From the NCBI GenBank assembly GCA_963706595.1, contig OY970166.1, positions 4,992,001 through 5,056,000 on the forward strand: a stretch of 64,000 nt of DNA. The letters run 5' to 3'. Positions 1 through 64,000 of this stretch are shown here, in pieces. This DNA comes from an uncultured cyanobacterium. Lineage in GTDB: Bacteria > Cyanobacteriota > Cyanobacteriia > Cyanobacteriales > Nostocaceae. Each line of letters opens with the position of its first letter. Position 1 is the first letter of the stretch. Both the position numbers and the translations under genes were made by a program. The notes beneath the pieces are model-generated. The model did not search any database. It was not told where the DNA came from and saw only the letters and a list, made by a program, of their open reading frames with translations.

Positions 1-1539
1 GTTCACCACGGGGTGAGAATTTCTGATAGTTCTTTAGTTGCAGCCGCTACATTGTCCAGTCGGTATATTAGCGATCGCTTCCTCCCAGATAAAGCCATTG
101 ACTTGGTAGACGAAGCAGCAGCTAGGCTGAAAATGGAAATTACCTCTAAACCAGAGGAACTGGACGAAATCGACCGCAAAATATTGCAGTTGGAAATGGA
201 AAAGCTGTCTTTGCAAAAAGAGACAGATGCAGCTTCACGAGAACGTTTAGAAAGAATTGAGAAGGAACTGGCGGATCTCAAAGAAGAACAAAGAACGCTG
301 ACAGCTCAATGGCAGTCTGAAAAAGATATTATCAATAAAATTCAGTCAATTAAAGAAGAAATTGACCGAGTTAACTTAGAGGTGCAGCAATCAGAAAGAA
401 ATTATGATCTGAATCGCGCCGCCGAGTTGAAATATGGCAAGTTAACTAATTTACACCGTCAGCTAGAAACCGCAGAAGGCGAATTAGCCAACGTCCAAGG
501 AACTGGCAAATCCCTGTTGCGGGAGGAAGTTACAGAAGCTGACATTGCGGAAATCATTTCTAAGTGGACGAGAATCCCGATCAGCAAGTTAGTAGAATCT
601 GAGAAAGAAAAACTGCTGCATTTAGAAGATGAACTGCATCAACGAGTCATTGGACAAGCCGAAGCCGTCACAGCTGTAGCCGATGCGATTCAGCGATCGC
701 GTGCGGGACTGGCTGATCCAAATCGTCCCATTGCGAGTTTTATTTTCCTCGGTCCCACAGGTGTAGGTAAAACCGAATTAGCCAAAGCCTTAGCGGCATA
801 TATGTTCGACACTGAAGAATCTTTAGTGCGGATTGATATGTCTGAATATATGGAGAAACACGCAGTTTCCCGGTTAATTGGTGCGCCTCCAGGATATGTC
901 GGTTATGAAGAAGGCGGTCAATTAACCGAAGTAATTCGTCGCCGTCCTTATGCGGTGATTCTCTTCGACGAAATCGAAAAAGCACACGCTGACGTTTTCA
1001 ATATCTTACTGCAAATTCTCGATGATGGTCGTGTGACTGATTCCCAAGGTCGGACAGTGGACTTCAAAAACGCAATTATTATCATGACCAGTAACATCGG
1101 TTCTCAGTATATTCTCGATGTGGCTGGGGAAGCCGAACATTATGATGAAATGCGCCGCCGAGTCATGGAAGCAATGCGAAATAGCTTCCGTCCAGAGTTC
1201 CTGAACCGGATTGATGAAATTATCATCTTCCACGGTTTGGATAAAAAAGAACTACGGCAAATTGTCCTGTTACAAGTAGAGAGATTAAGAGGAAGATTGA
1301 GCGATCGCAAGATGTCGCTGAAACTCTCAGATTCTGCTCTTGACTTTTTAGCCGAAGTAGGATACGACCCTGTATATGGAGCGCGTCCACTCAAACGAGC
1401 CATTCAAAGAGAGTTAGAAACTCAAATTGCCAAAGGGATCTTGCGTGGTGACTTCAACGACGGCGACACCATTTTTGTTGATGTGCAGAATGAGCGTCTT
1501 TCCTTTAGTCGCTTACCTGTGGAAGTATTTACAACCTAA
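1..1539 (+). CDS. clpB: ATP-dependent chaperone ClpB, C-terminal part (5' truncated by window)
   Basis: Frame open from base 1 (VHHGVRISD). [14 protein letters not shown], long coiled-coil M domain, NBD2 Walker [27 protein letters not shown]. Confidence 0.97.
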
Positions 1540-1555
1540 CACTCCTTTATTTGTG

Positions 1556-1598
1556 ATCTCCCCTCCTCGCTTGCGGGGAGGGGCTGGGGGTGGGGTGC
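1556..1598. repeat. GC-rich dispersed hairpin repeat (CCCCTCCTCGCTTGCGGGGAGGGG) between convergent genes; may act as a terminator
   Basis: Same hairpin core recurs inside the elements at ~45775-45798 and ~59944-59966. Confidence 0.75.
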
Positions 1599-1615
1599 TA
1601 GATTGCGGGACTAGC

Positions 1616-2191
1616 CTAAAACCATGAACTTGGCTGCTGCAAAAATGCCTTTTCCGATGCAGTTGAAGTCCGTCCCAAAATACTATTGCGATGAGGAAAG
1701 CGCCCAAAACGTGCAATTATTTCTTGATGACTCAATGAATTTTCAATTGCCTTAGCACTATCAGGATCATGACTCAGTTGCTGAAATAGCTTGACACACT
1801 GACGCTGATGGGTGAGGTTTTCACTGTGTTCAAAAGGTAAATAAATAAACCAGCGTTGTACAGGCAAGAATTGGCAATCATAGCCTTGGACAACTGCGTG
1901 TTGGGCGGCTGAAAGGGCTTCCCAATCAGTTGCAAAGGCTTCAGGTGTACCACGAAACATATTTCGCGGAAACTGATCAAATAGCAGAATCAGTGCTAAA
2001 CAGGTTTCGGCTGAATCAATCCAGTCATCTAGATATCCGTCTGCTGCTTTTTGGTAGGCTGAGAGAAACTGATTCCGGATTTCCTGATCAAATTCGGCTT
2101 TTTCCCTAAACCAATCAGCCTTGGGTTTGCCATAATCAGGTGCATCTGGCTCACCAAACCAAAATTCCAAAATAGTTTTTGCCTCTAACAT
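1616..2191 (-). CDS. DUF924 family protein
   Basis: ILEFWFG, DQFPRNMFRG, YLPFEHSE, RFGRFPHRN motifs. Confidence 0.9.
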   Translation of the reverse strand: MLEAKTILEFWFGEPDAPDYGKPKADWFREKAEFDQEIRNQFLSAYQKAADGYLDDWIDSAETCLALILLFDQFPRNMFRGTPEAFATDWEALSAAQHAVVQGYDCQFLPVQRWFIYLPFEHSENLTHQRQCVKLFQQLSHDPDSAKAIENSLSHQEIIARFGRFPHRNSILGRTSTASEKAFLQQPSSWF

Positions 2192-2196
2192 TGCCT

Positions 2197-2754
2197 TTAT
2201 TGAACCTTACATAAAACTTGTCGCATTTTACGCATATTTGCAGGCAATTCAAAATGCATGGCTTGTTGAATCACAATTGAAGGGATAGGGATATTAGGCG
2301 TAGCTTGGACTTGATATGCCAACAATGTGCCATCGCCAAAATCTTTGAGGTCTAAAATGGCTGTAAAGTCGAGAAAAGTCCCTTTTTGCATCCGGAATTG
2401 AATTTGTTGCCCTAGCAATTCTACGACATCAAGATAAATCTCTACTTGAGCCGTAAAAAACAAAAAACTTTTTTGTGCGACTTGATACACTCGCTTGACT
2501 TCACCCTTGGACAAAACTTCGCTTTTGGTAAGATCAGGAAAATATTGTACCCAACGAGGATAATCAGTTAATTGCTGCCATGCCTGCGATCGCAATAACG
2601 GTAAATACATACAGGCGGTAACAGATCCACCGCAGGCTGTGTGCGATCGCGTTTGCAACAAAATTTCACCTTGCATCAGCGACGATTGCTTTTCCTGACT
2701 CCAAGGCATATTCAAACCTCTAATAATCGAGTCTGAGATATGAGATGCAGACAT
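2197..2754 (-). CDS. SRPBCC / polyketide cyclase-dehydrase family protein
   Basis: WQQLTDYPRWVQYFP motif and START-fold size; GAGGAG RBS-like site upstream. Confidence 0.8.
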   Translation of the reverse strand: MSASHISDSIIRGLNMPWSQEKQSSLMQGEILLQTRSHTACGGSVTACMYLPLLRSQAWQQLTDYPRWVQYFPDLTKSEVLSKGEVKRVYQVAQKSFLFFTAQVEIYLDVVELLGQQIQFRMQKGTFLDFTAILDLKDFGDGTLLAYQVQATPNIPIPSIVIQQAMHFELPANMRKMRQVLCKVQ

Positions 2755-3009
2755 ATTAATTTCAGTTACTCCTCAACTTCTCCACCTGTCAGCACTGAAA
2801 CGGCAAACCATTCAATAGGATTTGATCCCAGCAAACAAATTCTCGTTTCAGTGCTATGCTGCCCAAACTAATCATTTTTAAGAAATTATTCCGGAATTAT
2901 ACTGTAAAAACTGTATTTCTTATCACTCTTTATGAAAACCATAAGTTAGTGACTTATAAAATAGAATATCAACAAAGCAGTTTTAATCTTGATTTGAGAG
3001 GCTAATTAA

Positions 3010-3204
3010 GTGAATCAATCTTCATTAAATCGGACATTAACCCAAATTTTTGGGATTCTGCTCGGTATTGGACTAGCCGTATGGGTATTGAGAGGTTTTG
3101 GGATTTTGACGTTTATTCCAGGTGGAGTTATTGGGCTATTATTACTAGGCGCGATCGCTGTCGGGATTATTAGCTATGTCCAGAGAACTTGGTGGCGCTT
3201 ATAG
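3010..3204 (+). CDS. Small two-TM membrane protein, function unknown
   Basis: GTG start after GAGG RBS; two hydrophobic helices. Confidence 0.75.
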   Translation: MNQSSLNRTLTQIFGILLGIGLAVWVLRGFGILTFIPGGVIGLLLLGAIAVGIISYVQRTWWRL

Positions 3205-3236
3205 TCTCAATATACTTCTAAAACAGGTAAAAAACT

Positions 3237-3401
3237 ATGGAAAAGTATGTATGTACTGTTTGCGGTTATGAATATGACCCTGAAATTGGTGATCCTGATA
3301 GTGGGATAGCCCCAGGAACACCCTTTGAAGATATCCCAGAGGATTGGGTCTGTCCAGTTTGCGGCGCGACAAAAGATTTATTTGAACCGCTAGAACCGTA
3401 A
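3237..3401 (+). CDS. Rubredoxin (54 aa; absent from the ORF track)
   Basis: Hand translation [54 protein letters not shown]; two CxxCG motifs. Confidence 0.97.
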
Positions 3402-3529
3402 GGCGGAAGTTAAAAGTTTACCCTGAGCGAAGTCGAAGGGTCAAAAGTCAAACAGCTGATGGAGTCCCTATTTATGCTTTGCTGTACTAGCCTAGAATTA
3501 GATGCCATATCATAGAGACATTTTTTAAA

Positions 3530-4768
3530 TTGCTGCCGTTAAACATTGTAGTTATTGGGGGTGGGGCGGCCGGATTTTTCGGCGCGATCGCTTGTGCTAA
3601 AGTTAATCCTCACGCCCATGTCACTTTAATCGAAGCTAGTCGTCAACCACTAGCAAAAGTCCTAATTTCCGGTGGAGGGCGCTGTAACGTCACTCATGCT
3701 TGCTTTGAACCAGCCAGATTAGTCCAAAGTTACCCCAGAGGTGGAAAAGCTCTGCGGGGTGCTTTCACCCGCTTTCAAGCTCAAGATACAGTCGATTGGT
3801 TTAGAAAACAAGGTGTACATCTGAAAACCGAAGCCGATGGCCGAATGTTTCCCATTACAGATAATTCCGAAACCATTGTGGAATGTCTGATTAAAGCTAC
3901 AGCCAAATTTGGGGTAGAACTACGCCTGGGGACACCAGTAATTGCTGTGAAAAAAGTTAACCCAGAAGCAGGATTTGAAATTCTGTTGAAATCGGGAGAA
4001 ACTAAAAAGTGCGATCGCCTACTATTGGCAACAGGAAGCAACCCTGTGGGTTATAAAATTACCAGAGAGTTTGGTCATCACATTGAACCCCCTGTACCTT
4101 CTTTATTTACCTTTAATATTCCCGATCCCAAGCTCAGAGCATTGGCTGGCGTGAGTATGAACCCTGTGCAGTTACGGTTAGCTGGTACAGGAAAACCTCT
4201 ACTAGAACAAACTGGACCATTATTAATTACCCACTGGGGAATGAGTGGCCCGGCTGTCCTCAAACTTTCGGCTTGGGGTGCGAGATTTCTCCACGAAAAC
4301 CGCTATAGAGCTACATTATTGGTGAATTGGTTGCCTGATTTCAATCAAGAAGAAGTACGGCAAAAAATCCTAACAGTGAAGTCAGAATGGGGACAAAAGG
4401 CGATCGCCTTACATCGTGGCGTTGACCTACCCCATCGCCTCTGGCAATATATTGTAGACCGTGCCAGTATTACTACTGAAGACCGTTGGGCAGAACTACC
4501 CAAACAAAAATTAAATCAGCTAGTCCAAGAACTGACTCAGGGAGAATATTTAATCCAAGGGAAGGGAGTTTTTAAAGAAGAATTTGTCACCTGTGGCGGT
4601 GTCGATCTCAAAGAAGTCAACTTTAAGACAATGGAGAGTAAGTTAATTCCCGGACTTTACTTTGCCGGAGAAATTCTAGATATTGATGGTATTACCGGTG
4701 GCTTTAACTTCCAAAGTGCTTGGACGACTTCATATTTAGCTGGTAATGCTATGGGAAATAGCGAATAA
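3530..4768 (+). CDS. HI0933/BaiN/YhiN family flavoprotein oxidoreductase
   Basis: GGGAAG, ISGGGRCNVT, LITHWGMSGP, GEILDIDGITGGFNFQ motifs. Confidence 0.93.
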   Translation: MLPLNIVVIGGGAAGFFGAIACAKVNPHAHVTLIEASRQPLAKVLISGGGRCNVTHACFEPARLVQSYPRGGKALRGAFTRFQAQDTVDWFRKQGVHLKTEADGRMFPITDNSETIVECLIKATAKFGVELRLGTPVIAVKKVNPEAGFEILLKSGETKKCDRLLLATGSNPVGYKITREFGHHIEPPVPSLFTFNIPDPKLRALAGVSMNPVQLRLAGTGKPLLEQTGPLLITHWGMSGPAVLKLSAWGARFLHENRYRATLLVNWLPDFNQEEVRQKILTVKSEWGQKAIALHRGVDLPHRLWQYIVDRASITTEDRWAELPKQKLNQLVQELTQGEYLIQGKGVFKEEFVTCGGVDLKEVNFKTMESKLIPGLYFAGEILDIDGITGGFNFQSAWTTSYLAGNAMGNSE

Positions 4769-4894
4769 AAAACACCACAAGTTTAAAAAATTTGGCTACG
4801 TGACTGAGTTTCCCGTATCCCAGGTTTTTTATGTATGCTTGCACAGAAATGTTCTTCTCTGTGCTTCAATCTTTTTAGACTTGAATACACCACC

Positions 4895-5935
4895 ATGAAA
4901 TTTAGCGAAATTGTCAGTAAACTTGCCGTATCTGCCGCAGATTATAGCCTCGGCACTAGCCAAGACCCAGAAATTACAGGTTTAGCTGCTTTAGATGAAG
5001 CTACACTTAACCATCTTAGTTACGTTGAAGGGGCAAAATTTGCGTCTCTGGTTAGCCAGACAAAGGCTAGTGCTTTAATTTTGCCCCCAGATAAAACGTT
5101 ACAGCTACAAGCACAAGAACGGGGTATAGCTTGGATAGCCACGCCAGATCCGCGATTGTTGTTTGCTCAAGCGATCGCACTTTTTTACCAACCATATCGC
5201 CCCAGCCCAGAAATTCATCCTACTGCGGTGATTCATCCCACTGCAAAAGTTGGTAACGAAGTTTATATTGGACCCCATGCGGTGATTCAGCAAGGTGTAG
5301 AAATTGGCAATGGTGCAATTATTCATCCCAATGTAGTAATTTATCCCGATGCTAAAATAGGCGATCGCACCACCTTACACGCAAACTGCACCATCCATGA
5401 ACGTACCCGCATCGGGAACGATTGCGTAATTCACAGTGGGACTGTAATTGGTGCAGAAGGCTTTGGATTTGTGCCTACCCGTACTGGTTGGCTGAAAATG
5501 GAACAATCTGGCTATACTGTCTTAGAAGATCATGTAGAAGTTGGCTGTAACAGTGCCATTGACCGCCCCGCCGTGGGCGAAACCCGCGTAGGTAGTCATA
5601 CAATAATTGACAACATGGTACAAATAGGACACGGTTGCCAAATTGGTATGGGTTGTGCTATTGCAGGTCAGGCGGGACTAGCTGGAGGCGTGAAAGTAGG
5701 GAAGCGAGTAATTTTGGCGGGACAGTCAGGAGTTGCCAATCAAGTTAAAATTGGTGATGGTGCGATCGCCTCTGCTCAAGCCGGAATTCATCATGATGTC
5801 GCACCAGGAGAAATTGTCTCCGGCGTGCCAGCAGTGCCTCACAAACTATATCTCAAAGCATCTGCCATATATCATCGTCTGCCGGAAATGTATCAATCTT
5901 TCAGGCAATTACAACGCCAGTTAGGGAAAAAGTAA
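4895..5935 (+). CDS. lpxD: UDP-3-O-(3-hydroxymyristoyl)glucosamine N-acyltransferase
   Basis: Hexapeptide repeats, GAEGFGF, IDNMVQIGH; probable start ATG 4895 (MKFSEIV). Confidence 0.95.
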   Translation: MKFSEIVSKLAVSAADYSLGTSQDPEITGLAALDEATLNHLSYVEGAKFASLVSQTKASALILPPDKTLQLQAQERGIAWIATPDPRLLFAQAIALFYQPYRPSPEIHPTAVIHPTAKVGNEVYIGPHAVIQQGVEIGNGAIIHPNVVIYPDAKIGDRTTLHANCTIHERTRIGNDCVIHSGTVIGAEGFGFVPTRTGWLKMEQSGYTVLEDHVEVGCNSAIDRPAVGETRVGSHTIIDNMVQIGHGCQIGMGCAIAGQAGLAGGVKVGKRVILAGQSGVANQVKIGDGAIASAQAGIHHDVAPGEIVSGVPAVPHKLYLKASAIYHRLPEMYQSFRQLQRQLGKK

Positions 5936-5982
5936 GCAATTAATTGAACATTATTAACTCTGTTTTGGGAAGCACTACTAAA

Positions 5983-6080
5983 TACAGCATTTTGCAAGTA
6001 AATAAAGTACACACCTTAATACTATAAATTTCGTGGGGTGGGCATCCTGCCCGCCCTTGTGTACGGATGAAATCTGCTGT
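5983..6080. mobile_element. MITE-like element with TACAGCA...TGCTGTA termini
   Basis: Terminal inverted repeats; inverted partial copy at ~37905-37967; similar termini at ~16806-16959. Confidence 0.6.
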
Positions 6081-6101
6081 AAGTAGAGTTTCCCTTACTG
6101 A

Positions 6102-8729
6102 TTAAACTTCTATTTCCGTTTGAATCTCTGTTTCAATTTGAGCCTCAACCATTGGGGTATAAATGGGAATATCAGCTTGTATTGCTTCAAAGCTAACAAC
6201 TAGAGAATATGGAACTTCAGCAAAAGGATCGTTATTCCAGCCTTCATGTCCTACTACTGCTATACAGAATGCCTCTTTTAATTGATAGGATTTTACAAAT
6301 GCCCAATCTTTTTGGATAGTTCCTATACTTCTAGACACATTTTTAATGCTTCTATAGCGTTTTTCTTTACCAAGAGTCCAGGTAAATAAGTCGTCTCCTT
6401 TTTCGGCATCTTCTGGAATAGTATGATTAGCTAACATTCTACCTAAAAAATGTTTTGAATCTTCACCTGTTTTGCTACAGTCCCAATGTAACCAAGTTGA
6501 TAAATACTTTCTTCTATTACGCCTTGTTCTACGTGGTTGCGCTTTGTATGATAATGTAATTTCCAATAAAATCTCAAATTCTTCTCCTGGTGATCTGAGA
6601 CTATCCGGTAATTTTACTTGATAAATGTCAACCTCTCCGGCTTTAATTAATTTTTCCCCTTGTGTGATTAGTGTAATACGATTAGGAGTATTACTAATGG
6701 CACGTTCAAGATTAGGAATACCATAGCCTATTTGACGAATTACATTATATTTTTCTTCATTAGTTTTTGCTAATGCCCAATCTGGCCAACGTGCTGATTG
6801 AACAATTAATGCTCGATATAGCAAACAACTTTCATTAGGGAATTCAGCAGCAAGTCTGGCAGCAATATGGGTTACTCTTGGTGCTGCAAAGGAAGTTCCA
6901 AAAGCATCCGCAGCAACTAAAGGACTAGAACCACTACCTAAAGTTGATCTTACTAATTCTGGGCTGGTATTGGTGTTACAAATCAAGCTTGGTGGCTGAT
7001 TATTATCTTTTAAAATATCACCACCATACTCTACCACTTCTGGTTTAATCGTGTCCCATATTCCTAAACCAGAACAGGAAAATGGTGATGGTTCGTCTTT
7101 TTCTCCTAATGAAGACCAAGATAAATCACGAAAATAATTTGACGTAATTGAACCGACTGTTAAGGCTTGAAAACTTTGTGACGGGTTGGCAATTCTACAA
7201 GAATTTTCTGTCAGATAATCTGGGTATTCTCTATAAGCCAATAAGTGCTGTTTAACGGATAATCTTGGTGAAGTTCGATAGCTATCTAAAGGAATATTCC
7301 CAGCAGCTACGATAAAAAGGATATCTTTTTCATAACTTAATTGGTCTATAGTAGATGCCCAAGCACTCATATATCTAGTCCGACACGGAGCATCACTAGC
7401 AATTGAATGATTAAAGATTCTCGTTGCTGTTTGACTATAGTAATAGTCAACAATACCTCTTAGCAAATTTGGGCGATCTATTCGATCAGACAGTCTACAG
7501 TTTTGATCTAGTATTCTTGAGTTTTGAAGCCAACAAACTGCTTGGTAACTTTCTTGTCTGGGAATAATTCTTGGATATAAAACTGCTCCAGCAACCCTAG
7601 TTCCATGTCCACCATTACGTACCATATCAGCAGTTAAATTCATTTCTGAAGGAATCCAAGATTTTGAATTATTATAATCAATGGCATTTTTTAGTAAAGG
7701 ATGTTCTTCTTGAATACCGCTATCAATAATACATACTTTAGGAGCATCTTCATCAGGACATTCTAAGATAAATGCATTATTTACATCTCCAGATATTTCA
7801 TGTTCAGGTAAGCCAGGTTCATAAATATTATCTTGTTCGGTTACTTCAAAAACATAAGGAAAGTTAAATACCAAGTCTTTTAAACCTAAGCCGGAAATCT
7901 GAATTAGACATGAAAAACTATCGGGTACTTTAGAAAATTGAGGAGTATCATCTACAAAGCTACTTAAAATTTCACAATGATACTTAGGATTTCCGAGGAA
8001 ATTTAATAAATCTTCTTGCCTTTCTGATGCTAAGTCATCCCATTCTTGATATGTTAGATCACGATCTTCATTCCATTTATTGATTGCTTTTACATAATTT
8101 TCAGAATTTTTATAATTTTTTTGCTCTGGATATTCAGGTAATTTGGTTTTAGGTCCCAAACATGATATGCCTACTTCAACTACATAAACTTGATCATCTC
8201 TTATTTGATCCCATTTCTCTAGTAAACTGGGAGATAAAATAAATTCTGGATATTGATGTTTATCAAGAATATTCAAAATTTTAGCGATTACACCCCCACC
8301 TCTTTGATTATTTATAAAATTTTCTATTTTCTTTTGTAGTTCACTAAGGTTAGTATCGGCTGATGCACCAATAATATATCCGTCTTCTAACTCTGATATG
8401 ATTGCTATATCTGAGGTTCTCAAATCATCTAGATCGAAAGTTTCAGTATCAATTTCTAATATTAAAGTTATGGCATCGGGAAGAGTAGATTGCTTATTTT
8501 CTTGTTCTCCTTTCTCTTGTCCTTCTTTGAATATTCGCCAATCATCAACCATGGAAGAAACTATGTTTTTAATTTTGCTTCCATGTCCTTGACGATTGTT
8601 CTTATTAATCTCTGTTTGAGTTTCTTTACTGCCACCGCCACCACCTAGAGATTTTGCTGGTTCTTTGTGTGTAAGCGTAAGATTAATATGTGGAAAACCC
8701 TGAGAACCTTTAACCATTTTTTTCTCCAA
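6102..8729 (-). CDS. S8 subtilisin-like serine protease (IetS/Y4bN-like)
   Basis: Catalytic triad motifs IIDSG, GHGTRVAG, GTSFAAP; VAAGN oxyanion motif; no obvious signal peptide; directly downstream of an AAA ATPase; AT-rich. Confidence 0.9.
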   Translation of the reverse strand: MEKKMVKGSQGFPHINLTLTHKEPAKSLGGGGGSKETQTEINKNNRQGHGSKIKNIVSSMVDDWRIFKEGQEKGEQENKQSTLPDAITLILEIDTETFDLDDLRTSDIAIISELEDGYIIGASADTNLSELQKKIENFINNQRGGGVIAKILNILDKHQYPEFILSPSLLEKWDQIRDDQVYVVEVGISCLGPKTKLPEYPEQKNYKNSENYVKAINKWNEDRDLTYQEWDDLASERQEDLLNFLGNPKYHCEILSSFVDDTPQFSKVPDSFSCLIQISGLGLKDLVFNFPYVFEVTEQDNIYEPGLPEHEISGDVNNAFILECPDEDAPKVCIIDSGIQEEHPLLKNAIDYNNSKSWIPSEMNLTADMVRNGGHGTRVAGAVLYPRIIPRQESYQAVCWLQNSRILDQNCRLSDRIDRPNLLRGIVDYYYSQTATRIFNHSIASDAPCRTRYMSAWASTIDQLSYEKDILFIVAAGNIPLDSYRTSPRLSVKQHLLAYREYPDYLTENSCRIANPSQSFQALTVGSITSNYFRDLSWSSLGEKDEPSPFSCSGLGIWDTIKPEVVEYGGDILKDNNQPPSLICNTNTSPELVRSTLGSGSSPLVAADAFGTSFAAPRVTHIAARLAAEFPNESCLLYRALIVQSARWPDWALAKTNEEKYNVIRQIGYGIPNLERAISNTPNRITLITQGEKLIKAGEVDIYQVKLPDSLRSPGEEFEILLEITLSYKAQPRRTRRNRRKYLSTWLHWDCSKTGEDSKHFLGRMLANHTIPEDAEKGDDLFTWTLGKEKRYRSIKNVSRSIGTIQKDWAFVKSYQLKEAFCIAVVGHEGWNNDPFAEVPYSLVVSFEAIQADIPIYTPMVEAQIETEIQTEIEV

Positions 8730-8760
8730 ACACCAAAAATTTAATTTAATTCTCGAAAAA

Positions 8761-9783
8761 CTAGGAAACTTTAATTTCTGCGATCGCTTCTTCTAAGTGT
8801 TCCTGAATCACTAACCCCTCTCGCTCAAGGATTGCTCGTTTAGCCGCATCTTGTGCAACCCTCACAGCTTGAGCAGCAGAAAAATCTCTCATCTGCTCAA
8901 TGATTCTTGGCCAGTTGATAGATCCCACAGCAATTGCAGATAGTGTTTCCTTAAGTATAAATTCTAGCTCTTGTTCTCCGGGTTTGGGTACTGCAATCAA
9001 ATCATCAAATCTTCTCCATAGGGCAGTATCCAAAGATTTATTCAAATTAGTAGCTGCTACCATCAGCCCAGAAGACGGTTGATACTCATCCAAAATTTGC
9101 AAAAATGTGTTTACTACGCGCTTAATTTCTCCTACTTCCTGAGAATCTTCTCGTGTCTTAGCAATTGAGTCACATTCATCAAGAAATAACAAACATGGGC
9201 TTTTTGAAGCGTCCTCAAATACCAGTCTCAAATTGCTGGCAGTTTCACCTAAAAAAGAAGAAACCATTGCATCAAATCGCACTTTCAGAAGTGGTAAACC
9301 TGTATTCCAGGCTAAACGCTCGGCTCCTAGTGTCTTTCCACAACCAGGAGGACCATAGAGCAGAATTTTTTGCCTATAGCGCAGTCCATGATGAGCAAGC
9401 CTATCTCTGGCTGCATACTCACGCTCTATTCGCTGGAAACGTTTCTCAATCTTCTCAGGCAGTACCATGTAATGGCGTAGTTTCTCCCTAGGTATGATTG
9501 TTACCAGGGGAAGATTAAATCGCTTACTGGTTGGTAATTCACTTAAAGCCTGTAAGTTCTCTGGTACTGAGGAATCATATTTAATGGGGTCGGGAGACTT
9601 TTCTTTGTTCGTTCTCTTTTTAGTAATATTCTCTAACTGGTCAGCAAGAAGAGTATGTCCTTTGCTGCGTTCTTCATCTATCACTAGATATGTGAGCTTG
9701 TCAATCGCCTCTTGATCTGAACTGGCGATCGCTCTAAATAATCTCTTGAGAAGCTCCCCTTTCATAACGCCTCTCAGTATCAA
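8761..9783 (-). CDS. AAA+ ATPase (IetA-like partner of the S8 protease)
   Basis: Walker A GPPGCGKT, Walker B LFLDE, AATN, WRRFD; start may be the second Met (MKGELL). Confidence 0.92.
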   Translation of the reverse strand: MILRGVMKGELLKRLFRAIASSDQEAIDKLTYLVIDEERSKGHTLLADQLENITKKRTNKEKSPDPIKYDSSVPENLQALSELPTSKRFNLPLVTIIPREKLRHYMVLPEKIEKRFQRIEREYAARDRLAHHGLRYRQKILLYGPPGCGKTLGAERLAWNTGLPLLKVRFDAMVSSFLGETASNLRLVFEDASKSPCLLFLDECDSIAKTREDSQEVGEIKRVVNTFLQILDEYQPSSGLMVAATNLNKSLDTALWRRFDDLIAVPKPGEQELEFILKETLSAIAVGSINWPRIIEQMRDFSAAQAVRVAQDAAKRAILEREGLVIQEHLEEAIAEIKVS

Positions 9784-9968
9784 TAGTTATTTTTTATCAC
9801 TTGGTACTATTGTACTAAAACAAGATGAATCACTAAAAATTATAACCTGATTACCCTGTTCATAATTACTATATTAAGCAATGTATCTGATTAATCTCTT
9901 TGAACAATTGCCTTGGGAGACTACGCCACGCTATTGGTAACGGCGATGGCGTAGGTTGTCGGTTAGTG

Positions 9969-10874
9969 TTAAAATCCTAATTTTTCTAACACTGGCTCAG
10001 TAGAAACAATGTGACGATCTAAACCAAGTTCCTTGGGGCTAACTCCTAAAGCCAAAGCAATCAACTGCGGTAAATGCAAAATTGGTAAACCTAGCCGTTT
10101 CTCAATCACTTTTTCTACTTCTGGCTGACGAGAATCTAAATTCAGATGGCACAGAGGACAAGGAGTAACTATACAGTCAGCACCGTTATCTAAAGCATCT
10201 TGAATGTGCATCCCCGCCATCTGGAAAGACTGGTTAGTAGCGTAACTAGAAAGAGGCCAGCCGCAACATTGGGTGCGTCCACGATAATAAATTGGGGTTG
10301 CGCCTACCGCCCGAAACATATTTTCCATGCCTTCAGGGTGGAAGGGGTCATCATAGGGCATATACTTTTGAGCGCGGAGGAGATAGCAGCCATAAAAAGC
10401 TGCACATTTTAATCCCGTTAACTTACGAGTCACACGTTTGGTAATTTCTTCTAAACCATAATCTGTAAGCAGGGCATAGAGAATATGTTTCACTTCGCTA
10501 CTGCCACGATAAGGTGAACACCCTTCTTTTTGCAACAAGCCATTTACTTGTTCAACGTAGCCAGGATTATCTGTTTGACATTGTTTGAGGTTTTCGTTGA
10601 CATGACCAATTACACCTTGACAAGTGCTGCAATGGGTGAGTAAGGGAAGATTTAATTCTTCTGCTAAAGCTATATTTCGGGCGTTGACAGTATCTTCGAG
10701 TAATTGGGAATCCTCTTTAAATGTGCCTGAACCACAACAGGCAGCTTTTTTAAGTTCAATCAGTTCAATTCCCAATGCTTGGGTTAGGGCTTGAGTTGAT
10801 AAATACAGTTCTCGGCAAGCTCCTTGAGCCACACAGCCAGGGTAATAAGCGTATTTTAGGGTCTGAGTTAGCAT
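9969..10874 (-). CDS. hdrB: Heterodisulfide reductase subunit B-like CCG-domain protein
   Basis: YYPGC, two CCG motifs, CSTC and CPLC; probable start MLTQTLKY. Confidence 0.85.
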   Translation of the reverse strand: MLTQTLKYAYYPGCVAQGACRELYLSTQALTQALGIELIELKKAACCGSGTFKEDSQLLEDTVNARNIALAEELNLPLLTHCSTCQGVIGHVNENLKQCQTDNPGYVEQVNGLLQKEGCSPYRGSSEVKHILYALLTDYGLEEITKRVTRKLTGLKCAAFYGCYLLRAQKYMPYDDPFHPEGMENMFRAVGATPIYYRGRTQCCGWPLSSYATNQSFQMAGMHIQDALDNGADCIVTPCPLCHLNLDSRQPEVEKVIEKRLGLPILHLPQLIALALGVSPKELGLDRHIVSTEPVLEKLGF

Positions 10875-11266
10875 AAAAGTATATTTGGTTAAAGGCAGTT
10901 GCCCTGATAATAACCGTTTTAGCATTCTGGGACAGGAACACTGGAGAGGGCGTGAATATTAATTTGGGACAATCACCAAAAAATTGGTAAGAAGTGGTAA
11001 ATATCAGCATTTACGGGTTGATGCGACCTGCTGGCAGCAGCGCTGTAGGCGATCGCCTGGTCTGTCCTGGTTTGCAAAGGCTTTTTGAGTAATTGAACTG
11101 TTATCTTAGGTACAGAGCCTAAGTGTGTCCTTGAGAGTAAATATTTCTTCAGGAAAAGCCCTTGGTAGTATACGGGCGATCGCTCTTTCCGATAAGATGT
11201 ATATGCTCAAAAATCACATCCCCCATCAAGAGCGGATAATAGCAACTGGTCAAGGACTTTTATCGT

Positions 11267-11518
11267 ATGAGTCAATCAGAAATTTTTGCAAAGGTCAAGA
11301 AAATTGTTAACGATCAACTCAGTGTTGAAGCGGACAAAATTACACCAGAAGCTAATTTTGCCAATGATTTGGGGGCTGATTCCCTAGATACCGTTGAATT
11401 AGTGATGGCATTGGAAGAAGAATTTGATATCGAAATTCCCGATGAAGCCGCCGAAAAAATTACGACGGTTCAAGAGGCGGTGGATTACATCAACGATAAA
11501 GTTGCTGCATCCGCCTAA
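11267..11518 (+). CDS. acpP: Acyl carrier protein
   Basis: [20 protein letters not shown] motif; upstream of fabF. Confidence 0.98.
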
Positions 11519-11756
11519 GAAAGTGCTGAGTGCTGCGTTCGTAGCAGGGCGTGAGCCATTGCTGAGGAACCACTGCTCGTCTTGGGGTCTCCCCAAGTAA
11601 AGCATCTGGCATTGTTGAGGAATCAAAAGTTAAAACTTAAAACTTCAAAGTCAAAAGTTATTCCCCGTGTCTCCTGTTCTCCAACTCCCACCTCACTACT
11701 TTGCATTCAGCACTCAGCTCTCTATTTGCAGCTTTCTCGCCAATTTTAACTAAGAA

Positions 11757-13008
11757 ATGACAGACTATAAACGTAAACGCGTCGTTGTAACTGGTGTTGG
11801 CGCGATTACACCGATTGGTAATACACCAGATGAATATTGGGAAGGTTTGTTAAGCGGACGCAATGGCATTGGCAACATCACATTTTTTGATGCTTCTAGC
11901 CATGATTGCCGCATTGCTGGGGAAGTAAAAAACTTCGATCCACTGGCTTACATGGATCGCAAAGAAGCCAAGCGCATGGATCGGTTTGCCCAATTTGGCG
12001 TATCAGCAGCCAAACAAGCTGTTTCTGATGCCAAGTTAGTCATTAATGAACTAAATGCCGAACAGGTGGGAGTTATGATTGGCTCCGGCGTGGGTGGTTT
12101 GAAGGTGATGGAAGACCAACAAACCATCTACCTCAACCGTGGACCAGATCGCTGTAGTCCCTTCATGATTCCGATGATGATCGCCAACATGGCGGCTGGA
12201 TTAACAGCAATTCACATCGGTGCTAAAGGTACCTAATTCCTGTGCTGTGACTGCCTGTGCCGCAGGTTCTAACGCCATTGGGGATGCCTTCCGCATAATT
12301 CAAAATGGTTATGCTCAGGCGATGATTTGCGGGGGCTGTGAGGCAGCAATTACACCTTTGGGTTTAGCTGGTTTTGCCGCAGCACGAGCGCTTTCCACTC
12401 GCAATGATGATCCGGCTCATGCTTGCCGTCCTTTCGACCGCGATCGCGATGGATTTGTCATGGGTGAAGGTGGAGGCATTCTCGTACTAGAAGAGCTAGA
12501 ACACGCCCTCAGTCGTGGCGCTCGCATTTATGCGGAAATGGTCGGCTATGGAATGACCTGTGACGCTTACCATATCACTGCCCCAGTCCCCGGTGGTACA
12601 GGTGCGGCTAGAGCTATCCAATTGGCGCTTAAAGATGGTGGTATCACTCCAGAAATGGTGAGCTACATTAATGCTCATGGTACTAGCACCCCAGCCAATG
12701 ATTCCACGGAAACTGCGGCGATGAAAACAGCTTTGGGTGATCACGCCTATAAAATCGCGGTCAGTTCCACAAAATCGATGACAGGACATCTTTTGGGCGG
12801 TTCGGGAGGTATTGAAGCCGTCGCCACAGTGTTAGCGATCGCTCATGATCAAATTCCCCCCACGATCAATCTAGAAAATCCTGACCCAGAGTGTGATCTA
12901 GATTACGTAGCTCATACCAGCCGCGCTCAAGAAGTGGCGATCGCCTTATCCAACTCCTTTGGCTTTGGTGGTCACAATGTCACACTAGCCTTTAAGAAGT
13001 ACGCCTAA
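11757..13008 (+). CDS. fabF: Beta-ketoacyl-ACP synthase II, split by a +1 frameshift at ~12230-12231 (assembly error or real lesion)
   Basis: ORFs 11757-12236 and 12220-13008 are the N- and C-terminal halves. Deleting one base from GGTACCT restores [16 protein letters not shown]. Confidence 0.93.
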
Positions 13009-13332
13009 AATTCTCACCCATGCCGTTTTCGGCTCTCCTGAGATGATTGTGTGAAAAGTATCACAAATATCCTTCATTGCTAGGTCAAGCGTTCATCATG
13101 CCCTAATAATCGGACTGATTGATCACTAGAATCTCAGGAGATCCCGCTTGTCCATCAACAATGGGGAATGGGATGATAAAGATACTATGGGGAAAATTCA
13201 ATCAGTGATTCAGTTACCAAGTTGAGTGAAGAAAACTGATAACCTTTAACTGTTAACTGCTAACTGTGCAGAACAACCCCAGTTAGAAAAGAAGCTCCAA
13301 GAGTGTTAACCTGTCGTTAAGAATAAGAGATT

Positions 13333-15345
13333 ATGGCTGTTGCAACCCAATCCCTCGAAGAACTTTGTATTAATTCGATTCGCTTTTTGGCAGTTGATGC
13401 CGTAGAAAAAGCTAAATCAGGACACCCAGGACTGCCAATGGGCGCGGCTCCTATGGCTTTTGTCCTCTGGGATCGCTTTATGCGGTTTAATCCCAAAAAT
13501 CCTAAGTGGTTCAACCGCGATCGCTTTGTCTTGTCTGCTGGTCATGGCTCAATGTTGCTGTACGCCCTGCTTTATTTGACAGGTTACGATAGCGTCACCA
13601 TAGAAGATATCAAGCAATTTCGTCAATGGGGGTCTAAGACCCCAGGACACCCAGAAAACTTTGAAACCCCCGGTGTAGAAGTTACAACTGGCCCCTTGGG
13701 ACAAGGTATTGCTAATGGAGTTGGTTTAGCAATGGCAGAAGCCCATCTAGCAGCCAAATACAACAAACCAGATGCCAAAATTGTTGACCATTACACCTAT
13801 GTAATTCTAGGTGACGGTTGTAACATGGAAGGTATTTCTGGTGAAGCTGCTTCCTTCGCGGGTCACTTGGGATTAGGCAAACTGATTGCTCTGTACGACG
13901 ACAATCACATCTCCATCGATGGTTCTACAGATGTAGCATTCACCGAAGATGTTTCCAAGCGCTTTGAAGCTTATGGCTGGCACGTCCTGCACGTTGAAGA
14001 TGGTAACACCGATTTAGACTCCATTGCCAAAGCAATTGAAGCCGCCAAAGCTGTCACCGACAAGCCCACCATGATTAAGGTGACTACCACCATCGGTTAT
14101 GGTTCACCCAACAAGCAAAACACTGCTGGTATTCACGGTGCTGCTTTGGGTGCAGACGAAATTGCCTTAACTCGTAAACAACTCAACTGGGAACACGAGC
14201 CTTTCGTAGTTCCTCAAAATGCTCTTGACCACACACGCAAAGCAGTAGAACGCGGCGCAAGCTACGAAACTGAGTGGAACAAGACATTTGCCGACTACAA
14301 AGCCAAATATCCCCAAGAAGCGGCGGAATTTGAACGTTACCTCAGTGCTAAACTGCCCGACGGTTGGGATAAAGTCCTGCCTAGCTACACCCCCGAAGAC
14401 AAAGGACTACCAACCCGCAAACACTCAGAAAACTGTCTCAATAAACTAGCAGCAGTTTTACCTGAGTTAATTGGTGGTTCTGCTGACTTGACTCACTCCA
14501 ACTTAACTGAATTGAAGGGCAAGGGCGACTTCAAAAAAGGAGAATACCAAAACCCCAACATTCACTTCGGTGTGCGGGAACACGGTATGGGCGCAATCTG
14601 TAATGGTATGGCGCTGCATGGTTCGGGATTAATTCCCTACGGTGCGACCTTCTTGATTTTCACAGATTATATGCGGGCTGCTATCCGTTTATCTGCTTTG
14701 TCTCAAGTCGGCGCAATTTGGGTGATGACTCACGATTCCATTGGACAAGGTGAAGATGGTCCTACGCACCAACCAATAGAAACTCTGGCTTCCTTGCGTG
14801 CTATTCCTAACCTGACTGTATTTCGTCCCGCAGACGGTAACGAATGCTCTGGTGCGTACAAAGTCGCAATTACCAAAGCTAAGGAAAACGCTCCTTCGCT
14901 GTTAGCCTTCACTCGTCAAAATGTCCCCAACTTGGCAGGTACATCGATTGAGAAGGTGGCTCAGGGTGGTTACGCTGTGGTAGATTGCCAAGGTACTCCC
15001 GATATCATCTTGATTGGTACTGGTTCAGAATTGAGCCTCTGTGTCACCGCAGGGGAGAAATTGACAGCCGAAGGTAAGAAGGTTCGTGTTGTCTCTATGC
15101 CTTCAAGTGATTTGTTTGACGCGCAAGATGCAGCTTATAAGGAGTCTGTTCTACCTAAAGCTGTCACCAAGCGTTTGTCTGTAGAAGCTGCTTCTAGTTT
15201 CGGCTGGCACAAGTATGTTGGTAGCGAAGGTGATACTGTTAGTATCGACACTTTTGGTGCTTCGGCTCCTGGTAATGTTTGTATGGAGAAGTTTGGCTTT
15301 AGTGTTGATAATGTGTTAGCTAAGGCTAAGGCTTTGTTGGGTTAA
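13333..15345 (+). CDS. tkt: Transketolase
   Basis: [16 protein letters not shown] motif, [16 protein letters not shown]. Confidence 0.98.
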
Positions 15346-15375
15346 TTAGCAACGAAATATTCTCTTAAGTTTTAG

Positions 15376-15406
15376 AGGGGTGGGCTGAAAGGTCTGCCCT
15401 TTTTTT
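15376..15406 (+). terminator. Probable intrinsic terminator of tkt
   Basis: GGGGTGGGCT-GAA-AGGTCTGCCCT stem-loop followed by a T run. Confidence 0.65.
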
Positions 15407-15496
15407 AACGCAGAGGGGCGCGGAGGTTAACGCAGAGGTAACACGGAGAGGAATTAATTATAATTGGGGTAATGAGTCTATATATGAGGGGTAATT

Positions 15497-15790
15497 ATGC
15501 AGGAAGTTTTAAATTACAATCAGGAGCTATACAATCGAATCTCGCCAATTGTGGAGAAGTTGATTCAGGGTAATAGTTTATATCAAGTTAAGTTAAACCA
15601 ACGTGAAATGATCGAAATGTTGGTAGAGTTATTTGGACAGTTTTCACCGGAAGAAATGAGGGAAATTAACGAGGATGATTTAATCAGAAGAATAGATAAA
15701 ATCTTGGTATTAGAGGCTGTTTCTGGTACGTTAAATGATTTAACACCTGAGCAAATAGCGCTTTTTGATGCAGCAGTGGAAGGTAGATAA
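15497..15790 (+). CDS. Putative antitoxin (acidic helical protein upstream of vapC)
   Basis: GAGG RBS; 4-bp gap to a PIN toxin gene; no DNA-binding family recognised. Confidence 0.65.
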   Translation: MQEVLNYNQELYNRISPIVEKLIQGNSLYQVKLNQREMIEMLVELFGQFSPEEMREINEDDLIRRIDKILVLEAVSGTLNDLTPEQIALFDAAVEGR

Positions 15791-15794
15791 ATAG

Positions 15795-16205
15795 GTGAAT
15801 TACTTACTTGATTCAAACATTGTCTCTTATATTTTGAAAAAGAATGTAACCGTAGATAATAAACTACGGGAAGTGACTCGTAAAGGGGAAGAAGTATTTA
15901 TTAGTTGCATCACTTACTATGAAATCAAAAGAGGACTTTTATCTATAAATGCTTCGAGACAGTTATCTGAATTTAAGCAGTTCTTTGAGAAACATACAAT
16001 CTTGTTATTGGATGATATGGAGATTATAGAGAAAGCCTGCGAAATCCATGTAGATTTAAAACGTCGAGGTTTTACTATTCAAGAGCAAGATATATTGATT
16101 GCAGCAACTGCAATTACACGCGGCTTAATTCTAGTCTCGAATGATTCTGATTTGTTAAGAGTTCAAGGGATTAATTTAGAAAATTGGGCAAAAGCAGAAT
16201 CTTGA
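15795..16205 (+). CDS. vapC: PIN-domain VapC-family toxin
   Basis: YLLDSN, YYE, QDILIAATA, LVSND acidic tetrad, terminal LENW. Confidence 0.92.
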   Translation: MNYLLDSNIVSYILKKNVTVDNKLREVTRKGEEVFISCITYYEIKRGLLSINASRQLSEFKQFFEKHTILLLDDMEIIEKACEIHVDLKRRGFTIQEQDILIAATAITRGLILVSNDSDLLRVQGINLENWAKAES

Positions 16206-16336
16206 GTTTGAGGAAATATCGTTCCTCATTTAACTTGCATCATGAGGACGGGCAAGATGCCCATCCCAAAAGATATTAAGTAAATTTGATGGGTGCAAAA
16301 TAGATGTGTTTTAGTTTAATTAGCAGGAGTGTGTGA

Positions 16337-16696
16337 GTGTTTAAGAAATTGCGAGGAGGATTACTGGTTGGGATTGGCTATATGCTTTCTCCCCTGTCGT
16401 GGTGGAATGATATATTTTTTAATCTACCGATCGCACTGTTGTTTGGTTATCTGGTAAGCTGGGCTAAACCTGATTGGTTTTTACCGTTCACAATCATTGG
16501 CTATTGGCTCTCCAATGTTTTGGGAATTGTGATGATGCAAATGGGAGCGATGGATATGTTCATCACAGAAGAGAAGCGGAACCTCAAAAGAGATTTACTG
16601 CTAGGCTTGGGTGGTTCCACTGTTTATACCGTAGTTGTTGCGCTGCTAGTCTATTTTCATATTCTGGAAATACCTGCGTTTCTGCTCAATCCCTGA
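16337..16696 (+). CDS. Hypothetical membrane protein
   Basis: AGGAG RBS; LSPLSWWND motif; 3-4 hydrophobic segments. Confidence 0.75.
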   Translation: MFKKLRGGLLVGIGYMLSPLSWWNDIFFNLPIALLFGYLVSWAKPDWFLPFTIIGYWLSNVLGIVMMQMGAMDMFITEEKRNLKRDLLLGLGGSTVYTVVVALLVYFHILEIPAFLLNP

Positions 16697-16805
16697 TACT
16701 CTGAGCAAACGCTGAATTTATAAAATATCACTGAGAACTGATACCAATTTTTCAATATGTGCGGCTTCATGAGTAGCCATCACAGATACCCCATACGTGT
16801 CAACT

Positions 16806-16959
16806 TACAGCAGTTTTTATGTATTTGAACCACAATTATTAGACCTAACCCCCAGCCCCTTCCCTACAAGGGAAGGGGGGTCAATCAAAGCCTCTCTCCT
16901 TGCAGGAGAGAGGTTTGGAGAGAGGTCGGTTTGTGGTCTATTTACCTGAAAATAGCTGT
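16806..16959. mobile_element. MITE-like element (TACAGC...GCTGTA) with internal GC hairpin repeats
   Basis: Imperfect TIRs; internal CCCCTTCCC-TACAA-GGGAAGGGG and CCTCTCTCCT-TGC-AGGAGAGAGG hairpins. Confidence 0.6.
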
Positions 16960-17035
16960 AAGATTAAATCGGCGGTTAAAAACCGCATCTACACAGGCTA
17001 AACCAAGAATCTCCGTGTCTTTAGACCAGAGAGTG

Positions 17036-18544
17036 TCAACGCATATCATAGCCGAATAAATTCGGATCGACTTCTCCTAAATTTAAATCTGCTAAACCAT
17101 ATTCAGCCCATCGTTTGTCTACCATCGCGGCTATATCTGGATCTGATTCTAAGGGCGAACCCCATTCGTGGTCTGTTTCTGGGGGAATCTTGGTCGTTGC
17201 ATCAATTCCCATTCGTCCACCTAAACCAATTTTCTCACTAGCAAAATCTAAGGTATCAAAGGGTGTGTTGGGCAAAATAAACACATCCCGACTGGGGTCA
17301 ACTTTGGAACTAATTGCCCACACTACTTGACGCGGATCACGAATATTGATATCTTTATCCACGACAATCACAAATTTGGTGTAGGTAAATTGGGGTAAGG
17401 CACTCCAAAAGGCTAAAGCCGCCCGTCGCGCTTGTCCTGGATATGCTTTATCAATGGAAATAATCGCGGCTTTGTAACTTAAAGCTTCCATTGGTAAGAA
17501 GAAATCGACAATTTCGGAGACTTGTTGCCGCAGAATAGGAGTGTAAATCCGATTGAGTGCGATCGCCATCATTGCTTCTTCTTTCGGTGGACGACCGCTA
17601 AATGTGGTTAAATAAATTGGATCTTTGCGGTGGGTCATACATTGGAACCGCACTAATGGCGAATCTTCTACACCGCCGTAGTAACCCATGTGATCACCAA
17701 AGGGACCATCTGGTAATACTTCCCCTGGTGTAATTGTTCCTTCTAAAACAAACTCAGAATCGGCGGGAACTTCCAAATCTACGGTTTTACACTTGGCTAA
17801 GTTGACACCGGAACCACCATATAGTCCCGCAAATAACCATTCCGATAAATCTACTGGGATAGGTGTCGCAGCTGCCATGATAATTAAAGGATCTACTCCC
17901 AGTGCGATCGCCACTTCTAATTTTTTACCACGTTCAGCAGCTTTGCGTAAATGTCTCGCCCCACCGCGCACAGATAACCAGTGAACAGTCATCGTATTTT
18001 TGGATTGCAGTTGCAAGCGATACACACCCACATTTGGCGTACCCGTTTCACAATCCTTAGTAATTACCAAACCTAGAGTGATAATCTTACCAGCATCATT
18101 TATATAAGGACGAATCAAGGGCAATTTATTTAAATCTAAATCATCGCCTTGAATTACGACTTGCTGACAAGCTGGGAAAAAGTCTCTTCCTGGTTTCGCC
18201 TTCACCACATCAAACAGCACCTTCCCAAAGTCTATAGCTTGGGAAATCTTCTTTGGTGGTTTTGGTTGTTGCAGCATCCCCAGCTTCTTACCCAGAGTTT
18301 CCAACTCCTCTGGATGCTCCATATTCATTGCCCAGCATATCCTTTCCACCGTTCCCATCAAATTGATTGCCACCGGGAATGATGCACCTTTCACGTTCTC
18401 AAATAACAACCCTGGACCACCTTGTTGCAGCATTCGGTTGCAAATTTCCGCAATTTCAAACTCTGGGTCAACCAAAGCCGAAATTCTCTTTAATTGTCCT
18501 CTTTCTTCCAGAATTTTGATGAATCCCCGTAAGTCTCTTGCCAT
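17036..18544 (-). CDS. ubiD: UbiD-family prFMN-dependent decarboxylase (plastoquinone pathway)
   Basis: MARDLRGFI, NVGVYRLQ, DGPFGDHMGYY, GIDAT motifs. Confidence 0.93.
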   Translation of the reverse strand: MARDLRGFIKILEERGQLKRISALVDPEFEIAEICNRMLQQGGPGLLFENVKGASFPVAINLMGTVERICWAMNMEHPEELETLGKKLGMLQQPKPPKKISQAIDFGKVLFDVVKAKPGRDFFPACQQVVIQGDDLDLNKLPLIRPYINDAGKIITLGLVITKDCETGTPNVGVYRLQLQSKNTMTVHWLSVRGGARHLRKAAERGKKLEVAIALGVDPLIIMAAATPIPVDLSEWLFAGLYGGSGVNLAKCKTVDLEVPADSEFVLEGTITPGEVLPDGPFGDHMGYYGGVEDSPLVRFQCMTHRKDPIYLTTFSGRPPKEEAMMAIALNRIYTPILRQQVSEIVDFFLPMEALSYKAAIISIDKAYPGQARRAALAFWSALPQFTYTKFVIVVDKDINIRDPRQVVWAISSKVDPSRDVFILPNTPFDTLDFASEKIGLGGRMGIDATTKIPPETDHEWGSPLESDPDIAAMVDKRWAEYGLADLNLGEVDPNLFGYDMR

Positions 18545-18664
18545 TGTGCTAATAAATTGGAATATTTAAGAAATGTAAAGCGCTCTCTTATATTATTCAT
18601 CATTACCCACTATTAGTCTGCCAAAACCCCTTTGCAGACCAGTATCAAAACCCAGTAATTGTGC

Positions 18665-18705
18665 TTTAACGATAAATTAACCTACTAATAGCAATACCTT
18701 AACCA
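18665..18705 (+). promoter_or_regulatory. Distal Pho box (SphR-type)
   Basis: TTTAACGA-taa-ATTAACCT-(N14)-CTTAACCA; 8-mers in 11-bp phase resembling the cyanobacterial PyTTAAPyPy(T/A) consensus. Confidence 0.6.
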
Positions 18706-19072
18706 TTAAATTGCCATGATTTAGCTATCCTAATCAAGGATAAGCGTGACAAAAAAGCACTACCCTGATCAAACATGGCGATGATATACATACTTGGCTG
18801 GCTGGCGGTCTTGTAATATTACCCCGGCTGGTTTTGTTTTCGCCTATAACTTTAAGGATTATTTTTTGTACTTGTCACTATCAGGTGTTAGCAAAAAAAA
18901 TTTTATTTACACCATTTATTGATGATAGCTGGCGTGGCGTGCGTCTAATTAGTCTGCTATCGACTGATCGATCATGCCGAAGTTCTCATCTAAAATTGAT
19001 ATTAGTAAAACTTTCTCAAATACAAAGATTATTTTTAATTATTAATTATTCCCATAAATTGTTTTTTAATAT

Positions 19073-19113
19073 TTTAATTTTATCTTAATGTGAACTTAAA
19101 CTTGAATTAACCT
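19073..19113 (+). promoter_or_regulatory. Pho box upstream of pstS
   Basis: TTTAATTT-tat-CTTAATGT-gaa-CTTAAACT-tga-ATTAACCT, 11-bp period, ~60 bp before the pstS ATG. Confidence 0.8.
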
Positions 19114-19174
19114 TAAACAAATTAATCTAATGTTGTAAATAAAACACCAATCAAAACTTCAAAGCAGAGGCAAT

Positions 19175-20224
19175 ATGAGTTTTTCAACTACTATTTTGCA
19201 ACGAACATTTGCTACTTCATTACTAACTACTGCTGTTGCGCTTGGTTCTATTTGTACAGCACCTGCCCAAGCTCAAGCCCAAACTCTCAACGGTGCAGGA
19301 GCAACTTTTCCAGCACCTTTGTATGAAAGATATGCTCGTGAAGTGAGAAAGAAATTTCCAGATATGAGAATTAACTACCAAGCAATTGGTAGTGGTGGTG
19401 GTATTCGGCAAACTATTGCTGGAACTGTTGACTTTGGTGGTAGTGATGCTGCGATGACAGACAGTGACATGGCTAAAGTCAAGAACGGTGTGATTTTAGT
19501 ACCTACAGCAGGTGGTGCTGTTTCCGTCGTTTATAATCTGCCTGGTGTTAATAATCTCAGATTATCTCGTACTACTTTACCAGCTATTTTTTCTGGTCAA
19601 ATTACCAACTGGAGTGATGCCAAAATTAAAGCTGATAATCCTGGTGTAAATCTCCCAAACCAACCAATTAGATTTGCGGTTCGTGCTGATGGTAGCGGTA
19701 CAACTTTTATTTTTACCAACCACTTAAGTTCAATCAACAGTTATTTTAAAGGTAGAGTCGGAACTGGTACAGCTCCCAAATGGAATTTGCCCAATGTCCT
19801 CAGAGGTAAGGGTAATCCTGGTGTAGCTGCTTTAGTCTCTCGTACTCCTGGCGCTATTGGTTATGTAGAATATTCCTACGCCACCCAAAATAAACTCAAA
19901 TCAGCAGTGCTGCAAAATAAATCTGGACAATTTGTTGCACCTTCTTTGCAATCTGCAAACGCAGCTTTAGCATCTGTGACTTTTCCTGATAATTTCCGTA
20001 CTTTTGCCGGAGATCCAGCACAAGGTTATCCTATTGTGGGTTTGACTTGGATGATGGTTTATAAACAATATCCTAGTGCTGCTAAAGCTGATGCTGTGAG
20101 AAAATGGATTAATTGGGTGTTGACTGATGGGCAAAAATTGAATGCTCAAGCGAACTATACATCAATTCCCCCCGCAGTGGTAAATCGGGTATTGCAAACA
20201 GTAAATAGTACTGTTAAACCATAA
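19175..20224 (+). CDS. pstS: Phosphate ABC transporter substrate-binding protein
   Basis: Signal peptide, GAGATFP, GSGGG, RADGSGTT. Confidence 0.97.
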   Translation: MSFSTTILQRTFATSLLTTAVALGSICTAPAQAQAQTLNGAGATFPAPLYERYAREVRKKFPDMRINYQAIGSGGGIRQTIAGTVDFGGSDAAMTDSDMAKVKNGVILVPTAGGAVSVVYNLPGVNNLRLSRTTLPAIFSGQITNWSDAKIKADNPGVNLPNQPIRFAVRADGSGTTFIFTNHLSSINSYFKGRVGTGTAPKWNLPNVLRGKGNPGVAALVSRTPGAIGYVEYSYATQNKLKSAVLQNKSGQFVAPSLQSANAALASVTFPDNFRTFAGDPAQGYPIVGLTWMMVYKQYPSAAKADAVRKWINWVLTDGQKLNAQANYTSIPPAVVNRVLQTVNSTVKP

Positions 20225-20250
20225 TTTATCGTCTTAATTATTTCTTTAAG

Positions 20251-20275
20251 CAGGGTGGACTATTTGTTCACCCTA
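20251..20275 (+). terminator. Stem-loop between pstS and pstC (partial terminator or mRNA stabiliser)
   Basis: AGGGTGGAC-tattt-GTTCACCCT. Confidence 0.55.
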
Positions 20276-20309
20276 TTGCTCACAAATCGTCTAATTTTTT
20301 TGATTTTTC

Positions 20310-21302
20310 ATGAGAAATTCATCTAATTCGCCCGACTATAATTCATTACCTCTAAATGATGAAAATCTGGAATTGATAGCTAAGGATGGCAGAAAAGATT
20401 GGTTTGACCAAGGATTTACATGGCTCGTCTATACTTTTGCAGCAATTACTGTGGCGATGCTATTTGTGATGAGTTGGATCATTTTTAAAGAAGCTCGACC
20501 AGCTATTGCCAAGTTTGGTATAGAGTTTTTATGGGGGCAAGATTGGGATGTAAATAATGATGTTTTCGGTGCTTTACCTTATATTTATGGAACATTGGTA
20601 AGTAGTGCGATCGCCATTTTATTTGCTTTTCCTGTAGGTTTAGCAGTTGCATTAGTTACCAGCGAAAATTTTTTACCAGTTTCCATACAAACAACTCTGG
20701 CATTTGTGGTTCAGTTAATTGCCGCAATTCCCAGTGTAATTATTGGTTTATGGGGAATCTTTATTTTTATTCCAGTTTTAGAACCCCTGCAAAGGTGGAT
20801 AGCTCAATATTTTAGTTGGATGCCATTATTTAATACCACAGACCCTTTTGGGACAAATATGTTAACTGCGGGAATTGTCCTCGCAATTATGATTCTGCCC
20901 ACAATAGCAGCGATTACTCGTGATGTGTTATTAGCAATTCCGAAAGAATTACGTAGTGCGTCCATGGCTTTGGGTAGTACCCGTTGGGAAACAATTTTTA
21001 GAGTGTTACTACCTGCTGGATTTTCGGGAATTGTCAGCGCCGCAATGCTAGCTTTAGGAAGAGCTTTGGGCGAAACAATGGCTGTGACTATGGTGATTGG
21101 TAATTCTTCTCAAATCAGTGCTTCTTTATTAGATCCGGGTTATACAATACCGTCTGTTATAGCTAATGAATTTGCCGAAGCCTACCCTGGATTGCACATT
21201 GGGGCTTTAACTTATTTGGGATTAGTTTTGTTTGCAGTGACTTTGTTTGTGAATTTTGGTGCTGTGCTTCTGGTAGAGTTGGTGGGAAAAAAGAATCGCT
21301 AA
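20310..21302 (+). CDS. pstC: Phosphate ABC transporter permease PstC
   Basis: AAIPSVIIGLWG, RALGETMAV; operon position. Confidence 0.96.
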   Translation: MRNSSNSPDYNSLPLNDENLELIAKDGRKDWFDQGFTWLVYTFAAITVAMLFVMSWIIFKEARPAIAKFGIEFLWGQDWDVNNDVFGALPYIYGTLVSSAIAILFAFPVGLAVALVTSENFLPVSIQTTLAFVVQLIAAIPSVIIGLWGIFIFIPVLEPLQRWIAQYFSWMPLFNTTDPFGTNMLTAGIVLAIMILPTIAAITRDVLLAIPKELRSASMALGSTRWETIFRVLLPAGFSGIVSAAMLALGRALGETMAVTMVIGNSSQISASLLDPGYTIPSVIANEFAEAYPGLHIGALTYLGLVLFAVTLFVNFGAVLLVELVGKKNR

Positions 21303-21362
21303 AAAATCAATCCAACATATAGCATTTACTCAATTAATTAAATATTATAAGTTTACATAAAT

Positions 21363-22244
21363 ATGAGTGGTTATCAGCAGTTTAAAATAGATAAATCTCT
21401 AGCTAATGAATTATTTAGCCCTTTACCAAAATCAAGGCAGTTATTTACTTATTTAATGAATGCGATCGCCTTGGCATTCACGGTGATAGCTTTAGTTCCT
21501 TTATTATCTATTTTGTGGGAAATTCTCGCGAGGGGAATCTCTGGACTAAAGCTAGAAATGTTTGTCAATCCTGTGATTGATTTTGGTTTTGGCAATGCCA
21601 TTCTAGGAACAGCAGTAATCGTGAGTATTGCGGCTCTATTAAGTGTTCCCGTAGGCGTATTAACGGGGATATTTTTAGCCGAATTTGGACGTATTAACCC
21701 AGCAGCTAATTTTGTGCGCTTTATCACTAATATTCTGACTGGTGTACCTTCCATTATTGTGGGTGTATTCGCTTACAGTATAATCGTTTTAGTAACTAAA
21801 AAATTTAGTGCGATCGCAGGTGGCTTCGCTTTAGCCACAATCATGCTACCCGTGATTGTCCTGACCACCGAAGAAGCTTTAAAACTAGTTCCTACAGACC
21901 AACGCCTAGCCTCCGCAGCTTTAGGCGGTAATCGCCTGCAAACTACTTTTCGCATCGTAGTTACTGCCGCATTACCTGCAATTACCACAGGTATTCTTTT
22001 AGCAGTCGCCCGTGCGGCTGGTGAAACAGCACCCCTGCTTTTTACGGCTTTGTTTAGCCTAGATTGGTCAGAAGGATTACTCAGTCCAACTGCTTCCTTA
22101 CCAGTATTAATTTACAACCTCTACAACGACCCCGACCCGCAAAAACATCAATTAGTTTGGACTACTTCTATAATCTTACTTGGCTTGGTTTTATTTGTAA
22201 GTATTATCTCTCGCTTAGTTACTCATAAAATAAAGATTAAGTAA
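21363..22244 (+). CDS. pstA: Phosphate ABC transporter permease PstA
   Basis: GVPSIIVG, RAAGETAPL; operon position. Confidence 0.96.
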   Translation: MSGYQQFKIDKSLANELFSPLPKSRQLFTYLMNAIALAFTVIALVPLLSILWEILARGISGLKLEMFVNPVIDFGFGNAILGTAVIVSIAALLSVPVGVLTGIFLAEFGRINPAANFVRFITNILTGVPSIIVGVFAYSIIVLVTKKFSAIAGGFALATIMLPVIVLTTEEALKLVPTDQRLASAALGGNRLQTTFRIVVTAALPAITTGILLAVARAAGETAPLLFTALFSLDWSEGLLSPTASLPVLIYNLYNDPDPQKHQLVWTTSIILLGLVLFVSIISRLVTHKIKIK

Positions 22245-22274
22245 AAAATAAAAGATCGCAAGTTTATATACAAA

Positions 22275-23054
22275 ATGAACACATTAACTCCAGCTATTCA
22301 AGTCAAAAATCTCAGCTTTTACTACAGCACCACTAAAGCAATTGATAATGTCTCCATAGATATTTATCACAATCAAGTAACTGCACTTATAGGACCTAGT
22401 GGTTGTGGTAAATCAACCTTCATCAAGAGTCTGAATCGGATTGGCGAATTAGAAGGTTCCGTCAAAGTAGAAGGACGTGTAGAATTTTTGGGTCAAAATA
22501 TTTATGACCCCCGCATCAACTTAAATCGATTACGCCGCCAAATTGGTATGGTGTTCCAAAAACCAAATCCTTTTCCCATGAGCATTTACGAAAATGTTGC
22601 TTATGGGATCAGAATAGCTGGCAGATGTTCACAAATGGAATTAGATGCAATAGTGGAATCTGCTCTAAAAGGTGCTGCACTTTGGAATGAAGTCAAAGAT
22701 AAGTTAAATAAATCAGCTTTAGGTCTTTCCGGTGGTCAACAACAACGACTTTGCATCGCCCGTGCTTTAGCTGTCAAACCAAAAGTTCTCCTCATGGATG
22801 AACCTTGTTCGGCTCTTGACCCCATTGCTACCATGAAAATTGAGGAACTAATCCAGAGTTTGCGCTCTGAATTGACGATTGCTATTGTGACTCACAATAT
22901 GCAGCAAGCCACTCGTGTTTCAGATTTCACGGCTTTTTTCAGCACCGATGAAAGTCGTATTGGTCAAATGGTTGAATTTGGTGCCACAAATCAAATATTT
23001 AACAACCCTCTAGATTCCCGCACTCATGACTATGTTTCAGGACGTTTTGGTTAA
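22275..23054 (+). CDS. pstB: Phosphate ABC transporter ATPase
   Basis: [45 protein letters not shown]. Confidence 0.97.
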
Positions 23055-23097
23055 AGCACTTTTATATAGTAATCCGCTTTGATTTTTGATAGCTTGC

Positions 23098-23168
23098 GTA
23101 GGGGGGAGTGGGGAGTGGGTAGGGGGGAGTGGGGAGTGGGTAGGGGGGAGTGGGGAGTGGGGAGTGGG
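23098..23168. repeat. STRR-type heptamer tandem repeat (GGGGAGT) with a 21-bp higher-order unit
   Basis: Directly visible after pstB. Confidence 0.9.
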
Positions 23169-23672
23169 AAAAAGCCATTTTGAGTTGTACTGATTATTGA
23201 ACAAACACGTAAGTAAGTGGCGTGTTAGCCCAGCGTAATACACCGACGGCACACTACGTCAAAACTTTAGCGATAGTCCAAGATTTTGGGTCATTTATTT
23301 TTTGGAACACTCTTAGCTAAATTGGCATTTTTAGGTTTTTTTAAGAAAATTTTACAAAATACAATTACGTAAATAATACAATACTGTAGTCTTATCTTCA
23401 TGAAAACTTTACAAAATCAATGATTATCTTACTTAAAAAAAATAATTGCAACACTTATAGTGACTAGCTTTTAGCGTTTATGTTGTTTTCCTGATCATGT
23501 ATTGTTTATATGAATTAAGATGCTGACTGTTGCATGTAACCGTAGAAATATGCGATTTATAGAGTGACTACACGCTTTGGCGCTTTGAATAACAAACATA
23601 GATAGTCAATGGACTCGCTTTGATTTGTTTTTAAGGCTATTTCCTCTTGCAACTTTGGAGAAGTAGATATCA

Positions 23673-24302
23673 ATGTCTAATAATCAATTAATGAGAAAAG
23701 CAACTTTAACTGCAAGTGTTGTCGGTATAGTTGGTTTATCCAACCTTTTGAGTGTTAAAGCATCCCACGCGGCAGGCTTCAATATTAATATACCTTTAAA
23801 CACCTATACCCTTAGCGGTGATACCTCTTTTTCGGCTCCCAATAACCTACTGTTTGATGATTTTTTCAAAGATGATTTCATTCTGTTTGAGGGAGTAGGA
23901 ACAGCTATTTCAGTAAATTCTCCTTTCGTTGAACCTAAGAAATTCAAGTCTGTGTTCGCACACTTCGATTATGCATTTGTTACAGGTCCGGAGCCTAGCG
24001 AATTTAAATTCAGTCTCTTTAACGACACAGAAGATGAAACTACCTTTTTTGAACTTTTATCTGCATCTACAGGAGAGACAGCATCCATCGAGCTTACTAA
24101 CTTTTATACCAAACCAGGCAATTACCAATTGAACTTTTCAAGTAATGGTGGTCAAGCAGGCTTTAATAATTTTGTAATCAAGGTAGAGACAGTACCGGAA
24201 CCTACTACCACCATTGGCTTGCTAGCTTTAGGAATTGGTGCAGTAACTCTGAAGCGTAAAGGTAAATTTAGCCTTGGTGTATTATCAAAATCAGCTTCAT
24301 AA
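23673..24302 (+). CDS. PEP-CTERM sorting-domain surface protein
   Basis: N-terminal signal peptide (ASHA) and C-terminal VPEP + TM helix + KRK. Confidence 0.9.
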   Translation: MSNNQLMRKATLTASVVGIVGLSNLLSVKASHAAGFNINIPLNTYTLSGDTSFSAPNNLLFDDFFKDDFILFEGVGTAISVNSPFVEPKKFKSVFAHFDYAFVTGPEPSEFKFSLFNDTEDETTFFELLSASTGETASIELTNFYTKPGNYQLNFSSNGGQAGFNNFVIKVETVPEPTTTIGLLALGIGAVTLKRKGKFSLGVLSKSAS

Positions 24303-25000
24303 GTAAATAGACGGTTATAGATATTACAAAACCCAGATACCCGATTTCTTGGTGAAGTCGGGTATTACTTTATTTTTTTATATTTAATTAACTCAAAAAT
24401 ACATTAATGCTTGTATGCGTTTATATATGCTTACTTTTTTTATGCCATACAGTTTTATAGTAATTATATAATTTATACAAATAATACTTAAATTAACAGC
24501 AAGCTGCTATTCTGGGAACATAACCTATATCTGCCCACATCTCGTTACAAAATGAAGAGATGTTACTTTAGCATCCTGACTACATTCTCAGCAAATTCAC
24601 TTATATCTATGGACTGAATACACCCAAAATTATTATATTCCTGACAGGACTCACAAGGAATGGGATAATCAGATGACAATTTAAGGTAATAAATCTACTG
24701 TTTCAACCAAAACTCATTAGGTGTCAAGAAAATTTTCTAGTGTTATTTGCTTGATTTTAACTTTATCAAATAAGCATAACACATTTCATTAACTTGGAAA
24801 AAAGCCGCCTTTAATTAAAAGATGCCAAAACGAGCATTTATTTTGACGCTGGGTAGTCATCAATGAATGAGTAATAGCTTCCGTTATTCTGCCTTTATTC
24901 GTAACTATAACGAATCCATATTGACTTCACAAATAACAAAACAGTCATACTTATTTTTGCTGATTTGTTTGCTCAATATCTATTGTACAAGTTTTTTAGC

Positions 25001-25786
25001 ATGAATAAACTAAGTCCAGCTATCAAAGTTAAAAATCTCAGCATTTTTTACAATACCCAAAAGATACTTGAAGGGGTATCAATGGATATTTATCAGAGCA
25101 AAGTCACTGCAATTATTGGAGCTAGTGGTTGTGGAAAGTCTACTTTTCTGAAATGCCTCAATCGCATGATTGAATTAGAGCCAAAAGTCCGGGTTGAGGG
25201 CAGGGTAGAATTTTTTAATCAAAATATTTATGAGCGTCGAGTCAACTTAAATCGGCTTCGTCGCCAAGTGAGTATGGTACTCCCAAAACCGAATCTTTTT
25301 CCGATGAGTGTTTACGATAATGTGGCTTATGGAGTGAAAATAGTCGGGTGGCATCCGAAAGCAGAATTAGACGCGATTGTAGAATCTGCCATTAAAGATG
25401 CCGATCTTTGGGATGAAGTGAAAAATAAATTGTACAAGTCGGCTTTAGACCTTTCTGGCGGTCAACAACAGCGACTATGCATTGCTCGTGCTTTAGCAGT
25501 TAAGCCACAAATTATCCTCATGGATGAGCCTTGTTTTGCTCTTGATACTACTGCTAGCATGAAAGTTGAAAGTTTAATCCAAAGTTTGCGTTTGCGTTCA
25601 GAATTGACAATGGTAATTATTAGTCACAACTTGCAGCAAGTTAATCGCTTATCGGATTTCACAGCTTTCTTTCATAGTAATGAAAATAGGATCGGTGAAA
25701 TGATTGAATTTGGTGCTACAAAAAAAATCTTTACTAACCCTCTGGATTCTCGTACCCGTGAGTACGTTTTTCCCCATCTTAGTTGA
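25001..25786 (+). CDS. pstB: Second, divergent PstB-like ATPase
   Basis: Clear paralogue of 22275-23054; Q-loop and D-loop substitutions; probable start ATG 25001. Confidence 0.88.
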   Translation: MNKLSPAIKVKNLSIFYNTQKILEGVSMDIYQSKVTAIIGASGCGKSTFLKCLNRMIELEPKVRVEGRVEFFNQNIYERRVNLNRLRRQVSMVLPKPNLFPMSVYDNVAYGVKIVGWHPKAELDAIVESAIKDADLWDEVKNKLYKSALDLSGGQQQRLCIARALAVKPQIILMDEPCFALDTTASMKVESLIQSLRLRSELTMVIISHNLQQVNRLSDFTAFFHSNENRIGEMIEFGATKKIFTNPLDSRTREYVFPHLS

Positions 25787-26025
25787 GCTATTTTTTGTAA
25801 AACTATGACATTTTTAGGGCAAATTGCCGTTTAAATCTATTTAATCTCTCCGGGAAAGCAGATTTGTGGATTTGTGGAACTTCTGCTCAGAGTTTAGCTA
25901 ATTTTCAAGTAATTTCTTTAAGTATTCTCACGGATATCAGGGGTTTTTAGCTAGATATAAAATAGTCTTAATTACTATCTTTAATGATGTTCTGAAGCCG
26001 ACTATCCTAATGTAATGTATGAGTT

Positions 26026-27414
26026 ATGTCAAATGATGAACGGTTGCGATCTACTTATAATTCTGACTTAATTAACCAACTTAGTATTTCTGTTTGTAAT
26101 GAAATTATGCCGACTTTACAGCAGCATTCTGAATTAGTTATTGTAAATTACCGAAGTTTTGACTGGAGACAACCTCAATACAAATCTGCACTCATAGCTG
26201 AGTTAAACAAAAAAATCAGCGATTTGGCAGATTATGCTACACTGATGCCAATGATTAAAGAATATTTGGGGCTTTTTCTAGTTCCAAGTTTTTTCTCTTC
26301 GCCAACTTTCCGCAATCTAGAAGTAATCATTGATGAGTCAATCCAACGCCTCAATTCGATTGAGTTAAATAGTCAAGATATTTTAGAGCCGCTTAAAAGT
26401 TATTTTTATCGTCCAGCGATCGCTATTTTATTGCTAGATGCAGAAAATTTACAACTCGACAGTAAAATGGAACAGTTTTTAACAACAGTTTCCACCTATC
26501 CCCTGCAAGTCAAAATTGCCTTTGCTAATTGGTCTAAAATGGGTAAACGGGATGAAGAATTACATCAGCGTGGATACGAATTAATTCACGTTCCTGTCGG
26601 TAAAGATAATGCTGATGGTAAAATGATTGCTTTGGGTTCGTCAGTTCATGAACGTTACACCCATGCTAAGGAAGTTATAGTTTGTTCGTCAGATAAAGTG
26701 ATGACTAATCTGTGCAACCATCTTCAGCAAAATGGATTAATAGTTTATCAGGCTATTAAGAAAGAAGAAGTCCTGATAGTATTGAATAGCTCTACAGGAA
26801 AACCCATCACACAATTTCCCAATTCTACTCCTGAGATTCCCACAATTGAAATTTGTCTTCAACAAATTAAACAGTTAATCCAAGCAGAGCAAAAACAAAA
26901 GAAAGTTTATTGGGTTAAACTTTCCGCTCTTTCTAAAAGTTTTAAAGATAAATATAATTTTACTATCAGTCAAGTAGTTTCTCAGCATTTACCTGGGAAA
27001 AGAGCGAGAGATATTTTTATTAACTATCCGGCTGAATTTGCGGTTCACCAAGTCGATACATCATCTGAAATATACATAACACTATTTCACATTAATCAGT
27101 CGCCGCCACTAAATAGTACAGAAAATGGTTCATTAAGTAGTAAGAATAAATCTCCCTTATTATCTAGTATTAATTCCGCAGCAGATTTAGAAAAAGCACT
27201 CCAGGATATTCTCCAGGAGTTAACGATAAAATCTTCTGCGAGCTACATTGATATTAGCCCTTTGGGTGTTGAATTTAGTCAGCGCTATGGTGAACGGATA
27301 AATGAGCAAATCAAATCTTTAAAGTTGACAGGTAATTTTATTAAATTTTTGCAGTCGTGTAAATCTTTTAACCTGAAGCAAACAGGGAAAGGATGGCAAG
27401 TTGCTTTACGTTAG
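26026..27414 (+). CDS. NYN-domain (PIN-like) protein with probable C-terminal OST-HTH/LOTUS domains
   Basis: LLLDAENL, KDNADGK, CSSD motifs; two C-terminal segments resembling LOTUS (LSALSKSFKDKY; ISPLGVEFSQRYG...FIKFLQ). Confidence 0.75.
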   Translation: MSNDERLRSTYNSDLINQLSISVCNEIMPTLQQHSELVIVNYRSFDWRQPQYKSALIAELNKKISDLADYATLMPMIKEYLGLFLVPSFFSSPTFRNLEVIIDESIQRLNSIELNSQDILEPLKSYFYRPAIAILLLDAENLQLDSKMEQFLTTVSTYPLQVKIAFANWSKMGKRDEELHQRGYELIHVPVGKDNADGKMIALGSSVHERYTHAKEVIVCSSDKVMTNLCNHLQQNGLIVYQAIKKEEVLIVLNSSTGKPITQFPNSTPEIPTIEICLQQIKQLIQAEQKQKKVYWVKLSALSKSFKDKYNFTISQVVSQHLPGKRARDIFINYPAEFAVHQVDTSSEIYITLFHINQSPPLNSTENGSLSSKNKSPLLSSINSAADLEKALQDILQELTIKSSASYIDISPLGVEFSQRYGERINEQIKSLKLTGNFIKFLQSCKSFNLKQTGKGWQVALR

Positions 27415-27669
27415 ATTCTCCGATCATATATACTGATATTTTATATCTGGCATTTCTAGGCATAAACCCAGATAAGGTTAAAAGATGCGCGATAGTGCTA
27501 CCTTATTTATATGGAATTTTATCACTTAATCAAGGGGTTTGGCGGAAACAACATCAATTTTTTTTGTGCAAAATGTAAGGTGTATGATTAATGAAGAAAT
27601 ACTTGATAATCTAGCAAAAAATTGAAAAATTACAGATAGGTAAGCTGTTGTGCTGGATTCTCAGGATTT

Positions 27670-28710
27670 ATGAACATCGATCACGTTCACTTTTATGTCG
27701 AAGATGCCAAAGTCTGGCGAGATTGGTTTGTACACCACCTGGGGTTTACAGCAGTAGATAGTAGCATCGCTTCGGTTCACACTTGTACAGAAGTGGTGAG
27801 CAATGGGATCGTGCGCTTTTTGCTGTCTTCAGCTTTATTACCTACGAGTCCGGTGGCGGCGTTTCTGCGGGAACATCCCCCTGGGGTAGCAGATGTGGCT
27901 TTTGCTCTGGAAGATGTGGAAGGAGCGATCGCACTGGCTGAAACTCACGGCGCTACTGTCATTCAACCCATGCAGTCACAGCCGTTTGGTGATGTCTCCC
28001 GCAAGTGTGGTAAAATCGCCGCTTGGGGTGGGTTGTCTCATACGTTGATTGAAAGCTCAGGAGTGACAACTGTTGATGCAGAACAAACCACAGGTCATAC
28101 TTTTACTGCTATAGATCACATTGTGCTGAATGTAGCAGTAGGTGAATTAGAGTCGGCTGTTGCTTGGTATGCAAAAATTCTCGATTTTCAACCCCAGCAA
28201 AGTTTTAAAATTAAAACCGACCGTTCTGCTTTATATAGCCAAGTCATGGTTTCCCGTAACGGTAGGGTACAATTACCGATTAATGAACCAGCTTCCCGTA
28301 ATTCCCAAATTCAAGAGTTTCTGGATGTGAATCGCGGACCGGGAATTCAACACATCGCCTTGGGGACTGCTAATTTAATTAGTGCGATCGCTCAATTTCG
28401 CTCTCGTGGTTTATCTTTACTGTCTGTTCCCCAAACTTACTACTCACAGCTGCAACAGCGCCCCGGATTCCCTCTCTCAATGCGAGAACTTGAGGCGATC
28501 GCCCAGCAAGAAATTTTGGTGGATTGGAAAGAAAATGCCCAAAATGCCGTATTATTACAGATTTTTACTCAGCCCATTTTTGGACAACCGACTTTTTTCT
28601 TTGAGTTTATTGAGCGCCGTTATCAAGCTAAAGGTTTTGGGGAAGGTAATTTTCGCGCTTTATTTGAGGCCATTGAAAGTGAGCAAATTAAACGCGGCAC
28701 TTTGCAATAA
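27670..28710 (+). CDS. hppD: 4-hydroxyphenylpyruvate dioxygenase
   Basis: IDHIVLN, SQIQEFL, GIQHIAL, LLQIFT, GFGEGNFRALFEAIE. Confidence 0.96.
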   Translation: MNIDHVHFYVEDAKVWRDWFVHHLGFTAVDSSIASVHTCTEVVSNGIVRFLLSSALLPTSPVAAFLREHPPGVADVAFALEDVEGAIALAETHGATVIQPMQSQPFGDVSRKCGKIAAWGGLSHTLIESSGVTTVDAEQTTGHTFTAIDHIVLNVAVGELESAVAWYAKILDFQPQQSFKIKTDRSALYSQVMVSRNGRVQLPINEPASRNSQIQEFLDVNRGPGIQHIALGTANLISAIAQFRSRGLSLLSVPQTYYSQLQQRPGFPLSMRELEAIAQQEILVDWKENAQNAVLLQIFTQPIFGQPTFFFEFIERRYQAKGFGEGNFRALFEAIESEQIKRGTLQ

Positions 28711-28750
28711 CTAATGGGATAATTGTCATAAAAATTCACAACTTCCGCCA

Positions 28751-29431
28751 ATGCTAAGACTAATCACCGACTTCGACGGTCCGATTATGGATGTGTCTGA
28801 ACGGTATTACCGTGTTTATCAATTTTGTTTGCAGCAAATCCAACATCCAGAACAATCTGTGCAACAACTGGACAAGGCGGAATTTTGGCAATTAAAGCGA
28901 TCGCGCGTCCCGGAAAGACAAATTGCCTTAAACTCTGGTTTGGATGCCACCCAAGCCCAAGAATTTGCCCAGTTACGGCGAAAAACCGTACACACAGACA
29001 ATTATTTTCAGCATGACATTCTGATCCCAGGTGCTGTAGAGGCGCTGTTAAAAATTCAACAGGCTGGAATTGATTTGGCTGTGATGACAATGCGTCGAGT
29101 CCGGGAACTAGATTATGCGGTGAAAAAATACGACTTAGACAGTTTTTTTCCTCAAAATCGCTGCTATTGCCTGGAAAACGATTATGTTAAAACTACTGAC
29201 ATTGAAGATAAGCCCTTGTTGATGCAACGGGCTTTAGCAGAACTTCCCGAAGCCGCCGATACTTGGATGGTGGGAGATACAGAAGCCGATATTGCGGCGG
29301 CGAAAAAATATGGTATTAAGGTGATGGCTGTGGAGTCTGGGATTCGCGATCGCACTCAATTAGAAATTTACCAACCCGACTTAATTGTTCAGGATTTGAG
29401 TACAGCTGTCAAAATCATCCTCGAATCTTAA
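28751..29431 (+). CDS. HAD-family hydrolase
   Basis: DFDGP motif I, MVGDTEAD motif IV. Confidence 0.9.
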   Translation: MLRLITDFDGPIMDVSERYYRVYQFCLQQIQHPEQSVQQLDKAEFWQLKRSRVPERQIALNSGLDATQAQEFAQLRRKTVHTDNYFQHDILIPGAVEALLKIQQAGIDLAVMTMRRVRELDYAVKKYDLDSFFPQNRCYCLENDYVKTTDIEDKPLLMQRALAELPEAADTWMVGDTEADIAAAKKYGIKVMAVESGIRDRTQLEIYQPDLIVQDLSTAVKIILES

Positions 29432-29537
29432 CGAGTCGAAATTAGCTAACAGTGCCTGATATTAACAACATGGGTAACAGATACAATTAAGTTATCTATT
29501 ACCCTTGATCAATCTAAAATTCAAAATACTCATCGGC

Positions 29538-30164
29538 TTAACGTAGAAAACTGCTAATGAGCCACAACACTATAAATGTTAACACTGTCGAGAACTGCTC
29601 AGAAGTTAGCTGTCCCAAATTTATTTGCGGTAAGAGCCAGCTAGCAAGTAGCCCCCCGACAACTAAACCGACAATCAAACCAACCAGCGTCAATAAAACT
29701 GCTCTACCAAACTTCCCTTCTTTGCGTTTCAGGAAGTAAACACTGATGCCTACACCTACCACTAAAGCCAACTGTAAAACCTGATCGCCTGCCGACTGAG
29801 TAAATACACTAATAGTACTTAAACCCAAATACCAAGCTCCAGGTAACAGTATATCTTTAGGCGCGGGTTGATCGAGTATTCGTTGCAGCCATGCAGGCGA
29901 CTGCTCGCGTGGAGTGGGACTTTCTTTTGAAGGCAGTTGTACTCGTAGTTCTGGAAATCTGATTCGTTCAGGTACTTTAATTTTACCTTCCTGGCGCATC
30001 CGTAGGCGATCCATTAAAATCGCATCGTAAGCTACTTCAATCAGTTCTAGACTGTTGGCATCGCCATTGTATTGCTCCAATTGGCGATTACGAGCATCCT
30101 GAATTTCATCGAAGCTAGCATCTTCTGATACCCCAAGTTTCTCGTAGGGATTTTGATCGCTCAT
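29538..30164 (-). CDS. CPP1-like (DUF3353) J-like domain membrane protein
   Basis: NPYEKLGVSEDASFDEIQ, AYDAILMDRLRMRQEGKI, C-terminal TM helices. Confidence 0.85.
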   Translation of the reverse strand: MSDQNPYEKLGVSEDASFDEIQDARNRQLEQYNGDANSLELIEVAYDAILMDRLRMRQEGKIKVPERIRFPELRVQLPSKESPTPREQSPAWLQRILDQPAPKDILLPGAWYLGLSTISVFTQSAGDQVLQLALVVGVGISVYFLKRKEGKFGRAVLLTLVGLIVGLVVGGLLASWLLPQINLGQLTSEQFSTVLTFIVLWLISSFLR

Positions 30165-30858
30165 GGGAGTTTATACTTTCTTTAGCCTTAGTCAGCGGCA
30201 GTTTTTTGCTTTTTGAAAAAACAACTTTAGGTTTTATCTTGATTCAAACCAACGTATGAACCCATTTTTATGCCCTACAAGGATAGTAGCATGGGTTAGT
30301 TGGATTGACTGGGAATTCTGAACTACGTCAACTTTAACATATTGCCATAACACTGTGTATACACTCATTACTTTGGTTTATGAGCGATTTACTCTATAAT
30401 TTTAACTAGAGATGCCAAAAACGCATTTTTTATGAAAAAGTTAACATTTGGCATTTTTAGAGAGAGTATGTTGAGGAAATTTTCAGGAATTAGCCTCACG
30501 ATAGCTTGTAGGTATGTATCCACCACATATAGATTTAAAATCAAAAAGATTTAAATCCCCACTTAATTGGGAAAATAAAGCCTACTAGGTAACGGAACTG
30601 CTATGGAAAATCTTGAGAAAATCGGTCTAGTACACATTGAACTGGATAATTACAATACCCGTACTTAAGTATATGTGTGACTAGCACAATTTTCTTACTT
30701 TCATTTTCCAGAATTCTGATTACACTATTATTCTGGATAATCAGGAAATGCCTTCCTTACCCTTGTAAAGTCTTAAATAACTCCCAAAGTGGAAACTGCG
30801 TTTTTACGCAAACCTCCTTCTGTGTTAATCTTATGAATTTTTGTGCAAAGTGATGGTC

Positions 30859-31578
30859 ATGGCTCCCGCCAAGATTCTTGTAGTTGATGACGACCCTGCG
30901 GTCCGAAATTTAATCCAACGCTTTTTGATGAAGCAGACCTATCAGGTGGAGGCTGCTGAGGATGGTAAAACAGCCTTAGCCCTATTTGAGCAATTCAACC
31001 CAGATTTGGTAATTTTAGATGTAAATTTACCAGATGTGATTGGGTTTAACCTCTGCCAGGAAATGCAAAGTCGTAATGGTGTTTTTGTGTTGATGCTGAC
31101 TAGCCGCGCTGACGAAGCCGACAAAATTCGCGGCTTTTCTAAAGGTGCTGATGACTATCTCACCAAGCCATTTGGACTGGGAGAGTTAGAAGTGAGAGTA
31201 GCGGCAATTTTGAGACGACAGCGGATTGTGACTACCGCTGAACAGAAACGTCTAGTATTTGAAAAGTTAATGATCGATCCAGCACGACGGGAGGTCGCAC
31301 TGAACAACCAAGCAATACCCTTAACTGCGCTAGAATTTGACTTATTGCATTTTCTCGCTAGCCATCCGGGTAGAGTCTGGCGACGTGCAGAACTGATTCA
31401 AGAGGTCTGGGATTATGAATATGTTGGCGACCAACGGGTTGTAGATGTACACATCGGTCAAATTCGTAAAAAGATTGAAATCGATGCTAGCCAACCAGCA
31501 CTAATTCAAACCGTACGTGGCGTAGGGTATAAGTTTGAATGTCCCGCTCACTCCCCGCAGTTGGAAACTCATTCGTAA
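30859..31578 (+). CDS. OmpR-family DNA-binding response regulator (no kinase adjacent)
   Basis: ILVVDDD, LDVNLP, KPF receiver motifs; winged helix VDVHI...TVRGVGY. Confidence 0.93.
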   Translation: MAPAKILVVDDDPAVRNLIQRFLMKQTYQVEAAEDGKTALALFEQFNPDLVILDVNLPDVIGFNLCQEMQSRNGVFVLMLTSRADEADKIRGFSKGADDYLTKPFGLGELEVRVAAILRRQRIVTTAEQKRLVFEKLMIDPARREVALNNQAIPLTALEFDLLHFLASHPGRVWRRAELIQEVWDYEYVGDQRVVDVHIGQIRKKIEIDASQPALIQTVRGVGYKFECPAHSPQLETHS

Positions 31579-31615
31579 GTGCATCGTCTCTGGTCTAGAG
31601 TTTTTTACGATTCGT

Positions 31616-31657
31616 GAGGCGTAAAACCCCCGTCATTTATGCGGGGGAGTGCGTCAA
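31616..31657 (+). mobile_element. Isolated IS200/IS605-type end hairpin ending in GTCAA
   Basis: CCCCCG-TCATTTATG-CGGGGG then AGTGCGTCAA, the layout of an IS605 right end. Confidence 0.55.
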
Positions 31658-31974
31658 AAAAAACTCTTGATTAACTAACTAAATTTATATTGCGGTAAAC
31701 TAGCCCAATAAAATCAAATAATTGGTGATTCCGCACTAAGTGTCGCTACGCGAAAATACATCCAGTATTTGTTTTTGCCTAGCAAAAAAGCAATACTGGA
31801 TGCAATCGTTATCACCCACATTATATCCCACCACTGATTCGGAGTACCAAATTCAGTGGGGGACTTACGGCGTAACAGTTAATTTTCTGGAATGTGGCCT
31901 GGCTGAAAAAATGGTGTGTTGCGCTAGACAACACACCCTACTGGACAGACACGCTTAAAATGTTGCAAAAAATT

Positions 31975-32046
31975 GTAGGTTGGGTTGACGTAAGGAAACC
32001 CAACATCATTGGTCGCGTTGGGTTGCGCTGCGCTTAACCCAACCTA
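31975..32046. repeat. GTAG-type REP-like palindromic repeat
   Basis: GTAGGTTGGGTT...AACCCAACCTAC with an internal pair of CCCAAC/GTTGGG arms. Confidence 0.7.
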
Positions 32047-32274
32047 CGTCTAATGCACTACTTTAAGCTTGCCACGCCACTACAAACAAGGATTTGGAAT
32101 AATTTAATAATTTGTGTTGTGTACACGCTAGTCCCATGCTCAGGTAGGAGCCAGAATCACACAGCGTTTAAGTAAGTTGGCAAGAACAATTTTCACTAGG
32201 TGGTGAGAAATATTTTTGCCCACCGACTTTGCATGACTTTGGATTTCTGGCTAATTAGTGCATTGCATTTATAT

Positions 32275-32472
32275 TTAACAGTTATGAAACAATGTTTCTA
32301 AATATACACGGGCAGCGCGGCGATCGCTCTCGCCATTTTGAAGTAAAAACAAAGACAAGGCAGCCGTCAGCACTCGATTTTGATCCCAATCGGGGTGTGC
32401 TTCTAAGTAATTTTTAAGGGATTCATCTAGTGTTTCGGGAATTTCTGTAAAGATACTAACTGTTGCGTTCAT
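32275..32472 (-). CDS. DUF2811 family small protein
   Basis: EIPE...HPDWDQNRVLTAALSLFLLQNG; probable start MNATV. Confidence 0.85.
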   Translation of the reverse strand: MNATVSIFTEIPETLDESLKNYLEAHPDWDQNRVLTAALSLFLLQNGESDRRAARVYLETLFHNC

Positions 32473-32835
32473 GAGTTTTTCCTTCTCTGAGGTCAATCAA
32501 GAGAGACAAGTTGCTTCCAGTGATGCGGAATGTGGGTTACATAGTCCTGCCTTTAACTGACAATTTACACCAGCCTCTAAGGTGATTTTTGGTGTCAATG
32601 GTTGAACAGACTATACAAGCCAGTCGCATCATTGTGCGCCAAGAGGGGGTGGGTTTGTCAATGCTGCGAAATGTTAAATCTGGTGGTATAAAAAACAAAT
32701 CCTGACGCAATAATCAGGATTTGCGCCAATTTTTTGTTACGCAACTTCATATAAACTCAGTGACTCAGGCTGCTTGCTATTCTTAATCAACAATCCCCAA
32801 TAAAACTGCAACTGCCTATTAGCTCGTAAAACATC

Positions 32836-32888
32836 TGTGGAAAACTACTAAAATCCCTGTGGAAACCCTGTGGAATTAGTGAGGAAAA
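32836..32888 (-). promoter_or_regulatory. Phased cluster of DnaA-box-like 9-mers
   Basis: TGTGGAAAA (32836), TGTGGAAAC (32858), TGTGGAATT (32869), TGAGGAAAA (32880); reverse complement of cyanobacterial TTTTCCACA. Confidence 0.65.
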
Positions 32889-32917
32889 ATTTAGGTAATG
32901 ATAAGAATTACAAAACA

Positions 32918-32997
32918 TTGGTCATTGGTCATTGGTCATTGGTCATTTGGAAGTTACCGTCTTCTCCCCCCTGCTCCCTGCTCCCTGCTCCCCTGCC
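32918..32997. repeat. STRR2 (TTGGTCA)x4 followed by (CCCTGCT)n repeats
   Basis: Directly visible. Confidence 0.9.
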
Positions 32998-33008
32998 TCT
33001 TTCCCCTG

Positions 33009-33659
33009 CTATCGCCTACGTTCTTGTAACTTGCGATATACTGAGTTTAAATCCACCTGATGATGTGCTAAGGCAACCAGCGTATGATAGAGTAAATCTG
33101 CAACTTCACCTGCGATCGCATCCTCCTCATCATCCTTAAACGCCATTACTACCTCAGCGCTTTCCTCGCCGATCTTTTTTAAAATTTTGTTATCGCCACC
33201 TGCAAATAACTTACAGGTATAAGAAGTATCCACCGGATTGTCACGGCGATCGCATATCACCTGAAAGACTTGAGATAATGTATCCCCTGGTGGGGCGACA
33301 ATTGTCCCTTCAACTTGATGAAAACAACTACGTTCACCAGTGTGACAGGCAATATCTCCTAGTTGCTCCACTCCAATGAGTAGTGCATCACTATCACAGT
33401 CATAACGGACACTTTGCACTTTTTGAATGTGTCCAGAAGTTGCTCCCTTATGCCATAACTCCTGCCGAGAACGACTCCAAAACCAAGTTTCCCCAGTTTC
33501 TAAAGTCTTTTTTAATGATTCCTGACTCATCCACGCCATCATTAAGACAGTGCCATCCAAATAATCTTGGATAATCGCCGGCACTAAACCCCGGTCATCG
33601 TAGCAAATCTTATCAATAGGAATAGACTGTGGTAGTGAATGCGGATCAGTAGAAAACAT
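33009..33659 (-). CDS. hisIE: Bifunctional PR-AMP cyclohydrolase / PR-ATP pyrophosphatase
   Basis: [37 protein letters not shown]. Confidence 0.96.
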
Positions 33660-33752
33660 ACCAGCTAATTTGTTCTCATTAAACATTATTGATGGATTCA
33701 CGATACCATTCTGAATAGAGCATCTGGTATGCTTATTTAAAATTCAACTTGC

Positions 33753-33951
33753 TCATTCAGCTTCAACAAAAGCACTGCTATTTGTAGTAGACTGCATCTT
33801 TACAGCACTTAAGGCTAGTTGGGGGGCTTTAGAAGCTTCTCCATACCAATGGATTGCCGAGTTCAAAGCAGGCCGGTAAAGATCCTGGCAAGCCTGGTGA
33901 TAATTTAGTGCGAATCTGTAAAAGCAAGCCTTCATCGGACTTGCATAACAT
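33753..33951 (-). pseudogene. ChaB-like small protein gene with a +1 frameshift
   Basis: ATG 33951 gives MLCKSDEGLLLQIRTKLS; after one extra base the other frame reads QACQDLYRPALNSAIHWYGEASKAPQLALSAVK; total length 3n+1. Confidence 0.6.
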
Positions 33952-34058
33952 ATTGTTATTTTTCTGGTTGGGATAACGCTATAAGGTAGAATTTCTCAAC
34001 AGTTTTTAACCCTATCCTAAGACAGAGCTTTTTATTTCCCATTATTTAGGAGAGAGCC

Positions 34059-35357
34059 TTGGTAAATACCACAATTAAAACCACAAAATCACAAGAAATT
34101 TTTGCCGCAGCCCAAAATCTCATGCCGGGAGGAGTGAATTCTCCAGTTCGCGCCTTCAAATCGGTTGGCGGGCAACCCATCGTTTTTGATCGAGTTAAAG
34201 ACGCATACATTTGGGATGTAGATGGCAACCAATATATTGATTATGTTGGCACTTGGGGTCCGGCTATTTGTGGTCATGCCCATCCAGAGGTCATCGCAGC
34301 GCTCCATGAAGCCTTAGAAAAAGGCACTAGCTTCGGCGCTCCTTCATTCCTAGAAAATGTTCTGGCAGAAATGGTAATTGATGCCGTTCCTAGCATTGAA
34401 ATGGTCAGATTTGTGAATTCCGGCACCGAAGCTTGTATGGCAGTGCTGCGGTTAATGCGGGCTTTCACAAACAGAGAGAAAATCATTAAGTTTGAAGGTT
34501 GTTACCACGGTCACGCTGATACATTCCTCGTCAAGGCTGGTTCTGGTGTAGCCACACTGGGTTTACCCGATTCGCCAGGAGTCCCCAAATCATCAACCAT
34601 CACTACCCTCACAGCTCCCTACAATGACTTGGAAGCAGTGAAAGTCTTGTTGGAACAAAACCGCGACGAGATAGCTGGGGTGATTCTGGAGCCAGTAGTT
34701 GGCAATGCTGGATTTATTACCCCGGATGCTGGTTTTCTAGAAGGTTTACGAGAACTTACCCATGAACATGGGGCTTTGCTAGTCTTTGACGAAGTAATGA
34801 CAGGTTTTCGGATTGCTTATGGTGGCGCTCAGGAAAAATTTGGTGTCACACCAGACTTAACAACCTTGGGTAAGGTTATTGGTGGAGGCTTGCCAGTGGG
34901 AGCCTACGGTGGTCGTCGGGATATTATGTCAATGATTGCTCCCGCAGGCCCTGTGTATCAAGCGGGAACTCTTTCGGGTAATCCCTTAGCAATGACGGCT
35001 GGGATTAAAACCCTGGAATTGTTACAAAGACCTGGAACTTATGAGTATCTAGATCAAATTACTCAGAAGTTAGCAAGTGGTTTAGTACAGATTGCCCAAG
35101 AAACTGGTCATCCAGCTTGTGGTGGTCAAATTAGCGCTATGTTTGGCTTATTCTTTACATCTGGACCAGTGCATAACTACGAAGATGCCAAAAAGTCAGA
35201 TATGGCTAAATTTGGTCGCTTCCATCGCGGGATGTTAGAGCGCGGTGTTTATTTAGCACCTTCTCAGTTTGAAGCTGGTTTTACCTCTTTGGCTCACACT
35301 GAAGCCGATATTGACCAGACTTTAGCAGTTGCACGAGAAGTTCTATCTAGTTTATAA
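34059..35357 (+). CDS. hemL: Glutamate-1-semialdehyde 2,1-aminomutase
   Basis: [33 protein letters not shown]. Confidence 0.98.
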
Positions 35358-35419
35358 GTCGTGAGTGCTGAGTGATGGGTAGAGAAATAACTCAGGTTTA
35401 GCCAGCACTCAGCACTGTC

Positions 35420-35495
35420 CGAGGGCATCAGGGAACAACCAGGAAAACCAAGCAGTGATTCTGGGAATCCCCATCCCTCTATAGGTGGAGAGGAT
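35420..35495 (+). mobile_element. IS200/IS605 (tnpB) right-end remnant, interrupted 5 bp before its terminus
   Basis: ...CCAAGCAGTGATTCTGGGAATCCCCATCCCTCTATAGGTGGAGAGGAT; the expected terminal GTCAA is found at 35679-35683. Confidence 0.65.
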
Positions 35496-35678
35496 TTGAC
35501 ATACCTCCTCTTCCTGAAGGAGAGAGGATTCCTTAACGCTTCATTGGGTTGTGCTATCGAAATAGTCTTACCATCCCTCGACGTTCGTTTAAAGTCTCCC
35601 AATGCCCTGTGGCGACTATATTCAAATTTTACCAGAAAGCCGTCCTAAAAGTACGGGGCTTGTATCCCATTATTCTCG
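35496..35678 (-). mobile_element. Non-autonomous IS200/IS605-derived element (PATE-like), probably encoding an omega/reRNA
   Basis: Minus strand: TTGAC | left-end hairpin AAGCCCCGT...ACGGCTT, TGGTAAAAT, structured core, right-end hairpin GAATCCTCTCTCCTTCAGGAAGAGGAGGTATGTCAA; no transposase ORF. Confidence 0.75.
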
Positions 35679-35679
35679 G

Positions 35680-35841
35680 TCAACAGCCACAGCCTTTATG
35701 GTTACAGCCTTTGATAGTTTTATGACCTTCAGCACAGCCTTCAGAACAATAGTATTGATCTTCTTTTTTGATGGCATCCTCAAGTGAAACAATACATAAG
35801 CAATTGGGACAAGCGCATTTCATTTGGGTTACGGTAGTCAT
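35680..35841 (-). CDS. smtA: Bacterial metallothionein (53 aa; absent from the ORF track)
   Basis: MTTVTQMKCACPNCLCIVSLEDAIKKEDQYYCSEGCAEGHKTIKGCNHKGCGC; SmtA/BmtA Cys/His pattern. Confidence 0.96.
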   Translation of the reverse strand: MTTVTQMKCACPNCLCIVSLEDAIKKEDQYYCSEGCAEGHKTIKGCNHKGCGC

Positions 35842-35880
35842 ATTTTTTTTCCATTCATGTTTGAATAATTATTATCTTAC

Positions 35881-35906
35881 AATACCTGAACATATATTCA
35901 ACTATT
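35881..35906. promoter_or_regulatory. SmtB/ZiaR-type 12-2-12 operator
   Basis: AATACCTGAACA-TA-TATTCAACTATT, 40 bp upstream of the smtA start. Confidence 0.85.
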
Positions 35907-36240
35907 CTTGATATATTTAAATTTGTGAAGATACAAAGCAGAGAAACTTAAGATGATTTGAGGAAATTACGTATATTTACTGTTGATGCCAAATTAACGG
36001 CCGATTAAAAATCTAAAATGGGTATTTTACACTAAAAGAAGAGCATGGACACTATTTGGGAGTGTAAGTATCAGAAATAATCTGGTTTTAGTAATTATCG
36101 TACGTAATCCTGAGTTAAGTTTAGGAACTCTTCAAAGAATTTACCGCAGAAATCACCTAGCAAGAGTGAATTAGGAGTGCTAATAATTAAAAGAGAGTGT
36201 AACGCTTCGAGTCATTATTCGTGCAGCGAGTTGACAGTGC

Positions 36241-37845
36241 ATGAGCTATTGCTTAAATCCTACCTGCCTTAGTCCAGAAAATCCGGCATATAGCCACAGG
36301 TGCCAGTCATGTGGCTCGCGATTATTATTGCGCGATCGCTATCGGGTGGTCAAACCATTAGGTCAGGGTGGCTTTGGAGCAACATTCTTAGCTCATGATC
36401 AAGCCTTACCAGGAGAACCAAGTTGTGTAATCAAGCAACTACGCCCTTCAGGAACCGCACCACACATCTTGCAAATGGCGCGAGAGTTATTTGAGCGAGA
36501 AGCCAAAACTCTAGGTAGGATTGGGAATCATCCCCAAGTACCAAGGTTACTTGACTATTTTGAAGAGCAAGAACAATTCTATTTAATTCAAGAATATATT
36601 AGTGGTGCAACACTGCAACAAGAGGTCAAACTCAATGGTTTCTTCAGCGAAACTGGAATCAAACAATTTTTGAGCGAGACTTTGCCGTTGGTGCAGTATA
36701 TCCACGAGCAAAAAGTCATTCACCGTGACATCAAGCCAGCCAATTTAATTCGCCGGACTCAAGATGCCAGAATGGTGCTGATTGACTTTGGTGCTGTCAA
36801 AAATCAAGTCAGCCAAGCTGCACTCAATCAATCGGGACAGACAGCATTAACTGCTTATGCCATTGGGACTCCTGGTTTCGCACCTCCAGAGCAAATGGCT
36901 ATGCGTCCAGTCTACGCCAGTGATATCTACGCCTTGGGTGTTACCTGTATTTATCTACTGAGTGGCAAAACTCCTAAAGATTTAGATTACAATCCCAAAA
37001 CAGGCGAGATGATGTGGGAACATTTGGTGCAAGCAAGTGACCATCTAACTACTGTGCTGCGAAAAATGTTAGATGTGTCAGTACGCAATCGCTACCAGTC
37101 AGCCGAAGAAGTACTCAGAGCCTTAGACATAGAACCTTATTTGGAAAGTTTAGCCCAGGGTTTGCTGGTTAAATCTGATTCTAGTGCGAAAGCGCCAACA
37201 TATAGCCGCCCGGAAAATTCTGCTGTTTTATGCAACAACTCTTCTGCTGCTGTTAGTAGTGGAGGTAGTGCAGCACAAATGGCGGCAGCAATTCGAGCTA
37301 GACGAGCCAAGAAAGCCGAAGCTGGGGGAATGGGTCAGGGAACTGTGGCAGGCAAATCAAGAACTTTTGACAGTAATACCAGTGTTACTGCACACACCAA
37401 AAGTTCTCAAGAGCGCAAATTAAATCCCCAAAGTTTACTAACAGCTTATCTCAAGGGAAGACGGGATTTTGCTCTACACAATTTAAGTTTTCTGAAATTA
37501 CCGAACGCTGACTTATCCGAAACAAATTTTCATTCTGCTCAATTCCAAGGTACTAATCTCCAAGGTGCTAATCTTTACAATAGCGACTTTGGCAGAGCTA
37601 GTCTCACTAAAGCAATTCTGAAGGATGCTAATCTGAGTAAAGCCTATTTCCACCATGCTGATTTAGAAGGCGCAGACCTACGAGGCGCAGACCTCAGCGA
37701 TGCCTATCTCCGAGGTGCTAATCTCCGAGGTGCTAATCTGTGTGGTGCTAATCTCACTGGTGCCAAGGTTTCTGATGAGCAAATAGCGTTAGCGAAAACT
37801 AATTGGAAAACAATACGTCCCAATGGTAAACGAGGTCTATTGTAA
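36241..37845 (+). CDS. Ser/Thr protein kinase with C-terminal pentapeptide repeats (SpkB-like)
   Basis: N-terminal 4-Cys motif, LGQGGFG, HRDIKPAN, DFG, A(N/D)LxG repeats. Confidence 0.93.
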   Translation: MSYCLNPTCLSPENPAYSHRCQSCGSRLLLRDRYRVVKPLGQGGFGATFLAHDQALPGEPSCVIKQLRPSGTAPHILQMARELFEREAKTLGRIGNHPQVPRLLDYFEEQEQFYLIQEYISGATLQQEVKLNGFFSETGIKQFLSETLPLVQYIHEQKVIHRDIKPANLIRRTQDARMVLIDFGAVKNQVSQAALNQSGQTALTAYAIGTPGFAPPEQMAMRPVYASDIYALGVTCIYLLSGKTPKDLDYNPKTGEMMWEHLVQASDHLTTVLRKMLDVSVRNRYQSAEEVLRALDIEPYLESLAQGLLVKSDSSAKAPTYSRPENSAVLCNNSSAAVSSGGSAAQMAAAIRARRAKKAEAGGMGQGTVAGKSRTFDSNTSVTAHTKSSQERKLNPQSLLTAYLKGRRDFALHNLSFLKLPNADLSETNFHSAQFQGTNLQGANLYNSDFGRASLTKAILKDANLSKAYFHHADLEGADLRGADLSDAYLRGANLRGANLCGANLTGAKVSDEQIALAKTNWKTIRPNGKRGLL

Positions 37846-37852
37846 TTTCAAA

Positions 37853-37890
37853 TACAAAAGACTGAACCTATATCAGTCCAGTCTTTTGTA
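37853..37890. terminator. Probable bidirectional terminator
   Basis: TACAAAAGACTG...CAGTCTTTTGTA perfect 12-bp stem just after the kinase stop. Confidence 0.7.
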
Positions 37891-37904
37891 GGAACGCATT
37901 CTTT

Positions 37905-38313
37905 TACAGCACATTTCATCTGAGTGAGGTACACAAGGGGGGTCATGATGCCCACCCCACAAGATTTTAGAACTTACGCACTTTACAAATTAATCAGGGT
38001 ATGCTTTCAATAAAATAGGTCGTTTCAGACTTTTATCCCCGATTATTTTGATTGTAAATAGACCAGCATTGTAGGGGTTTAGCATTGCTAAACCCTGACG
38101 AAAGATATGGTTTTTGACAATACATATTTAATATTAATTGTCAATGCGTAACTTCTAAATTTATAGTATTATAGCAACCGCTAAGGTGCTTAGGACAAAA
38201 ACAGATTATAAAACCCTTGTAATTCAGGAGTTTTAAGCCTGCCCCCTGCTATAAAATGTGTGGCGTTGCTGAAACCAAGTTAGGTGTAGAGACATGACAT
38301 TTCACGTCTCTAC
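37905..38313. mobile_element. Cluster of nested MITE/SDR fragments between the convergent kinase gene and recA
   Basis: TACAGCA-type end at 37905; TAGAACTTACGCA...TGCGTAACTTCTA TIR pair (37968-38157); TGTAGAGAC...GTCTCTACA palindrome near 38285-38313. Confidence 0.65.
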
Positions 38314-38324
38314 AGGGGTTTTGA

Positions 38325-39398
38325 CTATTCTTCTTCTTCTAATTCAACTTCTTCTTCTTCCTGATTGGCTTTGGCTACAGAGTTAGCAGAAACAACAGCC
38401 CCCATATCTAGCTTTTGCCGCACCAGTTCCTTAATTTCGGCAGTAAATTCGGGCTTTTCTTCGAGGTATTTGATAGCGTTATCTCGACCTTGGGAAATGT
38501 TATCACCGTTATAACTGTACCAGGCTCCTTTGCGAACAATAACGGCTGTTTCTTCTGCTAAGTCCACCAGACAGCCCAAGGTGGAAATTCCTTTACCAAA
38601 GATAATGTCAAATTCCGCGATTCTAAAGGGCGGTGCAACTTTATTTTTGGCGACTTTGACTTTGACTCGGTTCCCAAATTCTTCTGTGCCTTTTTTCAAG
38701 GTTTGAATCCGGCGAATATCCAGGCGGACTGAGGCGTAAAACTTCAAGGCGTTACCGCCAGTTGTAGTTTCTGGGCTACCGTAAGTAATACCGATTTTTT
38801 GCCGTAACTGGTTGATGAAAATAACTGTGCAGCCAGATTTACCTATATTACCAGTGATTTTACGGAGGGCTTGGCTCATTAACCGGGCTTGAAGACCAAC
38901 GTGGATATCACCCATATCACCTTCAATTTCCGCACGAGGTACTAGTGCTGCTACTGAGTCAATGACGACAATATCAACTGCGGCGGAGCGCACTAGCTGA
39001 TCGACAATTTCTAAAGCCGATTCGCCGGTATCAGGTTGGGAAACTAGCAAATTTTCAATATCTACACCCAAAGCCGCCGCATAGGTAGGATCAAGGGCGT
39101 GTTCAGCATCAACGAAGGCTGCAACACCGCCATTTTTTTGCACTTCTGCGAGGGCGTGTAGGGCGACTGTGGTTTTACCAGAACTTTCTGGCCCATAAAT
39201 TTCAATTACTCGTCCTTTGGGTAGTCCTCCGCCCAATGCTAAATCTAAGGTGAGCGCCCCTGTGGAAATTGTCTCTACTCGCATCCGGGTAGCATCGCCC
39301 AGGCGCATAATTGCTCCTTTACCGAAGCTGCGCTCAATCTGGTTGAGTACGATATTTAATGCTTTTTCTTTGCCAGAAGTATCTGTGTTAATAGCCAT
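38325..39398 (-). CDS. recA: Recombinase RecA
   Basis: [26 protein letters not shown]. Confidence 0.99.
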
Positions 39399-39460
39399 TA
39401 GGGACCTCTAAATATAGGAAGTTATATGGATGTCAGGAATCTTGGGCTGGGAGTCTGAGG

Positions 39461-39474
39461 AGAACAGATATACT
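39461..39474 (-). promoter_or_regulatory. Cyanobacterial LexA (SOS) box upstream of recA
   Basis: Minus strand AGTATATCTGTTCT, one mismatch to RGTAC-NNN-DGTWCB. Confidence 0.75.
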
Positions 39475-39788
39475 ATTGTAACCAGAATTTTCTAGAATAG
39501 AACTTTTAAAACAGAAAGGTGACTAAATCGTTATGCGATCGCTCTCAAATTAGGTGAGCAATACTACATAATTATAGGACAATTTTTTAACTCCAGAGCT
39601 ACGCAGACCAAACAAGACTTGAAGCTATTATCAGGCGATCGCTTGAATTTGACTACCTCCCAAAAAGCTGAGATTTTCTAGTTTAGACGAAAGCAAAGTG
39701 GTTTATTGGCTATTTATCTGCGACTAACTCCAGTTTACAGTCAAGCGCTCCACTGGCTAGGAGTAAGTTATGGAGAGCTTGAAGATTG

Positions 39789-39923
39789 TCAAGTTTTGTA
39801 TACAAAACCAGTGAGCATCTGTCCCTGTTTAAATCTTTCAGCCAACTGACGTTGAGAGCCTTCCTTTGTGAAGCAAGCTATAATCACACGACGACGCAAA
39901 TCACCTGAGTCCGATACTGGCAT
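39789..39923 (-). pseudogene. IS630-family transposase N-terminal fragment
   Basis: MPVSDSGDLRRRVIIACFTKEGSQRQLAERFK resembles the IS630 HTH start (YSxDLRxRV...SQRQLAERFK); truncated at 44 aa. Confidence 0.6.
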
Positions 39924-39955
39924 CGAATCTAACAATTACTCCTTTTTGAAATCGC

Positions 39956-40441
39956 CTAAATTCCTAGAACCTTTTTCAGGTTCTGCACAATTAATTGGGG
40001 TGGCTCAGAAACATCTACACATATAGCGTCATCTGGCTCCTCAAGGGCATCTAACTGGCTGCTGAGGAGTTTTTCTGACATAAAATGATTTTGCCGTCCG
40101 ATGAGTCGCTGTTGGAGCAAATCTAAACTGCCGTGGAGGTAAATTAGCTTGATGCATTCAGCATTTAATACTAAGTATTGGCGATAATCGGCTTTGAGTG
40201 CAGAACAGGCTAATACTACATTTTCGTTTTCTTTTAACCACAGTGCGATCGCTGTTTGCAAATCTTTCAGCCAAGGCTTTCTATCGGCATCATTGAGGGG
40301 AATACCCAGGCGCATTTTTTCAATGTTATCTATGGAATGAAATTCATCAGCGTCTTTAAATTCCCAGTCTAAGGCATCGGCTAATAGTTTACCAATTGTG
40401 GTTTTGCCGGCACCGGAGACACCCATGATGATAATTATCAT
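39956..40441 (-). CDS. gntK: Gluconokinase (GntK/IdnK type)
   Basis: MGVSGAGKTT, DADEFH, PLNDADRKPWL, ACSALK, HFM...SQLDALE. Confidence 0.93.
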   Translation of the reverse strand: MIIIIMGVSGAGKTTIGKLLADALDWEFKDADEFHSIDNIEKMRLGIPLNDADRKPWLKDLQTAIALWLKENENVVLACSALKADYRQYLVLNAECIKLIYLHGSLDLLQQRLIGRQNHFMSEKLLSSQLDALEEPDDAICVDVSEPPQLIVQNLKKVLGI

Positions 40442-40496
40442 TGTTTTTAACGCAGAGGTACGCGGAGGTAAGCGCGAAGGTACGCAAAGAGGAGAA

Positions 40497-41222
40497 TTAA
40501 ATTTTGAGCTTTGCTAAACCTATATAGCGTATGCCTTCTGGAGATACATCAAACCGACAGGGTAATACTTCTAAGCCGAGTGCGATCGCACTTCGCAATA
40601 GTTTACCATATACTGGGTCTGTAATATCACCAGGGGCAAATTCGGTACAATCACTCCGATTGATGAAGTACAACATCACCGCACGAGTTTGGGGTAAAAG
40701 TGCTGTTAATTCCCGTAAATGCTTTTGTCCTCTGGTGGTTTCGGTGTCGGGAAATAGGGCTAAACTCCCTTGCGCCCAAGTTGTATTTTTGACTTCTAAA
40801 TAAATTGGGCGTTCTTCGTCGCTACCTGTCAAGAAAAAATCTACCCGACTTTTTTTATCTTGTCCATAAACTACTTCGCCTTTAATTTGGGTATAGTCTC
40901 CCAATTCGGGAAAGAGGTATTTTGCTAATGCTAGTTTTATTATGCGATTGGGTAACATGGTATTCACTCCTACCCAAGTTGGTTGGTTATCATGTACCTG
41001 AATCAATTCTAAAGTGTAACCCAATTTGCGCTGGGGATTATCACTTTTAGACACTTGCACTGCACTACCAAGAGTAGATACTCCCGTCATTGGCCCTGTG
41101 TTAGGACAATGTGCTGTAACTATTTCGCCAGAATCAAGTTGAACATCAGCAAAAAATCTTTTGTAGCGCTTGAGTAGTATTCCCGAATATAGAGGTGGAT
41201 AGTTGTAAAGCCAGTCAATCAT
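40497..41222 (-). CDS. sfsA: DNA/RNA nuclease SfsA
   Basis: KRYKRF, AHCPNTG, YLEVKN, FPDTETTRGQKHL. Confidence 0.95.
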   Translation of the reverse strand: MIDWLYNYPPLYSGILLKRYKRFFADVQLDSGEIVTAHCPNTGPMTGVSTLGSAVQVSKSDNPQRKLGYTLELIQVHDNQPTWVGVNTMLPNRIIKLALAKYLFPELGDYTQIKGEVVYGQDKKSRVDFFLTGSDEERPIYLEVKNTTWAQGSLALFPDTETTRGQKHLRELTALLPQTRAVMLYFINRSDCTEFAPGDITDPVYGKLLRSAIALGLEVLPCRFDVSPEGIRYIGLAKLKI

Positions 41223-41511
41223 AAGAAGTGCTGAGTGATAAGTGATGAAACCGCCCACAATGGGAGAGTTATTTAGCATCCCAGAGGGGTTTGATCAAAA
41301 CTGTTTGCTGTTAGTGAATATACATTGATTTTTATCCCTTTGCCTTTATCGATAAATATCTTTCCAAAGGTGAATGAATTACATATCACAATTAGTCAAT
41401 TTATGTAGTCAATTTGACGACAATTTAATAAACAGCCGCATATACTCAGTAATATAAGCCTCTCATCCAGCAACAGGGGGGAGGATTGAAATATATAAGC
41501 AGGTAAATCCT

Positions 41512-42183
41512 ATGCAACAAGTATGGGAATCGACAGAATTAGAATATGCCTTTTTGTTTACCCTCAGAAAGGTAAATTCCATAAATCCAGAAAGTTTCAA
41601 CCCATTCTTTAATAATTTACCAGATGATCCCTATCTTAAAGGTAATTATCGTTCAAGAAGATTATCTAGGTTTATCGCTGCTGAGGATAAATTAATTAAA
41701 TTACCTCACGGCTACCTCTTCCAAGGTAAAGATTATAATCCATTATTAGGAGATATTAAAAGAGAATTTGCAGAATTAGAAGATGAACTTGTAGAACTGG
41801 ATAGTTTTAAAAATTTGGTTTTAGCATTTAGTGAATCTTGTAAACTGCATCCAGAAGCAGAAATAGGAGTGCATCAAATTAGAACCATCTGTTCGCCCCA
41901 TAACTTAGGAAATCCAGCCCCAGAAGGAATCCATCAAGATGGTACAGACTTTATTGGAATCTTCTCTGTAAATAGAGAAAATATTCAAGGTGGAGAAACC
42001 CACTTATATACAGCCAAAAAAGAGAAACCAGTATTTAGTAAAATCCTAAATTCGGGAGAAATCCTATTAGTCAACAATCATGAATTTTTCCACTTTACCA
42101 CACCCATCAAACCACAGATAGAAGGACAAGGAACTAGAGATGTTTTCGTCTTAACCTCTCCCAGCTTATTGATAGATTACTAA
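41512..42183 (+). CDS. 2OG-Fe(II) dioxygenase family protein (2OG-Fe_Oxy_2 type)
   Basis: VHQIR, PEGIHQDG (HxD), FHFTTPI, RDV. Confidence 0.88.
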   Translation: MQQVWESTELEYAFLFTLRKVNSINPESFNPFFNNLPDDPYLKGNYRSRRLSRFIAAEDKLIKLPHGYLFQGKDYNPLLGDIKREFAELEDELVELDSFKNLVLAFSESCKLHPEAEIGVHQIRTICSPHNLGNPAPEGIHQDGTDFIGIFSVNRENIQGGETHLYTAKKEKPVFSKILNSGEILLVNNHEFFHFTTPIKPQIEGQGTRDVFVLTSPSLLIDY

Positions 42184-42260
42184 TCCCATTTTCTCTCTTT
42201 CCTTCTTTCTTCCTTTGTGTACTTGGCGTACTTGGCGGTTCGTTAATCTTCATCCAAAAT

Positions 42261-43409
42261 TCAATCCACAGCAAAAATTTGACAATCAACAAGATAAGGG
42301 GAATTGAAACTAGTCATTTCCCCAGCTTTTTTATTTAGAATCGGAAATAATCTCGCCGATAGAGGCTTATTCAACTTAATAGCTAAAGTAGACAAATCGA
42401 TTAATATAGCAGCAATCTTGTCAACCGTAATATCACCGGGAATTGGAACCGTATCCAGCCCACAGCCACAAACAGCCGAATATAATAATAAATGAGTAAG
42501 ATCATAAGTTTGCTCATTAGCCCTAGTAGCTAGACCAACATCTTCGCATACAGGAAGCATCAAACCAGAATAACCGCAAATTTTCACAGAAACATTTTTT
42601 AAGACACGAGTCAACATCCCCGAAATAGCTAAAGTTCCTGGATGTCCAAACTTACCAGACATAATTTTTTCATAAGCAAAAGCAATACTATTTTCTTGAT
42701 CTAAAGATGGTGCTAGAGATGTATCAATCCCGTTGTATTTTACAGCCAATTTGGTAGATATTTCTTCAGCAATCTTGGCGATTTTGATTAATTCTGTTTC
42801 TAAAATTGACTGTAATTCTGTTTCTGCTGATTGCATATTATCAGCTTGGCAAAATGCTTGAGTTACTAATTCACCCAATTCTAAACCAATACCAAAAGAT
42901 GTTTCACCGATATGATATGCTGTAGGAAAGAATGGGATTCCTGGCTGGCAGTTTGCCCATGCACAATAGCGAAAGTTACCATAGCCATTTTCAGTTTCTT
43001 GGGAAATGCGTTTGATACTTTTAGCTGATTCCCAGGCATTTTTAAAGTTGATACCTGTTTCTTGATTACCCAATTGGCTGGAACAGTAAATAATTGATGT
43101 ATTATTAATAATTTCGGGAATTAAAGCTATGGTTTCCGGTTTGTTTGCATAGCCAATATTGAAAAAGCTGATATCTAGACTTTGACAGATTTTTTCTAAT
43201 GTTTGAATTTCGTGAAGAATATCAATATTTGATAAGTTTAATAAATATTCTTCCCATGAGTTGGTGGTAATTCTAGTTGTTTGAACTTCATATCCTTGTT
43301 GTGTAAAAATTTCCGTTGCTTGTTGGTTAAATTCATGGGCTTGTTTGATTTTATCGATGCTTTGGGGAGATGTAAGTGTGAGTCCTGTGGTGATGGTTCT
43401 AATTTTCAT
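42261..43409 (-). CDS. DUF711 family protein
   Basis: MKIRTIT, GIDTSLAP, GYSGLMLPVCED, SAVCGCGLDTVPIPG, KPLSARLFP. Confidence 0.88.
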   Translation of the reverse strand: MKIRTITTGLTLTSPQSIDKIKQAHEFNQQATEIFTQQGYEVQTTRITTNSWEEYLLNLSNIDILHEIQTLEKICQSLDISFFNIGYANKPETIALIPEIINNTSIIYCSSQLGNQETGINFKNAWESAKSIKRISQETENGYGNFRYCAWANCQPGIPFFPTAYHIGETSFGIGLELGELVTQAFCQADNMQSAETELQSILETELIKIAKIAEEISTKLAVKYNGIDTSLAPSLDQENSIAFAYEKIMSGKFGHPGTLAISGMLTRVLKNVSVKICGYSGLMLPVCEDVGLATRANEQTYDLTHLLLYSAVCGCGLDTVPIPGDITVDKIAAILIDLSTLAIKLNKPLSARLFPILNKKAGEMTSFNSPYLVDCQIFAVD

Positions 43410-43531
43410 TTTTTATCTAACCGCCAAGTACGCCAAGACGCAGAGAGAGGAAATAAATTGCAATTTGGGAATTAGCTAAATTTACGCTGAATATTTAATA
43501 TAGATATGGGATGTCTATCTGGTTGTTAACT

Positions 43532-44800
43532 ATGAGTGACGAATTTTATCAACGGGGACTAAAAAAAGCTAAGGAAAAAGATTACGCTGGCGCTATTGAG
43601 GAATTTAGCAATTCTTTACAATGGACACCTTATTTTGCTGATGCTTTTTTACAACGGGGTTTGGCTTATTATCACTCAGGGAATATTCACCAATCTGTTT
43701 CTGATTATACAGAAGCGGTGCGGTTGAATCCTGGAAGTATGGATGCGTATTATTGTCGGGGTTTGGCTAGGGTAGAACTGAAAAATTTACCGGGGGCTTT
43801 GCATGATGTGGACATTGCAATTCGCCTCAATTATCATTATGCACCTGCTTATAATCTGCGGGGGATAATCCGGCGGAAACAGGGTTTTATTCCCGATGCG
43901 ATCGCCAGCTTTAAAAAAGCCGCAGAATTATATTTAGCACAAAAGGATGCAGAAAGTTGTCGTCTGTGTATGGAAAATATTAGACAGTTACAACCAAAAC
44001 CAAAACCTGTTGTCCAGTCAAGTAGTTCTACTAATACGCCAATCTTATCGACAAAGGCATATTTTACCCAGCTATTAGAAAAAGCCGAAACAGGAAATAC
44101 CCGTGAGGCGATCGCGGATGTAAACTGGATATTAAAAGCTGATCCGCAAGATGCCCAAGCTTATTGCTGTCGTGGAATAATCCACTGCAAACTGGGAAAA
44201 TATCAAGATGCGATCGCAGATTTTAATCAAGCGTTATCTCTCAATTTTACAGACGTGGCTGTTTATCGTAATCGTGGTAAAGCCCGTTCACTTTTAGGCG
44301 ATAATCCAGGCGCGATCGCAGATTTTAATCAAGCTATCAAAATTCAACCCCAGGATGCTTTAGTATATACCGCCAGAGGTAACGCCTACAGGAAATCAGG
44401 GAATTATTTGGATGCCATTCAAGATTATAGCCAAGCCCTACAAATTAATCCCCATGATGCTCAAGCTTACTACAATCGTGGCATTGCCTATACTTGTTTA
44501 GAAGAAATGCAAAATGCTGTTGCAGATTATCAAAAAGCTGCGAGTATTTTTTGTGAAAAAGAAGATTGGGAAAATTACCATCAAGCCTTAAATAGTTTAA
44601 AAAATATCCAAACATCAAGCCCTGAGTCAAAGAAGCAAAACTATAATTTATTGCGTCAAAAACTATTACGAATGGTGGGAGGATATTGGGATATAGCCCA
44701 AAGATTAATTGATCAACAACAAGAATACAAGCCGGGGATGTCAGACGAATGGTATTTACAAAAAGTCATCGCTGATTTAGAGCGCGATCGCGGTCGGTAA
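43532..44800 (+). CDS. Tetratricopeptide repeat protein
   Basis: Multiple AYxNRG...AIADFNQA TPR units; C-terminal WYLQKVIADLERDR. Confidence 0.92.
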   Translation: MSDEFYQRGLKKAKEKDYAGAIEEFSNSLQWTPYFADAFLQRGLAYYHSGNIHQSVSDYTEAVRLNPGSMDAYYCRGLARVELKNLPGALHDVDIAIRLNYHYAPAYNLRGIIRRKQGFIPDAIASFKKAAELYLAQKDAESCRLCMENIRQLQPKPKPVVQSSSSTNTPILSTKAYFTQLLEKAETGNTREAIADVNWILKADPQDAQAYCCRGIIHCKLGKYQDAIADFNQALSLNFTDVAVYRNRGKARSLLGDNPGAIADFNQAIKIQPQDALVYTARGNAYRKSGNYLDAIQDYSQALQINPHDAQAYYNRGIAYTCLEEMQNAVADYQKAASIFCEKEDWENYHQALNSLKNIQTSSPESKKQNYNLLRQKLLRMVGGYWDIAQRLIDQQQEYKPGMSDEWYLQKVIADLERDRGR

Positions 44801-44825
44801 AACCAGTACAATTGTCATACAAGTT

Positions 44826-45629
44826 TCAGTTCTCAGTATTCTCCTGTGCAGCAATTCGGACAACTTCTACATCAACATTGAGTTGTTGAGCAATTTGTTC
44901 TATACTCATCCCTGTTTTTAGTAACAATGGGACAGTTGCTTTCAATATCTCAGTCTCTCGTTCCAAGCGCCCCTCAGTTTTTGCGTCTTGATAAACTCTT
45001 GTTTCCTCTAAACTCAATCCCAGCATGGCTTCCACTTCCTCTCTACTCAACGAAGAAAACTTATAAACGGCAATTGTGGTAATAATATCTATGATTTCGT
45101 TTTTTAGCAGTGCATCCCTTGACTCTAATTGTACCCGCTCAATTAATTGTTTGGCTTGCTCTGCGATGCCTTTTTCTGAGGCAATGGTCAACTGCATTAA
45201 ATTGATACCTATTGACTGCTGATTGCGAGTACCTAACTCATCCAAATAAATTCGCTGTACTTGGTTGCTACTTAAAAACATTCTATGGGTTCTAGTATCG
45301 CTGGGTTCCAAGCTGCGTGATGGAAAAATTACCACACAATACCAGTCATCGTATTGAGACTGATTCCGGTTCAAATACATCAGCGACTCAGTAAAGAAAC
45401 GATGATACAAAGTTTCATCTCTCTGAAATTGGACTTCAGCAAATACGATAATTCTCGGTTTTGCATCCTCTGGAGGTAAAAAGACTCCATCAATACGAAA
45501 GGTGGTTTCTTTCACTTCAACAGATTCAAATCGATAGTTATGCGCCTGTTCAGTTCGGTAATCAATGAGTTCAAATATTAAAGCCGGAAAGCGTTTAAAA
45601 ATTTGATAATAAATGGAATCGCGTTTCAC
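44826..45629 (-). CDS. Rpn/DUF2887 PD-(D/E)XK putative nuclease
   Basis: KRDSIYYQIF, FRIDGVF, EVQFQ, LEETRVYQ, C-terminal SIEQIA helix; probable GTG start. Confidence 0.88.
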   Translation of the reverse strand: MKRDSIYYQIFKRFPALIFELIDYRTEQAHNYRFESVEVKETTFRIDGVFLPPEDAKPRIIVFAEVQFQRDETLYHRFFTESLMYLNRNQSQYDDWYCVVIFPSRSLEPSDTRTHRMFLSSNQVQRIYLDELGTRNQQSIGINLMQLTIASEKGIAEQAKQLIERVQLESRDALLKNEIIDIITTIAVYKFSSLSREEVEAMLGLSLEETRVYQDAKTEGRLERETEILKATVPLLLKTGMSIEQIAQQLNVDVEVVRIAAQENTEN

Positions 45630-45718
45630 GAAAATATGATCATAAGCTGAGTATTCAGTATTGATTGTATCATCTTTCAATCATTAGAGGGTGATTTAGC
45701 GGTATCTTTGGGAATGAA

Positions 45719-45856
45719 ATCATGTCCGTTTAATTAGTTACGATTACCACAATCATCTCACCCCACCCCCAACCCCTCCCCGCAAGCGAGGAGGGGAGAT
45801 AAAGCAAAGGTTTGGGAGGTTTTCGCGTTTCATAAGTATTCAACCGGACTTGAGAT
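45719..45856. mobile_element. ~140-bp MITE, copy 1
   Basis: TIRs TCATGTCCGTTTAAT / ATTCAACCGGACTTGA; closely related inverted copy at 59884-60023. Confidence 0.8.
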
Positions 45857-45946
45857 GAAATCAGTTAAACCCGCCAGCAGCCTACTGAGGCAAATGGCGG
45901 GTCTGTGGATGGGTTTAATGCAGTGCTACTAATACAGCAAATCACC

Positions 45947-45979
45947 AATTACGAATTACGAATTACGAATTACGAATTA
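45947..45979. repeat. STRR-type heptamer repeat (AATTACG)x4
   Basis: Directly visible; abuts the NDH-2 stop codon. Confidence 0.9.
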
Positions 45980-47338
45980 AAGCTTAACTGGTTCCTTCTT
46001 TTCTGGAGTCTGGTAAGCACTGCTATTGTCAACGCTTTGTGCTTCTACAAAAGCTTCGCGACCTGTAATCAATCTAGAACGACGATTACGAGTAATATAA
46101 TTCCACGCCCACTGAATTACTACTACTACTTTAGTGTCGAATTCAATTAAGAAGTAGATGTGAATTAATAACCAAAATACCCAAGCAATAAAACCTTTGA
46201 GTTTGATTAAGCCTAAATCTACAACAGCTAAATTTTGCCCAATCATCGCCAAACTACCCACATCGTTGTAATTAAATTGTGGCAAAGTCTGATTTTTCAT
46301 CCGTTTTTGAATGAGTTTAGCTACATACTCTCCTTGTTGTTTGGCTACAGGTGCAACACCAGGTAAGGGTTGACCATTTTGATGGGAGAAGTTGGCTAAA
46401 TCTCCCACTACGAAAATGTTTTTATAACCCTTGATAGTCAAGTCCGGTTCTACCATCACACGTCCGGCGTGATCGCATTCTACATCTGTCGTGTGTTCTA
46501 GGACTTTCCCCATTGTTGAAGCTTTTACACCTGCTGCCCACAATATAGTTTTTGAGGCAACTTCTTTGACTTCACCGCCTTCCTTGAAAGTAACAATGTT
46601 ATTTTCAATATTTGTGACTCTGGCTTTAGTGTGGACTTCCACACCCAAGGATTCCAAAGCTTCTGCTGCTGCTTGCGATAAGTCTGGCGAAATATATGGG
46701 AGAATGCGATCGCGCCCTTGCAATATTAAAATTCTCGTTTCTGAGGTGCTGATATTGCGGAAATCTTCGTGGAGAGTTTTGTATGCCAACTCGGCGATCG
46801 CACCTGCTAATTCTACACCAGTAGGACCTGCTCCCACAACCACAAAAGTCAGCAAAGCCCGGCGTTTTTCAGGATCATTTTCTTTTTCTGCGGCTTCAAA
46901 TGCTGAAAATATCCGGCGACGTATTTCTATGGCATCTTCAACAGTTTTCAAGCCGGGAGCATATTCTTTCCATTCATCCTTACCAAAATAGGAATGGTTA
47001 GCACCTGTGGCGACAATTAATGTATCGTAAGGTATTACTTTATCATCCAAAATAACTTGTTGCGCTTTGGGATCAATATTATTTACCTCTCCCAATAACA
47101 CTCGTGTATTCTTGCTTTTTCTCAGTACAGATCGTAATGGTGAGGAAATATCAGCAGGTGATAGCGTCCCTGTGGCAACTTGATATAAAAGCGGCTGAAA
47201 TAGGTGAAAGTTACGTTTATCGATCAGAGTAATATTTACATTCGCTTTAGCAAGAGTCTTTGCTGTATACAATCCACCAAAGCCACCACCAACGATGACA
47301 ACCTTATGTGGTGCATTATTCTCAAGTGACGCTACCAT
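45977..47338 (-). CDS. Type II NADH dehydrogenase (NDH-2)
   Basis: GGGFGG, FQPLLYQVATG, GAGPTGVELAG, WAAGV, APVAKQQG; probable start MVASLE. Confidence 0.93.
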   Translation of the reverse strand: MVASLENNAPHKVVIVGGGFGGLYTAKTLAKANVNITLIDKRNFHLFQPLLYQVATGTLSPADISSPLRSVLRKSKNTRVLLGEVNNIDPKAQQVILDDKVIPYDTLIVATGANHSYFGKDEWKEYAPGLKTVEDAIEIRRRIFSAFEAAEKENDPEKRRALLTFVVVGAGPTGVELAGAIAELAYKTLHEDFRNISTSETRILILQGRDRILPYISPDLSQAAAEALESLGVEVHTKARVTNIENNIVTFKEGGEVKEVASKTILWAAGVKASTMGKVLEHTTDVECDHAGRVMVEPDLTIKGYKNIFVVGDLANFSHQNGQPLPGVAPVAKQQGEYVAKLIQKRMKNQTLPQFNYNDVGSLAMIGQNLAVVDLGLIKLKGFIAWVFWLLIHIYFLIEFDTKVVVVIQWAWNYITRNRRSRLITGREAFVEAQSVDNSSAYQTPEKKEPVKL

Positions 47339-47470
47339 AATAAATATTTCCTGTGTTAAGACGTTTGTAACTATTCTTAACAAGAATCTAACAAAACTAT
47401 GGTATGTGTTGCGGTCTATTGAGAACATTTGAAAAAATCATGAAAGTAGCCAAAGTTATTGTTAAGAAGA

Positions 47471-50110
47471 TTAATCCATATTTTGCAACCCCATCGCAAT
47501 CTTACTGTGTTTTTCAATCTGCCCCATGACTTGTTTTGCGCGTTGAATTACCACATCTGGTAAACCCGCCAAACGTCCCGCTTCAATACCATAGGATTTA
47601 TCCGCACCACCCGGTTGAACTTGGTGTAGAAAAATAATTCTGTCGGGTAATTCCTTCACAGTCACCTGATAATTAGCTACATTCGGGAGAATACTAGCCA
47701 ACTCATTTAACTCATGATAGTGAGTCGCAAAAATTGTCCGCGCCCGAATATCCACAGCTATATATTCTGCAACCGCCCAAGCAATAGAAAGACCATCAAA
47801 AGTTGCTGTCCCACGGCCAATTTCATCTAACAATACTAAAGATTTGGCAGTAGCATGATTGAGTATATTTGCTGTTTCATTCATCTCCACCATAAAGGTA
47901 GATTGACCCGTAGCTAAATCATCCACAGCACCTACACGAGTAAAAATGCGATCGCACACACCCAACCTCGCCAACCGCGCCGGCACAAAACTACCAATTT
48001 GCGCCATCAACTGAATCAACCCCACCTGACGCAAATAACAACTCTTACCACTCGCATTTGGCCCAGTCAGAATTACTAAATCGGGGAGTGGGGAGTGGGG
48101 AGTGGGGAGTGGGGTATTTTCTGCTTCAGGGAGTGGGGAGTGGGGAGTGGGGAGTGGGGTATTTTCTGCTTCACTACTCCCTAATTGCGTGGAATTCGGC
48201 ACAAAAAAGCCCGCAGGTAAAGACTGTTCCACCACCGGATGACGACCATCCACAATCATAATTTCTCGTCCCTCAACCATTTCAGGACGACAATAGCCTT
48301 GCTGTACAGCCAATTCAGCCAAACCACACAACACATCAGCCGCAGCTACAGCACGAGAAATATTGCGAATAATTTCCGCCTGTTCTCCGACCTCTTCCCG
48401 TAACTCCACAAAAATCTCATATTCCAACTGATTTAAATCATCCCGCGCTGTGAGAATCCGTGCTTCCCGTTCTTTCAACTCTGGGGTGATGTAACGTTCT
48501 TCATTAGTTAAAGTTTGCTTACGGATGTAATTCTCAGGTACTTGGTCAGATTTAGAACGAGAAATACTAATATAGTAACCAAAGGTTTTATTAAATCCTA
48601 CCTTTAAGTTGGGGATACCAGTTTTTGCCCGTTCATCAACTTCTAAATTAGCAATCCATTGTTGGTCTGATTCTACAGTGGCTTTTCGCTCATCCAACAT
48701 GGGATTCATCCCTGCACGAATTAAACCACCTTCTTTAATGTGTATGGGTGGTGATTCTACCAAATGGGCGTGTAACTTTTGTGCCAGTTCTGATAGTTCT
48801 ACCGGGACTCTCTGCAAAGCTTTCAGGAAAGGCGATCGCGCATTGATCACCAAGTGGGATAATTGCGGTAAGCGTGACAGCGAATCAGCCAAAGCGACTA
48901 AATCTTTAGCGTTAGCAGTTCCAGAACCAGCCCTTCCCGTCAGCCGTTCTAAATCGTAAATTTGCCGTAATAACTGCCGCAAATCTTGACGCAGAGGTGT
49001 ATTTTCCATCAACTCTTGGATGGTATTTTGACGCGCCCCAATGCCTTTAGTATCAATTAGCGGTTGTAATAACCAGCGCCGCAACGCCCGCCCACCCATC
49101 GCTGTGCTACTTCTATCTAATGCCCACAGCAGGGAACCGTGAAATGTGCCATCCCGGACTGTTTGCGTAATTTCCAAGTTACGGCGAGTTTGATTATCAA
49201 CAATTAAATAATCAGTAATTGTATATGTGCGTAACCTTTGCAGGAAAACGGGGTTGACTCTTTGCATATCTTCCACATATTCCAGCAGACCACCAGCCGC
49301 CCGCACAGCTAAGGGAAGATGATCACAACCGAGTCCTTCAAGCGATCGCACTTTGAATTTTTCTAATAATTTCGGTCTTGCTTCACCTTGGGAAAAAGGA
49401 AGTTGCGATCGCAAGCTATAACAAAATGATGGTGGTAGACATTGGGGAAGATGGGGCGAAGTTTCTCCTGGACGCAACAAGCTACCCAAATCAGGGGCGT
49501 TTGTGGGAACTACCACCTCGGAAGGTTGCAACCGCATTAACTCCTGAGTCAGGTGTTCTAAATCACTACCTTGAGTTGTGAGAAATTCCCCTGTAGAGAT
49601 ATCTGCATAAGCCAAGCCCCAATGATTCACCGCAATTACCACAGCCGCAAGGTAATTATTACGACTGGATTTTAACATTCCCTCTTCTAGCAAAGTCCCT
49701 GGTGTGAGGATGCGGGTAACTTCGCGCTTAACTAAACCGACTGCTTCCGATGCGTCTTCTACTTGGTCGCATATTACCACCGCATAGCCTTTTTCCACCA
49801 ATTGGGTTGTGTAGCGTTCCCAAGCGTGATGGGGTACACCAGTCATGGCTACGCGACCAACTTCGCCACCGTGTTTACTGGTGAGAACAAGTTCCAATTC
49901 TCTGGAGACAGTCACAGCGTCTTGGAAAAAAGTTTCAAAAAAATCTCCTACCCGATATAGCAGCAAAGCGTGAGGATGTTTATCCTTAACTTCCACATAA
50001 TGCTGGTACATCTTACTCAGCTTGCTGCGGTCTACCAATTGAGTATCCACATGAGGCGCAGCAGGGATGTTGGGTTCCGTTGGTTGAGTTTCAGATTGAG
50101 AAGCAGTCAT
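47471..50110 (-). CDS. mutS: DNA mismatch repair protein MutS (with in-frame repeat insert)
   Basis: [45 protein letters not shown]. Confidence 0.98.
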
Positions 50111-50210
50111 AATGCTAGGGGTGATGCACGGAGATTCCACAATACCTGATGATAGCGTGATGTGGGGGTGAGTAGGCGATCGCTCAAACTTTTGTCATGG
50201 TTTCTGTTAA

Positions 50211-50397
50211 GAGGTTGTTTGAAAAGTCTAATTTATGACTAACTTGGCGACTAGAAGTCGCGGCTACACGGACGAAACCCGCCTGCGCGGGTTAATTTTT
50301 CATCAGTCCACGCAGGTGGACGTTGCTTGTGTAGTAGCGTATCGCTAACGCGAAGCGTAGCCATATTATATTCGCCCAAAACTTCTCAAACATCCTC
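50211..50397. mobile_element. MITE with 17-bp TIRs and TAA target-site duplication (IS5/PIF-like ends)
   Basis: TAA|GAGGTTGTTTGAAAAGT...ACTTCTCAAACATCCTC|TAA; internal hairpins. Confidence 0.8.
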
Positions 50398-50970
50398 TAA
50401 AGTCGTGAACAGGCGATCGCAGTATGGCGAAGCTTTGCGAATTATAGCCACATCTAGCAATTCCAAAAGCTTAGAGGCGTGTTTAATTTTGTGATACTCA
50501 GCCTTGCTAGTTTTACGCGTAGCAGCTTTGAGAATGCGTTCTAGATTTTGTTTATCAATTGTCTCCACATTTAAAGTTTTAGGAATGGCATTTTCTAGAA
50601 AATCCTTACCGTAAAATGTCTTTAGAGTTTCAATATCAGCAATAAACCAAGCCTCCATTGTTTGAACCATCAAATGACAGTGACTATCGTCAACTTCTGA
50701 AGGTTTATCCCAGTTATCCCTAAACTTCAAATGTCCCCAAGGAGAATTTATGGTTACAGGTGCTTCTGCGTCTACCAGCAAAATATTAAAAGCATTTGGA
50801 TAAGATTTTAAAGCATTTCTAAAATCACGAAAAGCATTATTACGAGAACCACAAATAGTAATATTCAATTTAAATTGTTTGAGAAATTGACTAAATCCTT
50901 TCCTAATCAAAGCTTTCGTATTTTTACCATCACCACCACCCTCTATATAAATCCGAATTTCTTTTACCAT
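50386..50970 (-). CDS. DUF4276 family protein (TOPRIM-like)
   Basis: IYIEGGG, LLVDAE, MVQTMEAWFIAD, YHKIKH; start overlaps the ATPase stop. Confidence 0.82.
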   Translation of the reverse strand: MVKEIRIYIEGGGDGKNTKALIRKGFSQFLKQFKLNITICGSRNNAFRDFRNALKSYPNAFNILLVDAEAPVTINSPWGHLKFRDNWDKPSEVDDSHCHLMVQTMEAWFIADIETLKTFYGKDFLENAIPKTLNVETIDKQNLERILKAATRKTSKAEYHKIKHASKLLELLDVAIIRKASPYCDRLFTTLEDV

Positions 50971-52169
50971 CGATTCCCCCCAATTTCACCCATCCGCCAA
51001 AGGTCGCCGAGAGTATAATTTTCTAGCCAATCTTTCAGTTTATCAGGTTCCAGGCGGCGGAGGTGAGACCCTTTTTCATCTCGTTCACAAACTATTACTG
51101 ATTCGGGATATTCACTCAAAGCAGAAACTAAAGCATCAGAATGAGTTGTCACTATTAATTGTGTTCTCTGCGATGCTTCAATTAGCATTTCTGCAATAGT
51201 TGGTAAAATATCTGGATGTAAACCAATTTCTGGTTCTTCAAGACAAATAAGTGATGGTGGAGTGGGGTCAAGTAATAAAGCCATTAAAAATAAATAACGG
51301 AGTGTACCATCAGATAGCCGATTTGCAGGAATTGGTTGAATAAAACCCTCTTCACGAATAAATATCTGTACTGTACCGCCATATACTCTTACATTCAGTT
51401 CTTCTGCATTTGTATAAAACTTTTGAAGCTGTTCAGTAATTTTTCTACTACCTATTTGATGTTGTAAGTTATTTAAGACTAACCCAATATTACTTCCATC
51501 TTCCAAGAGGGGATATACAGGAAGGTCAGCTTGTTGAGGTCTACGGGGTTGGCAATTACGACCTATTGGTAAGTCTCTATACATAAGTATCCAGAGTAAT
51601 TTATGACGAAGGGATGTTATCTCTGGATATTTACGCACATCTTGCAATTGTGACAAAATTGACTGATTTGCTTGAAGCATTCCAGAATCCCAGACTTCTT
51701 CATGAATTGTTTCTATCCCTGAATCATTTCTTTCTCTAATTGTAGAAACTATTTTGCCCTTATTATTAAAGCGATAGAAGAAAAATACATCACTCTCATC
51801 TGAAGAGGGTTTTTCATTTTCTATAGATTCATCCACTAGAGAAAAATTTTGATAAAGTTCACCAAACTTCAATTTATAACGTATATTTTGTGAACTTTCT
51901 AAAGTTAATACAACCTCAATTTCTGCTTCAGAAGTATTCTTTTCACCTTTCCAGAGATAATCAAAAATACCCCCACCGTAACGTATAGCAGCTTGTAAAT
52001 CTCCTGGCGCTGCGCGTAAAATTCCAATTGCCTCTATTAAATTTGATTTACCAGAAGTGTTAGCGCCAATTAAAACATTTAGCGGTTCTAGTTCAATTTC
52101 TTCACCTTCATTACCATAGGAAAGGAAATTTTTTAACCTAATGTTATGAATGAATCTTTTGCCTTCCAC
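50964..52169 (-). CDS. AAA_21/AAA_15 ABC-type ATPase
   Basis: LKNFLSY, GANTSGKS, LSDGT signature, LEEPEIGLHP, TTHS; AT-rich. Confidence 0.92.
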   Translation of the reverse strand: MEGKRFIHNIRLKNFLSYGNEGEEIELEPLNVLIGANTSGKSNLIEAIGILRAAPGDLQAAIRYGGGIFDYLWKGEKNTSEAEIEVVLTLESSQNIRYKLKFGELYQNFSLVDESIENEKPSSDESDVFFFYRFNNKGKIVSTIRERNDSGIETIHEEVWDSGMLQANQSILSQLQDVRKYPEITSLRHKLLWILMYRDLPIGRNCQPRRPQQADLPVYPLLEDGSNIGLVLNNLQHQIGSRKITEQLQKFYTNAEELNVRVYGGTVQIFIREEGFIQPIPANRLSDGTLRYLFLMALLLDPTPPSLICLEEPEIGLHPDILPTIAEMLIEASQRTQLIVTTHSDALVSALSEYPESVIVCERDEKGSHLRRLEPDKLKDWLENYTLGDLWRMGEIGGNRW

Positions 52170-52251
52170 TTGATTCTCCTAGTTGCTTAATTATCTAAAT
52201 TTTATGAGTTTTATTTGCTTTTACTCTCAGTTACCCAATAGAATTTGATCG

Positions 52252-52365
52252 GAGTTTCAGAGTGAGAATCAGTCACATCCTCTCAGATTGATACATAAAA
52301 AGCCACAATATCTCATGATAGCGTGATGTGGAGATTTAAGAGGCGATCGCTCAAACTTTTGTCAT
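52252..52365 (-). repeat. Diverged direct-repeat copy of the mutS upstream region and first 8 codons (partner at 50086-50198)
   Basis: Collinear blocks GAGTTTCAGA.TGAGAA.CAGTCA, CCACAATA.CT.ATGATAGCGTGATGTGG and AGGCGATCGCTCAAACTTTTGTCAT at matching spacing. Confidence 0.88.
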
Positions 52366-53390
52366 CATAAAAATTGGAAAAAATTTATAGTAGGTAGAGG
52401 TAACTGGCGCAGGTAATGATTAATTTCCATCGATGCACTGAGTCCAGAAATCATTGCGTCTTCGGCGAGATAGCCACCACACCAATCACCACAACATACT
52501 AAAGGAGGGGAAGTTTTGGCAGATAATACAGGATGTAACCACGGACGACTAGGAAAAGCGTAACGCCAGCGATGTACTTGCATCCACTCTGGTTTTTCCA
52601 GCCAGGGAAGCGCTAACCTCTGGGCTGCTTGTTCCAACATCTCTTTCCCTACTGGTTGTAAATCTGGGGTTTCTAAATGCAGTTCGGCAAATTTAGCGCT
52701 ACTTTGCAATACAAATACAGGTTGCTGAGGGTGGGGACGTTTGCTACTATCTAAACCAATCCATCCCAGAACAGCGTCATCTGTAAATTTTCGCTCGTTC
52801 CAATGTGGTAGTGCTGTGGATGTGGCAGGATATCCCGCGATCGCACTCACAGAAGGGTAAAATTCTACAGAACTCAAATTGTCGATAAATTCTTTACCTA
52901 ATACAGGTTCCCCCAATGGTGCTAACAGTGTCAACGCTTGGGGGGCGGGAATGGCTAAAACTAAGGCTTTCGCTGTTAATTGTTCGTTACTTTCCAGAGT
53001 CAGACACCAACTATTTTCCTCTGTGGGGTGAATAGCTGTGACACGTTGATTGAGTTGGATTTGTAAACCTTGGGCGAGAAACTTGGCGATCGCACTCATT
53101 CCCGCAGGTACGATGTAACGGGGTGCAGAATCGGGTTGAGTCGCATCTGCCCACACTTCTACGATATGGCGATCGCGTAACAATTGCACAAAATTATCGA
53201 ATAATTCACCTTTAGGCTTTAAATAACACGCCCCATGATCTGCCCAAGTTCCATATAATCGGCGTGTAGCTAGTCGTCCCCCCAAACCACGGGACTTTTC
53301 CAGCACCAACACTGAATATCCCGCTTGAGTTAACCTTTGGGCGCAGACTAAACCCGCCATTCCGGCTCCAATTATTGCAATATCAGTCAT
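52365..53390 (-). CDS. Renalase-like NAD/FAD-dependent oxidoreductase
   Basis: GAGMAG, EKSRGLGGRLATRR, DHGA, HRWRYA, CGDW. Confidence 0.9.
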   Translation of the reverse strand: MTDIAIIGAGMAGLVCAQRLTQAGYSVLVLEKSRGLGGRLATRRLYGTWADHGACYLKPKGELFDNFVQLLRDRHIVEVWADATQPDSAPRYIVPAGMSAIAKFLAQGLQIQLNQRVTAIHPTEENSWCLTLESNEQLTAKALVLAIPAPQALTLLAPLGEPVLGKEFIDNLSSVEFYPSVSAIAGYPATSTALPHWNERKFTDDAVLGWIGLDSSKRPHPQQPVFVLQSSAKFAELHLETPDLQPVGKEMLEQAAQRLALPWLEKPEWMQVHRWRYAFPSRPWLHPVLSAKTSPPLVCCGDWCGGYLAEDAMISGLSASMEINHYLRQLPLPTINFFQFL

Positions 53391-53598
53391 ACAATTTTAG
53401 ATTTTAGATTTTAGATTTTAGATTTTTGTTCCATCCACAGATTTATCTGGAGGCTTGTAGCACTAAGGAACTATTGGTCATAATTTATTAGTGAGTACGA
53501 ATACTCATAACCAGTGACAAATGACAAATGACCAATGACTAATGACGGCTAATAGTAGAATAAAGTACATAAAGCCTGCACGCAGAGAGGAAGGGAAA

Positions 53599-54441
53599 TT
53601 GGATGAACTGAGGGCGGCGCTGGAGTTAGCGACAGAAGAGGAATTGCAAGATTTAACCGCAATTCTGTTTAGTCGTAAATTTAATCCCCTAGATTATGTT
53701 CATACACCTGAACCGATTGAGGTTCAAAGCCAAAACCACAAAGCTTGGTTAGATACATTAGAAAATCGGTTTCGGTTTTTAGCCGCAGATGGGATAACGG
53801 TATTACGGGGGCGTACAAGTCAAGTAACTTACCGCCAAGCATTAATTCAAGTTTGTAAGTATCTGAAAATTCCTTATTCTGATGAATTGACAACCGTTGA
53901 TTTAGAAGCTGAATTATTTTTACATCTATTAGGACAGGTGTGGAAAAAATTGCCGGAAAATGAGAAGCAAAAATTAAATCAGCAGGTGCAACGTCAACTG
54001 TCTCAGTCGGACTTAAAACAACCGCTACCATTATTATTGCAGCGTGACCCGTTGGGACTACTGGTTAAAGGTGGTAGCGCTTTGGCGGTTACTTCTATTC
54101 TTCAGCCCTTGGTTTTGCAACAAATAGCCCGGCAATTTGCAATCCATTTTGCTAAATATCAAGTAGCTCAACAGACGGCAATTGCGGGTTCTCAAGCGGC
54201 TGCTAACCAATTTAAAGGCTATGTAGCTGTACAAATGGCGCGACGGGGTATGACGATGAATGCGGCTCGTTATGGGGCTGTGAGGAGCGTGTTTACCTTT
54301 ATTGGTCCAGTGATGTGGACTTGGTTCTTTGCAGATTTAGGATGGCGGGCGATCGCAACTAACTATGGTCGCATCATCCCCACCATATTTGCTCTAGCAC
54401 AAATTCGTCTCACCCGCGCGGAATATTGGGAGCCAGCTTGA
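53599..54441 (+). CDS. YaaW/UPF0174-like protein
   Basis: DELRAALELATEEEL, YRQALIQVC, NYGRIIP; probable TTG start after GAGG. Confidence 0.75.
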   Translation: MDELRAALELATEEELQDLTAILFSRKFNPLDYVHTPEPIEVQSQNHKAWLDTLENRFRFLAADGITVLRGRTSQVTYRQALIQVCKYLKIPYSDELTTVDLEAELFLHLLGQVWKKLPENEKQKLNQQVQRQLSQSDLKQPLPLLLQRDPLGLLVKGGSALAVTSILQPLVLQQIARQFAIHFAKYQVAQQTAIAGSQAAANQFKGYVAVQMARRGMTMNAARYGAVRSVFTFIGPVMWTWFFADLGWRAIATNYGRIIPTIFALAQIRLTRAEYWEPA

Positions 54442-55793
54442 AGTTAGCTTTTAATCATCCCCATTCTCATTTACAAACCCCTTGGAATGTTACCCAAATT
54501 GGACTCCTGATTTTTCCCTTGAGTCCATTGGTAGGAGGTGTCAGTATACTTTTGGCAGCATTAAGAACTTGTCAATTAGAATACCGCCGTGTTATCCACA
54601 GTCCCCTAAATCGGGGATTTGCTTTGTTAAGTGTATTACTAATTATTAGTTGTAGCGTTGCTGATGACAAAATACCAGCTTTTCTGGGCTTGTTTAATTT
54701 ATTACCTTTCTTTCTAGTTTTTGCTGGACTCAGCACCTTAATTCAAACAACAGCCCAATTGCGGCAAATAGCGCTAATTTTCGTCATTGGTTCGGTTCCA
54801 GTGGTAATTATGGGCTTTGGGCAGATATTTTGGGGTTGGAGTTTCCAGTTACAGGTTTTGTGGATTTTATTGGATATAGGACTCGATTCTGGAGGAGATC
54901 CACCAGGACGCATGGCTTCTATTTTCATGCACGCCAACCTGTTTGCGGCTTATTTAGCGATCGCCTTCACCCTCGGATTAGGGTTATTGTTAGAACAATG
55001 GCCTTTAAGAATTTCAGACGTGGTGAAATGGCCGTTTAAAAAAGACGCGATGAATCGCGTCTCTACAAGGTTTTATCCCATTGTTTTAATGGTGTCGGTA
55101 ATTACTAGCTTTGTGGCTCTGATTTTAACTGACTCACGTAATGGGTGGGCGATCGCGATCGTTGCCTGTTTAGCTTATGCACTTTACCAAGGTTGGCATC
55201 TGATTATAGCTGGTGTTGGCAGTATAATTACTAGCGTCATGTTAGCAGCTTTCGCACCATCACCAATTGCAGAAGCCTTTCGGCGATTTGTCCCCGCTTA
55301 CTTTTGGGCGCGGTTAAATGATCAAATGTATCCAGATAGACCAGTGGCTTTAATGCGAACCACTCAATGGGAGTTTGCTTGGTCTTTGACTCAGCAACAG
55401 CCCTGGACAGGCTGGGGTTTACGCAGTTTCAGCGACCTCTACAAAGCCCAAATGCAGATTGATTTGGGTCATCCCCACAACTTATTTTTGATGTTATCGG
55501 CTGAAACTGGTTTACCCAGCGCCCTGTTATTTTTTGGCTGTGTGGCTTGGATATGGTTTGCAGGTGTGCAATTGTTGCAGAAACCCAACTATCTAGACAA
55601 AAAAGATAGATTGATATTTTTCAGTTATATTATTGTCATTTTACAATGGGTGATATTCAACACCGTAGACGTAACTTTATTTGACTTTAGGCTAAATACA
55701 ATTTCTTGGTTGTTTCTCTCTGCACTTTGGGGAGTTGTATATAGCAGTTCTCGCATAAATCGTTACGGTGAAGAATTAATTGACCACAGATGA
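54426..55793 (+). CDS. O-antigen ligase (Wzy_C) family membrane protein
   Basis: Multi-TM; HANLFAAYL, LTDSRNGW, PWTGWG, HPHNLFL. Confidence 0.88.
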   Translation: MGASLKLAFNHPHSHLQTPWNVTQIGLLIFPLSPLVGGVSILLAALRTCQLEYRRVIHSPLNRGFALLSVLLIISCSVADDKIPAFLGLFNLLPFFLVFAGLSTLIQTTAQLRQIALIFVIGSVPVVIMGFGQIFWGWSFQLQVLWILLDIGLDSGGDPPGRMASIFMHANLFAAYLAIAFTLGLGLLLEQWPLRISDVVKWPFKKDAMNRVSTRFYPIVLMVSVITSFVALILTDSRNGWAIAIVACLAYALYQGWHLIIAGVGSIITSVMLAAFAPSPIAEAFRRFVPAYFWARLNDQMYPDRPVALMRTTQWEFAWSLTQQQPWTGWGLRSFSDLYKAQMQIDLGHPHNLFLMLSAETGLPSALLFFGCVAWIWFAGVQLLQKPNYLDKKDRLIFFSYIIVILQWVIFNTVDVTLFDFRLNTISWLFLSALWGVVYSSSRINRYGEELIDHR

Positions 55794-55995
55794 ACAAACA
55801 ACGCCAAAATTAAATTTCTTCACCTCTCCCTCTCTGCGACTCTGCGCCTCTGCGTGATTAAATCTTGGTTCAGCAACGCCTAATTCCAGAAGTAGAATTA
55901 GCTAAAAAATGAAACCTGGATCAAAGAGAGTCATGCTACTCGGTAAAATGGATGTGTCCGTCATCAAGTAAAATAGGCCTAAGTATCCCATCTGT

Positions 55996-56520
55996 ATGCT
56001 TACAACATCTGACTTTCTTCAGTATGCCCAATGGTCGGGTATCGCCACACTGGTATTCGGTGCGATCGCCGTTCTGGCTTTTTTACTCAAATGGGGTATC
56101 CGCTTTCGGCTGGTAGGTACAACTGGCTTTATGCTGGTGCTGACGGGTGGTTTATTTGCTCTCTCGTTGGTTCCTCTGAGTCGCACTGTCATTCCAGGCG
56201 CAGTAAAATACACTCTCGTTTATGATAATGCTTCTACACAAACTGTAATTGCAACATCACCTAATATTACCCCCGACCAATTAGAAGCAACTTTACGTCA
56301 AGCGGCTAGTAATCTTTATTCTTTCGGTCGCTTAGGTTCACGCTCAAACAATCAACTCACAATTCGCGCCCGTACTGTTATTCATCCTGAACCAGGAGTT
56401 TCCGTACCGCTTTTCTTGGGTCAAATTAAGCGCACATTGGAAAGCCGTGAAGATGCGGATATGGATATCGAAATTTACTTGGAAAAATTCGATCAATTAC
56501 CTAACTCGGCTACTTCATAG
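55996..56520 (+). CDS. ycf51: Ycf51 (DUF2518) family protein
   Basis: WGIRFRLVGTTGF, LEATLRQAASNL, IRARTVIHPEPG. Confidence 0.85.
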   Translation: MLTTSDFLQYAQWSGIATLVFGAIAVLAFLLKWGIRFRLVGTTGFMLVLTGGLFALSLVPLSRTVIPGAVKYTLVYDNASTQTVIATSPNITPDQLEATLRQAASNLYSFGRLGSRSNNQLTIRARTVIHPEPGVSVPLFLGQIKRTLESREDADMDIEIYLEKFDQLPNSATS

Positions 56521-56547
56521 TTTTCATTAGACCTTTTTGACAAAGAA

Positions 56548-56577
56548 TGTAGAGACGTTCCATGGAACGTCTCTACA
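56548..56577. repeat. SDR palindrome TGTAGAGACGTTCCATGGAACGTCTCTACA
   Basis: Perfect palindrome; related copies near 59837, 38285 and 55043. Confidence 0.85.
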
Positions 56578-56642
56578 ACGGTTATCTCTTCGCTACAGGG
56601 GAAAAAAAACATTTATTTGTTACCAAAATCACATAGATTTTT

Positions 56643-56658
56643 TGTATTACACTATACA
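56643..56658 (+). promoter_or_regulatory. Putative NtcA site
   Basis: TGTA-TTACACTA-TACA (GTA-N8-TAC) with TAAGAT 20 nt downstream. Confidence 0.5.
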
Positions 56659-56682
56659 AAAAATCTTAAGTTTAGATTAAGA

Positions 56683-56839
56683 TAGGACTTACGCAAAAAA
56701 CCGTACCCTTCGGGAAGCTTCTCCCAAGGGAGACGCTTCGCGAACGCTAACGGCTGACGCTCACGGCGAAGCCTCTCAAACTCTCATGACTCAGTGTCCT
56801 CTGTGGTTAGTTTTCTCCTAAATTCCTACATAACTCCTA
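56683..56839. mobile_element. Degenerate MITE with TAGGACTTACGCA-type end
   Basis: TAGGACTTACGCA...TACATAACTCCTA; same end family as 37968-38157. Confidence 0.55.
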
Positions 56840-56992
56840 TCAAATAAAAAGTATAAAGTATAAATATTCAAAAATTTGTAGTTCAGAACTTGAGAGGAAT
56901 GGGCATGATTAAAGCCAAGGGAAACGAAAATTCCTGGACATAAGTCTAAAATTTTATTAAGAAATATCAATATTTTGGCAAACTAGATTTAT

Positions 56993-58177
56993 ATGCCCAA
57001 TCAACTTTCTACTCAAACTGTGTCTACTCAAACCTCTAGCTCATTATTGACGCTGACGGTTGCTCCAGGAAAAATCATTCGTGGTTCTGGGGTATTACAG
57101 ACAGCATCAGCAGAAATTACCCGCTTAGGGACTCGTCCCTTAATTATTGCCGGGAATTCGACACTAGGGAACGCTCAAAACAATTTACAAGCAATTTTAA
57201 CCAAGTCAAACACGGCTCAGTCTAACTATGGTGTAGATTGCTGTGAAGCTAGTTTAAAAGCTTTAAAGAAAACAGCCCAAGAACATCAAGCCGATGTAAT
57301 TATTGGTATCGGTGGCGGTAAAGCCTTGGATACAGCTAAATTAGTCGCCGACCAATTACAGTTACCAGTGGTGACAATTCCCACCTCAGCAGCTACCTGT
57401 GCGGCTTGGACTGCCCTTTCTAATGTGTATTCTGAGTCGGGGGCTTTTCTCTATGATGTGGCGCTGTCTCGCTGTCCTGATTTATTAATCCTTGACTATG
57501 ATTTAATTCAAACTGCACCACAACGGACATTAGTAGCCGGAATTGGGGATGCGATCGCTAAATGGTATGAAGCATCAGTTAGCAGTGGTAATTCTCAACA
57601 AACTCTGATTATCTCCGCAGTGCAACAAGCGCGAGTTTTACGAGATATTTTATTACAAAAGTCAGCTACAGCCCTGAAAGAACCAGGTAGTCAGGTTTGG
57701 CGAGAAGTCGTAGATGCTACCGTGTTACTGGCTGGGGTAATTGGCGGACTCGGAGGGGCGCAGTGTCGCACCGTCGCCGCCCATGCCGTACATAATGGTT
57801 TAACTCACATTTCCGGACACAGTAGCATCCACGGTGAAAAAGTTGCTTATGGTATTTTGGTGCAACTGCGTTTAGAAGAAATGTTACAAAATAATCAACT
57901 AGCGGCATCAGCACGGCAACAGTTGTTAAAGTTTTACGCAGAGATTGGACTACCGCAAAATTTAAGTGATTTAGGTTTGGGCAACATTACATTAAAAGAG
58001 TTGCAAACATCTGCCGAAATTGCTTTAGATCCTCAGTCTGATATCCATCGACTACCATTTAAAGTTGCACTAGAACAGTTAATGGCGGCGATGGTTTCTA
58101 CCACTGCACCAACAGATAGTAGAGATGTTATAAATCGTGTCTCCACCAGGGGAATGAGTGAAGAGGTTTCAGAATGA
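56993..58177 (+). CDS. Glycerol dehydrogenase-like iron-containing alcohol dehydrogenase
   Basis: GIGGGKALDTAK, PTSAATCA, GIGDAIAK, AHAVHNG, HGEKVAYG. Confidence 0.9.
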   Translation: MPNQLSTQTVSTQTSSSLLTLTVAPGKIIRGSGVLQTASAEITRLGTRPLIIAGNSTLGNAQNNLQAILTKSNTAQSNYGVDCCEASLKALKKTAQEHQADVIIGIGGGKALDTAKLVADQLQLPVVTIPTSAATCAAWTALSNVYSESGAFLYDVALSRCPDLLILDYDLIQTAPQRTLVAGIGDAIAKWYEASVSSGNSQQTLIISAVQQARVLRDILLQKSATALKEPGSQVWREVVDATVLLAGVIGGLGGAQCRTVAAHAVHNGLTHISGHSSIHGEKVAYGILVQLRLEEMLQNNQLAASARQQLLKFYAEIGLPQNLSDLGLGNITLKELQTSAEIALDPQSDIHRLPFKVALEQLMAAMVSTTAPTDSRDVINRVSTRGMSEEVSE

Positions 58178-59385
58178 GCTTGAATTGGATTACCCCCGCA
58201 GATCGCATACAACAGCTACCGCCTTATGTTTTTGCCCGTCTGGACGAATTGAAGGCGAAGGCGCGAGAACAAGGACTAGATTTAATTGATTTGGGCATGG
58301 GAAACCCGGATGGGGCGACACCACAGCCTGTAGTAGAAGCTGCGATCGCGGCTTTAAAAAATCCCGCCAATCACGGTTATCCGCCCTTTGAGGGGACTGC
58401 GAGTTTTCGCCGTGCTATCACTAATTGGTACAATCGCCGTTATGGTGTAGTACTTGATCCAGATAGTGAAGCTTTACCTTTACTGGGTTCTAAAGAAGGA
58501 TTAACTCATTTAGCGATCGCCTATATTAATCCTGGTGATTTAGTTCTAGTTCCCTCTCCCGCCTATCCCGCCCATTTTCGCGGTCCGTTAATTGCTGGGG
58601 GGAAAATTCACAACTTGATTCTCAAACCGGAAAATAACTGGTTAATAGATTTAGCAGCTATTCCCGATGCAGTTGCAGAACAAGCCAAAATTCTCTACTT
58701 TAATTATCCCAGTAATCCTACTGCTGCCACCGCCCCCCGTGAATTTTTTGAAGACATCGTAGCTTTTGCGCGGAAATACGAAATTCTGCTAGTGCATGAT
58801 TTATGTTACGCCGAGTTAGCTTTTGATGGTTATCAACCCACCAGCTTGTTAGAAATTCCCGGCGCGAAAGAAATTGGCGTAGAATTTCACACCTTATCCA
58901 AAACCTATAATATGGCTGGTTGGCGTGTGGGTTTTGTCGTGGGGAACCGCCATGTAATTCAAGGCTTGCGAACTCTGAAAACCAACTTGGATTATGGCAT
59001 TTTTGCAGCTTTGCAAACCGCAGCCGAAACCGCCTTGCAATTACCAGATGTGTATTTGCATCAAGTTCAACAACGCTACCGTACCCGTCGGGATTTCCTC
59101 ATAGAAGGTTTAGGAAAATTGGGTTGGGATATTCCCAAAACCAACGCTACCATGTATCTGTGGGTAAAATGTCCTGTGGGTATGGGTTCTACAGATTTTG
59201 CTTTGGATGTATTGCAGCAAACTGGCGTTGTTGTCACCCCTGGTAATGCCTTTGGGGTTGCCGGTGAGGGTTATGTGCGGATAAGTTTAATTGCAGATTG
59301 CGATCGCTTGGGTGAAGCTTTGCACAGATTTAAACAAGCTGGTATCCGCTATCAACCCGAAACCGTAGTTTCTAGTTCAAAATAG
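58174..59385 (+). CDS. Class I PLP aminotransferase (aspartate / LL-DAP aminotransferase-like)
   Basis: NYPSNPT, DLCY, SKTYNMAGWRVG; ATGA overlap with the upstream gene. Confidence 0.92.
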   Translation: MSLNWITPADRIQQLPPYVFARLDELKAKAREQGLDLIDLGMGNPDGATPQPVVEAAIAALKNPANHGYPPFEGTASFRRAITNWYNRRYGVVLDPDSEALPLLGSKEGLTHLAIAYINPGDLVLVPSPAYPAHFRGPLIAGGKIHNLILKPENNWLIDLAAIPDAVAEQAKILYFNYPSNPTAATAPREFFEDIVAFARKYEILLVHDLCYAELAFDGYQPTSLLEIPGAKEIGVEFHTLSKTYNMAGWRVGFVVGNRHVIQGLRTLKTNLDYGIFAALQTAAETALQLPDVYLHQVQQRYRTRRDFLIEGLGKLGWDIPKTNATMYLWVKCPVGMGSTDFALDVLQQTGVVVTPGNAFGVAGEGYVRISLIADCDRLGEALHRFKQAGIRYQPETVVSSSK

Positions 59386-59407
59386 AGATAGAATATATCC
59401 TGAAAAA

Positions 59408-59746
59408 ATGTCACTGATGCCTACCCCTTCTGCTACCAATTCTCATTTAATTGCTGCTGGCTTTCATGCTCTTTCTGATCCAATCAGGATTGGTGTATTG
59501 GAAATATTACGAAAGCGAGAACAGTGTGTATGTGACTTGTGCGATGCTTTGGGGGTGAATCAGTCAAAACTATCTTTTCACCTCAAAACTCTTAAAGAAG
59601 CTGGTTTAGTTAACGCCCGTCAAGAAGGACGCTGGATTTATTACAGTTTAAATTTGCCGCAATTTACTGTTTTAGAAGCATATCTAGCTGAGTTTAGCCA
59701 GAATCCATTCATTTCACCTGCGCGTCTTTGCTTTGATTCCGAATAA
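59408..59746 (+). CDS. ArsR/SmtB family repressor with alpha3 CVCDLC site
   Basis: FHALSDPIR, CVCDLC, QSKLSFHLKTL, GRWIYYSL. Confidence 0.92.
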   Translation: MSLMPTPSATNSHLIAAGFHALSDPIRIGVLEILRKREQCVCDLCDALGVNQSKLSFHLKTLKEAGLVNARQEGRWIYYSLNLPQFTVLEAYLAEFSQNPFISPARLCFDSE

Positions 59747-59883
59747 TTTTTACCTCGTCCTGAGAGAAACTTCAACGCTGAATTTTTCTGTAATAGACAT
59801 CTGGTGAAAATAAAATATGCATTATCACCGAACCGTTGTAGAGACGTTCTATGGAACGTCTCTACATTCGGAATTGCTGAATT

Positions 59884-60023
59884 ATATCAAGTCCGGTTGA
59901 ATACTTACGAAACGCGAAAACCTGCCAAACATTTGCTCTAACTCCCCTCCTCGCTTGCGGGGAGGGCTTGGGGGTGGGGTGACATGATTGTGGTAATCAT
60001 AACTAATTAAACGGACATGATAT
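59884..60023. mobile_element. ~140-bp MITE, copy 2 (inverted relative to 45719-45856)
   Basis: TATCAAGTCCGGTTGAAT...ATTAAACGGACATGATA; further end fragment near 61420-61444. Confidence 0.8.
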
Positions 60024-60143
60024 TAGACTATGAAATTCAAACTCTCAAACTCTCATTCTCTGCGTCTCTGCGCCTGGTGCGTGATACAAATCCATATTTA
60101 AAATCAGCAACACCCTACATTCTTTGTGGGAGATATCTAATTG

Positions 60144-61310
60144 CTATAAAATCTCACTGAGAACTGATACCAATTTCTCAATATGTACGGCTTGATGAGT
60201 AGCCATCACAGATATCCGTATCCGACTTGTAGGGACTGTGGGGGGACGAATAGCTGGGGCAAAAATACCGTGATTTCTTAACTGTTTACCGACCTTAAGG
60301 GCATCTGCTGCACTGGGTAATTGTAAACATAATATGGGTGATGCTGTTAGTAATAATTTGCAGTTAGGTAATTGTTCTGCAATTAACTTTTTTAAGTAAT
60401 CGACATTCCGCCATAGTTGCACAAGAAGTTGCGGTTCTTTCTGTACTATCCCAATTGCTGCTAAAGCTGCGGCGGTATCTGCGGGTGAAAGTGCGGTAGT
60501 GTAAATCCAACTGGGGGCGCGATTTCGTAAATAATCAATTAGGCTGGCGCTTCCCGCTACGTAGCCGCCTAAACTGCCCAAGGCTTTACTTAATGTGCCA
60601 ATTTGAATTAAGATTCTACCTGTGCTGTGAAAATGTTCTACGCATCCTGCACCAGTTTTTCCTAGTACTCCAGTACTGTGAGCTTCATCAATGAGCAGCA
60701 TACAGCTAAATTCTTCTGCTACATCTAATAATATCGGTAATGGACATAAATCACCATCCATACTGAAGACGCTATCAGTAATTATTAAACAACGTCTGTA
60801 GTTTTGGCGTTGCTGACTCAATTGAGTTTTTAACGCTTCCATATCACAGTGGGGATATTCTAGGATTTCTGCACCGCTAAGAATCGCCCCATTTTTCAGA
60901 CTGGAATGATTATACTGGTCAGATAAAATTAAATCACGTTTACCGGCTAAAGCGGCGATCGCACCCAAATTTGCCAAATACCCAGAACTAAATACTACAG
61001 CATCTTCTGTTTGTTTCCAAGCTGCGATCGCCTGTTCCAATTCCCGATGTAATTCCCGATGTCCACTAATTAAACGAGAACCAGTGCTACCAGTCCCCAT
61101 TTTTTCAGTAGCATAAATTGCCGCTTTAATCAAGCGTTCATCCCCAGCCAATCCCAAATAATCATTACTGGCAAAATTAATTACCTCTTCCCCAGCCAAA
61201 AGCACAGTAGCACCGGGGCGACCGTCGATTGTCTGTACACAGCGATACCAGTTAGCTTTGTGAATAGTTGCTAGAGATGCTTCTATCCAACCGTAAGGGT
61301 CTTGAGACAT
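60144..61310 (-). CDS. bioF: 8-amino-7-oxononanoate synthase
   Basis: [42 protein letters not shown]. Confidence 0.95.
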
Positions 61311-61318
61311 AGAGGAAT

Positions 61319-61379
61319 GCAGGGGAGCAGGGGAGCAGGGGAGCAGGGGAGCAGGGGAGCAGGGAGCAGGGAGCAGGGG
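61319..61379. repeat. Tandem repeat (GCAGGGGA / GCAGGGA)n
   Basis: Directly visible. Confidence 0.9.
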
Positions 61380-61494
61380 GAAGGAGGATTTTGCAGTTTT
61401 TGCAGGGATGCACAGAATGATAACTAATTAGGCGGACATGATATGAGCAATACCAATAAAATATAGATGCAATCCTGAAAACCCAGACGTTCTT

Positions 61495-61593
61495 AATTAC
61501 GAATTACGAATTACGAATTACGAATTACGAATTACGAATTACGAATTACGAATTACGAATTACGAATTACGAACTACGAACTACGAACTACGA
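61495..61593. repeat. Long STRR-type heptamer array (AATTACG/AACTACG), about 14 units
   Basis: Directly visible; the ruvA stop codon lies in its last unit. Confidence 0.92.
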
Positions 61594-62232
61594 ATGAGTA
61601 ACTTCTTCGCTGCTGCTAAGATGAGCGATCGCCTGTTTAATCCAATCTTCCACGTAAGCATCTTTTGTGAGTCCAATATCCTCACTGACGACGTGTAAAG
61701 CGTGACTAACTTCATCGGCGCTATATCCCAAAGCAAAAAGAGTCATTTGCACTTCTTCTAAAATCCCTGGTGCTGGTCCGCCTGTAGCGACGAAGAAGCC
61801 TGCTGATTTGCGCCACTCGACTAACTTGGTTTTCAGTTCCAAACAGATACGTTCTGCGGTCTTTTTGCCCACACCAGGAGCTTGAATTAAGATTTGGGTA
61901 TTGGCAGCGATAATGGCTTGGACTAAATCTGGAACTTCCAAAGTGTCCAAGAGTGCGATCGCACTAGCAGTACCAATACCGCTTACAGTCAGCAATTGGC
62001 GGAACAAATCACGTTCTGCGGGTGAACCAAAGCCGTAGAGAAACGGCACTTCATCACGAATTTGTAGATGGGTAAAAATTTGTGTGACTCCGCCCGATTC
62101 TGGCAATTGTTTTGCCAAGCGTTGCGGAATTTGCAAATCATACCCCAAATTATTCACTTCGAGAGTCAACATCATGCGACCCCCGCCAATTGTTTGAATA
62201 CCAGCGACAATCCCTTTGAGATAGCTAATCAT
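61588..62232 (-). CDS. ruvA: Holliday junction branch migration protein RuvA
   Basis: [33 protein letters not shown]; start overlaps the spp stop (ATGA). Confidence 0.95.
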
Positions 62233-62978
62233 TCTAAGAAACCAAAGTACTTTAAACCTTCGAGAATTCCACCAGCACAAACAGCTTGTGCCAGGTAACG
62301 ATAGTTAGCGGGATACTCGTTGTGCCACTTAAGTAACTCTGGACGTGCATTCCCAACTATGATTCCCCGTTCCTCGCCGACAGCGAATAAAGCAATATCA
62401 TTACCTGAATCACCGCAGACAACTGTTTGTTCTGCTGCAAAGCTCCACTTTTGACGGAGGAACTGCATTGCCTGACCTTTATCGCTGGTAAGAGGCACAA
62501 TGTCAAGGTCAATACCGCTACTATAGATTAATTTTATATTTAATTTAGATTTCAGCAACTCTGCCTCTAGTTGCGGTAAGACATTTCCTGCTACCTCTTG
62601 CTTTAAGAAAAAACTGACTTTAAAAGCCCGTTGTTCGGAATCTGGTTGCAGTTCCAACTCAGGAAAAGACTGAGCGATTTTTAATACCAATTCATTATCC
62701 CAACCAGAGGAGAGGATTTCTGACCAAGCCGCATCGGGGGTATCCTTACCGTCCAGATAAATTTCCGTCCCCACAGAGAGAACTAAAGCATCCGGTTCCA
62801 TGAGATTTTTTTCTTTTTGGAGTTCGCGGTAAAGTATAGGCGATCGCCCTGTAGCATAAACAATCTTAGAGCCGTATGCTTGACGATGTTGACTCAGTGA
62901 TTTTGTCAGTGTGGCTAAAGCGTTGTCATCACCTACGAAGGTGTGATCCAAGTCAGACACAAACAGAAATGGTTTCAT
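62229..62978 (-). CDS. spp: Sucrose-phosphate phosphatase
   Basis: [32 protein letters not shown]. Confidence 0.93.
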
Positions 62979-63147
62979 AATTTTGATGTATCCCAAGTTA
63001 GTAGTTGCAACAAGACCTGACAATTTTAAACTTGACTATGCATTCCGAGTTAATCTAGCAGATTTTAGCTCAAACAAAAAGCAGCCCCACGTCTGACATC
63101 AAGTGCAGGGTGGGGCAGAATAGTTGAGCGATGATATTTTTTCTTAG

Positions 63148-64000
63148 CTAAAAAGAAGTTTGTACTTGTTGACGTTTTCCGTCTTGAGAAGTCTGTGACG
63201 CAATTTGCTTAAGTTGCACCTTCAGTCCATGTTCTGGGCGCAAGGTAATTGAAGGCTGTGGCACAATGGGATAATCTGGAATTAAATCTATTTGGAACCT
63301 TTGAGCGATCGTTGCCAATAACAAAGCCGCCTCCATTTGAGCAAAACCTTTACCAATACAAATCCTTGGCCCATCCCCAAAGGGAATATATACTCCTTTA
63401 GGCAATTGCTTTTCAAACTCCTGCGTCCAACGTTCTGGTTGAAAAGCTTCAGGATTTTCAAAATACTGGGGATGACGATGCATCACCCACTGACTAATCA
63501 TCACTGTCATTCCTTGGGGAATTTCGTAATCGCCAATTTGGGTATCAACTGCTGCTTCCCGCCCCTGTATAGATACTGGAGGATATAACCGCATTGATTC
63601 TTTGATAATTTGCTGTGTATAAACTAATTGCCCCAGGTCTGCGAGTGTCGGTAAATTTCCTTGCAAAACTTGATTTAGCTCTAATTCTAATTTTTGCCGC
63701 ACGTCGGGATTTTGTGCCAAAAGCATCCACGTCCAGGATAAAGCATTGGCAGTGGTTTCATGCCCAGCTAACATCAGGGTCGCTACTTCATCGCGGAGCA
63801 GTTTATCATCCATTTGCTGACCTGTTTCTTCGTCTTTTGCTTCCATAAGCATGGTCAACAAATCATTGGTTTGCTCCTGACTGTGGCGACGTTCTTGAAT
63901 GAGTTTGTTGATAGCTGCATCCATTTGGGTAATAGCATGACGATAACGGATGTTTTCCGGTCTTGGGAACCACTCCCACACCAAAAAATTTTGCCGCCGC
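63148..64000 (-). CDS. Cytochrome P450, C-terminal part (5' end outside window)
   Basis: AGHETT, ESMR (ExxR), PERW, FGDGPRICIG heme motif. Confidence 0.95.
   Translation of the reverse strand, partial: RRQNFLVWEWFPRPENIRYRHAITQMDAAINKLIQERRHSQEQTNDLLTMLMEAKDEETGQQMDDKLLRDEVATLMLAGHETTANALSWTWMLLAQNPDVRQKLELELNQVLQGNLPTLADLGQLVYTQQIIKESMRLYPPVSIQGREAAVDTQIGDYEIPQGMTVMISQWVMHRHPQYFENPEAFQPERWTQEFEKQLPKGVYIPFGDGPRICIGKGFAQMEAALLLATIAQRFQIDLIPDYPIVPQPSITLRPEHGLKVQLKQIASQTSQDGKRQQVQTSF

Follow-up and report, generated by a model that had tools for sequence, protein, structure and literature searches.

Within the window (the whole 64,000-nucleotide stretch of DNA analysed here, from an uncultured cyanobacterium of the Nostocaceae), a protein-free insert of 183 bp interrupts the right end of another IS605-type element, raising the question of what this insert is and whether its nested position matters to other transposons. 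A sequence-only reading had proposed a stand-alone guide-RNA gene using TnpB in trans, whose nested guide would direct TnpB against, or home the insert into, uninterrupted IS605 right ends, which implies that the nesting is selected or is consequential for other IS605 elements. All features described in that reading are present at their positions, with the insert at 35496-35678 following TTGAC and ending in TCAA on the minus strand, and its excision rejoins GGAGAGGAT to GTCAA without target duplication. As set out below, the guide-RNA gene itself stands up well, the element being mobile and protein-free, with its own -10 box, a conserved predicted omega-RNA and a cognate tnpA/tnpB in the genome, whereas the targeting of sibling ends does not fare as well. 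Coordinates are collected in Table 1.

Table 1. Features of the nested element, its predicted RNA and its surroundings, in window coordinates.
Feature	Position	Strand	Basis
PATE, 183-bp protein-free IS200/IS605 element	35496..35678	minus	BLAST copies, target, boundaries
Target/TAM TTGAC (plus strand: GTCAA, terminus of the host right end)	35679..35683 (35683-35679)	minus	
Left-end guide tetranucleotide CAAG and subterminal hairpin, putative TnpA site	35636..35662	minus	likeness to IS605 left end
Extended -10 box TGGTAAAAT; predicted start ~35620-35618	35626..35634	minus	conservation across copies
Scaffold of the predicted TnpB omega-RNA, 122 nt: 5' stem; pseudoknot (predicted) pairing 35606-35602 with 35502-35498; central stems; right-end hairpin	35496..35617	minus	covariation, covariance model R1
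Central stem CTAT-TTCG-ATAG	35565-35554	minus	
Right end: GAAT at hairpin foot, hairpin 35528-35506, terminal TCAA 35499-35496	35496..35531	minus	
Predicted 16-nt guide, antisense to host right-end hairpin	35480..35495	minus	flank 3' of right end
Host: decayed right-end remnant with 3' part of omega-RNA, other IS605/IS1341-type family, target TTTAA	35420..35495	plus	
Upstream host gene, 432 aa	34059..35357	plus	3' end conserved at orthologous site, 10/10 genus genomes

BLAST of the 183-mer against its own genome (G000) gave 19 alignments, which resolve to nine full copies, one right-end-only copy and four left-end-only matches. The nine full copies are 180-207 nt long and 84-100% identical, with flanks that are all different; every one follows TGAC (five TTGAC, three CTGAC, one ATGAC), eight terminate in GTCAA and one in GTCAC, and no target duplication was found in any of them. 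So many near-full-length copies go beyond a chance pattern. No ORF of at least 60 aa is contained in the 183 nt, and the element has IS605-related subterminal hairpins at both ends, lacks terminal inverted repeats, and shows a right-end layout that we take to resemble the IS608 arrangement. PATE matches are present in 24 of 40 relatives, and the orthologous site is free of both the PATE and the host end in all ten genus genomes. Judged from its sequence, the element at 35496-35678 is a recently mobile member of the PATE class.

Several other structures were observed in the same genome. Five of the nine copies (1428461, 4847235, 2015115, 1098255 and 350285) carry a 23-nt insert in the left-end hairpin, at the point corresponding to window 35651-35652, which we take to be akin to a small cyanobacterial dispersed repeat, and the copy at C1:3448392-3448579 splits an open frame, with at least 73 stop-free codons on either side of the empty junction. 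A second family comprises eight near-identical 466-bp elements ending in GTCAC (C1: 839500, 4978168, 351154, 2226091, 502084, 3047881, 3257352 and 3718133), whose left 120 nt are common to a tnpA-bearing IS605 near 4057900; it is probably another non-autonomous IS605 derivative. At C1:3662915-3662962, TTTAC is followed by an element of ~46 nt made up of a start resembling a left end, a single hairpin and GTCAA, apparently a PATE reduced to its termini.

For a wider sample, we took 129 right-end copies with differing 3' flanks among the matches listed, using a search pattern that fixed the PATE-type hairpin and by design excluded tnpB-linked relatives with another hairpin. The named records sharing this right end are, among the matches listed, cyanobacteria or uncultured cyanobacterial bins. 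The whole 5' stem of the predicted RNA is kept in 106 of the 129, and a tnpB C-terminal motif was found directly upstream of the RNA in none of these 106. Before the 72 TGAC-type copies listed, the 5-mer is TTGAC in 52, CTGAC in 13, ATGAC in five and GTGAC in two; in a tally from a rough regex that includes off-by-one duplicates, the guide tetranucleotide follows the target type across the loci listed (TGAC-CAAG 61, TTAT-AAAA 15, TTAC-AAAG 4). Between the ends of one omega-RNA element (L017, G034:C1:152041-152164 plus ~800 nt upstream) lie two small genes, which by eye appear to resemble a type II toxin-antitoxin pair.

In 84 of 101 copies among the matches listed, the first stem of the RNA is preceded at 4-11 nt by a TAnnnT box, against 168 of 1032 background positions (16%). 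The spacing of the box is 6-8 nt in 73 of these 84, and its middle positions vary; across different left-end types the spacing is kept, with variation of the box at tolerant positions only. A consensus scan for a -35/-10 (sigma-70) pair found none at the PATE. In TTAT-type relatives, additional conserved sequence separates the left-end hairpin from the omega-RNA; it falls between a -10 box and the scaffold, which is unchanged, and comes in two types (170-176 nt in L018, L103, L161 and L170; 127-144 nt in L106, L141, L142, L143 and L151). Seven of these nine loci were scanned against Rfam, none with a match; the additional sequence is possibly an undescribed 5' RNA domain.

Of 83 distinct scaffolds among the matches listed, 58 were aligned. 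On this alignment, a hand-drawn structure of 38 pairs has 94.2% of its cells paired, compared with 39-45% in slid controls, and two-sided changes occur in 18 of the 38 pairs, a count that none of 500 shuffles equalled, although the structure was drawn from the same, related sequences and the shuffle control therefore overstates covariation. RNAalifold independently recovers the central stems and the right-end hairpin. The five pairs of the predicted pseudoknot, whose 3' side was fixed by the search pattern, are paired in 99.3% of cells, four being invariant and none covarying. A further alignment (A2), which includes four weak hits, was fitted to the model and is for that reason not counted as independent covariation.

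With covariance model R1, omega-RNAs that immediately follow tnpB genes reach 89-122 bits over their full length, so that the proposed omega-RNA is matched to tnpB-linked RNAs, although not to any Rfam model: a scan of window 33000-38000 returned four matches at E up to 10, none inside the PATE, and 13 related loci gave four matches at chance level. Single-sequence folding is no better than that of shuffles (z 0.05; z 0.70 with the guide). A group I intron (IStron) reading, prompted by a motif likeness in the PATE RNA, was dropped because the motif is the omega-RNA first stem, which is also found after tnpB genes; no Rfam intron model matched. The modelled structure makes 35496..35678 very probably a gene for a stand-alone TnpB omega-RNA, with a putative function.

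A search of the genome for proteins that might serve such an element gave 39 TnpB zinc-finger matches (PF07282) and six Y1 transposase matches (PF01797). Two apparently intact IS605 copies with divergent tnpA and tnpB (G000:449020 and 675531) follow TTGAC and end in GTCAA; nucleotides 1-43 of the PATE are 93% identical to their left ends, and among 39 right ends theirs are the closest to the PATE, both by alignment and by covariance model. Their TnpAs, 141-codon ORFs, match PF01797, and their TnpB, of 406 codons at G000:449497, matches PF07282 as well as solved TnpB chains (E 1e-56) and, by eye, keeps acidic residues at three RuvC motifs (DMG, EDL, DRD). Run on the whole genome, R1 ranks the ten PATE copies first (104-145 bits), followed by these two IS605 copies (89 and 88) and a right-end remnant of the same IS (64), all other matches scoring at most 50 (the next tnpB-linked one 49.5). 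Among metagenome loci in which a PATE-type 5' stem follows tnpB, several of them near duplicates, all eight proteins are 67-76% identical to this resident TnpB and at most 49% identical to any other TnpB of the genome. The cognate tnpA/tnpB envisaged in the sequence-only reading is thus present, with a shared left end and the closest omega-RNA, and these sequence likenesses make the two copies the likely trans partners of the PATE. Between the PATE RNA and the omega-RNA belonging to the resident TnpB there is clear divergence (144 vs. 89 bits), so that cross-loading is an assumption.

Taken together, the element is probably a recently mobile IS200/IS605-family PATE acting as a stand-alone omega-RNA gene. 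The IS605 copies at G000:449020 and 675531 would supply the Y1 TnpA that mobilises it in trans, and a transcript of ~138 nt from ~35619 would be loaded on their TnpB, with 16 nt of flank used as guide. The window copy would have inserted tail-to-tail into what was left of an older TTTAA-type IS605, and the likeness of its guide to other IS ends would be a by-product, too imperfect for efficient cutting anywhere in its own genome. We favour this explanation on the strength of the copies and their boundaries, the TGAC target, the empty orthologous site, the left end common to two IS605 copies, a TnpB bearing RuvC motifs, the R1 ranking, the 8/8 metagenome TnpBs, the covariation and the -10 conservation, together with the rare nesting and poor off-site targets described below and the literature. 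Counted against it are the flat single-sequence folds, the lack of an Rfam match and of a -35/-10 pair, the diverged resident omega-RNA, and one nesting probability of 0.033.

The scaffold also occurs in contigs assembled from RNA libraries, of which four of 20 listed runs were used. Three contigs match the locus without differences (X1, 35334-35603; X5, 35218-35476; X6, 35442-35596), X1 and X6 covering scaffold and junction, and contig X2 joins the scaffold to the flank of another genomic copy. Such contigs document presence in RNA libraries of three studies, and strand, start, level and DNA carry-over are not readable from them. Three contigs break off at 35596-35603, close to where the 5' end is predicted, and most of the upstream gene is uncovered in X1; because repeats break contigs, these ends are not counted as evidence of a start. 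X1 and X2 carry the 23-nt hairpin insert at the window locus itself, which indicates that strains differ there.

A passive passenger, mobilised by TnpA while its omega-RNA goes unused in its own genome, is an unlikely alternative to the stand-alone omega-RNA gene; its scaffold and -10 box would have been inherited from a parent, or no resident TnpB would accept the RNA. Such disuse would fit a TnpB binding and a start site that are predicted, an RNA that differs from the resident TnpB's own, and a single-sequence fold that is unexceptional, as well as two copies that keep both ends having lost the central stem (L092) or most of the scaffold (L160). It sits less easily with the full 5' stem in 106 of the 129 copies listed, with a -10 box of constant spacing across left-end types that varies only at tolerant positions, and with central stems that covary in gene-less copies; central stems are not known to be needed for a DNA right end.

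What, then, does the nested position mean? The locus is flanked by the 432-codon gene (ending at 35357), which we take to be the glutamate-1-semialdehyde aminotransferase gene hemL, and by conserved downstream DNA. Positions 35428-35495, joined to GTCAA at 35679-35683, align to the right ends of relatives' tnpB elements (L070, L071, L075). In this respect the complete right end first described is real, but the host itself is a remnant of only ~80 nt, lacking left end and tnpB, that has diverged from intact family ends by one substitution and one missing base. TTTAA precedes the left ends of L071 and L076, two of three relatives inspected (the third, L079, being ambiguous), and at the empty orthologous site it stands before the same flank in five of ten genus genomes, with TTAA in eight of ten; in G004, TTTAA at this site is followed by a fragment that shares 21 of 23 positions with the left end of L071, as judged by eye. 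No uninterrupted copy of the host end was found in the PATE's own genome.

The terminal GTCAA of the remnant is TTGAC, the target, when read on the opposite strand, which would explain a tail-to-tail landing in it. Probably, a TTTAA-type IS605 inserted and was stripped of its left end and gene, and the PATE, before or after that loss, entered the terminal GTCAA from the opposite strand. GTCAA might instead be native host DNA (two of ten orthologues read GTTAA), but this is less likely: the alignment of the rejoined end with tnpB right ends extends through GTCAA, and the family target TTTAA lies at the junction. Two weak IS605 right-end-like remnants ending in GTCAA were also noted on the plus strand of the window, at 16940-17039 and 31559-31657 (16.5 and 16.4 bits).

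The guide was scanned against all 39,069 TGAC sites of its own genome, and the two best seed matches are both IS605 right ends, as guidance against siblings would predict. The best, at G000:3791412, where a tnpB element has its right end, pairs at 11 of 12 seed positions with a mismatch at guide position 7, and at 11 of 16 overall; the second (G000:3562664) pairs at 10 of 12 and likewise at 11 of 16. No site among the 39,069 reaches 13 of 16 matches, however, and chance alone gives 11-12 of 16 for the guides of the nine other copies. The guide is thus directed at IS ends, as the sequence-only reading had it, but imperfectly, with the position-7 mismatch and without any uninterrupted host end to serve as target; six intact family right ends in relatives, likewise checked, all mismatch position 7 and match at no more than 11 of 16. 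The passages on ISDra2 TnpB in PMC10097598 describe a need for ~12 TAM-proximal pairs and tolerance of distal mismatches, with double mismatches in positions 1-12 abolishing cutting and distal ones reducing it; single mismatches, and the combination of one seed and four distal mismatches at the best target here, fall outside the cases in those passages. A near-perfect 12-16-nt target next to a TAM at an uninterrupted IS end, which the proposed anti-sibling role would call for, was not found in its own genome. Recombinational homing into another copy would also be unlikely, since the homology between donor and target would be confined to one side of the cut. A further idea, that the guide is hidden by a hairpin of its own, was dropped, the 34-nt flank folding no better than shuffles (z 0.38).

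Nesting of this kind is also rare, being seen in one of ten copies in the PATE's own genome and in two of 128 other copies among the matches listed (L146 and L197). A regex on the 129 copies had flagged L001, L146 and L173; on inspection by eye, L173 was dropped, as it lacks an IS-end hairpin, and L197 was added. Against a background taken from the PATE's own genome only (~32 GTCAA ends, 14,490 TTGAC sites, 3,448 of them non-coding under a rough ORF mask), at least two nested among 128 is above expectation for all TTGAC sites (P 0.033) and compatible with chance for non-coding sites (P 0.33). The total of ~32 ends was completed by hand, a strict right-end census (27 ends) having missed PATE ends; with its 15 strict GTCAA ends, the non-coding P is 0.11. 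Since PATE copies rarely interrupt open frames (one of nine full copies in this genome clearly, perhaps a second), the non-coding probability is the fairer figure.

Across 401 genomes of the order, in which PATE copies were not counted, the junction pattern occurs in the window only and in none of the 400 others. The reciprocal junction occurs in one of 389 family genomes (G002), where an IS605 with tnpA and tnpB (L059, G002:C1:1305141-1307100) lies tail-to-tail in the PATE's own right end, its guide antisense to the PATE family right end. The recurrence of tail-to-tail nesting in L146, L197 and this reciprocal case would favour a consequence for siblings; yet in G002 an intact-ended target with ten contiguous matches coexists with the reciprocal element. 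The nesting of the window copy looks like an accident, not a weapon against other transposons.

In cyanobacteria, GTCAA terminates many IS605 right ends; its opposite strand reads TTGAC, the target, and such ends could be landing sites that turn an incoming element's guide against other transposon ends. Four such junctions were observed, namely that of the window copy, those of L146 and L197, and the reciprocal one in G002. That self-promoted omega-RNA PATEs now and then gain anti-transposon guides in this way, a spacer-like route of IS conflict, seems to us a doubtful proposition; if nested copies did cut other IS ends, it would be a natural way to aim TnpB guides at rival transposons, although cutting by the guide of the window copy is unlikely. 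The same gene-less scaffold occurs with left ends of three target types (TGAC, TTAT and TTAC), so that TnpBs of more than one clade might take it up. Very improbable, with imperfect targets, rare nesting at a frequency compatible with chance at non-coding sites, and homology on one side only, is the model in which the nested guide of the window copy homes into, or is in conflict with, uninterrupted IS605 right ends.

A shallow literature search, covering titles and abstract openings, found neither this cyanobacterial PATE family nor tail-to-tail nesting; the Extended Data of Meers et al. or ISfinder entries could already list such elements. A gene-less PATE with an omega-RNA used in trans is an already known kind of element. 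The part of Meers et al. considered here (10.1101/2023.03.14.532601) states that PATEs often encode omega-RNAs needing the TnpB of other IS in trans, and the PATE-like elements of Geobacillus stearothermophilus described there are, like the present one, gene-less, with both ends, and inserted 3' of a TAM without duplication. Unlike those elements as described in that part, the present family is cyanobacterial and has the target (T)TGAC, with a conserved -10 box, interchangeable left ends and a nested copy. A PATE with IStron ends is mentioned in a passage of 10.1101/2023.11.20.567912.

Stand-alone omega-RNAs of OMEGA systems function in trans, in a role called unknown (Altae-Tran 2021, as summarised in a passage of PMC10691335). 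Both those RNAs and the PATE are mobilised without effector or transposase, with effector loci in the same genome; trans activity has been shown for the former, in effector families that the passage leaves unspecified, and is a prediction for the latter. A clean, widespread cyanobacterial transposon that carries nothing but a guide RNA, and for which both a candidate TnpA/TnpB pair and a covariance model are to hand, this family should be convenient for asking what stand-alone omega-RNAs do, the role left blank in that passage (PMC10691335).

PATEs were defined in Haloquadratum walsbyi (PMC3119063, in part), and a 271-nt PATE of Halanaerobium hydrogeniformans keeps a left hairpin, a tnpB 3' tail and a right end (PMC7290912, in part). 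Multiple copies, near-terminal palindromes, deletion of the IS605 core, and the absence of terminal inverted repeats and of target duplication are common to those elements, as characterised in these passages, and to ours; a guide RNA is not a subject of the passages on them (PMC3119063, PMC7290912). Nested mobile elements in IS605 and PATE ends are common in Haloquadratum, but according to the same source (PMC3119063) they are mostly SMR-A repeats in palindromes, whereas here a PATE occupies the terminal GTCAA. The ISDra2 omega-RNA, in the passages of PMC10097598, has a scaffold of ~116 nt with four stems, a pseudoknot between its last bases and a 5' loop, and a 16-nt guide, the same layout as that predicted for the 122-nt PATE scaffold; the ISDra2 RNA overlaps tnpB and has the TAM TTGAT, whereas the PATE RNA stands alone, with a putative TAM of TTGAC.

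Follow-up and report, generated by a model that had tools for sequence, protein, structure and literature searches.

How did a two-gene cassette come to lie directly upstream of mutS in an uncultured member of the Nostocaceae, bracketed by two copies of the mutS upstream region? The locus lies in a window of 64,000 nucleotides, the whole stretch of DNA analysed, whose numbering is used throughout. The reading favored here, to which we assign a probability of roughly 0.65, is that the distal repeat is a fossil of the mutS promoter and first eight codons, left behind by a one-sided recombination that would have brought in an ATPase–DUF4276 gene pair.

An earlier note on this DNA described direct repeats around the cassette that share a HIP1-containing 25-mer, and alignment of the two copies bears this out. 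The segments 50086..50198 and 52252..52365, both on the minus strand, are identical in 89 of 115 alignment columns (77.4%; BLAST E 3.8e-16). The repeat is present in two copies in the 5.57-Mb genome, and the 25-mer, identical between them, and the 17-nt ATGATAGCGTGATGTGG block each occur there exactly twice. The remaining BLAST matches are short, centered on HIP1, and score at most 36 bits. A dispersed high-copy element is thus ruled out as the identity of a repeat with only two genomic copies. The mutS-like starts are present as earlier described, with ATG at 50110 and, in frame on the same minus strand, GTG at 52276. The proximal copy, which carries the upstream region and first eight codons of the working gene and is conserved across the family, would be derived from the donor; the distal copy, taken for a fossil on the basis of repeat alignment, junction comparison, tree and conservation, would be derived from the recipient. 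Its GTG opens a stub reading frame (52211..52276, minus strand) of eight mutS-like codons, 13 unrelated codons and TAA, that is, 21 codons and a stop (52276-52211) rather than the approximately 26 first reported. The illegitimate junction falls within this stub at about 52252, near +25 of the resident mutS. Each copy contains one HIP1 octamer (50176..50183 and 52343..52350, no strand assigned), a motif found at 0.78 per kb in the genome.

The bracketed insert of about 2.1 kb comprises two genes and a MITE, with no mobility gene. On the left, mutS is intact (47471..50110, minus strand; 879 aa from the ATG at 50110; Pfam MutS_I-V all over cut-off) and serves as the conserved anchor gene; it retains its own upstream copy, confirming that the cassette has left it unharmed. 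The DUF4276 protein (50386..50970, minus strand; 194 aa; Pfam PF14103, E 4e-30) matches the TOPRIM-like HEC-01B of PADLOC with E 6e-85 and displays what we take to be acidic motifs, IEGGG at residue 9 and LVDAE at residue 65. The corresponding reading frame of relatives terminates within the proximal repeat; here a MITE of 187 bp (50211..50397, no strand assigned), whose 17-bp terminal inverted repeats agree at 15/17 positions and which is flanked by a duplicated TAA target, has inserted near the 3′ end and clipped the C-terminus. The MITE, which has 154 BLAST matches in the genome, is unrelated to the bracket. The second gene encodes an ABC-type ATPase (50964..52169, minus strand; 401 aa; Pfam AAA_21; PADLOC HEC-01A, E 3e-174), in which motifs that we presume to be Walker A, signature-like, Walker B and H-loop could be located. 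Its central part has diverged from that of its congeners and forms a long branch in the tree. Beyond the distal copy lies a renalase-like FAD oxidoreductase gene (52365..53390, minus strand; Pfam), whose 3′ end is clipped by about two codons at the join. Comparison with relatives indicates that this gene is outside the cassette and is not the original neighbor of the distal copy, beside which it was placed by a later, lineage-specific rearrangement.

The adjacent ABC ATPase and TOPRIM-like gene correspond to the gene content of HEC-01, and the best PADLOC matches, to HEC-01A and HEC-01B, make the pair a candidate anti-phage system of that type, as judged from sequence. Judged by its family, the cargo is most likely an ATPase-controlled nuclease that serves in defense against phages or plasmids. 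According to the available part of the report, HEC-01 gave no phage defense in a published E. coli assay (bioRxiv 10.1101/2024.01.29.577857).

The locus is not peculiar to this genome. With one genome sampled per species, 73 of 122 loci carry HEC-01 genes, PDC-M07 genes (a second ATPase/PIN pair) or both upstream of mutS, so that the region is a family-wide cargo hotspot. The flanks are conserved, with mutS on one side and an AI-2E transporter or DUF1517 gene on the other; the cargo measures 1–6 kb, and the two ATPase pairs predominate. Some relatives have a single pair, of either kind, immediately ahead of mutS; others have both pairs, separated by a mutS-upstream copy. At L033, which lacks the HEC-01 pair, the PIN gene ends within a single mutS upstream copy, whereas the filled locus L002 reads PIN, fossil, ATPase, DUF4276, second copy, mutS; a one-copy site of this kind looks the same whether it is a pre-insertion state or the product of pop-out. 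At the loci where HEC-01 comes first and PDC-M07 second (L015, L016 and L120), no fossil lies between the pairs. No integrase or recombinase is found within the cassette, and Pfam searches at E 1e-9 returned no integrase, resolvase or DDE transposase in 150 of 165 neighboring families, the scan passing over 15 large or plainly housekeeping proteins chosen by eye, ORFs of less than 130 aa and the conserved anchor clusters; proteins with no Pfam match at this level stay unassigned. The earlier remark that no integrase is encoded nearby thus holds over this range. Empty alleles and alternative cargo between the same flanks both exist in relatives (L033 and the PDC-M07 loci), and these, with a duplicated start and a repeat that is not dispersed, agree with the earlier note on the points most able to tell against it.

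Stray mutS-upstream copies also turn up repeatedly in other genera, in most cases immediately ahead of the HEC-01 ATPase. Many of them are bordered on the left by the 3′ end of the PIN gene, which thus marks the old cargo–promoter junction. The right-hand junction, at +25 in this genome, is variable: it lies at +5 in eight loci, at +9 in L079 (131/137 identical) and L071, at +75 in L078 (161/169 identical, with other cargo) and at +95 in L048, and within about 10 bp of HIP1 in L003, L010/L035, L041, L046, L142, L146, L147 and L148. At L032 a piece of the flanking core gene DUF1517 comes after the fossil, which is what a dragged-in donor flank would produce; for the 45 bp past the junction in this genome, inspection by eye found no donor flank among the AI-2E C-termini listed. 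The 5′ end of mutS is mosaic, and one homologous anchor is accompanied by one non-homologous junction of variable position. In G008, G010 and G003, identity is 99% over 95 bp upstream vs 94–95% in the body of mutS. The DUF4276 of L004 groups with other genera (support 100), and its ATPase and mutS do not. One nhmmer match, at L075, was not counted as a fossil, because it looks like the real promoter displaced by an RRXRR gene.

Phylogenetic analysis speaks for repeated events. Seven changes on the tree are needed for the thirteen long fossils, and a single origin of all fossils as one clade is rejected with p-AU 1e-69 in a test that left aside 30 long-branch or distant proximal rows. In trees built on 123 columns, for which the bootstrap had not settled, the fossil of this genome pairs with that of L002 (100/99), the single copy of L033 joins these two (97/81), and the proximal copy of this genome falls elsewhere; a tree uniting the two copies of this genome is not rejected (p-AU 0.09).

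The proposed mechanism is read from these end products. The incoming DNA, acquired by transformation or supplied by a sister chromosome copy, would have carried the ATPase–DUF4276 pair together with its own mutS promoter and mutS. It probably recombined homologously inside mutS, while its other end underwent an illegitimate join near +25 of the resident gene, so that the resident's old promoter and first eight codons would stay behind as the distal copy. Such a route would amount to one-sided, homology-facilitated illegitimate recombination, in which the new pair is added at the mutS-proximal end, resident cargo is pushed upstream and mutS is kept intact. In this genome, on this reading, the older PDC-M07 pair was lost in a later rearrangement, which also brought the renalase-like gene next to the fossil. 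Genes for ComEC and DprA are present, as they commonly are (10/14 and 11/14 control genomes, respectively). The earlier proposal that the cassette entered the 5′ end of mutS by recombination with a related copy gains support from the empty and filled alleles and from the comparison of fossil copies, and appears probable.

The bracket could also have arisen by another route. A circle bearing the pair, the mutS promoter and a 5′ piece of the gene might have integrated at its homologous target by a Campbell-type single crossover, or the locus might have been duplicated in tandem and then trimmed by deletions, with the same long target duplication as end product. Either course would yield the same bracket with variable lengths, and would accommodate the identical 25-mer, the clade of this genome's two copies that the AU test allows, and the exchange between copies seen at L041 and L002, where PIN ends are fused to DUF4276-type promoter sequence. 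However, a separate illegitimate circularization, or two additional precise deletions, would be called for in each of at least four lineages, and the fossil of this genome is nearer to the single copy of another species than to its own proximal copy. We regard this origin as unlikely, though the most serious competitor of the one-sided capture. The shared 25-mer and the p-AU of 0.09 are also what an intragenomic duplication, or later gene conversion between the copies of this genome, may have left.

Alternatively, HIP1 in the region upstream of mutS might be the specific crossover point that captures cargo, the longer fossils being by-products. Published work connects HIP1 with site-specific and illegitimate recombination (PMC4390886) and with transformation (PMC13756078), as far as the accessible parts of these sources go, and the fossils that end beside it in several relatives would fit the role of driver that the earlier note considered for it. 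The suggestion is thus supported in part; against it, the junction of this genome is at +25 and four other classes lie between +5 and +95. Moreover, small repeats inserted into HIP1 at L085 and L144 can mimic fossil ends there, the count of HIP1-near ends is biased because copies shorter than HIP1 are undetectable, and a motif of this density serves as microhomology anyway. A directing role for HIP1 is accordingly improbable.

Least probable is an excisable site-specific element, mobilized by a recombinase in trans and switching mutS expression. Heterocyst excision elements recombine site-specifically at a fixed site, interrupt a gene and excise on cue. The in-register direct repeats and in-frame distal GTG would permit pop-out to one working start, and alleles without the pair exist. 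Yet neither the cassette nor the neighboring families scanned, in this genome and its relatives, include a recombinase; the repeats are 77% identical with variable junctions; a filled allele leaves mutS with a promoter and start of its own; and the pair stays in place where the fossil has been lost (G009 and G010) or half deleted (G003). No sequencing run contained this strain or as much as half of the stretch (best share 0.17), and the runs therefore carry no evidence on excision. SpyCI of streptococcal mutL, in the published account as far as it is available, is likewise foreign DNA, bounded by direct repeats, in the 5′ part of a gene for mismatch repair, but it is placed there by site-specific recombination at a fixed site, with gene interruption and cued excision, none of which is shown at mutS. 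Unlike SpyCI and integrase islands, the mutS cassette encodes no recombinase and has no fixed, near-identical attachment core. The bracket is very probably no excision element of the SpyCI or heterocyst type, and the earlier analogy to these, with mutS uninterrupted, finds no support.

To return to the one-sided capture, the old promoter would have been kept because the new pair is now transcribed from it. A −10-like hexamer of the presumed mutS promoter, TATCAT (50149..50154, minus strand), was read by eye and is kept in the profile consensus, and it is retained in the distal copy (52315..52320, minus strand). A sigma-70 scan returned seven sites vs 7.1 expected, none on the minus strand and neither TATCAT among them. 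Across six loci the promoter half is equally conserved in fossils (87/80%) and working copies (86/80%), whereas the untranslated leader is 76% conserved in fossils vs 91% in working copies; the pair of fossils from this genome and L002 shows the same trend, and in the two-locus set g76 one fossil is without the upstream part. Conservation of the promoter half while the leader decays suggests that the distal copy probably drives the ATPase–DUF4276 cassette. The earlier idea of cargo under a mutS-type promoter fits this selective conservation, which gene conversion between the copies could also explain. Three supplementary files of PMC3610870 contain no 'mutS' or 'mismatch repair' entry from which a transcription start could be taken; its other supplements may hold start-site tables.

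The mutS locus is a hotspot of a known insertion kind, the long target duplication. In the available text of PMC2853133 this comprises defense-type genes spanning less than 20 kb, with no mobility gene, between direct repeats that are unique, variable in length and longer than 30 bp; the repeat spans the translation start, leaving the target intact, and a Microcystis case is listed. The repeat of 113–114 bp in two copies, the insert size, the lack of a mobility gene and the empty relative correspond, but the cargo is ABC-ATPase/TOPRIM rather than restriction-modification, a criterion of that survey, which limits the match to the mode of insertion. The mutS repeats are also old, at 77% identity, and the event recurs at one orthologous locus family-wide. 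The sequential displacement arrays of Vibrio T6SS effector-immunity clusters, attributed in the accessible part of PMC5361080 to homology-facilitated illegitimate recombination, share the one-sided anchor, the new module beside it, the displaced older modules with relics and the lack of an integrase; at mutS, in contrast, the anchor is a core repair gene and the relic a promoter and start rather than orphan immunity genes. As partially available accounts describe them, MGE-free hotspots between recombining core genes (PMC5635113) and core defense hotspots (PMC10250203) similarly combine conserved flanks with variable, partly defense-type cargo, whereas the mutS hotspot is small, dominated by two ATPase pairs and traced at the level of a family rather than a species. 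Like HEC-01 in PADLOC and in the portion of bioRxiv 10.1101/2024.01.29.577857 at hand, the mutS pair consists of two genes, but it lies outside any Hma system and its clade is tied to mutS. The open-access literature yielded no description of a mutS hotspot, or of DUF4276 at mutS, in cyanobacteria, and the hotspot is apparently undescribed so far.

The scar type itself is ordinary, being already in print and having about 16 look-alikes elsewhere in this genome. What is now defined is a small gene-exchange hotspot at mutS that spans a cyanobacterial family, with several independent, datable junctions that make an integrase-free capture route testable. It ties an entire clade of HEC-01, an unvalidated defense candidate, to a single locus and probably a single promoter, together with a second candidate, PDC-M07, and provides a native host and expression context in which both can be tested. 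A far more speculative thought, and a doubtful one, is that mutS in heterocystous cyanobacteria is home to a dedicated stack of cassettes, free of integrases, and that selection has repeatedly favored ABC-ATPase/nuclease pairs lying under the mutS promoter. If so, the cargo would be co-regulated with mismatch repair, its target would perhaps be incoming DNA or DNA undergoing recombination instead of phage, and MutS, by blocking recombination between brackets of 77% identity, would gate the loss of the cassettes that stand before its own gene.

The genes at this locus all lie on the minus strand, in the order renalase-like gene (53390-52365), ATPase gene (52169-50964), DUF4276 gene (50970-50386) and mutS (ATG at 50110). 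The proximal copy of the repeat (50198-50086) holds the upstream region and first codons of working mutS; the distal copy (52365-52252) is a fossil duplicate upstream of the ATPase. The earlier note had described these as diverged direct repeats, and the alignment bears this out, with 89 of 115 columns matching (E 3.8e-16). Nor is the repeat a dispersed element, as no third copy occurs in the 5.57-Mb genome. The distal stub extends for 21 codons and is MutS-like in 8 of them. The bracketed DNA has a GC content of 35.5% versus 46% in both neighbours, and the nearest named records are from Nodularia or its near kin. A MITE (50211-50397) flanked by a 3-bp TAA target duplication lies between the DUF4276 gene and the proximal copy; it has 154 BLAST matches in the genome and is plentiful in congeners. 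Within mutS, an in-frame insert (48078-48170) made of a pair of 45-bp units, which carry repeats of the heptamer GTGGGGA, encodes PTPHSPL repeats; this is the part of the gene varying most among congeners. The next gene 3' of mutS (47428-45977) varies too, an NADH-dehydrogenase-like gene occupying this position in just 4 of 11 cases.

The bracket recurs in relatives. A profile of the mutS region from -112 to +120, searched against the upstream DNA of 120 loci, gave 30 matches in 28 loci, 29 of them in the same orientation; the reversed control gave none. Seventeen matches have E < 1e-3, and when that of locus L075 is left out, 14 of 16 directly precede the HEC-01 ATPase. Among 30 loci selected by DUF4276 alone, a copy stands before the ATPase in 20, the window included (E 0.1), and three carry two stacked copies.

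Comparison of 122 distinct mutS-upstream regions (141 retrieved, 19 duplicates) reveals a conserved frame that ends in an AI-2E transporter gene, or in DUF1517 in this genus (labels read from the sequences by eye), with variable cargo between that gene and mutS. The sample is non-random: it favours close relatives and includes one 20-region batch of which 13 were picked for showing two matches. Within it, 39 loci hold HEC-01 genes and 48 a second ATPase/PIN-like pair, named PDC-M07 by PADLOC; 14 hold both and 73 at least one of the two. Both orders of the two pairs are seen, and PhoD, kinases and Uma2 are among the further cargo. Relatives also supply the empty allele that had been sought: in L033 a PIN gene ends inside the sole mutS upstream copy, and the filled allele L002 reads PIN, fossil, HEC-01, second copy, mutS. 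In genomes G001, G007 and G021, a short remnant of the DUF4276 end retained before mutS shows that the pair was lost secondarily. A 22-bp deletion upstream of mutS, shared by L032, L033 and L040, takes out the spacer preceding the TATCAT hexamer together with half of HIP1; L032 nevertheless has a mutS like that of the other clade, and thus a mosaic promoter.

The cargo ATPase is an AAA_21 protein and its partner a DUF4276 protein; PADLOC matches the first best to HEC-01A (E 3e-174) and the second to HEC-01B (E 6e-85). The preprint that introduces HEC-01 presents it as an ABC ATPase paired with a TOPRIM-like protein, for which phage defence was not found in E. coli (10.1101/2024.01.29.577857); it is therefore by family membership that the pair may be assigned to defence here. 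The DUF4276 clade of the cassette occurs in 80 of 389 family genomes, one copy each (E 1e-40), and in 5 of 10 other genomes of the genus. Of the 39 genomes with both positions listed, 37 have this gene no more than 6 kb from mutS, and mutS is within 1.5 kb in 23 of the best 30 DUF4276 loci. The ATPase protein sits on a long branch. Its middle (about 51540-51770) does not align to congeners' copies, though both ends do, and is likely a swapped insert domain.

How the cassette arrived is suggested by its junctions. The fossil ends at base +25 of resident mutS in the window, at +5 in eight loci, at +9 in L079 and L071, at +95 in L048 and, with other cargo, at +75 in L078. Fossils elsewhere are flanked by an old PIN end, and L032 carries a dragged-in DUF1517 fragment. 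Together, these features fit one-step additive capture. Donor DNA comprising cargo, promoter and mutS would recombine with the resident inside mutS. Its other end would join the resident promoter or gene illegitimately, at a point in the first 100 bases or so, and the new cargo would come to lie downstream of the old promoter and stub. Capture by exchange is further indicated by three genomes with 99% identity upstream of mutS versus 94-95% in its body, and by one congener whose DUF4276 is of another genus's type. Integration of a circle, or duplication followed by deletion, would give an identical end product. Pfam searches, which covered 150 of the 165 families in the neighbourhood, turned up a single RRXRR gene and no integrase, resolvase or DDE transposase. 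An RRXRR (IscB-like) gene lies in L075 (about 2199-3470), between the mutS upstream region and start codon.

HIP1-driven capture, as the earlier note proposed, is partly sustained: the octamer may act as microhomology (PMC4390886; PMC13756078), and the junction is near HIP1 in about eight loci, but that of the window is not at HIP1. The 13 long fossils, which branch among working copies from the lineages that carry them, require 7 changes on the tree; a single clade of all 13 is rejected (p-AU 1e-69). The window fossil groups first with the L002 fossil and then with the L033 single copy; a tree that unites the two copies in the window survives the test (p 0.09).

In six loci, fossils and working copies compare at 87/80% vs 86/80% over the promoter half and at 76% vs 91% over the leader. 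Retention of the promoter half beside a decayed leader suggests that the fossil promoter drives the cargo; gene conversion could also have conserved that half. Passive pop-out between the two copies would regain the working mutS start. MutS suppresses recombination between such diverged copies. Its effect on diverged recombination is also treated in PMC6382021.

The window's locus has also been rearranged. Its original left neighbour, DUF1517 together with a PDC-M07 ATPase remnant of about 20 codons, is now 74 kb off (genome position about 5118250-5119430), and in relatives the renalase-like gene lies at another location and is about 2 codons longer; the left border of the bracket here is therefore a later rearrangement breakpoint. 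The intervening 74-kb block (contig position about 5044369-5118231, from window 52369) has a peptidase/dnaK-like pair at one end and the renalase-like gene at the other. Its ends adjoin elsewhere in relatives (renalase, variable genes, then peptidase), so that its order looks circularly permuted. About 60 kb from mutS is a prophage- or island-like gene run (about 5085890-5105092), whose last ORF (5104016-5105092) is integrase-looking by eye. The region 3' of renalase is another variable spot: in L027 (genome G008) two copies of the renalase 3' end flank an insert of about 1.1 kb, which by eye resembles a HicAB-type pair, and G009 has a similar insert.

Self-comparison of the genome yielded 541 local direct repeats, 41 of them low-copy and bracketing a gene. 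In 17 of these 41 rows (16 loci by hand count) one copy falls within a gene while its partner lies beyond it. These look-alikes, recognised by repeat layout, show that mutS is not unique in bearing scars of this type. The mutS-like layout, a 5'-end or promoter duplication around cargo, is seen at contig positions 780050-783065, 1565797-1568497, 1696001-1701560 and 2311129-2315999.

The bracket is thus real, explained and of an already-known kind. Insertions with long target duplication (PMC2853133) correspond to it in all but cargo type, the proposed displacement arrays of the Vibrio T6SS (PMC5361080) work like the mutS stack, and hotspots free of mobile elements (PMC5635113; PMC10250203) are the setting that the mutS locus represents. 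The analogy with SpyCI elements is not supported, since no recombinase was found in the cassette or the neighbouring families searched, and a fixed site and gene interruption are missing from the mutS bracket; nor is the analogy with heterocyst excision elements. Our search of the open-access literature found no paper on the mutS-upstream locus. What is new is the repeated capture at mutS across the family, together with the linkage of two unvalidated defence pairs to the mutS promoter.
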